This document shows positions 1 through 64,000 of a DNA stretch of 64,000 nucleotides, piece by piece (the first letter of the stretch is position 1; the number at the start of each line of letters is the position of its first letter). The position numbers and the translations under genes are program-made. This stretch comes from Saccostrea cucullata. Its lineage: Eukaryota. The notes under the pieces are model-generated. The model was given only the letters and a program-made list of their open reading frames with translations, had not been told where the DNA came from and ran no database searches. The stretch covers positions 124,001 through 188,000 of the forward strand of contig NW_026930986.1 of assembly GCF_032062105.1 (NCBI RefSeq), in the 5' to 3' direction.

Positions 1-107
1 TTGTAAGGATTTTTTTTATTAAGTAATGGAATCTAGTAAAGGAACATACATGTAGGGTAGATAGAACTCACCTTGGATGGTATACATTTCTTTAATATTT
101 TTCTGAA

Positions 108-3100
108 ACCCGAACCCTGTTATTAGCAGACATATTTTTGTATTCTTATGAAGCAGAATTTGTTCCAAATCTTATACGTGAAAAGAATGAACACCCATTC
201 TCAATATAAGGGCTCAAATGATGTCGCCTCATTTTCATTTAAAAGAAATGCCACTGATGTAATTTTTAAAACAACATTATAAATAGTCATATAACAATGA
301 ATAAGAATTCATATAATTATCGATCTGAAAGGGTATCTAAGGAGTTCCAAATTCAAATATAGTAGCCTATTTGAAATGTACGTTACTGTCGCCGAGGCAA
401 ATATTATTCTGAATCCCCTCTGTGTAATATATAGTTTTGATTCTCAAGTAAAAATTTTCTGATAAGTTAAACCTTGTATCATATATATTTCTTTTCATAA
501 CAATAAATACATTTTCTTTGTGATAATAAATAATTTTTATTGAGCAATGTCCCTGTCGCTTAATTCTATTTCAACCACGTTACAAGCAAACACAAAGATT
601 ATACACCTGATAGTTTTGTTCTCCTTTATTTATTGATGGGCTACATTTGAAATTTCAAAGGGTTAATTACTCCTACTTAGATAATGTAACATGAAATTGA
701 ACAACTTGAGCAACTTTTATAAATATGTTCACGGAATGAAAGACATTTTCAATCGTAGAGATAAGAAAGAAATGTACGTTACCTATATTCTTCCATTAAG
801 AATACATATTAAGTAGAAAATATGAGACGACTCTGAATAAGCAACCCCTTGCATCCTGTAAATTGGCAAAGACGTTTTGCTTAACACAATTAAAAATTAT
901 TTTTTACATGAAAAGTGATCATTTGAAATGTACGTGACTGAAATGTACGTTACCATGAAATTCGATTAAGTGAATCTCGCACGAATTTTCATGTATTCTA
1001 ATACTTTCACACACTCGAATGTGTACACAAAGGAAAGTTTCAAAGGTTGGAGGTCGGCTAAATCCCAAAATTAATGAAAAGAAACGTCTCTGCTGAGGAA
1101 AAAAATATATTAAGGTCAATTATTATGTAATATGATTTTGATACCTGGTATATATTTCTGAATACGAAACCTGTATGATGCATTTCTTATGATATGCAGG
1201 TTCAAATAGTATCAATATATTGCGCGTCTAACGTATGCTTGTGGAAGAGAATTTATTTCTATATTTGAAATGTACGTTACGTATGGTAACGTACATTTTT
1301 TGTATTTCTAAACGGAATTTTTTTTAATTTAGTCAATGAATTGCGTTTACACGAGCGAAACAAAATTATCGTTACAATCCATTTGACAACTGGCCACATC
1401 TAAATGCACCCCAATCCTCGTAAATGTTTTAAACTGTTACCACATGCTAGAAAATTTATTTCTAAGTGTCTTAAATTCATCTTTGGCAACCATTTTGCAG
1501 TTTGTTTACTTTTCATGTGCGACTTTTCGTAAATATTAATTGAATTGTTGTTGATAATTTAAAACAAGGTATGCATAGGCTTATAATTGGTAAAAAAAAA
1601 ACAAACAAACAAAAAAGAAAAGAAAAAGAAACAAAACAAATAAACCTAGAACACAAGACGGTCACGTGCATTATAAATACTGAATACTCAGTTTTGTTTG
1701 AATCATTGCATTTTGGGTTATATTTTTCCAGATCTGCTGAAAAGCACGTATGTGTGTGTTTTGAAAAACGATGTTGCAACATACTAAATGAAATTGTTAA
1801 CAGGACTGTCGATGGATATATTCGGAATAGATTTATGTTAAGTTTCAATGGCCAAACGCGAACATTTGTTAAATCATAGCAAAATACATCTGACTCTTAT
1901 ATTTTTTTGTCTGTAACCTTGCACACAGTTAGAAGTAACTAGGCTACGACCGGTGTCAATTTCAGCGAAACAGCACAAAAGAATGGTTATGAACTGAGGT
2001 GGAGGGGACTCCCCAATAATATGTGAAATGAACGTTACCGAAGTGACGTAACATTCATGTAGTTGATGACAATAACCTCGTTTGTTACATTATGATTTCT
2101 TATATTACTGCCTTAAAACGCTTCATTGATATGATTTTTATGTCAATAATTGCTTTTTTTTCAATATTTTCTTATTACTAATTTACATATTATTACAAGC
2201 TTGAAATGTACGTTACCTACTCATATTCTGAGGCAATCGTGTCTTTAAAGTGGTGATAAAATTGTGACATATAGCACAATGTGATTACATAGAGAATCTT
2301 TTTTGGAATAAACTGAAACAAAACGATGAATTTTTAGATGAAGTTTAGATGAATTTTAAGCTTTTTATTAAACAGAAATATATCTTGAAATGTACGTTAC
2401 ATTTACATAGTTTTCTAAATCGGCATGGATATATGTTAAAAAAGACAGTAACTACAAAATAGAATTTTACTACATGTACATGTTAGGTTCTAGTATCTAT
2501 TAAAAATGACAAGATTCCAAACTGATCGCTCTTAACAAAACAGAGAGAAGAATTTAAAGCATATATTTCAAAATGCTTTTACACATCTGGATCAAAAAGT
2601 AACCTTTGTTTTTTGAAAGGAAAAATCAAACGCACGTTCGTATGCCGAGAAAATATGTTGCCGACAGAGTTGGTAGGATGTGCTGGTGTTAAGATGAGAT
2701 ATTCCAATTGTGATTTTAATGACTACATTTTTTTTGACATATTTTTTTTGGACATTGAAGAAAGAGTAACGTACATTTCAAGCTACATTTCTGAATAAAA
2801 TTACCCTCTACTTTATCGTCTTGTCATTATTTCATGTATTATAATTTGATGAAAAAAATCTGGAAACAAAATCTTCAGATACTTTCTTTCAAAGGTAATT
2901 GATAGAAAAATTGTTATCTTGAACTTCATTTTTTAAAAAATCAGAGAGGCATTTGTGCCCTTATATTGAGAATGGGTGGAAACACTTGCTATATGGCCTT
3001 CAGATCGACATTTAGATATATTGACGTCATATTGTCAATTAACTGGTTATTTCATTCTTATGTCAATACGATTTATCCCGGGGAACTTAAAATAAAAGAT

Positions 3101-3335
3101 ACCATACAGTCTTACACATCTGTTTCATTTTTGGATATTTTACTTGAAAAAGACGTGATTGGTAATCCAACAACCAAGCTTTATGATAAACGTGATTATT
3201 TTATTTTACTTTTCAATCGACAACTTCCTTACTTAGGCAGAAATAAACCTTCTTTACTGCATACGGGGTTTATCTTTCTCAGTTGATTCGATACGCAAGA
3301 GCATGCTCTACGTATACAATTTCTAAAACGAGGTG
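108..3335 (+). mobile_element. Degenerate Penelope-like retroelement RT fragment, split by a DNA transposon insertion
   Basis: 114-191 reads PLLADIFLYSYEAEFV..LIREKN. It resumes after 2978 as ...AFRSTFRYIDVILSIN...IYPGELKIKDT...SFLDILL...TKLYDKRD (ORF 2966-3286), which resembles Penelope-type RT motifs. Frameshifts are present. Confidence 0.75.
192..2978. mobile_element. Non-autonomous CMC/EnSpm (CACTA-like) DNA transposon
   Basis: 29-bp TIRs CACCCATTCTCAATATAAGGGC(T/A)CAAATG with 1 mismatch. 3-bp TSD GAA (189-191, 2979-2981). About 10 dispersed internal copies of GAAATGTACGTTAC in both orientations. No transposase ORF. Confidence 0.8.
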
Positions 3336-3349
3336 AACAAGCAATTTAA

Positions 3350-4666
3350 GGTCTTTCCACCCTTACAATTTTAATGGTTAAAAGTACAAAAATTGAATTT
3401 ATTTTCATTTAATAAAGTTTTATAAATTTACCAATTATTTCCAATGAAAATATATAGGTAGGCATATTATTTAAGATGGGAGATGTAAATAAACAGAGGC
3501 ATATGTCAACATTAAAAATCGTACATTTTTTGTGAACAGTATCATAAATATTATGTAAAAACTGAGTCAAATGCATAATTATAATTAGGGGTGTCAAAAT
3601 TGTCAATAATTGATATTCAAATATTCGATAGGAGTATTCGAATATATTCGAATATTCGATAAAATAAATACATCTTGCATTATTAAATATGCATCTTCAC
3701 TCTCCTGTAAAGCAGTATAGGTTTTATACCATTATTTTGGAATAAAAACTCATGTAGAGTTCGGAAAATGCAATACAAATACATATTTTTAAAAGAATTA
3801 TTGAATAGTATACATCCAAAATGTAATGACTGTTTTTAGAAAATTCAAAAGATTCTATAATATTTTCCAGATTAATTGAATGTCTAACTAAAGTCTACAC
3901 TGGTAACTCCTACAAATTTATACCAAGCAGAACAATTATCTAAAGGTGAAATATTAAAAGCAATTACTTTTTGCTAATTATAATTTCCTGATAATGATTT
4001 TTGATGATATTTACGTAAACAAGAAGTCCATGTGTTTACTGTAAAACTGGGCCCTAAACAACAATACAAACTGATTGTAAGTACTGGAAACTATTAAAGC
4101 ACTAATTAAGTGAACAAATAAATAAATTACTTTAATATACACATTTAAGGTATTCCAATAGGAGTTTTTTTTGTACAAACTTGATTCAATTTCTAATAAA
4201 ACTTGCCAGGTTTTTCTCTCTTTTTAATGCATGTATACTTAAAAACGAATATTCGAATCATAAATTTATATTCGAATATCAACTCATCGAATGAATATTC
4301 GAATATTCGAATATTCGTTGACATCCCTAATTATAATGCTGAAAGTTCCTAAATACCTGCTACTTGTAAGATACTTTTAAATTGTGAATATCAGGGAAAC
4401 TATTTTACATTTATATTGGAAGTACAATAAAGAAAATGCCTGAATGAAGCTACCTGGGCAGGCGTTATTGCACTTGTCAACATTTTTTAAAGATTGAATA
4501 ATTAAATAAAGGAAATATGCATTTTAAAAATTCTTTTGCTTAACAATATTTTTCATTACACCTATTGTAAAGCATTCTTCCAAAAGATATTGTTCTATTA
4601 GGTATGAATTTAAACTAATTACAGATTTAGCAAAAACCTATGACATCATAGGAGGGTGGAATTACC
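3350..4666. mobile_element. Kolobok-like non-autonomous element (TTAA TSD, GG..CC termini)
   Basis: ttaa|GGTCTTTCCACCCT ... AGGGTGGAATTACC|ttaa. Hosts the hAT MITE at 3586-4329. Confidence 0.65.
3586..4329. mobile_element. hAT-type MITE, copy 1 (744 bp)
   Basis: TAGGGGTGTCAA...TTGACATCCCTA termini, 8-bp TSD ATTATAAT, subterminal ATTCGAAT repeats. Confidence 0.9.
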
Positions 4667-4785
4667 TTAAAAGAATTGTGGTCCCTTGCTTTCGTTGTCT
4701 TTTTGGGTGAGATACATGTAATTTTTATATATATGAAAGCCCTATCTCTTCTCATTCAAAAGTTATACTAGTAAGGAAAAATTAC

Positions 4786-4845
4786 GCGTGACCGGTCGGC
4801 AGGGAATGCTCACTCCTTCATGGCACCTGATTCCACCTCATATGT
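4786..4845 (+). mobile_element. Conserved non-coding segment of a repeat family, likely Penelope-associated
   Basis: GTGACCGGTCGGCAGGGAATGCTCACTCCTTCATGGCACCTGATTCCACCTC lies downstream of the RT fragment. A second inverted copy is at about 44941-44995. Confidence 0.5.
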
Positions 4846-4906
4846 TTTGGAGGTTGTGTTTTTGTATTGTTTTATGGACATTTGAGCTTGATTACTGTTC
4901 GTTATA

Positions 4907-5082
4907 CAGTGAAACCTGTCTAATCCGACATGCACTGGGAGACAAATTTTGTGTCGGAATAGACAGGGTGTCGGATTGCACAGTGTTAATAACAATGAAA
5001 ATACTAAACTTGGAATAAAATTAAACGTCGGAATTCACAGTGTGTCGGATTATTCAGGTGTCGGATTAGACAGTTTTCACTG
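4907..5082. mobile_element. Tc1/mariner-type MITE
   Basis: ta|CAGTGAAACCTGTCTAATCCGAC ... GTCGGATTAGACAGTTTTCACTG|ta. Confidence 0.85.
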
Positions 5083-5160
5083 TATATATATATATGTTAA
5101 ATGAAATTTGGAAACTTCATTTTCTTTTTCTTTTATAATTATTTTCACCTGTGTGACATC

Positions 5161-5326
5161 NNNNNNNNNNNNNNNNNNNNNNNNNNNNNNNNNNNNNNNN
5201 NNNNNNNNNNNNNNNNNNNNNNNNNNNNNNNNNNNNNNNNNNNNNNNNNNNNNNNNNNNNNNNNNNNNNNNNNNNNNNNNNNNNNNNNNNNNNNNNNNNN
5301 NNNNNNNNNNNNNNNNNNNNNNNNNN
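5161..5326. other. Assembly gap
   Basis: Run of N. Confidence 1.
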
Positions 5327-7343
5327 TTCTGACAGTGTTCAGGTCTTCTTCTTTTTTTTTTACATTTAATAAATTTTTCACTGCGATTTAAGTTTGCCTT
5401 ATATCATTATCTTGTGAATTTTGATGTATAGATAGTTTACATTTTCATGATATTTTTGTTTCACAAAAATGACTTAAATATTGTCTCTCTGAGTACCATA
5501 TTTCAGTAGCTCCTGGAGAATTAGTGTTAAAATACGTACGGGACGTCCTGTACATACGAAATAAGTATCATGATTAGAGAGAACACCAATCTGCTTTTGA
5601 AAGTACATATAAAGGGATTTTTTCTACTCAGCAGATTTTGTTAGTGGAGATAGAAATGTTTTCGTCAGATTTCAGTTTATCATAATTTTTGAAAATTGTT
5701 TCGGAAACAAAATGAGTTATCATTCTTTGTTGATGGCCAATACTCCTCAAGCTTCAAGGCAGAAGTTGTAAGTCTACACAATTTGATATAAAAGATTCGA
5801 ATAAAGAGCTTGAAAATAACCTAGGGTTATCGATTTCTGCAATGACAGAGAAACATTTAGAGCTTTTCGACATGAATGATTATATTTTTCCATATCTGGA
5901 AAAGCGAAACATTTCCTGAAAGAGGAAACATAAAAAGATTTTTGTTAGAAGGTTTGAATGACAAGATATTGGCAGACATTAGACCAAGATAAGAAGCATG
6001 TTATTAGAATAAGTTCAGCTAGAGGATAAAGCTCATTTCTTTTTGTCGGTTAAAGAAGACTAAAAATTCTTTCCAAATATTTTAGTACCAATATCTGGCC
6101 CTCTGGATTGGTGAATCTGCCCCCCCCCCCTTAAAAGAATAAACATAATAAAATAAATAAATAGATTTATTTGGTTTAAATTTCTTTGTCCAAAGTATAT
6201 AAAACGTGCTTCATTTTTTTGTTTGATATTCAAAGAAATTAACGTTAAGATGCACGGAATACTACCCAAATGGTACCCATGTACTTACCAGTATCAAAAT
6301 AAAACCTGACCCTCCCACACACCATTTCCCACTCGCCTCTTTTTAGAAACCTGACGAAGGTCATTAATACTTTTTTGCTTTCATTTGCATCGTATAATTT
6401 CTTATTTGTATTTTTAAATTAATGCATTATTTGTATTCTATTACTTTTTGTATTCGATATTTTTTTTCGTTTGCATTGTATCCGGGGGATTGTAAACTTC
6501 TTTCGCGACGAAGAAATCCATTGCTCAAGTTTTTGTCTTTAAGAAGTAAAGTGTTCAAAAAAGAAAGATATGTTTCGGGTGAACTGGGCTCCTCAATATG
6601 TATTTCCATGGATGCTAAGGTATTTTCCGGGGAGGTTAGCGGGTTGGAGTTGAGAGGGAGACTGGCGAATCTTGTCAAATTAGATTATTTATTTCTATGC
6701 TCTAGGTCTTGCAGAGAGAATATTTATGTCCAAGATGACCAGAAACAAGAAGAAGTAGAAAATTTGCCCAAACCCGAAAACTCCATTTGGGGGGGGGGGG
6801 GGGGTCCCACCATTCAAGATCAAATTAGTCATTTTCTCGGAAACATTTCTAAGGACAGATTATTTCTTTGCTATCTGTCGTGCAGCGCACGCTAAGAGCC
6901 CCGTTTGCTTTTCGGGAGCACCCCCAAACAACTCGCGCATTTTTAACACGACCAATAAAATCATTCGTGACAAAATCCTCGGATACAATACAACCAATCA
7001 AATCATTCGTAACGAAATCCTCGGATACAATGCAAATAAAAAATTACTGAATACAAATTAAAAAAAACTTTATAATTCAAAAGGAAGGTATACAATGCCA
7101 TTTAAAAATATATAATAAAAAACTCAACAATTCAAATGGAAAATTTTAGAATAAAATGGAAAATTTTAAAATACAAATGGAAAATTATAGAATACAAATT
7201 TTATAAAAATTATACAACACAAATGGAAAATTGTCCAATGCAAATTGAGGATGCATTGTCCAACAGAATCCCATTGCAGTGTGATGGTAATATTGGCAAC
7301 AAGGATAGAACGATCTGTATATTGAAAATCGGAAAAGTCAGAG

Positions 7344-8413
7344 AAAGAAGATGGGGGGACAAGGCGGGCAGAATGCCTATAGCGTCGAATATTAAGAAAT
7401 CAGAATTAATATGTGAATTGAGTATTTAAATTAACTTCTCATTATCTACATTTATGAAATTATGAGGGAAAAAAACCTTTTCTGAGAGAAAAAAATCTCG
7501 TAAAAACTGTTTTCCTTTTATAAAAATATAAGGTGATATTCGTGGGATTCGAACCCTAGCAATAAAACTCTGACGTATCATACAGAGACTAACGCGCTAA
7601 CCACTATGCTACATATTGCTCATGAGTATATTGGGCATTTAAATCCAGAAAGATACGAATTATTTGTCATAAAAGTATATTTACATCCACTGAATATTTT
7701 CTTCTTTATTTCTTAAGAAAACCCATTGCGTTCATCACTGCATGAACTACATTACGCATATCACCTGTACAGATTTCTTGATCAGTGGCCGTTCCATCAA
7801 TGAAACGTACAAAGACGTTCGCATCATTAACACAATAATTAATATTTTTAACCCTACTGAAAATGATAATTTAAACAGATATAAATATAAACAATAAAAT
7901 GTCTTTCTTTGTTTGTTATTACTAGAATGAACGGTCGCAGCTATTGCAGAAAAAATTACATAACCCGCTTACGCGGGTTATGTATTTTTTCTGCAACAGC
8001 TGCTTCCCTTCATTCCAATAATAAGAAACAAAGAAAGCATTTTATTGTTTAAATATATTTTAAGGTATAGTGGGTCTTCGCTGAATGTTTTTGTAAACCA
8101 ATAAATGTATATTTTTTTGCAAACTTTCAGGATTATCTTTCAAAAAATGGAGCGAAGACCCACCCAAATTTTAAAATTCTTGTTAAACTATAAGAAAATG
8201 ATCGTTTTTGTTCTTTTTAGTGTGTGTATGCTTTTTTATATGCAAATATTTTCAGTCTTTGTGAGATTTTTGTAATTGTAGAGATTTTACATTAATTATA
8301 CTTTAATATTAGATAAAATATCAAATAAATTTGGATATTACTGAGATTAAATTTCCCACTTCTCATCTATCGCACTATATAGGCACTTCGCCCGCCTTAT
8401 CCCCATCTTCTTT
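7344..8413. mobile_element. TIR element containing a tRNA-derived segment and a nested palindromic MITE
   Basis: AAAGAAGATGGGGGGACAAGGCGGGC ... GCCCGCCTTATCCCCATCTTCTTT inverted ends. A reverse tRNA-like piece lies at about 7541-7612. Confidence 0.55.
7888..8051. mobile_element. Palindromic (foldback) MITE
   Basis: Near-perfect hairpin centred on ACATAACCCGC-TTAC-GCGGGTTATGT, with arms of about 80 bp. Confidence 0.8.
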
Positions 8414-9070
8414 GTATCAACCATTTGAAATTACTGGTTATATGTATAACTTACTGGTATTATTTATGATATGAGTAAACAAGAACACATTACCCTTCAG
8501 TGTCCTCGTTTTTAAGCGCTAAGCGCAGCGCAAAGCGCTTTCTGTCAGCGTAAATCTACTTCCGTACGCGATCCAGCGCCACAATAAGCAAGTTAGATAA
8601 CTCCTCTTGTTATTCTAAAAATATGCAACTCGAAATCCCTGACTCTCTTCCTGCTATTTTAGTGTACTGCTGCGTTACGTGCATTCGATTTGAAACACTC
8701 GTAAACGTGGAATGAATTTGTTATTAAAAATGATCACCAGAAGATTTTAGAAGGCAGTGTTGCAAACAAATGATAGGAATTTTAGCGACACTTTCAAGTT
8801 TTCAAATTTATTTCAAGATATACATTTTCCAGCAATTGTATCGCTACATTTAAACTCTGTTTCATTGGAAAACTCGATTTCCATCTCCTTTCCAATAAAT
8901 AACGATTTATACGCAAATTTTACCTCTAATAGATTCGTACAAGGCGATGGGGAAAGAAAATATTTTTACACGGAGAAATATTTTCTTTTGCAGTTTGATG
9001 TATGTGACATTGATTGATTTTTTGATACAACAGGAAATTTAAATTCAAAATAATTCCGATGAATTTCAAA

Positions 9071-9814
9071 TAGGGATGTCAACGAATATTCGAATATTCG
9101 AATATTCATTCGATGAGTTGATATTCGAATATAAATTTATGATTCGAATATTCGTTTTTAAGTATACATGCATTAAAAAGAGAGAAAAACCTGGCAAGTT
9201 TTATTAGAAATTGAATCAAGTTTGTACAAAAAAAACTCCTATTGGAATACCTTAAATGTGTATATTAAAGTAATTTATTTATTTGTTCACTTAATTAGTG
9301 CTTTAATAGTTTCCAGTACTTACAATCAGTTTGTATTGTTGTTTAGGGCCCAGTTTTACAGTAAACACATGGACTTCTTGTTTACGTAAATATCATCAAA
9401 AATCATTATCAGGAAATTATAATTAGCAAAAAGTAATTGCTTTTAATATTTCACCTTTAGATAATTGTTCTGCTTGGTATAAATTTGTAGGAGTTACCAG
9501 TGTAGACTTTAGTTAGACATTCAATTAATCTGGAAAATATTATAGAATCTTTTGAATTTTCTAAAAACAGTCATTACATTTTGGATGTATACTATTCAAT
9601 AATTCTTTTAAAAATATGTATTTGTATTGCATTTTCCGAACTCTACATGAGTTTTTATTCCAAAATAATGGTATAAAACCTATACTGCTTTACAGGAGAG
9701 TGAAGATGCATATTTAATAATGCAAGATGTATTTATTTTATCGAATATTCGAATATATTCGAATACTCCTATCGAATATTTGAATATCAATTATTGACAA
9801 TTTTGACACCCCTA
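9071..9814. mobile_element. hAT-type MITE, copy 2 (744 bp, inverted relative to copy 1)
   Basis: Reverse complement of 3586-4329 with its own 8-bp TSD ATTTCAAA. Confidence 0.9.
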
Positions 9815-11105
9815 ATTTCAAATCAATATGCTTAGCGCTTCCCAGTACTTTCAGTACTTTGACTTTTTTCTTGTTCTCATTCATTATTTAGTTGCTAAAT
9901 TAAAAAATTAAGATTGAAAAGTTGATTTTTGTTTAAATGAGAAACAAGAGAAAGGAATATTGAGCTTATTGATTTAATTGTTGTCATAAGCTAATTGTAA
10001 TTAAACGGTTTTACACTCCGCAAATTTAAGTTTACATGTTTACTTTTAACTGTTTGAGGAATTGCCGAATTGGAATATCAATAAATTGAACCATTTTATC
10101 TTTCCATACCAGGGTTTCCCAAGGCTCCGATATCGATTCCGTGTGACCTTTGAGTTGTCTAGAATGCCTGCTAACTAAGGAAGTCGATGAAATTGCGGTA
10201 CATAATTACAGTCTTCAAGCATTCCTGTTCATTGCAAATTGATTTCGGAGTTTTCTATGTAGTGTAGCGAGGGAAAGAAAATGGTAGATAGAAATTGATA
10301 TAACATGCATCACCAGTATTAGACGAGCTCCCAGACTCTGAAAATGAATATTAGTATTGATCTAGCTGCACCAAAATCGACTGTCTTAAAAGAAAACTTT
10401 AAGAACATTCTGTTTCGCGATTTTATTTCACAGCTTTTAAATATTGTGAATCATAAATGAAAAATAAGAGCAGAAAACAATTAATTAAAGCATTTCAAAT
10501 TTTGAAAAGATCTTTGTAGATTGCTTTTTGAAGACATATACATGCAATAATTTAGCTGTATACATACATGTAAAATAAAGGTAGATATTTTAATATAAAT
10601 TTACAACTGACTGTCAACGAAATACACTGAAAATACAAAAGCTGACACCCCCCCCCCTTCCAAAAGTAAAAAAAAAAAGAGGAAGAAATTTCTCTATTTA
10701 TTACTCTGCACTAGTATTATAGAGAAAACGATACCTTCGAATGATTTTGCAATCTAGGAGGGAGATGAATCTTATAAATAGAAATGGATAAATTTGATAA
10801 ATATTCTACTTCGTCACCCTCTAGTGGCCTAGCTCTGTGTTTGCAAGTGTCAGAATGATAATGCTGGTTATAAAACAAGCATGTTAACTGCAAAGTATCA
10901 CAAATTTTCATGATTTTAATTCTCATATATATCTAAAAAGGGACCGATTCATATCAGGGACCTTTTGGCATTTACTTCACCATGTCCTTTGCGTAGTGTT
11001 TATTTTTTTTCTTGACGGAATTCAATAGATCGATCCATTTGACTTTAAATTTTATATTCATTTGTTTTGAGTTTTGATTGAAAAGTGAAATTAGGAAAAA
11101 ATAAA

Positions 11106-12842
11106 ATGCCCCGAATTCTGGATATCATATTCCTTTTGTATTTCGTTTCTCATATCCCGATAACGGTTTTATTTGACTCTCAGGTGATTTTCCCAGCATG
11201 GCTGTATCCGAAAGTGGTATGCATTTCTTTTTTTCTATCAAAACAAACAGAATAGAAGGAAGTACAGTACGCCCCTCTGAGTCTCTCATGTCAAGTGTCA
11301 GTAAACTTACGGAACACAGTCCATCTTGGGATCAAGATATACTTTTATATGATTTTCTGTAATGTTGATATATATATACAGTCAAACCTTTTGATCTCAA
11401 ACTCAAATACCAAGGAAAAATTCCAAGATATGCAGCAGGGAATTCGAGAAACCAAGTAATGAAGTATAAAATTAATACACAAAGAAACTAGAGATTTCTG
11501 ACATTGAAATATCCATGGTTTTCGAGATATCCATACTCAAGATATCTATTTATAATGATTGAAATATGAAATTCAAAATGTCCATTTCAGCTTTTGGATG
11601 TGAAGAAGAAATACTGTGAAGATTTTAAAGATGTTCTCATGGCTGATCCCCCTCCCTGGTTCAAGTCATTCTGCTATTGTGAACTTCTTGTACAATTTCC
11701 TTTCTTTTTTGTTGCAACATATGCCCTGTGGAAAGGTTTGTACAGTACTATTCTAATTTCATTCTTTTTTAATTTGTTTGTAATTAGATCTTCACAATTA
11801 AGCCAATGGGTTAATTTTCGCTCTGCTTCACTGTGATAATTTCTTGTCAGTATTTATGATGACCATTTTTTTAAGTACCCGGTACATGTACAGTTTTTGT
11901 GCAGCAAATAACTGTACATATAATTATTTCTCATTCAACATTGATCGGACACTCACGAGGAGAGAATTGTCAGAAGGTCAAAAACCAAGGAAACCTTAAA
12001 GCTACCTTATCAGGCTTTAACTTCATTATGATTTGATTTTTTAAATTAATATTAAGATTCATATGTATGAATTGTAAACCAGTTATCTTACTGTAATATT
12101 TAATTAAGGAATAACTGTCAGATTTTTTGGTTTTATGATTTGATCAATCAATTGGCTTGAGTGATAATTTGCATAAAAGCGTTTATGCATAAAATTATTA
12201 TGCTAGCCAATCGATTGATCATCGTCATGAACCCCGAAAATCTGACATTTATTCTGATCTTATATTTATGAGATCTAGATACCCCAAATTTATGTGCTAC
12301 ATAAACAAGCCCATCGTCTTGCGATTTTGTCTTTATATACTTATCACATGATGAGTAAAGATGAGATCAACCATGGGTATCTGAAAATGAAGCAAGCCCA
12401 GCCTCTATCGCAATTTTTCCACCCACACAGGATTTTTTTAACCACGCCTATCTATGAGCCAGTATATTTATGTAGAAATAAAGTATTTTTACTATTAGTT
12501 TTATCTAGGACAAAGAATTCTAAAATGTAAATATAATGGAAAATAGCCAACAAATAAATCAATACAAATGTATAATTATTTCTCTTCCTAGGTGTTCAGA
12601 AGTGTCAATGGGTTCGGGTGCCCTTTATTGTTTATTCCACACACGTTGCCACGACAACTGTTGCTATATGCTACCACATTCTTATGGAGTCCTTCAGACA
12701 CCCAAAATACCCTGGACCAGAAACACTCAGCGAGAGACTTTACCTACTGGGAATATATTCTCCATATCTTATAATTCCAATATTACTTTTACTTGATTCT
12801 CTTTTTAGCAAAGTGTATACTAAGAAAATTAAACAGTCTTAG
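11106..12842 (+). CDS. TMEM97: Sigma-2 receptor / transmembrane protein 97 (EXPERA domain)
   Basis: Exons 11106-11216, 11591-11735, 12592-12842 with GT-AG boundaries in consistent phase. MPRILDIIFLLYFVSHIPITVLFDSQ...DPPPWFKSFCYCELLVQFPFF...YSTHVATT...YSPYLIIP, with a lysine-rich C-terminus KKIKQS. Confidence 0.92.
12116..12247. mobile_element. Small palindromic MITE in TMEM97 intron 2
   Basis: TGTCAGATTTT...GATCAATCAATTGGCT / AGCCAATCGATTGATC...AAAATCTGACA inverted arms. Confidence 0.6.
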
Positions 12843-13350
12843 TCAATGTTGATACTTGAATATTCAATGTCATTTTATAATCTTGTATTTTTGTTTACTG
12901 ACTCCATTTCATACATATGTTTCTCTGAATATAAAATTAAAGAAATTTTGACTTGTGTTGTTGTTGAAAATCAAGTCAAAATCTAACCTGAATTATATCA
13001 CAGGAGATGCTGTATTTATCAATTTTACTGTCATATTCAGTAAATAAAACAATATGTATTATTATTATAGGTATTGCATTTTTTTTTATGTACTGAAAAT
13101 TTAGGTAAAATTAATAGGTACGCAAACTCCTGTAATTATATGAATATTCTGTACTGAGTTTCATATTCAATTAATAATTAATAATAATCCTGCACACAGG
13201 AATATTCTACATAAGTGCAATAAGGAGTATCTTTACAGATAAAATGAGGTAACCAAAATTAATTCAGTACAATTAAGAGACGAGACAGAGATATTAACCA
13301 AAAATCAATTACACTGTGATGTATTACACATGTATTTTATTATCTATATC

Positions 13351-14748
13351 AACTAGAACTGTCCAATAGGGACAAATACCCCCGCTGGGTTTTTCAGAGT
13401 AGGTGCCAATTCAGAAATATTTTATGGATCTACTAAGAGGTGTTCACTATTGTCTAATAAAGTGCCCCGCCACAGCATGATACCCCCATCAAATATTGTT
13501 CGATAATCATAAATTGGTTAGGGTGCAAGAAAATCAAGTAACCTTGATTAACAGATTGACACAGACTACAATGATCTAATTTCCATTTCTTATCATGCTT
13601 AAAATATTGTACATACATCTCTAAGAGACTTACAGTGTAGGGATTAATTAAAACAAATAATACATCATATAATTCTAAACTGGCTGTGTTAGAGCTTAAG
13701 AAATATCCATCTGCAGCTTTCAATTGTTTATTGCATATTTTATGAAATAATGGAAATGCTACAGTCTAATAAAAAAAATCAAAAATTAATTATTCTTTAG
13801 ACTATAAAATTCTAAGTGAGACATGACTGCAATTTGTTGCAAATATATAAAACTTGAAATGTAATTTTTTTTTTAATGAACACATGTATAATTAATTTTA
13901 ATTATATTATTCAATACTAATTCAGTTTTAATCATACACTAAAACATCAATTTGTTTTAATTACATTACACCAATTGAAAGATCTTTATCTGAACTACAG
14001 CCATCAAGAACTCTTAATTAACACAAGCAACTATAAGGCCATTTCTTTTTGCCCAACTCCCAAGAGATAAATTAAGATAACACAGCATGATGCTCTTGTT
14101 AGTTAACTCCCGACAATGAACTCATTAATTAATTTCTCTCTAATTTGACATGCACATTTCTGCTATCAAAAAATCTCCTTGACCAGTGCTTGATAATTAT
14201 GCCCATGGGACAAACTGAATTCCTTTCAAATCATTAACATTTGTCACAGAATTTGCTGTAAAGTATATGATAAAAAATAAGTTTTTACTTGATTTAGCAT
14301 TTTTTAATAAGGATACAACTATATTTTTATATTTTTTAGGATTATGAAATTTAAAATTTTAAAGACTTATTTTTTTTTTTAAAAATCACTTAAATTAAAG
14401 GTCACAGTGACCTTGAAATAGGTTTTGACACACCCTCTACCAAAGATGCATAAATTGTCCAAGTTTGATGATTGTAAGTCTAATAGTTTTCTAGTTATGA
14501 GCCAAACAAAATCACAAAATAAAAAAGAAAAAATGCCTGTAAAATGCAGAAAAATCATCCAATCATGATGAAAATCCCAGGTGCACACCTTCATATGGTG
14601 AATAATAAGCGTAATAAATTTTCAGACAAATCCATCTAACAGTTTCTGAGAAACGGTCCGGACAGAATCTTGTCTACAGACAGATGGACAGACAGACGGA
14701 CATGGTAATTCCAATATACCCCCCTAAACTTCGTTTGCGGGGGTATAA
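13351..14748 (+). mobile_element. Helentron-associated (HINE-like) non-autonomous element
   Basis: Starts AACTAGAACTGTCC. The 3' end has a (CAGA/CGGA)n microsatellite followed by the hairpin ATACCCCCC..TTCGTTTGCGGGGGTAT. Confidence 0.55.
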
Positions 14749-15451
14749 CAATGCATATAAATTTAACATGTTTAAAGTCTAACTCTTGGCATTTTTATGT
14801 AACAAACAAAAATAATTTCACATGTACTCATATTAATCAGTTTCTTTTATTTATGTCAAAATTGACAAACTGAAATACCCAACAAGACAATGTATAATAC
14901 TGATACAGTACAATGATGCATTTCCACAAAGTACTAAAGTTAAATTTATTTTATTCTACTTGGTAAGAACACCAGGTGATAAAATCTAAATGACTCAGAC
15001 TGTGTGGTTTATTTTATACTTTAATTTTACTTGTGCATGTATTACAATAATAACTTACTTAAAAAGATTCTTTTTTAAAAATTCAGGAAACATTTATCAT
15101 AAAATGCAGCCTGCAAATAAGCTGAACTTATTCGTCATTTTTCTGATACCTTCTCACCATCACATGTATTTAACATGTTTAAATCCTCTATATCATCACC
15201 GTGACCATTAGGATAAATTATGACATAAATTTGATTAGTTGACATCAACACAACTACATGTGCAAGTGTTGCTTTAAGCTGTCCTAATTCATTCTACCAG
15301 TTCCATCTGGAATATGTTCAACAGGATATCACACATATGCTTCTTAATCTTTAAAGCAATGGAACTGATATTGCGAGAAAATAAAATTTCCAGAAAATGA
15401 TGGAAACACATATCACTGAAGATAATTTACTACTATGTGTATATCAGTCTA

Positions 15452-16108
15452 TCATCTTGATTTTATTTTCTTTTGACTAGAAGACTTCATGTAATGTTGA
15501 AAACTGTAAAGTAAGCCTGCTAACACAGCCAATAATAGAAACGCACCAGTTGTCTCTTGGTAATATTCGGCACTCTTTTTTTTCTCCAGATAAATATTAT
15601 TTTGATCTTTTTCGAATTTCTCTTTGTAGTAAGCCTTTAAATAAGACTCTATCATCCTCTGATCTGTAATATCTTTGTAATTTTTCATTGTAATTTTGTC
15701 TAAATCAGTTCTAACAGGTTTAGGGGGTATTTTAAATGGATCAAATTCCTCCTCTTCTGCCTGGGACTGCTTTGGACCATGAGCATGAGCTCCTGATATC
15801 AAGCCTCGATCATACATTCTCCGTGAATGAACATTTCCTAGAATGATGTAGGCATCAGATATCAATTGAAACTGCTTTCTAGATTCTTCACTGTCACTGA
15901 CATCAGGGTGGTGTATTTTGGTCAGGTCGATGTATGCTTTCTTGATCTGAGTTTGACTGGCGCTAGACTCAACACCAAGTACTTCATAATAATACGTGTT
16001 TCGTGTATGGCGATGCTTTGTGACGTACTGTCGTAAACATATGCCATTTAGTCCCCAATCAGTGCCCCTGTAAAACCTCGGAATGTAATGTAATCCCAAT
16101 GTCCTCAT
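15452..16108 (-). CDS. DNAJC30: DnaJ homolog subfamily C member 30 (WBSCR18)-like, mitochondrial J-protein
   Basis: Single coding exon from ATG 16108. Arg-rich presequence-like N-terminus, J-domain (YYEVLGV...QIKKAY...HPD...F..IS.AY.ILG...RRMYDRGL) and C-terminal TM helix. Probable 5'UTR intron about 16133-16237. Confidence 0.85.
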   Translation of the reverse strand: MRTLGLHYIPRFYRGTDWGLNGICLRQYVTKHRHTRNTYYYEVLGVESSASQTQIKKAYIDLTKIHHPDVSDSEESRKQFQLISDAYIILGNVHSRRMYDRGLISGAHAHGPKQSQAEEEEFDPFKIPPKPVRTDLDKITMKNYKDITDQRMIESYLKAYYKEKFEKDQNNIYLEKKKSAEYYQETTGAFLLLAVLAGLLYSFQHYMKSSSQKKIKSR

Positions 16109-16239
16109 CGGGAATGCCTTTACAGTCACTACTGCAAAAATATTAAAGAGTTCGTATTTAGTATATTCTCTCTTCTTTTCCCAAGAGATAAATGAATGTT
16201 TCTGTCACTGGCTTGAATTACTATTTACATAATTTACTC

Positions 16240-16432
16240 CGACCCCAGACAACGGTCAGTCGTCCTCCAGGCGATCAATATCACTTTACGTCACTATCGA
16301 AATATTCATGAGCATCATTATTAAAAGCATCCGAAAGACTAAGATGTGAGGAACCTTTTTCGGAATTCCAAAGTTTACAACGAAGATCTAGAATTACTCT
16401 GCAATATATTATATCCTGTTTCATTTTGAAGC
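16240..16432. promoter_or_regulatory. Compact bidirectional promoter region DNAJC30/BUD23
   Basis: Divergent start codons are only about 325 bp apart (16108 and 16433). CRE-like TTACGTCA at about 16286. Confidence 0.6.
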
Positions 16433-19400
16433 ATGGCATCAGGTGGAAGACCAGAAAGACAAGCTCCTCCTGAAATAGTAAGACAAAATTACTTTCTAAC
16501 AGCATTCAAACCACAGGCACGTGAAGTTTTATCAATCAGTCGCTCAATATGCCAAATATCGAAAAATTCTACGTCCTCTATATATCATAAAAAATACACG
16601 AGGGGGAATTTTTTTTCAATATTTGGCATATATACATAGCTGCAGATGTGTAGCTCTCCGAAAAAAATTATTGATAGACTGGAGAGCTACAGTGCCACCC
16701 ATTGAAAAAACTGTATATTTATTGCGCACAAAAAAGTGCGCTCGATTCTTGATTAATTTTTCAAAATTCTTACCTCAATTGCAAAAATGGAAGATTTCAA
16801 AAAAATACTCTCTCCTCTATCAAGTTCTCTCGTAGTTGACATCTGAACGAAGCATATTGGACCGAATTATCTTTGAAACCAAAATGGCAGTATAAATAAG
16901 CGAAATGTCCGAAGATTGCAATATCAGGACCAGGAGGACTATTAACAACAATTATGAGGAATGTTTTGTTGTGGAAAGAGTCAAAGAATATGTTAGGAAC
17001 ACACGGTTAGTAATATTTTGAGATTACAGCTTGAAAAACATGGAGAAATAAATCGATAACCGAGCGCATTTTTTTGTGCGCAATAAATATACAGTTTTTT
17101 CAATGGGTGGCTCTGTAGCTCTCCGGTCTATCAATAAATGTTTTTTCGGAGAGCTACAGACCTGCAGCTAACACATACAATACTTGCAGTGTGTATATAA
17201 GTTGAACTGAAGCCATCACAAGAATCTCGTATAGCTTTTTGATGGTAAACAAGGGAGTTGAGCAGACACCATTTTTTTTTTAACATTTAATGATTTATAG
17301 GGTATATATTATACATGTACAATCAAATCTAATTATCAAATTAGCTGCCTAAATGGGAAAAGATTAAACTTCTTCGAGTTATTGGAGATTTTGAGATAAT
17401 GATTAAAATAATAAATGTATATAAAGAGAAAGTAGTTGGGACTGCCAACACACTGAAAACACATCACAAGTGTAACAGAGACATTTTATTGCTTCTCTGG
17501 GGATTGGACCTGGGGCTCTGGCTCAGTCCAGTGCTTTACCAATTGAGCTAAAGGGTTAACCCTTTAGCCCGAGGTAGTAGGAAGCCGTGTTTCTGACACT
17601 ACCACAGTAGTATTCAATACATTGTTGTTCATATAACGAGGTTCATCTGTAAGTGGAAACACAGGCACCTATGAGAGTTGCTTTACTGCTGGGGTTTTTA
17701 ACTGAACAATTAGGTTTGTTTCCAAGGAGCTTGAAGGAGGGAAGACTTTGGTGGTCAGACAGGTTCAATTGCAGTGGCCAGAGAGCTCAGTGATTTGAGC
17801 ACCTGACTGGAGATTCAGGGACTGGAGGGAGACTGGGGGGGGGGGACAAGTTTGAATCCTGGTCTGGTTTGTCACATTTTTTGCCTCTCCCATTACAAGA
17901 TATGTTTTATGATGTCAAATTGGAAATTTTTTCCTCACCTTAAGAGGTTAATGCTTGATGTTTGAAGTAAAACATCTGCATTCAATACAATAGTTCTCTA
18001 ACCATGCTATTATTTGTTCATTTCTTTTAGTTTTACAATGAGGATGAAGCAAAGAAATATTCTTCAAAGTAAGACTTTCTGTAAAATTTAGGCATTACAA
18101 TTGTTAAAAGCTGTTACATAAATTAGAGTTTCTACCATAAATTGGTGTAAAATAACATTTCAGTTTATGTTTGTTTTAAGCTTGTTACAAATTACATTGT
18201 TAGTGTACAAACCAAACTTAATGTTATGATATCAATGTTTTTTTTCCCCAAGACCTATTTCAAATGGTTCTTGTTCATCAGACTAATATACCGGTATACA
18301 TATAATAAAGATTTTATAGTAAAATTTTTTTGAGAACAACATTCACTTATTTTTAGAATGTTGCATTTTGTGTACAAATTAGCTGCAAGTTATATCATTG
18401 TATATACAAGTAATCCATACTGTTATGTGCTTTTATAGGTCATTAGTGCCTTTTACAGCACTCATTTAATTCTGCAGAAGTATATACATTTTGATATTCA
18501 TATTAACGTATTTCAGATGGAGAAAACGTCAGTGCACATTGTATGACATATATATTCTATTAAGAAAAAACTATTTTTTTCAGTACACGTATGATAGAAA
18601 TACAGAGCCAGTTGTCAGAGAGAGCCTTGGAGATACTGCAGCTTCCCGATGAGCCCTGTTTTATTCTAGACATTGGGTAGGCTTTATATTGGAGATGTTT
18701 TGTAAGGGCAAAAATATTCATTTGGTTTGTTGGAGACAAGGGCAACCAAACTAAATCTCACCATTTGATATGACTAGATCCAAATTGAATAGGGTTACTT
18801 TTGAAACATCAAATCTTAATGCGCAGAGAACATTTTTAGATGACAAATCTATGAAATTTTATTCTCAAGAAAATTTTGGTGCTATGGTATAATTTGAACA
18901 TTTCATCTGTTTCGATCTGATTTATCCAGATGGTTTTAACATTTCCTTTTTGAATTTTCAGGTGTGGGTCAGGTTTGAGTGGTGAGACAGTAACAGAACA
19001 AGGTCATTATTGGGTCGGCATTGACATCAGTTCTCACATGCTAGGTATGTGTCATTTATAAAACTTGCTGAAGTCAACAATGAAACAAACATTACTTTGA
19101 AAGGAGGAATTGTTATTACCCGGGTATATATTACATGTAACTAAATAGTATCATTGAACTGTTGAGATTGAAAGTAGTATTAAACTTAATGGTGACTCAT
19201 TGATACTGCTACGTTTACTCAGGTGTCGCTGTCGACCGGGAGGTAGAGGGGGACCTGATAGAGGGAGACATGGGGTATGGAATCCCCTTTAGACCTGGAA
19301 CTTTTGATGGTGTCATCAGGTAAAATATAAAATAATGGGTTTACTGCTTAAAGACCACAGTATTTTAAGTATAACATTTGTTTGTCTAAGGAACATTAAA

Positions 19401-22400
19401 AGTGAATTTACTCTAATTTCCGATTTTGATTTATATTTGCCAAAATATAAGAGATGAAAATCTCTTAAATTTACATGTCACATCCTTGACTGTTTTGTCA
19501 GATTTAAATTCAGTATTGCTCTAATGTTCTCTATTTTCAGTATATCAGCTTTACAGTGGTTGTGTAATGCTGACAAAAAATACCATCATCCACCAAAAAG
19601 ATTACTCAAATTTTTCACTACACTGTATGCTGCAGTAGTAAGTGTGTTGGTTATGTTTTAGATTGACTTATGAAATTTACCGAAATTGAAAAATTAGATA
19701 CATGTAAGAATATGTGTTAATGTCCAATTTAAATTCCTTTTGTTGTTCTAATCCATTCCATTATTATATTGTATATAATTGTTATTAAAAATTACATGTG
19801 CTGATATAATGTAATATTAAATCCTTAATAATTATTTAGACTAGAGGTGGTAAAGCAGTATTTCAACTTTATCCTGAAAACAGTTCTCAGGTAATTTTTA
19901 AACTTAAGATGTAATATCCCTCTGATAAGACGGATACTGCAAAAGCAGAAAAATTTGGGATAAAAATTCATTTAAGGTCAAGATCTAGTAAATGAAAGGT
20001 GCCTACAGATTTATCAAATTTGAGAAATAAATTCCTTTATTGATGCTTTACAACTTTGGCTTGGTCAAATAGGGTGTTTCGGGGCATAATTTGTAGGTAA
20101 ATAAGATGAAAAACTGCTTTTTAAACTGTCATTTTCAAAGAAAATTAAGAAAACCAGTCATGAATATGGGAGTTTTTTTCATTTTTGACAAAGGAAATGT
20201 ATCCAGATTGCCAACAGTATCACAGAAAACGGGAATTAGTATGTTCATGGCCTCTTCTTGAAACCTGTATCAAATTTAATATAGGTATCCGGTTTACTTT
20301 TAATATGATTTCAAATTGAATGTCATGAAAATACACTATTTTCTACATAATTCTGCTAAAGCCGTAAAGTACAGGAAAAAGAAAGTTGATACTGATTTTG
20401 ACGTCATAATGGATCTAGCACCAAAAAATTAGTCTAAAGTTATTTACTAGATCTTGACCTTACTTATGAACTACTGGGTAAAATATTTCCTACACAAAAT
20501 TTTCATTTGACTATACAGTTATTATTGAAAAGGGTTGCTTTTGAATTGATGAAATTAAATGCCCAAGAAACTGTGTTAGATAACAAATCAAGGAAATTTG
20601 ATGTCTAGAAAAATTTTTGTTTCTACAGTAACTTTTCAAGGAAAATTTTCCAAACAATCCAATGAATTGTCTTTCCAGAGTGTTTTTTTTTTCAATTCAA
20701 TTCACTTTATTACGTAAGACATACATCTTATTGTATACAATATAAATTTATAACATGTAAACAGTAAGGCATAGTGCGGGTATTCTTTTAACAGTCAGCA
20801 TAATGATTATACAATCAGTATCATGATGATGGAGAATGTACAAACCATTTTTAAAAATTTGTTTATAAGGCAGTATGACATTCATTACCTAAGTTAAAAG
20901 CATGGTACAAAAACTTTCCCAAATTACAAAGGTCCTTAACATTATGTGCACATAATAACTGTATGAATTTAAACATAGATGGTTTTTCCCAGTAGAATTT
21001 TTTAATATATTTTACTCGTAAACCCTTGTATCGTGGACACTTTAAAACAAAATTGAATTCGTCTTCAATTTCAGAACTACAAACTTCACATATTCGGTTT
21101 TCACGCAAGATATTTCTATGGCGTCCACTTTCAATAGCTAAATTGTGTGATGACAGTCTTATCTTGCTGATTTGCTTTTTATAAATCAATGGAATAGGTT
21201 TTACCAAATAATATTGCAGTATGAAGTGGTCAATAATGTACTTAAATAACATACATCTAGATGAACTATAATGAGGACCATTAAACAGGCAAATCATTCA
21301 AATTTGATCTATGTTACAAATCTTGATTACTTTTTTCTATTGCCAAATTTTTATTAATTGATGATAATAGTTTACCGAAAACATTTAATCTTAGTTCCTT
21401 TATACTGTTAAAATTTAGTTATTTCTATCTCTTAACACACACATATATATAATTTATAAACACTTAAACAGTAACAGACATTTCAGATGCAGAATTTTTG
21501 TAATCAATTAAAGCAAATTACAAAAAGAGTTTTCAGTATGGTGTTGGATAGCTCAATAGGGTATACAATTTGGTCTAACAAGTATCACAGTAGGATTGAA
21601 TCTAGGTCTCAGTCTTACAGCTGTGTCTGTCACCAGTAAACAGTCTCTGATTTACAGCTTGAGCTGGGTCATCTGACAATTTATATTCATTAATGCCTCT
21701 GTTTTACAGCTGGGTCATCAGTTAATGTTGAATGCCTCTGTTTTACAGCTGGGTCATCAGTTTATATTGAATGCCTCTGTTTTACAGCTGGATCATCAGT
21801 TTATATGTAATGCCTCTGTTTTACAGCTGGGTCATCAGTTTATACTGAATACCTCTGTTTTACAGTTGGGTGATCAGTTGATATTGAATGCCTTTGTTTT
21901 ACAGTTGGGTCATCAGTTTATATGTAATGCGTCTGTTTTACAGCTGGAACTGATCACACAACAGGCCATGAAGGCTGGCTGGACAGGAGGGTTGGTGGTA
22001 GACTACCCCAACAGCACCAAGGCAAAAAAGTCAGTAAACAACTACATGTATACACTAATGTATCTGAAAATGTACACAGATTGTCAGTGGACTTAATTCC
22101 ATACATTCTTCTACAACCTGACTTACAGAATTTCTGTTATTGATGAATAAAAAAGATGATTTCATTGAAGGGTCAAACCATTAGAATGATAACTTTGTTT
22201 TAGGATGTTCCTGTGTCTGTTTGCTGGGGGCCAGCCTCAACAGTTACCCAAAGGACTGGGAGAGGGAAACTCAGTGTCCAGTCATGCCTCATTCACAGAC
22301 AAAAGGTACAGTTAGTGGGAGAAGTAAGGTAATAAAAATTCATTCCTGCATGTAAATCTTAAGGGATAGTCTTCCATGTATGCGGGTTGATCCAAAAGAA

Positions 22401-24554
22401 ATGTCACAACTTTGATAAAATTGCTATAAATCGATGTAAAACAGCAAAATTATACACGACGAAAGCTTTATTTATTTCAAATCAGACCTGAAAAATTCAA
22501 AGGAATATGATATATGCTTTTCAAAATATCAGATTTTAAACAATGTGCGTTTATGGTACTCGCCACACCTAAATATAACGTCATATGACGGATCCGCGCC
22601 GTCATACTTTTAAGCGTTTCCCCTTCATTTCATTAAAAAAATATTTGTGATTCGCAAACACTTTCACCAACTTCACTTTCTTTAAGAATTTTCGGTACCA
22701 TTATACACTCACTCTTTTCATAATTAAGCCCGTTGTCAAATTTTTTTGAACAGTAGCTTAAGGCAAACTTAAAAATATACATGTCACTCTATCCGTCTGT
22801 GTTTTTTGACAACGTCAGACACCTTTGAACGTTTACGTCCGATCTCCTATCTTTCGGTCTTCTTCTCCTCTGTTGATCATTCACTGACCCATCATCAGCC
22901 CAAAATTACTGAAACCATCTATAAAGAAGTCTGTTATTTACATTCTTTATTCTTTGAGTGTAGTTAATTAATGTAACTGTCGCTAATGATGATTCCCGTA
23001 TTTTGAAGCAAAAATGCATTACAACTCATCGAGCTGTTTTTTTTTTTCCCATATCGACACTCCTTTTGTTCAATTCAAAGGACTAAAACAACAATGTTTA
23101 TGATCACAAATACCAATGTCGTCATTTAATTTTCAATTAAAGACTAGAAAATGACTTGAATTGTGTCTTATTGAAAAAAATGAGAGATTTGGTGCTTTTT
23201 TAGAATCTTTTAAATGTGTTATTTTTAATTCTAAAAAAAAATAAACTTTAAAATATGACGTTCAGCTGTCACCCCTATGCTTTATGTTTTAAACATCTAT
23301 AAAGTAAATTTAAATAAACATAATTAAATGAAAATTTCAATGTTTATTAGATTTTTATTTGTGCATCTTTTGGTATATTGTAATTGATAATATGACGCAA
23401 AATATAAAAGACATGGACACTGTGACATTACTTTTGGATCAACTGTCGTACATGTACATGTATATACACATTTCTGTCTATATTACAACCTGTTTGAAAA
23501 GCTGGGGAAGGTATTTTGTGATGGGTGGGGGGTTGGGGTTGGGAGGGGGCTGGTCTGTCCTTATGTTTATCCATAACACTTGAGGGTACCCATTTCTTAT
23601 CAGCAACACCCGCTTTACCACTGAATAAAATTCAATGACACTTCTGTTGTCTTTTAAATTAAAATATAAGTTTTCAATTGGTGCATGTTCATCAGTTTTT
23701 GTTTTTGTTTTTTTTTATTACAAGGGGGTATTTAAATAGAAATTTCTTTAAAATTCTTTCTGAAAAATGCTACTTCTGTTACAGATATGACGCCATTAAA
23801 GCAGGAAACAATTCAGACTCAAAATTACATGAATATAATTATATAAGTTCAAGATCATAATGAGTAGCATTGACATGGTTACAGAAAATAAAAACAAAAT
23901 GCTTCCTCTCTAACAGTTTCAGGTTGATTTCAATAAAATGTGTACAGATATAAAAATCATCAAAAAACAGTAATATACAAACTCTAAACTGCAGTTGAGT
24001 GTTGAAAATTGAATGGAGTAGTTTTAATAAAGAAACATTAATGTTAAGCAGAAAGAGTAATAAATCTTAACAATGAATGCATTCTGTTACAGGGAGAGAC
24101 TGAAGAACATGAGAGGGAAAAACCCCAAGACCAACAGAGACTGGATTCTGTCAAAGAAAGAGAGAAGACGCAGACAGGGAAAGTGGGTGTATTTCATTTT
24201 GATACTTCAGGCATTTTTTTCTTCTTGCTGTTACAATATCATACAGAAGTTTTAAATATGATGGAAATGAGATAATGGCAGACTTATAATGTACCAGCAA
24301 AATAAAACTTAGTGTCAGTTTTGATTCTTACTCATATAGTTAACATGTGACTAACAATTACAAATAGAGACATATTATTTACAAAACTGAAAGATTAAGT
24401 AATCACAGTTTTTCTTTTCTTTAAATTCAATTCCTATCTGAATGCTATTATATCCATAGACTATTAAGTGAACTTTTCCCAATTTATTATTCTTTTCAGG
24501 GAAGTACGTGGAGATTCAAAGTACACAGGAAGAAAGAGAAAAGATCGGTTTTAG
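16433..24554 (+). CDS. BUD23: 18S rRNA (guanine-N7)-methyltransferase BUD23/WBSCR22
   Basis: Exons 16433-16477, 18031-18068, 18584-18676, 18962-19044, 19223-19319, 19541-19637, 19840-19890, 21944-22029, 22204-22305, 24093-24182, 24500-24554. Motifs [77 protein letters not shown]. Confidence 0.96.
16637..17170. mobile_element. TIR MITE with about 105-bp TIRs and 3-bp TSD (Academ-like assignment tentative), BUD23 intron 1
   Basis: aca|TAGCTGCAGATGTGTAGCTCTCCGAAAAAA ... TTTTTTCGGAGAGCTACAGACCTGCAGCTA|aca. Confidence 0.8.
17471..17897. mobile_element. Repeat with TGTAA..TTACA termini and outward-facing tRNA-derived segments
   Basis: Reverse tRNA-like piece at about 17500-17552 and forward piece at about 17782-17862 (AGCTCAGTG..GAGCACCTGACT..GTTTGAATCC). 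Related fragment at about 25085-25145. Confidence 0.5.
19976..20459. mobile_element. Kolobok-like MITE, BUD23 intron 7
   Basis: ttaa|GGTCAAGATCTAGTAAAT ... ATTTACTAGATCTTGACC|ttac. Confidence 0.75.
20685..21250 (-). mobile_element. 5'-truncated LINE (CR1/L2-group) 3' end
   Basis: ORF 20863-21297 reads [17 protein letters not shown]...[17 protein letters not shown], the C-terminal Cys-rich domain of non-LTR ORF2. Tail AATAAAGTGAATTGAATTGAAAAAAA. Confidence 0.85.
21692..21947 (+). repeat. 39-bp tandem repeat (7 copies) reiterating the BUD23 exon 8 splice acceptor
   Basis: AATGCCTCTGTTTTACAG|CTGG.. with AG ending at 21709, 21748, 21787, 21826, 21865, 21904, 21943. Confidence 0.95.
22381..23448 (-). 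mobile_element. Decayed mariner transposon, BUD23 intron 9
   Basis: TA-flanked TIRs GTTGATCCAAAAG.AATGTCACA. Minus-strand remnant ...MKRVSV*W(V)PKIL near 22685-22722 matches the mariner WVPHEL motif. Confidence 0.75.
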
Positions 24555-25545
24555 CAGTTATGAGTTTATATTTTAATGACTTAAGAAAGATCCTTCTACT
24601 GTTTAAAATGCTTTTACTTACACCAGTTCAATAGAAAAGAAAGGAAACATTTCTAAGTGATGAAGGAAAAAAAGAAACTGTGAAGTGCATGTACCTGTAT
24701 GTGCTTTTTTGTTAAGTTTTCAAAATAAAATCAATAATTTATTTAACAGTGTATGTTTCTTATGAAAGTGTATTTGTATGGGGTAACATGAACCATCCAA
24801 GTCTAAGAGACTTGTGGAAAATACAGAGAAACTTATTTATAACAAAGTACTAGGGATGAGCAATACAAAACATTTAAAAGCTGAGGGATTGAAAATTGCT
24901 TCACTGTAAATGTGGATTCAAAGTGGGTCACTCTAACAATTAATGGTTTCCTGTGTACAGGGATGAGTGAGGGTTATAAAATATATGATATTTTATCATT
25001 TGTTAAAAGAAGCTGTTGTATGGAAAGGGTCGAGGAATGGGTAAACATACATTGAAAATTCATAAATAGAAAAGGTATTGCTGGATAGGGATTTGAAACC
25101 GGGATCCCTGCATTACTAGTCAGGTAATCCAACTAGTAAGCTATTCAGGCAAATGTCCTCTGTCCAGTGTATAAAGAACCCACAAGTAATCACTTGGATG
25201 GGAAGATCAGGGCCATGGCATGTCCTCACTTCTTAAGCAGTGTACCTAGTATTTGAGATTCAAAAGCTTCTGGGGTAGGCCTAGTCTTCTTTTTTTTCAG
25301 TGACCTTGTTCTTAGACAAGTATGAAAAACTTACTTGTGCAAACTTGTTTTGCATAATGACCCTCTCAGACACATTTTCACATGACCAAAAAAAAACTTG
25401 AAAAAATAAAACGAGTCTGCTTCCAATATTTTCCCATTATTGTGGACTCAAAACTAATCCTTTTGGTTGATATTGCCCTTTTTCCCCATTTTCTTTATAT
25501 TCATGTAATATGCAATATAAATTTGTCAATGCTTCTCCATAATAC

Positions 25546-26156
25546 AACAAGAGATGTTTGTAAAACACTTATGCCCCCCTCCCCCTAATAATTGAAAAAT
25601 TTACTAAGTCCAAAGAATATAACTCTGTCCCAAATTGCTGGATTGTACCCAAAATAGAACTTGAACTAGATATTCTTATAAAAAATCTGTATATCAAATT
25701 TCAATTTCAGTATGTGCAACCTCTGCAAAGAAAATGAAAAGAAACTGCAAATAACTGGAATTTTTCTCAGTCAAGGGGCATAACTCTGTCAAAAATGGCT
25801 CGATCGTACCCAGAACAGAACTTGACTTTAATAGATGTTCTTATGATAAATCTGTAAATTTCATATCAGTATAATCAAACGCTGCAGAGGAAATGAACGG
25901 AAACTGCAAATAATTGGAATTTTTCTAAGTCCAAGGGGCATAACTTTGTCAAAAATGGCCTGATCATACCCTTATGATAAATCTGTATACCAAATTTCAT
26001 TTGGTTGTGAAAAAAATGAACAGAAACTTGGTGGATCGACAGACAGAACATCCAACCAACAGACCGACCTACAAAAGACCAACCGACAGACAGCTGCTTT
26101 GCTGACAGACAGCAGCAAAGCAATATGCCCTCCTTTCTTCGAAGAGGGGCATAAAA
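25546..26156 (+). mobile_element. HINE-like element with internal tandem units of about 160 bp
   Basis: ACAAGAGATGTTTGTAAAACACTTATGCCCC start, repeated AGTCCAAGGGGCATAACTCTGTCAAAAATGGC units, (CAGA/CCGA)n, and terminal hairpin ATGCCCTC..TTCGAAGAGGGGCATAAAAA. Confidence 0.7.
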
Positions 26157-26179
26157 ATGATCAAGAAAGGAATTGTATA

Positions 26180-26386
26180 CTGTATACAGGGTTATTTTCG
26201 CCCCGTCTTATTTTCGCCCTTTCACTCTTGCAAACAATTTTGCCCCGTTTTAAATTCGCCCAGTCATAGATTTGTTTAAGAAATTATACTGTATTCTTTG
26301 AATTCGCCCCGTTTTAAATTCGCCCAAATGAGGGTAGGGTGAAAAGGGCTAAAATAAAACGGGGGCGAAAATTTACCTGTATACAG
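26180..26386. mobile_element. Tc1/mariner-type MITE
   Basis: ta|CTGTATACAGGGTTATTTTCGCCCC ... GGGGCGAAAATTTACCTGTATACAG|ta. An internally deleted copy is at about 59199-59253. Confidence 0.85.
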
Positions 26387-26883
26387 TATTTTTCTGAAAA
26401 TGACCTTGAACTTTTCCTACTTGCCCTTGGTTAAGGTCAGGAGCATGGTTTGTAGAGATAACTAAATATAATTGTGTATTTTGGAGGGTATAAAAAAAGC
26501 ACATTTTTAGGTTATACTGATTTATTGTTATATAATATTTCCTAAGATGTACAGTCGTAATGATAATTCTTTGAAAAAAAATAGTTCATGTACACATTTT
26601 TGAAAATTCAATAAAACTACACTGTAGTAAATCCATTTACACCCATTTACCATTTCTTTCTTTAAAACTTGAAATACATGTAAAGCACTTATTTTGTTGC
26701 ACATTTCTTAGATAATATCAGATATACAGAATCACACACTACATACAGTTTCTCTGTCAGAAGCAAAAAGTTACTAAATAATTTGATAAGTAATGCACTA
26801 GTTATACACATGTAATTGTTTTTATTGCCTCAGCACTGGAAATGGTGATTGGTCTGGATGATATGAGCATGATTTAGGGGATC

Positions 26884-29800
26884 CTAGGCCTTTATGGAGA
26901 GTTTCTCAAACCTTGACATCCAGCCATCGGCACTGGACCTGTGAATAATCAAATGAAAATAATCCTATACTGACAGCCAATTTAACAAGAAGTACAGTAT
27001 ATTGTATTTTGTATTAAATAAGAATTTACTTATCAATTTGATTGCTTCTTTGAGGAAGTAAATTCAAGTTTAAATGACAGTTCTATTGATATTTAATGAC
27101 TGACTACAAATAAACAGAACACAATCTCTGGGGAAAATATACAGTGAAGCATCATTTAGTCTTCATTAGTACTCCACATATTTTGAAATAAATCTAACAA
27201 TTGCTTAAAAAATTAAATTATTTCAGAAGGATTAAACATTATTAAAAATCTTAATGAGTGTGTTTAGGAGGTGGGTTAAAAGGTTAAAAGAACTTCACAG
27301 CTGAACATAATAATAGATTATAATGTTCATGATTATACACTATGAGTTCATCTTTGAAGATATACAATATCATCATTTAAAATACTTCACTTTGAAGATG
27401 TAAACAGACATGATCTACACTTTGAAGATGTAAACATACATAATTTACACTTTATTATCATGTATAATTTTGCTAGAAGCATCACTCGTGAAATAAAATT
27501 TCTCGCATGCATAAATTACATTTTTTAGGTGCTGAAATCTAATTTAACTGTTGATCAAATGTAGTCATGTATAATTTACACTCTGAAGATGTAGTCATGC
27601 ATACTCTACACTTTGAAGATGTAGTCATGCATAAATTACACTCTGAAGATGTAGCAAAACACATTCTACACTTACTGAACTTCACTTTTTAGGATCTACT
27701 CTACACTTACTGAACTTCACTTTTTAGGATCTACTCTACACTTACTGAACTTCACTTTTTAGGATTTACTCTACACTTACTGAACTTCACTTTTTAGGAT
27801 CTTTTCTCCAGCCAGCATCATATCAGCAATGCGGGACACAAAGGGGTCAAAGTTCAAACTTGCAGCTGCCACCACCTCATCTCCTCTTTAAAAAAAAATG
27901 AAAATCAGGAATAAAATGACAATACTTCAACAAGGTTGCTTTTCGCTGTTATTCAATAAATTTATCTGGTATTTCAGGACATAAATGTTGTAATGACCGT
28001 CATGTGATGAGCTTACTTTGTGTAGTAGGCAATGAACTTGGGAGCATCCAGGTCTCCATGTACAATGATGTCATCATATCCTGGACCATAACCTTGATAG
28101 CAACAGAAAGGTTAAAAGTTATAAATAAACTGTCTTCTAGAATAATACGATTTGTAATTTAACACATTTGATTTTTATCATACACAGTCAAAATATTTCA
28201 AATTACTTTCTCCAGAAAATTCTAGTCTTTTTTGTTATCCAGAAGTTTGCAAATGACACATACTACTGTCATTTTAAGGATTACAGACAACTTTTAATTC
28301 ACAATTAATTTATTCCTCTTTAAATCAAGTTAGAACGATGTAAACATTTTAAAGGTACAGTACCAATTCTATGAATTATTTTCTTTTTCACTACAAATTT
28401 GATATAGTCACCTGTGTAGCGAATGCTTTTCTTATACTGTACTGTCCAAAAGAATGGCACACTTCTAATTGGTTCATCTTTTCCCAAAATTCCAAGGGCT
28501 GCTGTTTTTCCTAAAAATAAAATACTAGCAATTAAAAGTCATTTTCAGATATCACATTTGTAGTACATGTATTAAATGAAATTAGACTTATGTTTTGTGA
28601 CTATATAAACCATATAACAATCAAAGTACTCAGAAGTACAGAGAGCCGGGCTCATTTACAGAGTAGAATGGATTTCTTACATGAATCACGTTTATATTCT
28701 GATGAAAAAATTATTTTAAAACTATCAATATAAATGATAAGACACTGACAGTGAGTTTTTCCTAATACCACGGTCCGATTTTGTCAGAATCAGAATTTCT
28801 GGTACCGCAGCTGAATGTAAAGAAACAGGCCATTCTGGTTCCCTCTCCTGCTTTACCTCGTTTTGTGACTATATATCAAAAATCCTTATGCTAATGAACT
28901 ATGTTCTTTGACTTATGAAGTTTTCAAAGTCATTACTACAAATGTTTATTTTATATAGATAAAAACTTTTGAGATGACTTTAAAATAGCGACTATTGAGT
29001 TAGGACCACATAAGCCGGCAATTGCTCCATACCATGTGCATGAGCCATCTGCCAGTGCTGGACATTAACTTTTTGATCTCCAACACTGAAGAGTGGGAAT
29101 TCCACAATGTCACCAGTAGCATAGACATCTGACTGATTTGTCTGCATCATCTTAAAACAAATTCATCAAGTGTAAATGTGCATCTATGATCGATAGGATG
29201 TATTTACATTTCTTTTCATCAATAGAACTCTTCTTATTCATAAATACACTATTTTTCTTTGCTTCTCCTCCATTGGCATATTCAAATTAATTAAAATATA
29301 CTCTTTAGCTACTATTACTTACTTTATTTACAGGAATGAATCCTCTGTTAGTCATGTCTATACCAGAATCTTTGATGAAATCAGTAGCAGGAACCACACC
29401 TGTCAAAAGAGAAGTTTACTCCCAAGTTTTCAAGAAGTACTGAGTAAATACATGTAACTACATGTACTACATGAGTCTTTAGATTTAATGTCAGACTCTT
29501 GTTTCTCTTACCTACTCCCATAATGCACACATCTGCTGGTAGCTTTGTGTCATCAGATAAAACAGCTTCAGTCACTTTACCATCACTCCCTACAAATTCC
29601 TTGATCCCCCTCTCAAAATAAAACTTCATTCCATTGTCTTCATGCATCTTTAAAAGATATTTTTTTAGAAATAAGCTTTTAACAAATGAAAACTTCAACA
29701 AAATTAAATCTACACCACCTGAAGATTTTGCATAGTAATATAACAATGCCCATGTCATTCTTCATCAGATTTTTAAAGATTTCCTCCATAAATATTTCAA

Positions 29801-32800
29801 ATTGAGCATTTGTCCCATGATCGGAAGATGATTGGTGTAATCCCCCATCAGCAACTGATCAAAGTTGATAAAATTAAGTTGCTACTGTTCACCTAGCACT
29901 CAAAAGTCTTATGGATGATCTGAAATCTTCAACAGAGGTCCAATGACAAGTTTTGAAGTATATCTAAAATTGTTTCTAAAATATTTCAAATGAATCTTTG
30001 CTCCCCTATTGTGGCCCCACACTACCCCTTGGAACATGATTTTAACAAATTTGAAAATTCATCATTAAATAAATATATGCAGCAAAAAAAATAGCATTTG
30101 ATAAAAAAAAAAAAAACAAACAAACAAAAAAACACAGGTGAATGATGTATTTGCTTTACATTAAACCATTGAGATTTTACCTTTTTGAGCAGGGTGCCAA
30201 TTTTTAATCCTAGAGTATTTTGAAATGGGACTTTTCCTCTAGCTAACACAGATACAGATCTAGCTTTGTCTACAACAGAAGCTGCCACCTCCATCCCTAA
30301 GCAGAATAGTTCTCAGTTATATTTTATACACACACTTCAGGAATGAATGCAAGGAATATTTTATATGGGTTGTGTGCTGCAAAATGTGGAGATGACAAAA
30401 TATATAGGGAAGACTGTATTTCGAAGATTTCAAATTCCAGATATGTTAAACAACATGGGTCTGCAAAGAATATCTGACAGAAAGATAATGCATATTTTGA
30501 TAGACGAATGCTTTTAATTGTGGAATTCTACATGGAATTTTGTTATTCCTTTTATTTTGACTAGGCAATATACAGGCAGTTACAATTTTAAACACTTGAC
30601 TTTTAGGCTGAAATAATACACCAAAAAGAAGACGTGGTCATCTTTTTTTATCTGTACCCTGATACAGGACTAATTCAGGCTATACCGTATTTAGTCCTCA
30701 ACATATAAACAACATCCTACACTTGGGTAAATACACTGTATTAGTCTGCTCAACTCTACACTTTGGCAATTGAAAAGAATATAACGAAAGAATATTAGTA
30801 CACAGATTTTAAAAGCATTATAACTTGTCTGAGGAAATGTGCAAGCTAGTGATACAGAAAAAAATAGTGCAGTGTTAATTGTGAATAATTTTGAGGAAAA
30901 TCAGTGCTTATGTTTCTCAGTGAATGAGGTGTAGGTATATAAAAGTAACACACTATTTCACAGCAAGACAGAAAAAAATGAATCTAAAATCCCATCACCA
31001 TGCAAGACAAATCTAAAACCTAGAAGACAGACTTTTTTGGGTTCCACAATTTTTAAAAAAAAATTACCATCTTGTAAATATTAAATATTAGTCTCCAAGG
31101 TTTTAAAAAGTCACTATGCACCACTAAAGAAGCACATTTAACAAGAAACTAAGCATTATGTGGTACCTTCTGTAAAACTGATCCCACTTTCTCTCCTAGA
31201 ACCAGCTGGAAGGGGACTTTGATTATGTCCACCACTGAAACAGTGGCAGCGGTGCCAGCTAATGCAGACGCCACCTCCATTCCTGTTCAAGAAAGTCAAC
31301 CCAAGTTACCACACCATCCGCCTGCTTTACTTAAGCAATGTACAATATGTATTTATCCTGCATCTAAAAGCACCTGCCTGTAAAGTACTTTCTCAGATGT
31401 TGCAAAAGTTTCATCAAGATCAATGTTTTAAAAGCAATTTTCTGTCTGATGCACTGTAAAAGTACCTCACAAATACCTCTGCTGCAACAGCATATCTTTT
31501 ACAATTAAGTGCTATGTGATGTAACATTAATTTGTTATAAAGATTAAACAAATATTTTTGAAACAAAGAACTAAGAATTTTTTAGCATCTTATACTATTA
31601 CAGATGGAGTAATAACTAAAACCTCTTAAATATGAAGACTGAGGACAAAAACTTTTATCTTTTTAATTATAAGTTGAACTTTAAAAATTGGAATCAATAT
31701 TGAAAATGGACCATATATCTTAGCATTAATTATAATGCCACTCAAAAGGTGAAAATCAAGAAAATATTCCTTGCATTCATTTAATCAATTGCTTTGATGT
31801 TTGAAAATCAGAAATACACTTGCAATGAATCGCATTCAATTATTTTTTTAATTTTAATTTTCAATGTGTTTTAAAGTAAGCAATAAGCAAATTTACTGAA
31901 TATATCTGATTGACTAATTCCTTGGATCATTGCATTCTTTGTTTACTGAGAAAACCTGACAGTAACATCGCACGACCACTGAAATGAACGAAGCCATCAG
32001 ACAAACCAATGAACGAGGATCCAATAATGACAACATTTTTGCCTGCAGCCTTTTCCGCGATTTGATTGGCATCCTCTGGAGTTCTCAGCTGATAAACATT
32101 CTCTAGATCCGTTCCTGGGATTGGTAACACTCGTGGTCTGAAGAAAGATCAAAATAATCCTCATATACAGTTGAGAATGTGATGGCATATCAGTGTTTCA
32201 TTTAAGTTCTTTAAATGTGTGTGATAAGTATCTAAATTTTCATATTATTTCCATTAAATAGGAAAAAATTCATGTAAATCCAAGTAAAAATCTTTTATAG
32301 AGAACCTTTAATGTATAAACTGGAATTAGTTTGCATTTTTGTATTAGACTGATAGAATTTATAATGTACAATGTACATTTATCATGTTTATGCATTAAAC
32401 TATACTACTGTCTTTTTTAAAAAATCTAGAATGTTCTGTTATCACAGAAAACAAAATGAATGTTGGATAAAATGATTTGCAAATGATAACAAATAATTGC
32501 ATAATAATTAGTCTGAGTCTAATTAAGGCTAGTTTTATCATCAGAAACTGTCTTACCGCCCTCCTGTGGCGACGACTAGTGACGTGTACGATTCTGTGCT
32601 GCCATCTTTGAAGGTGACTGTCTTGCTGGAAGTGTCTACAGCAGTCGCCTAAATATCATAAGACATGAGGGATAATTAATGAAATATCATTTCTATTTAG
32701 TGGGTACTTTTACACAGATCAGATAAAATAATATTGACCTTTAATCTATTCTAAAGATATTCCTATATCTTCGTGCTATACTTTTGATTCACTGAGTAAA

Positions 32801-35800
32801 GTTCATCAAGTGAGGTTCTTGGAGAGTAATAAAATCCTCTGTTTTATATTCAGAAGCCAAGGTGACCTCAGTTTGACATAAATTATGTAAGAGACATAAA
32901 CAAATCAGTGCTACTGAAGTGTAATATTGTACCTGTTTCTGTTTAAGGATATTAATGTCAGCTTTGGTATAAAAGTCCAAGCTCCTTAGAGCTATCTTAT
33001 CTGCTGTCATGTCCAATGCCTAAAAATTAAAAAAAAATTATTTTACGAAACGTAAAAGAGAAGAAAATCAAGAAATTTTGAAATATTTTATGTAAAATTT
33101 TGTATCAAGCCAGTGAACTCCAAAAACCTTGCTAAGTTTGGGTCTGTCGTACGGAATGTTGTTTTCTTGTGTTGCTATGGTGATTTCTCCAGTAAACCCT
33201 TCCTGTCTCAATGTTTCAGCACAAGTCACAGAGGAGGGGCCTAAAAGTACAAGATTTTGATTAGTTTAGTGATTTAATACACTGAACATTTGGTTTATTT
33301 CATAAATCCGACAAATTTCCAAAAATCCATGAGTGAATATTTTCATCATGTTTAAACATTTACTATACAAAGTATTGAAAATAAAAATTCATTAAAATAT
33401 AAAATGCTAATATTTCTTCTCATGTTTTTTAAAATATCAAACTCACCAAATATTCTAAATGTCAAAATACCTATAATGCAGTATAAAATACATAAATGTG
33501 CCAAAACCATATAAAATTATCTCAGTTCAACACATGATCAATCGTGATTATTTAAAATGATTAAAGTTAAAACAGATATCCTCGTTACCTCCACCTATGA
33601 TAAGGACTTTTTTGTCACTGGGTTTGGCTGCTTTACACATGTTACGCTGGACTTTAGGATCAGCTAGTGCTGATTTGCTGGCAGTGACTTTAACATTGCC
33701 ATCCTTGACTTCAGTCTGGAAATGTCAGAAAGTCTGTCAGAACTTTATCAAGTTCATCATCATTACACAAATTATTGTAAAAAAACAGTGAATTAATTTC
33801 AATGGCAATAAATACTACCACAGATATAAGTACCGGTACACAAAGATATACATTTAACTTCATAGATCAACACTTTTATTTTAAAAATTCAAATAAAATT
33901 AAAATGGATATTTTATTTAAATTTCATGAAATTACATTGATAACTTTGCACTCAAGTTTCACTACTCCTGTATGCATTTGGTATTTCAGCATATCATGCC
34001 TGAGTCTATGCACACAACATTCAATGTTTATTATTAACCTTGAACTTTGGAATGCTGTCTAGTCCTGGGAAGTCTTCTATATCCCCCGTTTTCACACTGA
34101 AGCAAGCTCCGTGCCAGGGGCAGCGGACCCTGCCATTACAGTGACTTCCATTGATGAGTGGAGCCCCGTAGTGAGTACACTTAGATCCCAGAGCATGGAA
34201 TTCTGGTCCTTCACGGACAACTAGGACCTTACCATCACCAAGGTCAAACTCCTTCATCCTACCATTATAAACAGGGAAAATGTCATCTTTATTTTACACA
34301 TGTACCAAAAATGGAACTCTTATCAAGTGCACCTATGAGTTCATTCGGTTTTTTAATTCACATTTAAAAATCTTCCTTAACTCTTACAATGAAGAACAAG
34401 AGGCCCACGGGCCTTATAGGTCACCTGAGTAGCATGTAACAACTTTCCAACAATTGAATTTGGTTCGTGTTTTAAACCAGAGGCCATGATTTAAATTCAC
34501 AAGTTTGAAAGAGGCACCATTGCTTATCATAATTATACACTTGGCACGCTTACTCTAGTTACTTAATACCCAAAGGTAGATCAGAATAACAAAGAGAAAA
34601 TGCACTTCCACTTTATAACCAGTTGTGAATCCCACCCCACAGGAACCACTGACCCTGGGGCCAAATATTTCAAAATTTTGGAAATTTTATCATAAATTTT
34701 ATTTCATCATAAATGGTTGATTAATACCAAAGAGCAGATTTAAAAGCATTAATTTATTTTCAGACTATGTAACATCCCACCCCCACCCCACCCCTCAATA
34801 CCCCTGACCCTGGGGACCTGAAAGTAATCATTTTGCTAGATGCACCTTTCTTCATCATAAATATAGTTAGATCATTGGCATAAAACCTGAAGCAAAGGAA
34901 AAGGTTTTCTAAGAATTAATATATTTTCACTATATAATCAAAAGACACCCGCCCCCTTATAGCAAATGGCAAAACCCTTAACCCAGGGGCCATAAGATTC
35001 ACAAATTTGGTTGAGGCACTCTTGCTCATGATAACTATGTACTTAGTTTATATAATACCCAGGAGCAGAGAAGAAGATTTTCTAAGAATTAATGTCTTTT
35101 CACTATATAATCAATTGAGCCCCCCCCCCACACCAGAACCCCTGACCCAGAAGCCATAAAATTCACAATTTTGGAAGAGGCACTCGAGCTCATCATAACT
35201 ATGTACTTAGTTAGTTTATTTGATACCAGGAGCAGAGAAGAAGATTTTCTAAGAATAAATGACTTTTTCATTATATAATCTTATCAATAGAGCCCTGCCC
35301 TAACACTAGATCCCCTGACCCTGGGGCCATAAAATTAATAATTTTGAAAGAGGCACTCTTGCTCATCATAACTATGTACTTAGTTAGTTTATTTGATACC
35401 CAGGAGCAGATAAGATTTTCAAAGAATTAATGCATTTTCACTATATAATCTATTTAGCCCAGCCCTAGCACTAGAACCCCTGACCCTGGGGCCATGAATT
35501 TCACAATTTTGGTAGAGAACTCAATGCTCATTACATTCATGCCAACAGTTTGATTGCTTGATGTCCAGGAGTAAAGAAGAAGATTTTTAAAGATTGCACT
35601 AATTTTAGTGGTTTTGGCCCCATCCCCCAGGCCCCAGGGGGGCAGGGACCATGAAATTCAAAATTTTTGTTCCCCTTCACCCATAGATGCTGTATACCAA
35701 ATTTGGTTGAAATTGGTTCCGTGGTTTCAGAAAAGAAGCTGAAAATGTTCAAATGTTAACACACGTATGGCACGCCAAATTCACAAAAATGAGCTAAACA

Positions 35801-36421
35801 TAGTTTCACAGTCGATAAACTAGGTTTATCGGTTGCAAACTATAGTTTACGGACTGTAAACTATAGCTAACAATGTTAATCTATATTTTACATCCGTAAA
35901 CCATAGTTAACGCGATAATCTATGTTTCACAACCGTAAACTATACTTAACACTAAAAACAATCATTTGCAATTGCAAAACAAAGATTATCTGATAAATAC
36001 AGTTTCACGATTTGTAAACTATCGTTTACAAACCGTTAACTATAGTTAACGATCTGATAAATATAGTTTCACGATTTGTGAAACTATGATTAACAACTCT
36101 TAACTATAGTTTTCGATTGTAAACAATAGTTTACAAACGTGAATCTATGTTTATCAACAAAATCTATTGTTAACGCTTATTACAGAGAGATAAACTAAGA
36201 TTATCATTCGTAAACTATAGTTAACAACCGTTAAATACAGTTTTACAGATGAAAACTATACTTAACGAATCGTTAACTATACTTAACGAATCGTTAACTA
36301 TAGTTTACGATTTGTAAACTATAGTTTACAGTCGATAAACCTAGTTTATCAATTGTGAAACTATGTTTATCTCATTTTTGTGAATTTGGTGTGCCATACA
36401 CACGACGACAGACGAAAACGG

Positions 36422-36461
<40 letters not shown>

Positions 36462-39400
36462 TCCTATTAAATAATCTAAATTGCTTCCTTTTGACACTGA
36501 ATATTGAATGTAAACATACTAACCCAGGAATAATGGTAAGTGTATAGAATGAAAATAAATTTTTTTAAAAAATCTGAGTAACAATATGGATTCATCATTG
36601 ATTATTGGACCAATATTGTATTTTGTGCTCTACTCTTTCACATGAATTATCATTCCCACATACATGCTGGTTCACTGAATCTTCTGATATACATGAATTT
36701 TCCTCCCACTGTAACATAAAATACCCCTTCCCCTCCCCCCTCCTGAATCAAAATGATTCTACTGTGACTATTTACATGTACAAAGTATTAGTTCCTTTTA
36801 CAAGAAATAACTTATTAGATTGTAAGTACTTTAATAACTCACTCTCCATCCTTGAGATCAGATTCTCTACAGACGACTGCTGACACTGTGTCTGCCATAT
36901 CCTCTACTGAATCTTCCTGCTGCTCCACACCAACACCGTCTGTGACAACCTGGACTGGTTCTCCTTGGTCTGGTTCCTCCTGATCTTCTGTCTGTAAAAA
37001 CACAGCACTCACTAACAAACAAATCCTCTTCAAAAGGATTTAAAATATACTGGAAATTATTTCAGAGCCAGTGCTCTGTAAACCAGGTATTTTCAGTCAG
37101 GTTTGTTTAAGTTAGAGAAATCCTAGTTCTGAGAATTTGGAACACATGTTTTTATCTGTGTTTTATGACCTTTTTGTAGAGATGACAAGTTTAACACATT
37201 AATGGTGAAGTGTTCGTCTGATCATTAAAGATGTCATACACCTGTAACAAATGACAAGCAACCAGTCCCTAACTGCAAATAAGACTTGCTGTGTATGCAC
37301 AAAGACTAGATAATGAGAAAACCCGTAACACTGTGGTCACTTCGGGGGCTATTTGACACTTGTAGTGTACATCTAATATTTTCTAGGTGAACAAGTAATT
37401 AAAAATAGTTCTCTTAACAGTCTGGATAGGTTGTCTCCATGAGAACACATTTATGCTATATAATAATGTTAATTAAAACTACAAAACATAACACAAAATC
37501 ATGACAATGATAGCTGTAGTAGTTACTTGTTCTAGATGTGTTTCAGATCTGCCTTGTGTTACCTGCTCTGTGTTGTCTGGCTGTGAGTCGTCTGCTATTG
37601 TGGCTTCCTCCTCTGTCGTGTCTGCTGGTTCCTCCTCTGTGGTATCTGGGGGTACCTCCTCCGTTGTATCTGGTGGTACCTCCTCTGTGTTATCTGCTGG
37701 CTCCTCCTCTTTATTGTCTACTGAGCTAGGCTCCTCTGAGGGTGGCTCCTTGTTTGTGTCCTCAGGACCTTCTCCTGTCTCCTCCTCTTCAGTGTTCTTT
37801 ACTTCAGACTCCTCAGCCTCTTTCTGATTTTCTTTCAAATCTTCAGCCTCTTTCTGAGGTTCCTCCGCTTGGTTTTGAACGTCTTTGTCAAGATCTTCTT
37901 CTTCTAAGGGACCTTGTTCCAAAGTTTCTGATTCAGATTTCTCTTCTTTCTGGTCCTCTACTTTTAGTGTAGTTTCCTCAGAGTTCACTGTTTTACTAGT
38001 TTCAGAATTTTCTTCACTACTGTTATTAGCATTTACAGAATCTTTAGAATCATCAATATTATTTGTTTCACTAGATTCCTCTGAATTTTTAGTGGTTGTA
38101 GTATTTTGTTCACCACTCACTGCATTAGAATTTTCTTGAGCATGAGCACTGCTATCGTTTATCGGCTCCTCTTTGGTCACTGGGAGACTGGTTCTATTTA
38201 TAGGTGTGCAGTCCACATTTTCTGATTTCCCAGAATTCACGGAATCAGGGTCTATATTTTTAGATGTCCTAGCTTCTACACCATTGGATTTCTTGCTGCC
38301 TGATCTCTTCTTCACAGATTCTCCAGCTATAAAATAAAGGTCATAATTTATTAAGCTTTATGAAATTTATTATGCATATTCAATTCAAAAATATCTTATA
38401 TATGATTTAAATTGAATTGTTTCAATTATGTTATCCTATAGAAATATACATTGTATGTGTTGCATACATGTATTGCATGCATACTAATAAAATTGTATCT
38501 TATCTTCTAGTAAAATTTTGTGACATATCAGTACACAAATACTGAGAGCAAATTCTACTATCCCAAAGTACTTTGTATTTGTATTAAACCCTTTCACATA
38601 TTTCTTTAATATGAACGTGTCACAATGAGCATTTTATTTACTTTGTTTCTTCTACAAATATTGAAATAGGTGTGTCAGGGAGACACTTATGCCCCTGGTT
38701 AGCATTTAACATGCAAGTTTAAAATAAATGTCCAAGAGTGTGAATATAAAAAATGGTGTAAATGGCCCAAATATGATGAACTTGATCTATCTGTCCTTAC
38801 ATATATCCATTATCTAAATTAAAGAACCCTTTTAAGAACAACAATTGAAGTTTTCTTCTTTGGGGAATTAACCTGGTTACATTAAACATGAAAGTGTTCC
38901 ATGAAAGACAAGCTGTCCATCCAAATATTGGATATAGTATAGCTATATCCTTCCCACATCACACAAATACTTCAACTTTAATGAAATCAAACTTGGACAC
39001 CTCTCCTCTTTTGGGGTCTCGATCATCAATGATTTTTTTTCAGATAAGTTGTCGATTTTTTAGCTTAAATAATAATAATCTGTAATCATTTAATCATATA
39101 ATATATAACACAATTATTATTGTTTTCTTAATTTAGTTTGATGATTCGGCCACCTGAGGAGTAAATATTCATTGAGCATGCATACTGACCTCAAAATGTA
39201 CAATATTTTTTCATCATTCTTCATTTCACCTCAGATTAAAACTTTTAAAGAACCAACAAAAATTATTACATTGGAATGAAGTGAACTGATGCATACATTT
39301 AATTTTTCACACTGAGAAACATACATATTAATATAATAGCTACATTACATTTATAAACATGCTATTTAAATTTAAAAAGTCTACCTACCATTACAAAAAC

Positions 39401-42400
39401 ACAACAAAACTTCTAACAGTAAAAACTTGGCTTAGGTTTATAGTAAGATAGACCTTGTTTATAATCTTTAAATACCCCACATGACAAGCTGCCTGGGTCT
39501 GAGATGATAAATCAGTACTAAGAGAGGGAACATAAATTAGAACGTTTTCTGATAACAGTGTTTTTAAATCATACCAGATCAGGGGCCTGTTTCACAAACA
39601 TTTCCTAAGATATGTCGTAAGACATAACTTAAGATATGCCTAAGTTATAACTTAGGAAGTTCCAAGATTTGTCACAGCTGTTTCACGAAACAATCTTATC
39701 TTAAATTTTTCCTAAGTCATTTCTTAAGTTGTACCTTTATAAGGACTAATAACTTCTCCGCTCTATCTACAACTCTCAGTATGTCAGTCTGGGTTATATT
39801 TTTAGCTTCAAAAAACGGAGGGGATTATCCCCACTTTCAAAGGACTTGGACAGAAGTAAGTTTTACTTTGCGAAGTTTGCTGCTAGAACTAAGCATTCAC
39901 AGACACACCCTTTCAAGCCTTCTTCCCATCCGAGCACACGACATATGTATTTTTTAAAATATTGTTCCACGTTTTATAGGTTTACTTTATTTTGCTCTTT
40001 ATAAAGTATCGATCCCGGGTATTGTTTTTTACTATACTTTTCTACTTGTCAATTATTGAATGAAATTTTAAAATGATTGCTTCTTAGTGAACACATGTGA
40101 GGGCAATAAAAAATGCTTTTCTAATGACTGTTCCACGTTAGTTGTTCGTGCTGTGTAAAGCTTTCTCACATATATAAAATAAGAATACCATGCTAGAAAA
40201 AAAATCCCAAATTTGCGACTACAGATATGAAAATACCAAAGAAGAAGTTAAAAAAGGAAATTTATTGAAATCTCTTGCACAGCTATACATTTATTAAGCT
40301 GGGAGCATAACTGGTTGTAATCGCATGTCCGTAGGAACTTGAAGAGCACGGGAGGGGGGTATAATAATAATTTTCCTATGTATAGAATTCTATAGAAAAC
40401 AAAACTTCGTTATGTTTGTGTCTTCTCAATAATAACGTCCTAGAGGAGATTATCTGCAACCATTCTTGGGAGAAACATCTACTAGTATATATCCGGAGCT
40501 TGGTTGGGGGTTCATCAAAAATCATGTACTTATCTAAAGTGAACAAGTGTTTTCATTCATCTAGAACATCCTTTTTCAAATTCTATTTTAATATCCATTA
40601 ATATATTAGTAATATATACATAAATATACATGTACATGTAGATAAAAACATATATGCATGCATGTTTACTAGTTGGATCAAATCATGTGCTATTTTTTGT
40701 TAACAAAGGTGTGCTCTTCAAATGATTGGGAATTATTCCAGTATGTGTACATCTATTTCGCCAACTCTAATTTTGTGAACGGATATTTTTATATACCTTG
40801 GACAATTTTGATACATGTTGGCCAATTATTGAAATTCTAGTATTTACGTGCAAAGTAAAGCAGTTTAACCTGGATAGAGCGAAATCATCCATATACTAGT
40901 AGTTCATTGGATTTTCTCTCCCCAAACACATTCTCTCTCTCCATAAGAAATCTTGGATATGCAGTCGTATTATTTAGTTTCTTCCTAAGTCATCGATTTA
41001 CCTGTCCTAAAGTTACGACATAACTTAGGAATATCCTAAGATAAGACGAGGTTAGTGAAACGGATAAGTAATGAACTTAGGAAAAAGTTCTTTCCTAAGA
41101 TATAACTTAGTCCTAAGTAAGCTTTGTGAAACGGGCCCCAGTACTCTATATACCAGATGTATGTACTAACTTAAAATTAATTTACATTAAGGAATAGGAT
41201 TTTCACCTAGCATAAAAAGAAAAAATAAATTAACCAGTGCTATAATGAAAAGAAATGATTATCCCAAGTCATATCAAAGCAACCTATTTCTTGATGATGT
41301 ATATAATTCAATTATAGTTTTAATTGCAGTGTTGATCACTCTTATAAGGGAAAAAACCAGACTGGATGGATCTAATTTTGTAAATTAACATATGTGGGTT
41401 TTGTTCTCTTATCAGGTACTATTTTGGCACCAAGTTAAAGATCACTGATAGGTTTGTTGTTCAGGTAATTCCTAATAAGGAAACAACTCTTCTGATTGAT
41501 GGTCTTTGGACTCAGTTGTCATGTTTAGTCTCTTACCATTCCCATTTCTAACAGATTCTTATTCATAACTCAATCAAGAAAAAAAAAATGAAAAGCTAAA
41601 TCTACCTTGCAGTTACTATAGGTCTTCTTAATCACATAGAATGATAAGTGAGCAACATTACAAACCAAATTCTAATTTTGCTGTTACAGAAAAATATGAC
41701 TTCATATTATATGTATTTTGATGACAACTTCTAGTTGCACACTTTAATGCACTTAGTTTATACATAGGAGAAACTGTTGAAGACTAAATACTTTGGTCCA
41801 CATGTAATAAAAAGAGTAACGAATTCTTCTTGATGGGGGTGATATATTGTGCTTGAGAGGGTGATATAATATGGACCTTAAAAGCATGATATATTGTGCT
41901 TAAGGGGTGATATATTTTGCTTGAGTGTGATATATTTTCTTCAGGGGTGGGGGATGTGATATACTGCCCTATTTTATACTAGACAAGGCTAACTTCTCAG
42001 AAGAATGACTAACCAGTACATGTCCTGTCTTACTATTGTTATAGTAGACAACAATAAAATCTATACCTATCAAGTATCTGAGACCCTGTCCCAGACCGGG
42101 CTGGGCTATATATGGTAACATAACATGTTTTGTAGTGTATTAGGCTGTCAGTAATCTAAGCATTAAATGCCTCACTGCTAGTGCCATGCTGGGAGTGTCC
42201 TTGTATATCCAAGTTTATTACTAATATACTCCATCTGCATAATACACATAATTAGTATAGTATTGAAATTTACATAACAATGGGATAATACTTTAAACTG
42301 TTACCATGCAGATGTAAATGTCAAGTCTATGCAATTCATTTATACATATACCAGGTACAAATTATTGTAACAGTTAAACTGGAGTATGATCTCAAACACT

Positions 42401-42887
42401 GATATCATGAATACCATGGATATTAATGTCAAAGTAATTTGGAAGTCCCAGTGACTTATTATTCTTAAAGCATTTGAAGTGTTACATTCAATTATCCCAA
42501 AACCTTGGATAATACCTTGGTCCAGATGGGTTTGAAATAACAAGGTTTGACTGTATTTAAAATTCTGTATTCTAATCCTTTTCCATTTTGCTTATACATG
42601 CATATCATTTCCTTAACACTATTTAAATATCAATTTCATTTTGGGGGGGGGGGGGGGGGGGGGGTTGAGGTATATATAGTCTATCTGAAAGATATGCTAC
42701 GACATCAGTAATGAAGTGAGCTTAAATTTTTTATCATGTTGTGTGATATCTGAAAGTGAAAAGGAAAATAATATTCCCAATAGCTGGCTATTAAAACATC
42801 AATGAATAAATTTGTACGTATTGAATATTTGTATCATAAATTACTCTCACCAATGCTGGCTGCTTCATTTGATGCACAGACTCCCAT
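26884..42887 (-). CDS. AIFM3: Apoptosis-inducing factor 3-like Rieske [2Fe-2S] / FAD-dependent pyridine nucleotide oxidoreductase
   Basis: Exons 5'->3': 42887-42851, 38326-37563 (or 37527), 36991-36843, 34258-34039, 33715-33589, 33240-33128, 33019-32933, 32648-32557, 32137-32007, [31282-31167 or 30296-30181], 29647-29512, 29399-29323, 29150-29033, 28510-28412, 28092-28017, 27885-27781, 26938-26884. Rieske [59 protein letters not shown]. All phases consistent. Confidence 0.93.
27666..27801 (-). repeat. 35-bp tandem repeat (4 copies) reiterating the donor of the penultimate AIFM3 exon
   Basis: CTACACTTACTGAACTTCACTTTTTAGGATCTACT at 27666, 27701, 27736, 27771. Degenerate related units at 27385-27660. 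Confidence 0.95.
30181..30296 (-). CDS. AIFM3: AIFM3 mutually exclusive exon B (116 nt)
   Basis: ttag|GGATGGAG...AAAAAG|gtaaaa. Encodes (G)[38 protein letters not shown]. Confidence 0.9.
31167..31282 (-). CDS. AIFM3: AIFM3 mutually exclusive exon A (116 nt; absent from ORF track)
   Basis: acag|GAATGGAG...CAGAAG|gtacca. Encodes (G)[38 protein letters not shown], with the same length and phases as exon B. Confidence 0.9.
34395..36460 (+). mobile_element. HINE-like element carrying a satellite array of about 170-bp units
   Basis: AACAAGAGGCCCACGGGCCTTATAGGTCACCTGAGT start. About 6 units CCCCTGACCCTGGGGCCAT..AATTTTGG..GAGGCACTC. End ATAGGTCACCTGAGTGACTCAGGTGACCTAAAAA. Confidence 0.8.
35766..36398. 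mobile_element. Foldback-type MITE nested in the HINE
   Basis: TIRs TATGGCACGCCAAATTCACAAAAATGAG. Interior built of about 21-bp AAACTATAGTTTAC units. CACACG on both flanks. Confidence 0.85.
37590..37715 (-). repeat. 24-bp coding tandem repeat in AIFM3 acidic exon
   Basis: [32 protein letters not shown]. Confidence 0.8.
39583..41138. mobile_element. PIF/Harbinger-type non-autonomous element
   Basis: cag|GGGCCTGTTTCACAAA ... TTTGTGAAACGGGCCC|cag, with a 3-bp CWG TSD and subterminal CCTAAG repeats. Confidence 0.85.
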
Positions 42888-44359
42888 AACAGTTAAATCT
42901 AAGTCCTGAACTTCAACAATGAGCACAAAACTTTAAATTTAATAATTCTAGGATAGATGTGCAAGTCCAAGAAATATTTGAGAGTGTCACAAATGACTAT
43001 AAGGGTGGGGTACAGAGTTTACTGTGTATAGTTTATCTCCCAAGACAAATGTATCCTCATAAAGTCAAGGATTCCTATAAAACCATTACCCTGATAACAC
43101 TTAATGGGAAAGGTAATGAAAGATTCATCTCAATCAAGTCCTAGCTAGTGACAGACCTCTGCTAAATATGACTGGAAATCAAACTATTTAAAACATTTTT
43201 CAAAATATTTGCAGATGCATGTGTATATTGCTGTTACTTTGCTTGAAACTATTATAACATAATGCTGGACAAAATTAAGTTATAAATGGGCATAAATGTA
43301 ATTGCAAACTAACAATAAAAAAATGGACACTCATGAAAAAGACATCAAATTTGTTTCCTTGCTGTTCTCTTCAATAATTCAATTCTTTAGAAATATTAAA
43401 ACATAAGAGTTATCTCCCTTAAGATTGAAAACTGAAGTGTGTGTCACCCCAAAGAAACCTCAGGGAAATACTTTAAATTTTCTCTCTTGGGTTAAATTTG
43501 ATTACATAAGGTGTAGAAAAGGTCTTCATTTCCTTACAGAGTCAACTAATCCCTTCCTGATCAGTGATCTAAGCCCTGGAGACTGGAATGATTAAGATTT
43601 ATACTGGATGAGTCCACAGATTAGTATCAAAAACCCTCCAGACCATTAGATATATATCTTACATATCATAGCTTTTAAAGATCCACCATCTCATTCATTT
43701 ACACTCTTATTGCCATCTCATCCTCAATTTCATTTTTAAAAATTTATAATATTGGATCTCAGTCAAGTTTTTATCTGCATGCAGGCTATGAGTTTGAAAA
43801 TGAAATAACATCTCTATCAATATTTTGAGCCATGGGAAAAAAGTGATAGACATCAACTGCAATGTTATAGTAACAAGAATAGTTTTATATGCTTCACTGA
43901 TTTAAAGTGAAAGGTGAAATCTGTGGGTTCTTATAAATCTTCATCCTTCAGGAATATATATAAAAAGACATATTCAGTCCATGTTTAACCTAATTATGTA
44001 TACATGCAAAATCTATGCACTTCTACATTATTAATATACCAGTCACTACTCGATTGTATGCATTTTCTCAATAACATAATACCTGAACAATTGAATATGC
44101 TGCATTTTTTTTACATGCAGTATTGCCATAAATTCGCAGAAAATTCATTCTTCTGATAAAATATTTTAACATAAACAGAACACTTGATCTATATCCAATG
44201 TACAGTAAATGAAAAACAAGTAAATACATGTGTATTTAATTAGTAAGTCACATATCAAGTGAAACATGTTCATGTACTAGTATGTTTTAATTAGGGGTGT
44301 ACATATAGTATATACTATACAATCATGATTTGTGATGTAACAATTGTGATTTACAATAT

Positions 44360-44520
44360 ATAATAAAACAATAATGAACTCTTTTGGTGTTGAGTACGGT
44401 TTGTTGTTCACCAGAAAAATAGCAAATATTGACCTTGGCTTCCCCGTGGTTAATATTGATATCTTCTGGTGAACAACAAACCATATCTGACACCAAAAGA
44501 GTCCATAATATTGTATGATA
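44360..44520. mobile_element. Palindromic MITE
   Basis: CTCTTTTGGTGT..GGTTTGTTGTTCACCAGAA / TTCTGGTGAACAACAAACC..ACACCAAAAGAG arms. Confidence 0.7.
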
Positions 44521-45509
44521 TTCAATGACATATCAAATAAACACTGATATTGTTAATGTTTTTGATATTTACATAAACTCAGCTTTCTGAAAATGAAAAT
44601 ATTTCCACTTCATTCCATTTTTTATCTGTAAATCTATAATCCCTAGCGAATCCATCCTATGCTGAGAGGGAAGCCATCATAATTAGTGTTTACAGAAACT
44701 GATTGTTTGCCATTCTATACAAAGGACATAAATGAGATACTCATGATCAGGAGGTCTTATAAATAGTAACACAAATTATATGCTGTAAAAAGAGGAATCT
44801 TTGACAATGTATTAATAATGAATATGTGGTGATAATGAACAGTATACCAGCTCGAAAGTCCAATAAATTACAAAACAGGAGCGGAGACAATAAGGACACT
44901 ACAAGTTTGGAGCAGAGGAAACACAGACCTCCAAAATATCAGAGGTGGGATCAGGTGCCATGGAGGGGTGAGCATCCCCTGCTGACCAGTCACACACTCT
45001 GTGTGCTCCTTGTCAGGTTTCGAATGAATATAACAATTATCAAAGTTTCCAATTCCATAAACAATTTTTCTAGAAAACCACAGTTTCCTCTCTTAAATAT
45101 AACCACTTTTACAATATACTCATGATCATGATTTAAAAATCCAAAAAGATGATTCTAAATCCAAGTATATCTTGGCAGAAAGATCTCTGTATTAGAAATT
45201 ACTAATTTAGAACAGGCAGACAACAATTTATTCTGCTTTAAGGAGAGCTTATATTAATTGTTTCTTTAATGCAAATATTAAAAGCAAATTTGAGTTTACA
45301 AAATCCAACTTTCTGCAATAACCCTGATTTTAAATTTAAAGAAATTTCAACATGAAATTTACATCTCATACTGCTCTAAATAAACTGATTGTGGGCTTCC
45401 CATCAGCTAGTCTTTTTGTACTTTTTGAAAGCTGATATAAAAAAAAAAACAACTTATTTTTAAATTAGTTAATTACTATATACATGTAAATGCAGGTGAT
45501 ATAACTTAC

Positions 45510-45543
45510 TGAAGTCGTAAGATTTGGACTGTCCTTTGCCCAT
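45510..45543 (-). CDS. AIFM3: AIFM3 alternative first coding exon (MGKGQSKSYDF)
   Basis: Strong Kozak CACCATGG. Phase-1 donor TTCA|gtaagt is compatible with the acceptor at 38326. Candidate acceptor tttttcag at about 45632. Confidence 0.7.
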
Positions 45544-46119
45544 GGTGAAGTAGACAGAACTTTTAAATTCCTCAGCAGCTGGCAGTATTCTGTACTCCCC
45601 TCATTTCTGTGCAGGTTTTACAAAAAGTCATCTGAAAAATATAACAATATGGTCACAACACTTGACGTCTAAAGGTAAATTTTACATAATGACTTATACA
45701 GGTATACAATCTGGAAAACAGAACTGTGAATGGTGAGAACCTGGAATCTCAATAAGGAAATAACACTGAAGGACTACCGCTTCATATCTCAATAAACTTC
45801 CGTTATGAACACTTTTGTTTGCTAGCTGATACATGTTACAAAAGTCCACAATATATAATACACATTGTTTGCTCCTTTAAAAAAAGAAGAAAAGGCAATG
45901 ATAATAAGATTATTAAATGACACATCTTTTGAAAGCTCTTTCGCTAATGTATCAATAACAAGCATTAGACCTGCTGGTTTGTCCATTATAGAATCCAGGG
46001 CTAGACTGATGAATCACCAGTGAAGCAAAAAGGCTTAAAAATCAACAGGTAATAAAACAGATCACAGGGTCACCATCAGATAACAAGCATTAAAAAAAAA
46101 GAACAGGGCAGTCTAGAAG

Positions 46120-46219
46120 GTTAGACACTGACCATTGCGTCACTCTGTCAATGTGTTGGCTGGTTTGTTAGACACTGACCATTGCGTCACTCTGTCAGTG
46201 TGTTGGCTGGTTTGTTAGA
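46120..46219. repeat. Direct tandem duplication of about 47 bp
   Basis: GTTAGACACTGACCATTGCGTCACTCTGTCARTGTGTTGGCTGGTTT x2. Confidence 0.9.
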
Positions 46220-49200
46220 GGGACCTGTTTGTGTGGCAGACATTGGACTGATCACTGATCACATCTCAAACTGCCCCCAGCCATTCCACAGATAGTCAAT
46301 ACACATTGTCACTTACTCAAGTGCAATTTACATGTTATTTTCCCTAGGCTGATTTTTTTTTTTTTGTCAAACAATTCAAAGCTATTAAACAAAAATATAA
46401 AAAGTTTCTATTTTTCTTAAACCCATTAGGTACAAAAAGTAAACCTTTAATAAAAATAAACATCAATTACTTACAAATTGTCCCTGGAAAACCTTAGCTA
46501 TAGGACTATTGTAATTCAAGGGCAATATACGAGTACATATTAACAGACACCTAAGTAAGGTGTGATGGCATAATGAAGGTGAATAAGTCCTAGGCACTCT
46601 CACATGTTAATTATGTGTGTCTGTATATGGTCTAAACCAACAAGCACAGAATCATATGACAGTTCATTTGTCTTAGTCTAGCTAAGTCATTAATACTAAT
46701 AATTAACAAACAAAACTATAACTCTCGATGAATTCAAAAGTTAAGAGTAAAATTTAGTGAAAAATAAAGAACCAATAAAATTAAATGTGACTTTTAGGAA
46801 ATTTGTATAATACATGTAATAAAAAAAACATAGGGCTAATTATTAAAACTTTTAATTAATTCTTAATAATAATAAAGTAAAAGATATACTACAAATGAAA
46901 TTGAAAGTGAATTTTGGGCAATATACAAAACATCAGATAAAAAAGCATATTTAATATATTTTTTCCAATAAAATTATTTAACGAAATTTGAAATGACTAC
47001 TTCTACAAATATGAATTTCACACAAACCTAACGAGCACCATGAATCTAATTCCCAGCATAACGCTCTGGTCTAGTACACATAATGATTATGAATTTGTCC
47101 TTGCACACTTAACATTACAGAGAATAGCATAAACATGTCACCGCTACCATTTCCCAAAGCATGACGATTACGTGGTGGGAATTCACAGTCCATGGTCACA
47201 GAGGCGTTCCCCATCGAGATAGGCTCCAAAACAATGACCACAACAGTCTAGGGTCTCAGGCCTCGTAATTACTTACAGCCAGTCGTAATAAACAAAGCTG
47301 TTTATTGAAAACGTACAAGCACATTTATACACAGAATTACCTTAGTTGCTTATTTTCTCACAAGATTACATTTTTACTGTATTTATTACAGCATATACAA
47401 ATATAATGACATACAAAATGTCTTCTGTGCAAGTGACAGATAATTTGAAGCTTTATAAAAACTATCTGTAGTTTTTTTAACATAACACACACTTATAAGG
47501 AGAAGATGGAGTAAGCTTATACAGTGTACAAAAATTAGAATAAAAGCAAATTTTTTTATAAATCAAACGAGTTGTTCATTTGTCCATAAAATGGCTACAA
47601 TATCCTGCCTTCTTTCCACAAACATGTGTTGGGATGCATGCAGATTAATATGACTAGTTGACTGCTTAATATGAACTTAATCTAGTAGTTTTTGAAAATT
47701 AAGTTATGACTTTTTTAGCTCAGTATTTAAGATTTATTTACCCACCCTGTTTTGCCTTTTTTTTTATTATCATCCCTTGGAAGGCAGTGTGGCCATTCCT
47801 TTTAAAAATTGAATTCTCTTTACAAAATGACACTCAATAAGTTTGGTTGATTATTAGTTCACTGAAAAATAAGACAGATCTATGAACAGACAGACAGACA
47901 AACTGACATAAGACAAACTTGTAACAGAAAAGCTTCCTCAAGCTTTAAGCTCAGGTGAGACTGATTCTTCGTAACTGGTGAAAAAAGTAGCAATAACAAA
48001 GTGACCCGTTCAACTTAATATCTAGCAAAGATGAGACATTATAAATTAAAGTTTAATGAATGCAGATTTCCATTTGCTCATAGCTATTCTCCTAAGTCAC
48101 CAAATTTGAGGCATGAAATCTCACAAGATTTATTAAGTGATAAATGAAGGCTCTTGACATCTAATTTAATGAATAATATCCTATATTTTTGCATTTTTAA
48201 CAGAATTAAAAAAAGAAGTAGGAGGTGTATTCTTATCATTGTTTCAGTTATATAAGCAAATCCAAGTCGCAAATAATATACTGTCAGGTGTGCAAGTATA
48301 CCTGTACTACCCTCCTACACATCGCGGCACTGAGGTAACACAAAATGACTACAATCACCAACAACAGGGAAATAATTGTTTTACAGATCTGTCAACTTTA
48401 TAATAACAGGCGAAAGAGAATTAAGACAGGACAACAGAATCATTTACTTGATGTCAAAAGGTCACAGGTGGCCAATGAAAAGGTTACAGTAAATTGATAA
48501 AATAATATATGTAATACATGTGTCATTCTTTAAAATACAAATAATTTGAAAATTGTTAAATGGATATTTTAATACTGAGTTTCCTTTTTGATCTGTGTCT
48601 GTCCTGTATGTACATCAATCTGAATGTCTGGGTTCTAATGTCTGGATTCTAATGCTTAGTCTGTTTGCAAGATACAGCAATGATACTCAAAAAATATATC
48701 ATGGTTTTTAATTAAATCTTCCAAAAAAAAACATTGATTGCTTGACCTGGAAATATTCAATTTTGTGGTACCGATAAATGGAGGATTGAATTTTTGATCA
48801 GATATTGCACAGATTGTTTAGATAAGAAAACAAAACTAGAAGGGAACTGTCCTAAAAGGATCTATGCTCCATGGTCAAACCAGAAAAAAGGCTCTCTGTC
48901 ATGAAAATTTTCATAATTCATGGCCCTTATGTTGTGGAAATGTAATAAATGCTTGGAGTTGTATCACCTCTGGTTAAAAACAGCAATAGTGATTCCAATG
49001 TTCTAACCAAAAGGATGTCCAGTCCAGAGTAGTTAATGCATAATTTTTTCCCCAGAGGGAGGGGGAGGCTTTGACAAGTGCACCCTTCAAACTCTGATCA
49101 TGGCCTTAACTTCATGCAGAGATTACACCAAGTCCTTTAATGTATTTTTATTCCTAAGTATCTTATTTATAACATCAAAGGTTAAATCTGGTAAAAAACA

Positions 49201-49895
49201 TGATAAACCAGCTAAAACAATATGCTTCCTGTCCAAAAAAAGACAAAAAACCACAAAAAAAGCTTACCTAAGTCTTACTGCATCTGATGTCAGCCTAAAT
49301 CTACAGTATGTCTATCAACAGTGTAACTGGAAGGGATCATAAACAATTCACATGCTACTTGTCAGCAACATGTGACAAAAATTACAGCACATTTTAACAT
49401 GTAGCTGCTGTCAATTTGGAATATTTAATTAGCTGCACATTACTCCAGGGCATTCGTTTTATAAAGGTATAACAATCCTGGTGATACAAAATTAATATGA
49501 CCAAGTTTTTACATTCAAAAACTTTGAAATATGCAATCCTAATTTGATTTTAAAAATAGTATTATTAAGAGCTATTTGTAGACACAAGATAGATTTAAAG
49601 AAGAGAGTACTGAAGTAAATTGTTCACTTGTTGTAGATTTTCATTTATAAATTGCATACAAGCATATAAAACAATGCAGAATATCAGTTCAAACTCTTCT
49701 CACTCTACGTATTAACATCAATTCTCTGTAAGGACCAAAAATGCTTGGCCACGCACTATCATGGAATTTTATTTTATCAATATAATATTAAAGAGTGTCC
49801 TATATAAAGACTATAGGTGGGTAAATTTTGGACAGTGCTTCCTTGGTTTCCATAGCAACGGCCTTGAAATATTTTGCCGTGGCGAAAATGACCTG

Positions 49896-51287
49896 GCCCC
49901 GAGGTTATAAAACTTTTACTGTACTCATACTCCAACTCAAACTCCAATCTCCAAGTATGAACTCCACTGAGTACGTTTCTAAATTTGAGGTTATAGATAT
50001 TTGGAGTACAATCTCCACTGAGTTAAACTCAACGGATTTGGAGTACAAACTCAAACTCTGGAAAAGGAAATCTTTAGCTTTTGGAGGTAAAAATTATGTA
50101 AACTTACATATTAAAAAGAGAGTACAAGCACGCGCTAGTACGCAGTATACGCCATATGAGGACAATTTATGTAAATAAATGCCTGCTTCATTCTGTCATT
50201 CACAAATGGAAAGAAAAAGATAAAAAACATAAATTATTTTCTTTTATGCATATTTCATATATACGAAATCATTAAAGTATTCTTTTTAAAGTTCACTCAT
50301 TGAAAACTGTATGCACGGTCCACTTCTTTGATTTTATTGAATTTCATGATTTTTTGTTGATACATGTATTTTAATTTCTTATACAGTGCTTTATCATTCA
50401 CTGACATTCAGTATAGATAAAAGAAAACACCAGTTAAGTAATCGATGTGATACTCTTATTTATAAACAATTTTTAAGTAATTTAATTTATAAATATGAGA
50501 TCAAAGTGAGAGTAAAAGATTCTTTAAAAAAAATAAACCCTTTGACAAAGGCTGCAACATAGATTTTGAAATAATGTCATCATATATCTAATGCATTGCC
50601 AAATCGGTTCCCTGTTTAGAACACAGGCACCTAACAAATGGATGGTGTAACACCCCAACCAACCCCACTCCCCCAGCTTCTGAATTTTTTTTTTTATACA
50701 CGTTACAAAACCTTATCAAAAATACATGAATTCCTACTCTATCATTCTTATATTTCAATTTCTGCTATCATTTTACGCTTCTGGTAAGATTTGGAGATTG
50801 ACCCTATTCTCGGATTCCGGGAGAATTAAGGGGGGAGGGGGGGGTGTTTACATCACCCATTCGTCAGGCCTTTGGTTCAATTCGCAACTGCTCAAATGAC
50901 TGAACTAAACAGTTAAACTTACATGTACATAAATCATTTCAATAACTTATAATAATTAAAAAAGAAGAAAAAACTTAAATCCAATGATAATGTAGACATA
51001 GCATATTTATGATGGGGTAATCCGTATGGCGAAAAAGAATTATGGTGCAAACGGATCATGCAAGCCGGTAGATAGGGTGAAATAACCCAATACATGACAC
51101 TTGAGATTGACTCTGAGGTTGGTTTGGAGCATACTTGAAAATTCTTGAGTTTGTACTCCGTTTGAGTTTGAGTATGAGTATAATGATTTTTTATAACCTC
51201 GACTTTGGAGTATGAGTATGAATTTGGAGTACGGAGTTTGAGTTTGAGTACGAATTTGAACTCTAAAAAGTTTTATAACCTCGGGGC
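49896..51287. mobile_element. PIF/Harbinger-type non-autonomous element
   Basis: ctg|GCCCCGAGGTTATAAAACTTTT ... AAAAGTTTTATAACCTCGGGGC|ctg, with subterminal ACTC/GAGT short repeats. Confidence 0.85.
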
Positions 51288-52618
51288 CTGATTGCCATCA
51301 CCATGCAAAATAATTCCATGCTTCCTTAATGTAGAAAAGTTGAGAATGTAACACGGGTCTCATTTTATAGCTAATTAATCAAAGTTTCTTGGCATATTAA
51401 TTTTATTCAATTTAACTCAAGGTTTTTAATATAATACAGATCAATTTACACAAAGATTGTCATAAAATGAATACAAAGGTACCTTTTTCTTCACGTGCAT
51501 ATAAATTTTTGCAGGCAATTTCAACCTATGTAAAAGATTTTTTCAGTTAGATATAACTTAGATCTAAAAGATACAAAAAGATTTGAGGTGGGTAAATTAG
51601 TTAAATGTTGTTTTTCAATCGCCTGAAAATGGCTGAAATCATCACTTTTCATGAAAATTGACCGAGAGTTATTTCCCTTTGCTGACTCTGACTCTCCTGT
51701 CTAAAGAATCTTCTTCAACATGTGGCAAAAGAAGACACCAGGAAAATAAACAATGAGAAAATGATGTAACTGTTTAAAATGGAATGACAAAGTAAGTCAT
51801 CAATCAATTAATGAAAATGAAATGGACACTTGTGAAATTTTGGAACAAAATGAAGTCTGACGAGAGGGGTTCCATCTATTTTAAAAACCAATGCATTATG
51901 ATGCAAATGGAAGAAAACATTAACAAGCAGTGGATACGACCACCCGGAAATCAATAGGAATGGTTCTACCCTAGACACAGGTAAAAAAAATGTAGAAAGT
52001 TGCGTTTACTTCAGAATTAAAGCAAATAACTTACACTGGAAAATCATATAACTATTAGGAGGAGAATAGATGATGTAACTTAAGTTTCTGTGTATGAAAT
52101 GAAAAATTAATATGTGTTTTCGGGTACAGACTACATGTACATTGTTGTTTAGTTAGTTAGTTTTTTTTTTTTTTTTTTTTTTTTGGGGGGGGGGGGGGGG
52201 GGAGGGCTAAAGGGTATTAGGGAAAGTGTGTATAAATTAGAGACAGATGTAAACAGATGCATGCATATTATAAGGCATTATTCAGTTTGACTGTGAAAAA
52301 ACCCATATTTTTTAATTAACTGTAGCTATATATACACACTTTTAAAAAATATATAAATGATATGCCCTTGTATATGTATGTTTTCATGCAAATTTATTTC
52401 ATTCTGATAATAAATAACTTCTTTTATTTTTTAGATGTACCAATTCAGTTAGATCTATGAAATAAAAGATGAAAAGATACATTGAGAATTCATTTTCAGT
52501 AAAAAGCAGGTGAGATTTTTTTTAAATATTAAAATTATCTGTATAAGGAAATGAACATTTTTCATAATTTAATGCTAATAACTACCACAGCAAAATTAAA
52601 TCTTTTATTAATGTCATG

Positions 52619-53043
52619 ATTTTTATGCGCCTGGATCAATAGATCCGAGGCATATTTTGTTTTTGTCCTGTCTGTTTGTCTGTAATGTGTTGTCAACTTT
52701 AATCTTCGCCACAACTTTTGAATCATCAGAGATAGAGACTTCATATTTGATATGCATACTCCACCAATGAAGCTGTTGCAAATGACACCAAAATCAAGGA
52801 CCTAATGACCTTGACTGTTACCTATATGCTAAACATAGCTTTTTCGGAACTTTCGTCATAACTTGTGAATCATGAGAGATAGAGACTTCATATTTGGTGT
52901 GCCTACTCCACTAATGAAGTTCTTCCAAATGACACCAAGGTCGTTGACCTTGTGACCTTGACTTTGAATTATCTGTAAAAAATAGTTTTTTTTTAAATTT
53001 GTTGCCGCCGGGTATATAGTGTTTCACAATCACATCTTGTTTT
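52619..53043 (-). mobile_element. HINE-like element with two internal units
   Basis: Hairpin ATGCGCCTGGATC..GATCCGAGGCAT, (TCTG)n, duplicated GAGATAGAGACTTCATATTTG units, CATCTTGTT end. Confidence 0.65.
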
Positions 53044-54202
53044 TTATAAAGTCGAGGGATACAGTAAAAAAAAAAAATCAAAATTGGTTGTAGAATCTAC
53101 TATGATTGTATTGTTACATTTTAGAACTGTGACACAGGAGCATCACCTGTGAAAGGTTACAAATGTTACAAATGACACCAATGAAGGATATACCCCGGTA
53201 CATGTATGAGCAACTGTAAGTACACTGTAATTTAATTCAATTTTCTCAACAGAGTCAACTCATGATGTATTTTAATAAACTTTTTTTTCAAAGAGGTTTT
53301 AGAATTAATTTTTTTGTTCTATTTATTAAAAGAAATATACTCTTACCATACTTGATTCACAAGCAAATTTAAAATTAATTGTGGGTACATGTACCTTATA
53401 ACTTACAAGTATTCTATCAATATTTGTTCAGGAAAGTTTTCCTTGTATGTACAAATTCATAAATTGAATATGTTTGAATATGTATAAAACTATTATGCAA
53501 CTGTACTTGAATACATGTATATATGAAATTGTATGAATATCTCTAACATACATAATGCATATATGTATGAGTTATGCAAGAAAGTTGCATATAAGGCCTA
53601 TAAATAACTATAGGCCTAAATAGAAATACTAGTATCCAGTGTACAGCAATGAACTATTTAGTTGCAAGTGATTTGGAAATACATGTCATCTTTGTTTTTA
53701 TTTTTTTTATTAACTTTTTTTTAACACAAAGGTTTAACACCAGAAACAGGAGGCAGTTACAAAATTAATAAATGAAGACAGAAAACTTGCAAGTGACCCT
53801 GCATGAGAACTGAACAACAGGCAGTATCTTTACCAAACAGTATTCTTTTGGAGGGAATTCTTTTAAAAGTAATTGGGGATCAGAAGTTTTTGAAGTTTAT
53901 GATGGTAAATTCACTAAATTGTTTAGGCTGCTTTTATCTTCCATTTGTTATACTTAAAATATTTTTGAGGTATTTTTTTTTCAAAGTGTAAATACTAACA
54001 ATTGGTTTAGAATTAAATGCATGATAGTGAAAAATATATCAATTTTGTTTCAACATGAAAAACATGGTAGATAAATAATGATTTTAAATTAAGGTATAAC
54101 ATGTATGTTTTTTTTTATTCCAGGGAAAAAGTTGACGATGATTATTGCAAGTGTCACTTTTTAAACTCACTTTCTTGACTGGACAGCCATAACCCCACAT
54201 AC

Positions 54203-54377
54203 AGCAAAACTTGTTTAGTACGAACACGGATATTGTGAATTTACAGATATAGCGAAGTCATCTTGGATCCCCAACTATATAAATTTAATACATTCCTTAT
54301 ATGGATATAACAAATTACGGATATAGCAAAGTAATTTCGAAGGCCCCCATGACTTCATTATAACTAACTTTTACTGT
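54203..54377. mobile_element. Tc1/mariner-type MITE (degenerate)
   Basis: ta|CAGCAAAACTTG ... CTTTTACTG|ta. Confidence 0.55.
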
Positions 54378-57300
54378 ACTGTAAACATCTGATGTGAAAA
54401 GAAAACATGGAAACATAAAGTCTAGCTGTTTCAACAAAATTGTTATATAACAGATTTCTTTTCCTTTTTACATATTTTGATTATATAATTTATACACATT
54501 TTAGATAATGTTCAGAATGAAGATTTTTTTTATTAATAATTTTTAAAAAGATTGTTTTAATATAAAAGTTGTTATATGTACAAGTACTATAGATCACATA
54601 ATTTTTTGCAATACTTTTTTTCACATCTTTGTCATTGACTCTTTTTTTAAATAGACACATTTTTCACAAATTGGTGTCAATATTCTTTTGAATCTTTAGA
54701 AATACTATTTTATGTGAGAATTAATTTTCTGAGAGCACAATGTCTTGTGTAATGGTATGAAAATAATGTTCTCTTGAATAAAATTGATTAACAGAATACA
54801 CATGAATATGTGTATCTTTACGGATTGTTAGTGATATGTTAATGATTTTTTCAATGCGGTGTTAGTTTTATAGTTAATTTAAATTCAGCACCTTTTCTCC
54901 ATTTTGTATCTAGTATTTGAAAATATTGATTACTGGGCCAAGTTTCTGTGAAAAGTTTTCAGTATGTTGTCGGTGTTGCAAGGTCTTAAAGATGCATAGT
55001 AGTATGTGCCAGTCTAGAATTTTCTTGTTTTTTCTCAAGATAATAGCAGTAATCCAATCTTTAAATTTGTTTTGCTTGGTTTCACTGTGTAACTATGGAA
55101 ACCATAAAAGTAATTTATCAATAATTTTTCTAACACCTATTTCTTTGAGATCAAACATTTTATTGTTTTTCTTAAGTTGTTATTAGATTTTGGTCATGTT
55201 ACGCCTAGAATTAGTGAATACTTTGCATTTTTAGCATTTAAAATGATTTTCAAATATACCCATATTTACCATTGACTTACATGTACATATAATTTTCTAA
55301 ACATTTTCTGCGTGGCATAAAATTACAACAAGGTGTGTAGTTTTTGTGAGAATGATTTGTTGGTTTTGCCTAGATTTTATTAAATGTTCAAGTGGAGATT
55401 TCAAGTAACCCAAAGTCTAATTTTTCAAAATTTTCTGTCTGTTTCTATGGCAACCAAGATACTTAGCAACCAAATTTTATTTGATATTTATTTCTGGTAT
55501 CAAGTAGTACTAATGGGGAAAGTTTCATCAGAATCAGTTCATGAAAAAGAAGTCTAATTGTTTATAGAAAATAGCCATAAAAGAGCTACTTTTTTCTAGA
55601 TATTCAGTTATCTGCCCTTTTTAAAGGATCATAGAGAAACAATAATAAAACAATTAATTTTGATTAATTTTATTTAATAGCTTTTAAAAATTGAAAGCAT
55701 TTATTATTCATTTGATTTCTCGTATTCATAAGAAAAAACTGTTCAGAAAAGAATTTTTATTAAACAACTAGTGCCTGGTAAAATTTTGAAAAAAACCCAA
55801 ATTATTTGGCAAAATGCCAATTTTCAAAGTTAAAAATATTTTAAACGAATAAAATACCCACTCTAATTTTTATATAGGTTGAATAACATTATTATAGTGT
55901 TTTTAAAATTTAAGTTGATTTTTTCTCGTAGTGCCTGCATTCTTTGGGAGGCCTCTTGAAAAATAGGGTAAAAATGGCCATTTTCGAAATGTTAGAATTT
56001 GGTCATCTTTGAGCCACCAATTGAAGAATTTGCAGTGACATTTAGAATTTTTTTTTATTTGTGTAATATATTGCTCCATATGTTCTGCATATATAATGTA
56101 TTATTTATCTTAGAATAATAAAGGTGATTTTACCTTATGAAATGAATTATACAGCATTTTTATGTGTGAAATGGGCGTAAATGGGGCCAAAATCTATTTT
56201 TGTCCGTTACCATGGCAACCAAGGTAGTAACCTTAATTTTGAATGTTGATTATGTCATACTGTATGAACATTAATCACCTGAAAAAGTTTCATCAAAATC
56301 GCTCATGGTGTGTGCCACAGCCCTACAGTAAGATTTTGGTCCTTACAGAGAATTGATGTTAATGCTTCAAACTTATCAATATATAATAGAAAATTTTTTT
56401 AATTCATCTGCATTTTGTTTAAACCTGCATGAACTCATAGATGTATAGAGAAATACAACTCTAGATAAATGTAACCTATATACTGTACATGTGCTAAAAA
56501 AAAGTGGGCTTCATATTCAAGAATGTGCTGCCTAATTCATGAATACCGCTAAGAAATCATTTCCAAATACAAAACAAAGCAGGAACATGTGTAGCCCTAA
56601 TTCATGATTACGCTAAAAACTCTATACCCCTTGATTCCGCTAAATTTTGAATATGCCAATTCATGTACATGTACAGTATCTTTACCATCTTATTAGTTTG
56701 CTGATTTGAAATGATAATCACACACACATGTAATTTTCTGGTTATTTATTTCAATCAATTTGTGCAAAATTTAATATTAGAATTTTGTACATGCTCAAAT
56801 GTTTACAAATGTAAAATTATATTTTAAAAAATGAAGTTCAAATTTAAACAAACTCAAATCAATTACCCTTACAACTTTCAAAGATGACAATTGGCCAAAG
56901 AAAATACATGAGCAAAGATCCCAGGAGTAAATTTGCTGACCTTTTTAGCTAGCCCTGTAATTTTCCAGTATAAGAGACAAAAGCATAGCCGTACAACATA
57001 CTAGTATATACATGTATATATATACAGAAGTTTTACACTCTAGTTAGGTATCATGTAGACTTTGTTGCTTATCACCCTAAAACAAAAGTATTTACACCTC
57101 ATCGGACCTTATTTCTCACTATGTGTGCAACATACCAAATCTCAACTGCAGAGAAACGGAGGCATGGTGATAAAACATCGACAATGTTATCTAGTGGGGC
57201 TTATTGCAATTAACTTCTCATCAATTTGTCTCCTTTTTTGGATTTTTATGTGGACAAGATTTAGCTTTTATTGGATAATTGACTGATTTGTATTTAGAGG

Positions 57301-58598
57301 CCTAAATAGGATTACTTTCATGTTTACAAGGAAAATTAATATAAAATCAATAAGTTCATTATAAACTATTTTGGTGATTTTTTATAACACAATCTTCATA
57401 TAAGGAGTTAAAACATCCGACCTCATTTTCTCCTTGATTTCATAGAAGTCAATCAAAACTGTGCAACAATACACAAAATGCTTATACCTGTATGTACTTA
57501 CAATATGTATACTAAGTTTCTGTTCCATGAAAGAGTTAAAGATCAAAGGAGTTGGCAAATCATCTGCATGCCATTAGTAAAATGCATACAAAATGTGCCA
57601 GTAGTGTTACTTATACTAAAATATTGATCAGAATTAATTAAAAAAAAAATTATCTACAATCATGTTTAATGAATATGGATAGATGGAAAACATTTAATTT
57701 CTAATGAAAATATTAGTCCATGAGTAATTGGTATACTGTATTAAGGCAAAGCTCCTGATAACTCAAATCTCTCAAAAAATAGTGCTTGCAATATTTTTCA
57801 ACTTGAAATCCACCCCATCTCCACCTTTCAAAAATAAAAATTACCTGTCCATTAAAACCTTCAATTACTATATCAATAAATTATCCTGACAAATTTTGCG
57901 ACATGCAATTACACTGCAAGAATTGACAGGAACAAGCAACAGCAAATTTAGACAAATGAATGTCCTGATTACTTGTCTTATAACTTGACATATATCTATC
58001 GTTCATTATTTTTCCACTCACCATTTTCCATCGCCCCTTTTCCTGTGATCCAATCTGCTACTTATGGCAGGTCGCTCGTCAAACATCAGTCATACATAGG
58101 TGATCACTTCCTAACGATTGCAGCCTTCATTAAGGGTCTCCACTTCTTAGTACTTGAATTCACTTTATTCCATTACACTTAATTACTTCACTTCCTCGAC
58201 ACTTCAGATAAACATCCCCACTGACACATTTAATGTTTCCTCCCCTTTCTTAAAATGTAGATAGGTAAAATGCCATCTGACCCCAAATTAAAAAAACAGG
58301 TTACAAATTACTATAATTCATATAAATGGCCAGAAATAATTTTGCAAGGTAATAAACATGTTATTGATCACTTTATCACATTTAGATAAGATGTGACATA
58401 TATAGAAAAGGGAATATAAAGAACAGAATTTAAATTGAATTTCAATAAATAGGTTTTAAAAAATCACATTGAAAAATTAAGTAGTTATCGAAAATTCCAC
58501 TTATATAAAAAAGTTATATTTGTGTTTTTATAAAATTTAAAAGAGTATTATTTCATGCATTTTATTTTTTCAAAAAATATATATCTCATTTTTGGTCA

Positions 58599-61500
58599 TC
58601 ATGCATAAATATTTTTTGTAACAAGTGATTTGACGATGACACGAGCAAATGTTTGTTGCACCACGCGATAGAGAGTCCGATATTTAATGGCCAGCTCCTG
58701 TTTAGGAGTGTCTATTTTTAGCTTCTTTTTGAGCGGCACATATGACCTGTCTAGGTCTGAGAGTTCCGATTCCAGTAAGTTACTAGCAGCCGTCAGGTGT
58801 GACATACACACTCGACCAATCTGATGGAGGAATGACGTCACATCCTCACACAGTGGGGGGAAAGCTTGACACACCTTTGTCAGGCACGGAACAGTCTCAA
58901 GGAAAAAATTCACTCTCTCTGTGTTCTCCAACACTGAAAATATTTTAAGACTCATTAACAGTTTTACATACTCACCTACAAGATTATCAATTACTTTACA
59001 AAGTACACATAAGTATATTAGGATTAATTTTCATGTTGATTTTGCTAAACAACCCTTTCTTTATCACCACTGCATAACAATGTCTTGAAAAAAAAAAAAT
59101 TAATACAGTAAAACACACTCCTAACAAAGTGCAAGGGACAGTTGATTTTGAATTTATCATAAACAGTACCAATGTTTACCCAATAATACACATATGTACT
59201 GTATACAGGGTTATTTTCGCCCCAAAAATTGGCAAAAATTTCCCTGTATACAGTATTTCAAAGTCATTGTGAATAAAAAGAATTTCACTGTATCATCAAA
59301 TCGTTTTAAGTATGTTTACCATAAGCATGTATTACTGTAATTAAAGTCAGCTGAGCCCAGTTATAGTAAACATGACATTAAGAAATTAAGCTGTGCAACT
59401 GAAATCGGGGTAAGGCATACTGACAACACAGGTGGGACATCAGTTTGATGGCAAAGATCTAACAAAAAAATTAAAACGGTGAAAAAATTTCCCAGATTTA
59501 CTGTATACAGTATTTCAAAGTCATTGTGAATAAAAAGAATTTCACTGTATCATCAAATCGTTTTAAGTATGTTTACCATAAGCATGTATTACTGTAATAC
59601 AAACAAAGTCAGCATATCTAATGGAAGATACAAAGTAAACATGACATTGATACAGGAATAAAGCTTAAAGCCACAATAAGTTTAAGCATGTAGGGGTAAG
59701 ACCTGCAGCCTGGGACAACACAGGTGGGACATCAGATGTGTATGGAGGGAATGGCGGTAAAGTGTGTCTGGGTAACAAAACAAATTCATGAAATATGAAA
59801 ATCAATCACAATGAAAAGCATTCCAGGAAAGAATTTACTTGATAAAGGTAAATGTAGTTTAATTTTAATACTGTAAATCTGGAAATTTTTGCTGTAGATA
59901 AATTTTTTGCAAATTTGCGAGTTCATTGCATTCGCAAAAATATTTTTCTTAAAAATAAATTACCAATAAGAAAATGTAAACAATTGCAGTGGTAACCTGT
60001 GCAAAATTTTGAAACGTAAAAATTAATCAACACCATTTTGACCCGAATTCGCAAAATAAAATCGACGTAGAAATTTCCAGATTTACGGTATTAACTCTGA
60101 TATGTAAGATTTGTTTCTGCAATAAACACTTGTATAGAGTAATCATTGTCTGAAATTATGATTCAATTAACCAAATGGAAGCATATCTAATACAACAAAA
60201 CACGTAAAAGGATACTAAATAGGAGGGCACCTGTAAATAAAGCAGGCTTGATCTTATTTGCACCTGTAAATAAAGCATACAGGCTCAGGTAAATAAAGTA
60301 TGTAACAAGATGTAAAGCAAACAATAAGTTTAAGCATGTAGAGTTCTCAAACAACCTTTTAGTTAGCCTGACCTGTTTTTCAGCCTGGGGCTGTCAAATT
60401 GGAGTGAAGAAATTAAGAACTATCATAAAATGGGAATATAATCTATAACAAAGATGTGTGACATGGAAAAAAGCCTTTATGAAATTGCAATGTTTTAGAA
60501 CTCTTCAGAAAACAAGTGTGGGGTTCGGTAACAGTGTGTAGCACTTTTGGGGTAACCCTGAAATAACAGTACAACTCATGTTTTATATTATTTACATAGC
60601 TAACGAAAGAAATTATTCTACCTAACTTGAAAAGCATTCCAGGAAAGAATTCTCAATGTCTGTGATAAAGTCTGTATCTTTACTTCTATTTAATTTCTGA
60701 ATATCAAAGTAGATGAGTAATTCATGGAAGTAACAAGCTTGGCAAGGTGGGGTTCTGTGATGAAGAGTTGGTGTATAAAGGAACAGATGATACACTGAAT
60801 CTCACGACAGTTGTTCAACAGACTCTCCTGTCCCTACAAACAAGATATCAAAGGAAAATTTACTTTTTTATGAAATGAAAAATGATATTTAGATTAATAT
60901 CAATCTGAACTGCCCTTGACTTCAATAAATATTTCTAACTTGCATTCAGATTGCTTTTTAATATCATTGGAAAATATTTTGACACCTGTGGTAATTTTTT
61001 TTATGAGTAAATCAATTAAATGAAAAGGATTATTACTACATACTGTCCTTTATACAATGTATTTAGAACTTTACATGTGAAGACTTGATCATACTTTACC
61101 TCCCTTTGCTCCTCCTACGGTGGGGAGACAACTCTCATACAAGTAGTATCTGTATAATGGCACTCTCCTGGGCGGCTATTACATGAGTTTGTATAGTATT
61201 TTAACAGGTCCAGCCTCTCCCTCTGCATGTACCTGGGCCGCATAATCTCCAATTTTCAATTGGATTTTCGACAGCATGTGATTGTGTAGGTAGACTCGTG
61301 AAGACTGGCCTTGGAGATAGGTCTGACAAAACACGTAACAGGATGTCTAATAGAGGAGGGCACCTGTAAATAAAGCAAATAGCATCGCCTGCAACTACAA
61401 CAAAACAGTGCTGTAAAAGGATGTCTAATATAGGAGGGCACCTGTAAATAAAGCAAATAGACTCAACTACAACAAAACACTTAACAGGATGTCTAACACA

Positions 61501-63930
61501 TTAGGAGGGCACCTGTAAATAAAGCATACAGGCTCAGTGTTAGGTAAACAAAGAATATCACCAAAAAATGTAACAAGATGTCAAACACACAGGTGTGGGG
61601 GCAACCTGTTAAGGACAAACACAATAGTAGTGCAACTATCAAATATGTATAAATGTAACAAATAGGCTTAATTTACTAAAGAAATTCAGAAAACAAATGT
61701 AACAAGGATGTAAATATACTGGAGTGAAGAAAAAGAAATTTTAAAAGGTTTCCCTATATATCATAAAATGCTTAACAGGATTTCCAATACAAGACATCCA
61801 CATGAGTTTCATCTTTTATTTTCTATAACAAAGATTTTTCCTATATTTGAGAGTCCTGACATTTTGGCCCCAAAAAAGCCTTTATGATTTGAAAATTGCA
61901 ATGTTTTGAACTTTCTGTCCTAGTGGTTCTTGAAAACAAGTGTTAAAGATTTTTCTTATATGTCCTATGTAAAATGTATTACATTTGGCTGTGTATTCTT
62001 TTTTAGCACTGAGGATGATTCCACATGAGTTTCATCTTTCCTGGAATACACTCTGGAGGAGAAGATTTTTCAAGTACAACTCTATATGTTTATATACTTA
62101 TGGCCATTTACATAAATAAGATTTGAACATAAGAAATACGCTGATTCCACATAATCTTTCCTACAGTGGCTGGAGAAGAAGATTTTTAAAAATTTTTCAT
62201 ATATATTCCGCCAAATATTCGAACAAACGAATCCAAATGTAATATATTTACAGTATTGGAGAAAAAAATTTGGGTTATGTTTTCATATATATCTTAGAAA
62301 AAAAGTGATGAGGTAATTCATGGCAACATAATGCATTGACTAGCCATCCACAGTGGGTTTCATCTGATATCATTGGCCCTGGAGAGAAAATTCATTAATT
62401 TTTAACCAGAGTACTTTCTATAGGTGACAATTTAATGTCATTACCCTGAAGACACGTTCATCACAGTGGTTCTGAGAAGAAGATGAGTATTATCAGACAA
62501 CAACGGGTCTATAGTGACAAATGTCATTACCTGAAGACACGTTCAGCTCACATCTGAGTATTATCAGTGGCATTGTCTACAGTGATTGGTTCATTACCTG
62601 AAGACACGTTCATCACATCTGAGTACAAACTTATACACTACCTGGGATGCTATATAAATGTCAATTATGGCTTTGCCTGAAGAAGATTTTTAAAGAATTT
62701 TCTATCACAAACTGAGTATTATCAGGGGGAACAAACTTAATTCTACTGTAATGATGCTTCATATATATGAGCAATTAGGCTCTGCTGTTCATCACAGAAG
62801 ATTTTTAAAGAATTTTCCTATATATTTCTATGTAAAATGTCATTTTGGACCCCCGGGGGACACGTTCATCTACATCTGATGCTTATTATCAGAGCAATTA
62901 TGGCTTTGCTGTTCTTAGAAGAAAATTTTAAATGTCATTTTCCTATATATTTCTAGTAAAACTTTGGTCAGCCATTGTTCCCCTGACCCCCAGGGCATGA
63001 ATTCACAGTGGACATTACCTGGGGATGCTTCCATATAAAACAGCAAAACTTTGCTGTTCTTAATAAATTTTTGAAAGAATTTTCCTATATATTTCATGTC
63101 ATTTCATCATTTGGCCCCGCCCTACTCAAATACTTGAATCATACAATGATTTTCCATATTAATATGCAATTTGGCTTAATGCTGTTCATTAAGAAGAAGA
63201 TTTGGAAAGAATATATATTTCTATATAAAATCTCAATTACATGAGTTTGAACAAATAGTATCTACACTACATATGCTTCCATATAAATATATATATATCT
63301 TAAAAAATTGCTGATCACCCTATATCTTTGCATGTAACTAGTACAAAAAAGGAAGAACCATAATCATTCACAATTTTCAATCACTGCCATTTAATCGTAA
63401 GTTTCAGTGTTTTACCTTCGTGGAGATTTTTAAAACACCACCAAGAAGGAACCAGATTTTCCCCTTGATCAGGTCCACTATTTTCCTGGGCACCACCTCA
63501 TCCAGCATAATGTGGAGAGAGGAAACCACGGGCTCAGCAAACTGTAACAAGTCTGGGGCGGACATCTTCAGCATCGCCTGCAGCTGGGGAGATCATCTTC
63601 ATTGGACAGGTAGTTAGATTCCTCAGTGCTGTAAACAGAGGAAATTTAAATCAATATTTTGACCTCTTTTCAAACTGCAAACCATCTTCCCAATGAAACC
63701 AAACTCTAATGCAGTTCTTTAATATAATATCCTTCTTTTTAGCAGATAGACAATGCTGGCCTACAACACACATGAGTTGCACCCAGATCTTACCATCAGG
63801 TTGAAGTTAGTGATGGTCACAGGGCATATTGTACATGACTGAGGTCTCTGCCACTAGAGATTCTCTGATCAGTTTCTCCTCCAACCAGTCCTCAACGACA
63901 CACAGGTGTGGATAGTGGGTCACCAGTAAC
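58599..63930 (-). CDS. INTS2: Integrator complex subunit 2, 3' portion (5' end beyond window; indel-ridden here)
   Basis: Exon 63930-63794 (LLVTHYPHLCVVEDW) and 63628-63416 (VPRKIVDLI..IWFLL). Shards at 62330-62890 (LWM..VNAL; IDPLIILRCDERVFR). Exons 61363-61100 (CPPLLDILL..AAQESAIIQILL), 60833 to about 60724 (REIQCIICSFIHQLFITEPHLAKLV) and about 59458-59380 (IFAIKLMSHLCCQYALP). Intact last exon 58933-58599 (CQAFPPLCEDVTSFLHQIGRVC). Confidence 0.85.
59871..60088. mobile_element. Tc1/mariner-type MITE
   Basis: ta|CTGTAAATCTGGAAATTT ... AAATTTCCAGATTTACGG|ta. Confidence 0.8.
61640..63340. repeat. Scrambled satellite/HINE-like repeat sequence
   Basis: Recurring fragments GAAGAAGATTTTTAAAG..TTTTCCTATATATTTCTATGTAAA without stable periodicity. 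Confidence 0.55.
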
Positions 63931-64000
63931 CTATAAATAGAGTGATACAATCTATCAAACACAGGTGTGGATAGTGGGTCACCAGTAACCTATAAATAGA
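63901..64000 (-). repeat. 59-bp-period repeat reiterating an INTS2 acceptor plus exon start
   Basis: CACAGGTGTGGATAGTGGGTCACCAGTAACCTATAAATAGA at 63901 and 63960. Confidence 0.85.

Follow-up and report, generated by a model that had tools for sequence, protein, structure and literature searches.

The tandem mutually exclusive exons of ACOX1, OGDH, KHK and PKM are close parallels to the locus described here: in these genes, as in ours, homologous exons of the same length are swapped, the pair is ancient, and one product is the major and the other the minor form. Mutually exclusive exons also occur in a redox enzyme of oysters, AOX, where the minor form of exon 10 goes up under air exposure (PMC5589949), and in snail Cav3, where the choice between exons 12a and 12b switches ion preference (PMC9694082). 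In the human catalogue of duplicated exons the residues in contact with ligands are usually kept (80.6%, PMC9741552), whereas in the AIFM3 pair described here they are the only columns that are fully class-specific.

On the enzymatic side, BphA4 and putidaredoxin reductase are oxygenase-coupled NADH-ferredoxin reductases, to which AIFM3 is about 27% identical, with the difference that its Rieske domain is fused to the reductase. Animal AIFM3 (AIFL) has the same architecture of Rieske, Pyr_redox_2 and Reductase_C domains as the oyster protein, but shows varied single states of the cofactor loop (G-R-S, G-I-E or acidic) where the oyster has a pair. Unlike the E175/T176/Q177 mutants of BphA4, the two loop states of AIFM3 are natural and chosen by splicing. 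No description of an AIFM3 exon pair, or of a splice-linked change of cofactor, was found in the openly accessible literature, and the original prediction likewise knew of none for AIFM3; neither AIFM nor NADP is mentioned in the accessible main text of two human duplicated-exon catalogues (PMC8373072, PMC9741552), and the accessible part of PMC8431184 makes no mention of isoforms. The isoforms are already in databases, where they stand without comment.

The window analysed is a 64,000-nucleotide stretch of the Saccostrea cucullata genome, in which the gene and the exons under study lie as follows.

26884..45543, minus strand: AIFM3-like host gene encoding 832 aa
32007..32137, minus strand: constitutive upstream exon, with the dinucleotide-binding motif GSSFI(G) at its 3' end and its donor at 32006
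31167..31282, minus strand: alternative exon A (116 nt; residues 574-611), the major form, whose loop D591-I592-I593 is of the predicted NADH type
30181..30296, minus strand: alternative exon B (116 nt; residues 574-611), the minor form, whose loop A591-R592-G593 is predicted to accept NADPH
29512..29647, minus strand: constitutive downstream exon, beginning at Met612; RNA contigs show it joined to A and to B

The host protein has an acidic disordered N-terminus followed by a Rieske domain (residues 305-388), an FAD/NAD(P)H reductase (424-722) and a Reductase_C domain (741-807). An N-terminal Rieske domain fused to these two modules is the architecture of AIFM3, and the best named homologues of the protein are AIFM3. 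About 290 acidic disordered residues follow the N-terminus, mostly encoded by a single 774-nt exon (38336-37563). The N-terminus itself (45543-45508) carries Gly2 and Ser6, a pattern characteristic of N-myristoylation, and is common to oysters, mussels, a scallop, an abalone and Biomphalaria; other molluscan AIFM3 isoforms have presequence-like N-termini instead. A 35-nt tandem repeat (27665-27802, 3.9 copies, 98% matches) has as its unit the end of the penultimate coding exon and its splice donor, which places four donor-like sites in tandem. Further repeats, with periods of 173 nt and 21/64 nt, lie in an intron of the host gene at 34973-35517 and 35988-36369 and are probably transposon-derived.

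Exons A and B lie next to each other, have the same length and phase, and are homologous, forming a tandem-duplicated pair. The original prediction had placed them exactly: their positions, the length of 116 nt, the AG/GT flanks, the phase of 1 to 0 and the quoted peptides all hold on the minus strand of the window sequence, and the frame is open in both. The upstream exon ends at 32007 within a split Gly codon and the downstream exon opens with ATG at 29647, and the reading frame is kept with one 116-nt exon and broken with both or neither, as had been foreseen. The two exons are identical at 68/116 nucleotides and 19/38 residues, with the 19 differing residues scattered along the exon, and exon B, compared with the genome in six frames, matched at the sites of exon A and exon B only. 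Both forms are represented in RefSeq by proteins of 832 aa that match the window exon by exon: XP_062568725.1 (X1) contains exon A and XP_062568726.1 (X2) contains exon B, the latter with a modelled junction from the upstream exon to B.

To place the pair in a wider context we surveyed the best 120 of 1656 homologues together with the listed members of 21 clusters, up to 15 for each cluster. Within this set of annotated proteins both cassette types are present in at least 23 species, comprising 14 bivalves and 9 gastropods; the pairs of other species are predicted proteins, and the tandem genomic order was seen in this window alone. Comparison of 23 isoform pairs found 22 of equal length, and in all 22 the differences are confined to the 38-residue cassette; the remaining pair, from Lingula, is unequal in length and has a single cassette type. 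These observations strongly support the predicted mutually exclusive use of the exons, and the retention of both among the proteins of these 23 bivalves and gastropods strongly supports the accompanying claim that both are under selection. Among the isoforms listed, one cassette type was found in Argopecten, Octopus (4 isoforms), Lingula (2 isoforms) and one Logan oyster cluster. Exon A only, with boundaries identical to those in the window, was found on another mollusc-like contig (L003). Downstream of exon A this contig has a perfect 17-nt inverted repeat (1008-1024 and 1299-1315), and a 10-nt word at 974-983 recurs in the A-B intron of the window near 31000; either may be due to chance.

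Even after cassette positions 17-21 were masked, the 37 rows (19 of class A, 18 of class B) separated by one change (support 91/87), and each of the 37 had its nearest non-congeneric neighbour in its own class. The persistence of the split without the loop positions, together with the grouping of neighbours, indicates two orthologous classes, which would most simply derive from a single duplication before the divergence of bivalves and gastropods. That divergence is Cambrian. Outside the molluscs the loop reads G-R-S/G in a brachiopod, echinoderms, chelicerates and a coral, G-I/L/V-E in fish and G-K-S in frogs, and is acidic in a sponge and in tunicates. Both loop states may exist in other lineages, through exon or gene duplication.

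Consideration of the cassette column by column gives insight into what distinguishes the two classes. Across the 23 species only three of the 38 positions, residues 591-593, show no overlap between classes, and positions 581 and 599 are near-diagnostic, with an overlap of one. All 23 A exons have Asp at position 591, where all 23 B exons have a non-acidic residue (Val, Gly, Cys, Ala or Ser). Position 592 is Ile, Leu or Met in A and Arg in 19/23 B exons, including 14/14 bivalves and 5/9 gastropods, the four other gastropod B exons having Thr or Gln. Position 593 is Ile or Val in A and Gly, Ser or Thr in B, with Gly or Ser in 22/23 species.

Residue 591 is the last of a predicted strand (586-591) and aligns to Glu175 of BphA4, in agreement with the fold mapping originally predicted for this segment. 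The alignment, in which residues 3-65 of a 65-residue isoform B query match BphA4 chain residues 148-210, is free of gaps, and 591-593 are therefore equivalent to BphA4 175-177, which form the loop at the NADH ribose; in the same register residue 575 corresponds to Glu159 and residue 599 to Arg183. All of these BphA4 residues are named NAD contacts (PMC7397466); Glu175, for which a role in repelling NADP has been proposed, binds O2B/O3B of the ribose (PMC7397466; bioRxiv 10.64898/2026.08.07.743380). The acidic residue of the NADH-specific loop of the BphA4/Pdr type is present in isoform A (Asp591) and absent from isoform B (Ala591), which fits the NADPH-accepting pattern, where the strand closes with a small or hydrophobic residue and Arg comes next. 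By alignment, putidaredoxin reductase has Asp at the A-class position and the CoADR of P. horikoshii has V-R-G at the B-class site. Triple mutants of BphA4 at E175/T176/Q177 were reportedly made by Nishizawa in 2014 for conversion to NADPH. The structure PDB 4h4x is BphA4 E175A/T176R/Q177G, with a triplet identical to the A-R-G of exon B.

We propose that isoform A is NADH-specific and that isoform B accepts or prefers NADPH, a reading to which we assign a probability of roughly two in three on the strength of homology. From the biochemistry of the family, Asp591 of A would bind the 2'- and 3'-hydroxyls of NADH and repel a 2'-phosphate, while Ala591 of B would make room for that phosphate and Arg592 would bind it; electrons would then pass from FAD to the Rieske [2Fe-2S] cluster and to an onward acceptor. 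Related enzymes with natural or engineered changes at this site are consistent with such roles. AIF has a 100-fold preference for NADH (PMC12135473), and P. horikoshii CoADR has a Km of <9 uM for NADPH vs 73 uM for NADH (PMC6026696). Changes of the acidic residue to Ala and of the next residue to Arg took phosphite dehydrogenase from NAD to NADP with a ratio of 2.8, and the same changes in the NAD(P)H oxidase of S. mutans appear in the same review table (PMC5817062). No kinetic data on any AIFM3 isoform were found in the open literature.

The predicted switch between NADH and NADPH is well supported by homology, but its second half is open to a milder reading, in which the exons are truly alternative and B only relaxes specificity to dual use, or alters the rate, product release or charge-transfer stability. 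In MDHAR the E196A mutation raises NADP affinity 16-fold and leaves NAD favoured about 3-fold (PMC5031999), so that loss of the acid alone does not invert preference, and CoADR, with its V-R-G loop, still turns over NADH (PMC6026696). The lack of Arg in 4/9 gastropod B exons, the lower mean identity of B (0.52 vs 0.75 for A) and the class dependence of position 599, the counterpart of BphA4 Arg183, point in the same direction. Against this, the retention of Arg592 in 14/14 bivalves and of Gly or Ser at 593 in 22/23 species suggests positive selection for phosphate binding beyond mere loss of Asp, and the B triplet equals that of the designed BphA4 mutant. We regard a merely relaxed B as unlikely, although B may extend cofactor use to both NADH and NADPH rather than invert the preference.

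The 19 differences between A and B are spread over the exon, and the near-diagnostic positions 581 and 599 lie outside the loop; this would also suit a functional difference elsewhere in the cassette, in the helix 574-580 or in 598-615, affecting partner binding, oligomeric state or stability with the cofactor unchanged. The tendency of human duplicated exons to keep their ligand residues (PMC9741552) speaks for the same idea. However, the sole fully diagnostic columns are the three loop residues, and few other accounts would explain why a site known to set specificity is always Asp in A and never acidic in B, which makes an unchanged cofactor very improbable.

Use of the exons was assessed in assembled contigs, mostly 90-99% alike, from 8 of 24 listed runs, 7 of these 8 being presumed RNA by guess. 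Of the junctions proposed as a check, that from A to the downstream exon was found in 8/8 runs, from the upstream exon to A in 7/8 and from B to the downstream exon in 3/8, but the junction from the upstream exon to B was found in 0/8; since contig assembly drops rare paths, its absence from these contig sets is no proof that the junction does not exist. In all 8 runs exon A is free of differences, while the flanking exons have 1-7. Among the 10 listed of 33 differences in a B contig, one lies within exon B and is synonymous, and none is in the repeat arm described below. RNA contigs tile the A-B intron (30297-31166), which indicates that it is retained or slowly spliced, and leave the intron before A nearly uncovered.

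Each of the three runs that contain B has a contig in which the downstream exon is joined to B and B adjoins, without splicing, the A-B intron. Together with the missing upstream junction, this is the chief finding that counts against a simple reading of the pair. It could be argued from this arrangement, and from the missing junction into B, that exon B serves chiefly in regulation or is a remnant in this oyster, being spliced downstream only in non-productive or unfinished RNAs that retain the A-B intron and yielding little B protein. We give this little credence. The length, frame and structural residues of B are preserved in 23 species, RefSeq models the upstream junction here, and full-length B-type reading frames occur on transcript-sized Logan contigs. 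One such contig, of 3167 nt, encodes P0018, a 903-aa full-length B-type mussel protein, which implies splicing from the upstream exon to B in that mussel lineage; its A-type partner, P0024, differs from it at 20 residues within the cassette and 6 outside. A second full-length B-type frame is P0022. In the C. gigas cluster 10/10 listed full-length Logan members are of type A. Taken together, the junction counts, the C. gigas members and the mussel B form show that exon B is real but a minor form.

In Dscam-type exon clusters, splicing is controlled by RNA pairing between a docking site and selector sequences. A candidate arrangement of this kind is present in the introns flanking exon A.

31761..31781, minus strand: candidate docking site in the intron that precedes A, formed by the 5' arm of a 21-nt inverted repeat whose arms match perfectly
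30342..30362, minus strand: candidate selector, formed by the 3' arm of the same repeat and lying 46-66 nt ahead of the B acceptor
31600..31617, minus strand: a weaker lead, one arm of a candidate stem whose predicted partner is 31321-31304, where the branch point of A probably lies; 3/60 shuffles were as strong

None of 200 shuffles reached a repeat of 21 nt (maximum 18), although inverted repeats of at least 21 nt also occur in 3/26 other tiles of the window. The 21-bp duplex has a predicted energy of -28 kcal/mol, matched by 0/60 shuffles, and a modelled ensemble pairing probability of 0.95; the region before B is single-copy in the genome. An overlapping candidate selector for A is weak (70% complementary, -13 kcal/mol). 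A search for orthologous loci gave one contig, which holds exon A alone, and none that carries the two arms of the repeat. As in the Dscam-type system, the putative duplex is long-range and intronic, joining the upstream intron to a site just before the distal acceptor; unlike in those clusters, only the selector of B is strong here. We suggest that A is the default splice choice and that base pairing between the two 21-nt arms would place exon A in a loop and draw the upstream donor close to B. Products with both exons or neither would be frameshifted and probably degraded.

Our data indicate that A and B are an ancient pair used one at a time, the choice between them likely setting pyridine-nucleotide preference. 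The fuller picture would be of a splice switch of redox currency in place since before the bivalve/gastropod split, in which an NADH enzyme alternates with an NADPH-preferring one whose loop matches a protein-engineering solution, and in which a long-range RNA stem selects the minor form; for this combination as a whole we see an even chance.

The existence of two natural isoforms that differ at the cofactor loop makes the electron donor of AIFM3 directly testable, and the ratio of A to B junctions is measurable in existing RNA-seq for studies of intertidal stress. The AIFM3 pair also breaks the pattern of ligand-residue retention seen in duplicated exons (PMC9741552). The cell keeps NADH and NADPH in distinct pools, and enzymes that draw on one or the other are as a rule encoded by separate genes. 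If our reading is true, the exchange of an exon would shift a single enzyme from one pool to the other, a form of metabolic control of which we have found no description in the open literature.

What the first reader, a model, noticed from the sequence alone, without database searches (positions are those of the whole stretch)
30342..31781. Perfect 21-nt intronic inverted repeat positioned as docking/selector duplex for the exon switch
Seen: AATGAATGCAAGGAATATTTT (30342-30362) is the exact reverse complement of AAAATATTCCTTGCATTCATT (31761-31781). In the minus-strand pre-mRNA, one arm is in the intron upstream of exon A and the other is about 45-65 nt upstream of the exon B acceptor. Pairing would loop out exon A and bring exon B close to the constitutive donor at 32007. 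There is no TSD or MITE context, and the loop holds a coding exon. Established: long-range RNA pairing governs mutually exclusive exons in insect Dscam1, 14-3-3 and Mhc. Inference: the same mechanism controls the choice here.
Basis: partly seen in the sequence, partly recalled or inferred. Interest (0 to 1): 0.82.

Follow-up and report, generated by a model that had tools for sequence, protein, structure and literature searches.

The report
Conserved RNA duplex steering exon choice
Two short intron segments of an oyster AIFM3 gene can base-pair, are the only intron sequence kept across four oyster genera, and are placed so that pairing would loop out one of two alternative exons and favour the other, a splicing switch known from insects and here seen in a mollusc.

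Summary
30342-30362 is the exact reverse complement of 31761-31781. The 21-mer and its flanks are single-copy in the 1.17 Gb genome.

The arms lie in introns of a minus-strand AIFM3-like gene from a Saccostrea oyster. They bracket exon A (31282-31167). The 3' arm ends 45 nt before exon B (30296-30181). A and B are homologous 116-nt exons. Including both, or neither, gives an immediate stop codon.

- In Ostrea edulis, Crassostrea virginica and Magallana angulata the introns are otherwise unalignable.
- A 16-nt docking core and its 14-nt complement are retained at the same places in all four genera.
- The duplex is extended by different, complementary flanks in each lineage.
- The pearl oyster Pinctada lacks the motif. 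Its best intron 1/intron 2 duplex is 17 bp of unrelated sequence and sits in the same architecture.

Best reading: a docking/selector duplex that loops out exon A and activates exon B. It resembles Drosophila srp stem I and Dscam exon 6. It has only one selector.

It is a new member of a known kind, and I found no earlier mollusc example.

The parts
32007..32137 (-). Upstream constitutive exon of the AIFM3-like gene. It encodes ...[13 protein letters not shown], the start of the NAD(P)H-binding fold. The donor GT is at 32006-32005 and the exon ends in codon phase 1.
   Evidence: Translation and Pfam Pyr_redox_2 match. tblastn to the orthologues.
31761..31781 (-). 5' arm of the duplex (docking site), 225 nt downstream of the constitutive donor. 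The core conserved in four oyster genera is 31767-31782 (AAATGAATGCAAGGAA in RNA sense).
   Evidence: exact repeat. (conservation). (pairing table).
31167..31282 (-). Exon A, 116 nt, the proximal mutually exclusive exon of the ...[15 protein letters not shown]... type. It lies inside the 1398-nt loop closed by the duplex.
   Evidence: It is identical to Saccostrea cucullata isoform X1.
30342..30362 (-). 3' arm of the duplex (selector). It ends 45 nt upstream of the exon B acceptor. The conserved core is 30343-30356 (TTCCTTGCATTCAT in RNA sense).
30181..30296 (-). Exon B, 116 nt, the distal mutually exclusive exon of the ...[12 protein letters not shown]... type. It is 50% identical to exon A at protein level.
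   Evidence: It is identical to Saccostrea cucullata isoform X2.
29512..29647 (-). Downstream constitutive exon ([14 protein letters not shown]...).
   Evidence: The exon end is inferred from the G|GTAAGA donor and the database protein.

Best explanation
The two arms form a long-range intronic RNA duplex in the AIFM3 pre-mRNA. It works as a docking site in the intron after the constitutive exon, paired with a single selector just upstream of exon B.

When the duplex forms, exon A and 1.3 kb of flanking intron are looped out. The exon B acceptor is then brought to about 270 nt from the upstream donor, which favours the B isoform.

When the duplex does not form, the proximal exon A is used and exon B is skipped. 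Transcripts with both exons or with neither carry an immediate stop codon, so only A or B mRNAs are productive.

What is shown:
- the duplex and its uniqueness in the genome;
- the exon structure;
- conservation of both arms and of the architecture.

What is inferred:
- that pairing happens in vivo;
- that pairing raises exon B use.
For: 1. The arms are a perfect, single-copy 21-bp complement.
2. In four oyster genera (Saccostrea, Ostrea, Crassostrea, Magallana) the only deep-intronic words of 10 nt or more shared across introns 1-3 are AAATGAATGCAAGGAA in intron 1 and its complement TTCCTTGCATTCAT in intron 2. These are also the best intronic hits in every pairwise blastn between oysters.
3. 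The flanks of the core differ between lineages but stay complementary. At the first position 3' of the core the pair is U-A in Saccostrea, A-U in Magallana and U-G in C. virginica. At the second it is A-U against C-G. Ostrea and C. virginica extend the stem on the other side with GA/UC. The contiguous Watson-Crick stems are 21, 17, 17 and 16 bp, with energies of -26.4 to -28.7 kcal/mol.
4. Pinctada imbricata lacks the motif. Its top-ranked duplex among all intron pairs is 17 bp of unrelated sequence at -31.8 kcal/mol. It lies 266 nt after the donor and ends 74 nt before exon B.
5. Distances to the upstream donor (116-267 nt) and to exon B (47-74 nt) are held. Distances to exon A vary from 478 to 1879 nt and from 804 to 4632 nt.
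6. The longest perfect intron 1/intron 2 complement exceeds all 300 shuffles in each of the five species.
7. Folding supports the stem. It closes the MFE and the centroid of the 1466-nt arm-to-arm RNA. Its ensemble probability is 0.68 in a 1901-nt context. In 2.5-2.6 kb folds of Ostrea and Magallana the pair probabilities are mostly 0.99-1.00, with the end pairs at 0.86 and 0.94.
8. Exons A and B are both 116 nt. A+B gives TAG nine codons into B, and skipping both gives TGA at the third codon.
9. Both isoforms are annotated in four oyster species and in Mytilus.
10. In Drosophila srp, an upstream docking site pairing with a selector between the two exons directs use of the distal exon. This was proven with compensatory mutations (PMC4691838).
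Against:
- The 14-nt core never varies, so inside the core there is no covariation. The covariation comes from two to three flanking positions and from Pinctada.
- By RNAduplex energy alone each duplex is only moderately beyond shuffles: 0/60, 1/60, 2/60, 5/60 and 3/30.
- In the 1901-nt fold the single MFE structure uses a local hairpin for the 5' arm.
- Exon A has no selector, and no conserved second pairing was found that would explain the skipping of B.
- Whether the Pinctada arms are single-copy in that genome could not be checked.
- The direction of the effect is taken by analogy.
Confidence: 0.75

Rival explanations
1. The duplex is real and conserved, but it acts with the opposite sign or on another step. 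For example, it may occlude the branch-point region of exon B and so repress B, or it may set timing rather than choice.
For: The selector lies only 45-74 nt upstream of the exon B acceptor, where distal branch points can lie. All 12 full-length assembled oyster mRNAs that I could see carry exon A, so the duplex is not driving most transcripts to B.
Against: Usual branch points lie 18-40 nt upstream of the acceptor, which is downstream of the selector. In every experimentally tested system with this layout, pairing activates the exon after the selector (PMC4691838; PMC6071210). The loop contains exon A, not exon B.
Confidence: 0.1
2. The inverted repeat flanking exon A promotes back-splicing of exon A into a circular RNA. 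Any effect on the A/B choice is a by-product.
For: The arms lie in the introns on both sides of exon A. From general knowledge, flanking complementary sequences promote exon circularisation in animals.
Against: The arm positions are held relative to the upstream donor and the exon B acceptor. Relative to exon A the distances vary four- to six-fold. From general knowledge, the 16-21 bp stems are shorter than the repeats usually needed for circularisation, and a 116-nt circle would be very small.
Confidence: 0.06
3. The two conserved islands are independent binding sites for splicing factors and do not pair.
For: The core is invariant, which is what a protein-binding motif would also show. The arms contain GAAUG and UGCAUU, which are loosely like Rbfox-type motifs (from memory, not tested).
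Against: Two unrelated motifs would not be reverse complements over 14-16 nt. They would not gain lineage-specific complementary extensions. They would not be replaced in Pinctada by another complementary pair at the same places.
Confidence: 0.05
4. The repeat is a neutral accident or a transposon remnant with no function.
For: The window holds about nine perfect inverted repeats of 19 nt or more within 5 kb, and most look transposon-derived, though I did not examine them.
Against: Both arms and flanks are single-copy in the genome. The complementarity does not extend into a longer imperfect terminal repeat. Both arms are conserved across four genera while the surrounding introns have diverged beyond alignment.
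Confidence: 0.02

Closest known systems
Drosophila serpent (srp) exon 4.1/4.2: upstream pairing, stem I (Yue et al. 2016, PMC4691838)
   Same: Both are two-exon mutually exclusive clusters. In both, a conserved docking element in the intron after the upstream constitutive exon pairs with a selector between the two variable exons. The proximal exon is looped out and the distal exon is activated. The stem strengths found here lie in a narrow band, which fits the graded strength-response shown for srp.
   Different: srp has a second, downstream pairing (stem II) that activates the proximal exon. No conserved or statistically supported intron 2/intron 3 pairing was found here. The gene and the phylum also differ, and nothing has been tested experimentally here.
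Insect Dscam1 exon 6 docking site and selector sequences (Graveley 2005, as summarised in PMC6071210)
   Same: The docking site lies upstream of the cluster and the selector lies immediately upstream of the variable exon. Pairing loops out the intervening variable exons. The elements are conserved islands in otherwise diverged introns.
   Different: Dscam1 has 48 selectors competing for one docking site, plus a repressor that keeps unselected exons silent. Here there is one selector and no competition.
14-3-3zeta, Mhc and MRP1 competing structures in insects
   Same: Splicing of mutually exclusive exons is governed by conserved intronic base pairing.
   Different: In those genes the docking site lies downstream of the cluster (PMC6071210). 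Here it lies upstream.
Human ATE1 exons 7a/7b, elements R1-R5 (PMC7797038)
   Same: It is a two-exon mutually exclusive pair controlled by conserved complementary intronic elements.
   Different: ATE1 uses competing pairings (R1 and R4 compete for R3) plus an ultra-long-range stem. Here a single stem was found.
Inverted repeats flanking circularised exons
   Same: Complementary arms sit in the two introns that flank an exon.
   Different: The arm positions here track the upstream donor and the next exon's acceptor, not exon A. The stems are also short.

Membership tests
Docking/selector RNA-structure control of mutually exclusive exons | A tandem cluster of homologous exons of equal length, used one at a time | tested here: met
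   Exons A and B are each 116 nt, share the same phase and are 50% identical at protein level. Isoform pairs of equal length that differ only in this 38-aa segment are annotated in Saccostrea, Ostrea, C. virginica, Magallana and Mytilus. Including both exons or neither gives an immediate stop. Read-level use in this species was not seen.
Docking/selector RNA-structure control of mutually exclusive exons | A conserved intronic docking element in an intron flanking the cluster | tested here: met
   AAATGAATGCAAGGAA is identical in intron 1 of four oyster genera, 116-267 nt after the donor. The flanks are unalignable.
Docking/selector RNA-structure control of mutually exclusive exons | A selector complementary to the docking site, immediately upstream of a variable exon | tested here: met
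   TTCCTTGCATTCAT ends 47-54 nt before exon B in the four oysters. The unrelated 17-nt Pinctada selector ends 74 nt before exon B.
Docking/selector RNA-structure control of mutually exclusive exons | Pairing maintained in evolution, through covariation or turnover of the stem with the architecture kept | tested here: met
   The flanking pairs change on both sides: U-A, A-U and U-G at one position, A-U and C-G at the next. The stems are extended in lineage-specific ways. Pinctada has a wholly different duplex at the same positions. The core itself is invariant and says nothing either way.
Docking/selector RNA-structure control of mutually exclusive exons | Several selectors that compete for one docking site | tested here: not met
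   No second copy of the selector, allowing up to 3 errors, lies upstream of exon A in any species. The only similar stretch is the coding 3' end of the upstream exon.
Docking/selector RNA-structure control of mutually exclusive exons | Disruptive mutations shift exon choice and compensatory mutations restore it | not testable with these tools
   This needs a minigene or an in vivo experiment.
Bidirectional pairing model (srp type) | A second conserved pairing between the inter-exon intron and the downstream intron | tested here: not met
   The best intron 2/intron 3 duplexes are within the shuffle range: 11/60, 5/60, 21/60, 2/60 and 24/30. No shared intronic element lies there.
MITE or transposon terminal inverted repeats | Multiple copies in the genome, with longer imperfect terminal repeats | tested here: not met
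   The arms and 400-600 nt of flank are single-copy in the 1.17 Gb genome. The complementarity stops abruptly at 21 nt.
Known structured RNA families (Rfam) | A match at the gathering score | tested here: not met
   There are no Rfam matches in 28000-34500.

The most novel reading that the evidence does not exclude
The duplex may be a physiological sensor as well as a fixed bias. Its stability is held at about -26 to -32 kcal/mol across lineages even when the sequence is replaced. In an intertidal ectotherm, temperature or transcription speed would then set how often the stem forms. That would toggle AIFM3 between an Asp-type (NADH-like) and an Arg-type (NADPH-like) cofactor exon. The architecture may be pteriomorph-wide or mollusc-wide, because the exon pair is seen in bivalves and gastropods.
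Probability: 0.12. Interest if true: 0.85.

Novelty: new member of a known kind. Interest (0 to 1): 0.6.

Why it matters
RNA-structure control of mutually exclusive exons is documented mainly in arthropods and in a few vertebrate genes. In the papers I could search I found no case in a mollusc or in AIFM3.

- This example is unusually clean. It has one stem and two exons, and everything else in the introns has diverged. That makes it a simple system for testing how stem strength sets an isoform ratio.
- Comparing the oysters with Pinctada shows turnover of the sequence with retention of the architecture. That supports repeated, convergent origin of such switches.
- The switch selects between two versions of the NAD(P)H-binding strand of a redox enzyme. 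The splicing decision therefore probably has a direct biochemical read-out.

Tried and rejected
There is therefore no read-level evidence.
- Orthologous DNA: the look-up of encoding contigs found nothing for 8 of 12 proteins. Both Saccostrea isoforms, probably the window's own genome, and both Mytilus coruscus products were among the failures. Mytilus, scallops and gastropods therefore could not be examined at DNA level.
- Pinctada copy number: the genome search on the Pinctada locus is not possible, so the copy number of the Pinctada arms is unknown.
- Metagenome scan: a scan with a database protein segment gave only intron-less or bacterial matches. An exon-only query was too short.
- Second pairing: an intron 2/intron 3 pairing that would loop out exon B was considered and rejected as not beyond shuffles.
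- Transposon remnant: rejected.
- Known RNA family: rejected.
Exons were searched singly by reference, and full-length comparisons used database proteins. Exons were joined only inside one local script, to read the frames.
- Literature: the paper of Yue et al. 2017 (PMC5711460) is not held.

Full report
**Observation**

The + strand at 30342-30362 reads AATGAATGCAAGGAATATTTT, and 31761-31781 is its exact reverse complement. The arms are 21 nt, 1398 nt apart, and the match does not extend on either side.

No match is expected by chance in the window. In 300 dinucleotide shuffles of the two introns the longest perfect complement reached 16 nt, with a mean of 10.4.

In the whole 1.17 Gb assembly only these two sites match exactly. 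Seventeen sites match with two mismatches. By my own rough calculation from base composition this is about the chance number for an AT-rich 21-mer, although the tool's reversed-pattern control gave only 4. The flanks 30297-30700 and 31400-32006 match nothing but themselves. The repeat is therefore real, not chance and not a dispersed element.

One caution: the window holds about nine perfect inverted repeats of 19 nt or more within 5 kb, and most look like parts of transposon terminal repeats, though I did not examine them. Length alone would not have settled the matter.

**Gene context**

The minus strand carries an AIFM3-like gene, with a Rieske exon at 34257-34024 and Pyr_redox_2 exons. The relevant parts are:
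- The constitutive exon 32137-32007 ends ...GSSFIG in phase 1, with GT at 32006-32005.
- Exon A is 31282-31167 and exon B is 30296-30181. Both are 116 nt, share the same phase and are 50% identical as protein.
- The downstream exon starts at 29647.

Joining A and B gives TAG nine codons into B. Skipping both gives TGA at the third codon. Only A-or-B mRNAs are therefore productive.

The window peptides are identical to Saccostrea cucullata AIFM3-like isoforms X1 (A) and X2 (B). Isoform pairs of equal length that differ only in this segment are annotated in Ostrea edulis, Crassostrea virginica and Magallana gigas/angulata. A-type and B-type segments also occur among annotated proteins of Mytilus, other bivalves and gastropods. 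The exon duplication is therefore old.

In the pre-mRNA the 5' arm begins 225 nt after the constitutive donor. The 3' arm ends 45 nt before the exon B acceptor. The loop contains exon A.

**Comparative test**

I fetched three orthologous loci: Ostrea edulis (L009), C. virginica (L010) and Magallana angulata (L011). I located the four exons in each by tblastn. Exon order and splice sites are the same in all. Intron 1 is 678-976 nt and intron 2 is 870-3204 nt.

Across introns 1-3, the only deep-intronic words of 10 nt or more shared by all four genera are two:
- AAATGAATGCAAGGAA in intron 1;
- TTCCTTGCATTCAT in intron 2.

These two are reverse complements of each other. In each pairwise blastn-short comparison between oysters these islands are the best intronic hits. 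Everything else is noise or poly-A.

The flanks of the core differ between lineages but remain complementary:

| Species | Extension beyond the core | Contiguous stem | RNAduplex energy (kcal/mol) |
|---|---|---|---|
| Saccostrea | six A/U pairs on the inner side | 21 bp | -28.0 |
| Ostrea | GA/UC on the outer side | 17 bp | -26.4 |
| C. virginica | GA/UC on the outer side, plus a U-G | 17 bp | -28.7 |
| Magallana | AC/GU on the inner side | 16 bp | -26.7 |

At the first position 3' of the core the pair is U-A in Saccostrea, A-U in Magallana and U-G in C. virginica; it is mismatched in Ostrea. At the second position it is A-U against C-G.

**Independent lineage**

In Pinctada imbricata (L012) the oyster motif is absent, even allowing two substitutions. 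I ranked duplexes among all three intron pairs. The top duplex joins a 17-nt perfect stem of unrelated sequence. One arm is in intron 1, 266 nt after the donor. The other is in intron 2 and ends 74 nt before exon B. The energy is -31.8 kcal/mol.

Intron 1 is 2164 nt and intron 2 is 4722 nt. The chance that a randomly placed best hit falls within 300 nt of the donor and within 100 nt of exon B is about 0.3% (my arithmetic).

In all five species the longest perfect intron 1/intron 2 complement exceeds all 300 shuffles. By RNAduplex energy, which tolerates bulges, the excess is more modest: 0/60, 1/60, 2/60, 5/60 and 3/30.

**Geometry**

| Distance | Range across the five species |
|---|---|
| Upstream donor to docking site | 116-267 nt |
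| Selector to exon B | 47-74 nt |
| Docking site to exon A | 478-1879 nt |
| Exon A to selector | 804-4632 nt |

The elements are therefore anchored to the upstream donor and the exon B acceptor. That fits the approximation and looping-out model. It argues against a role centred on exon A, such as circularisation.

**Folding**

- The 1466-nt arm-to-arm RNA closes with the 21-bp stem in both the MFE and the centroid structure.
- In a 1901-nt context the single MFE structure uses a local hairpin for the 5' arm, but the ensemble probability of the long-range stem is 0.68.
- In 2.5-2.6 kb folds of the Ostrea and Magallana regions the core is in the MFE. Its pair probabilities are mostly 0.99-1.00, with the end pairs at 0.86 and 0.94.

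**Mechanism**

The best reading is a docking/selector duplex that loops out exon A and brings the exon B acceptor to about 270 nt from the upstream donor. Exon A is the default when the stem does not form.

All 12 full-length assembled oyster mRNAs that I could see carry exon A. That is consistent with A as the default, but it is weak evidence, because assemblies show the dominant form and only 15 of 114 cluster members were listed.

The closest proven analogue is the upstream pairing (stem I) of Drosophila srp. There, disruption lowers use of the distal exon, compensation restores it, and the effect scales with stem strength (PMC4691838). Dscam exon 6 shares the upstream docking layout.

Two features of the known systems are not met here:
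- There is only one selector.
- There is no supported second pairing between introns 2 and 3.

How exon B is skipped when A is chosen is not explained by any conserved element. A weak acceptor that depends on the stem is my inference.

**Limits**

- The core is invariant, so covariation rests on two to three flanking positions plus Pinctada.
- The copy number of the Pinctada arms could not be checked.
- Mytilus and other molluscs could not be fetched.
Exons were searched singly by reference.

**Novelty**

I found no paper on mutually exclusive exons in AIFM3, or on docking/selector pairing in a mollusc. I rate this a new member of a known kind. The comparative support is strong and the system is unusually simple to test.

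Noticed in passing
window 31167-31282 and 30181-30296; proteins P0153-P0229: The two exon types are widespread in Mollusca. The A type (...[17 protein letters not shown]...) is nearly invariant from oysters to Mytilus, scallops, Haliotis and a chiton. The B type (...V.RG..PF.N...) is more variable and resembles the single form of non-molluscs. A carries Asp and B carries Arg after the second strand of the NAD(P)H fold.
   Followed up: partly
L012:16043-16160 (Pinctada imbricata): The A-type exon is 118 nt instead of 116 in this assembly, and its frame is broken near the start. This is either an assembly error or a decaying exon. Only the B form is annotated there.
   Followed up: partly
window 32007-32022 against 31767-31782: The coding 3' end of the upstream exon (...TCGTTCATTG|GT) resembles the selector. 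It can pair weakly with the docking core, at -9.7 to -12.0 kcal/mol in the four oysters. This could transiently mask the donor before the selector is transcribed, or it could be a coincidence of the SFIG codons.
   Followed up: partly
window 31283-31303: About 20 nt directly upstream of the exon A acceptor (GGGTTGACTTTnTTGAACAG) are conserved in the four oysters and include a TTGAC branch-point-like motif. The exon B acceptor region is much less conserved.
   Followed up: no
window 31802-31845: A near-palindromic stretch upstream of the docking site in the RNA contains both docking-like and selector-like words. It forms the local hairpin with the 5' arm in the 1901-nt MFE structure. It is not conserved in the other oysters.
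   Followed up: partly
window 3583-4329 and 9071-9817; 16694-16735 and 17070-17111; 35775-36389: There is a perfect 747-nt inverted repeat pair 4.7 kb apart, which looks like a large terminal-inverted-repeat element. There are also several MITE-like inverted repeats, one of them in an AIFM3 intron.
   Followed up: no
window 37479-38315 (-): A long acidic, low-complexity N-terminal coding exon belongs to the same gene. Its C. gigas orthologue starts MGKGQSK, a myristoylation-like start. Its length varies greatly between oysters, with total protein length from 819 to 900 aa.
   Followed up: no
L010:20231-22552: A reverse-transcriptase ORF of 773 aa (RVT_1) lies on the opposite strand inside a later intron of the C. 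virginica gene.
   Followed up: no
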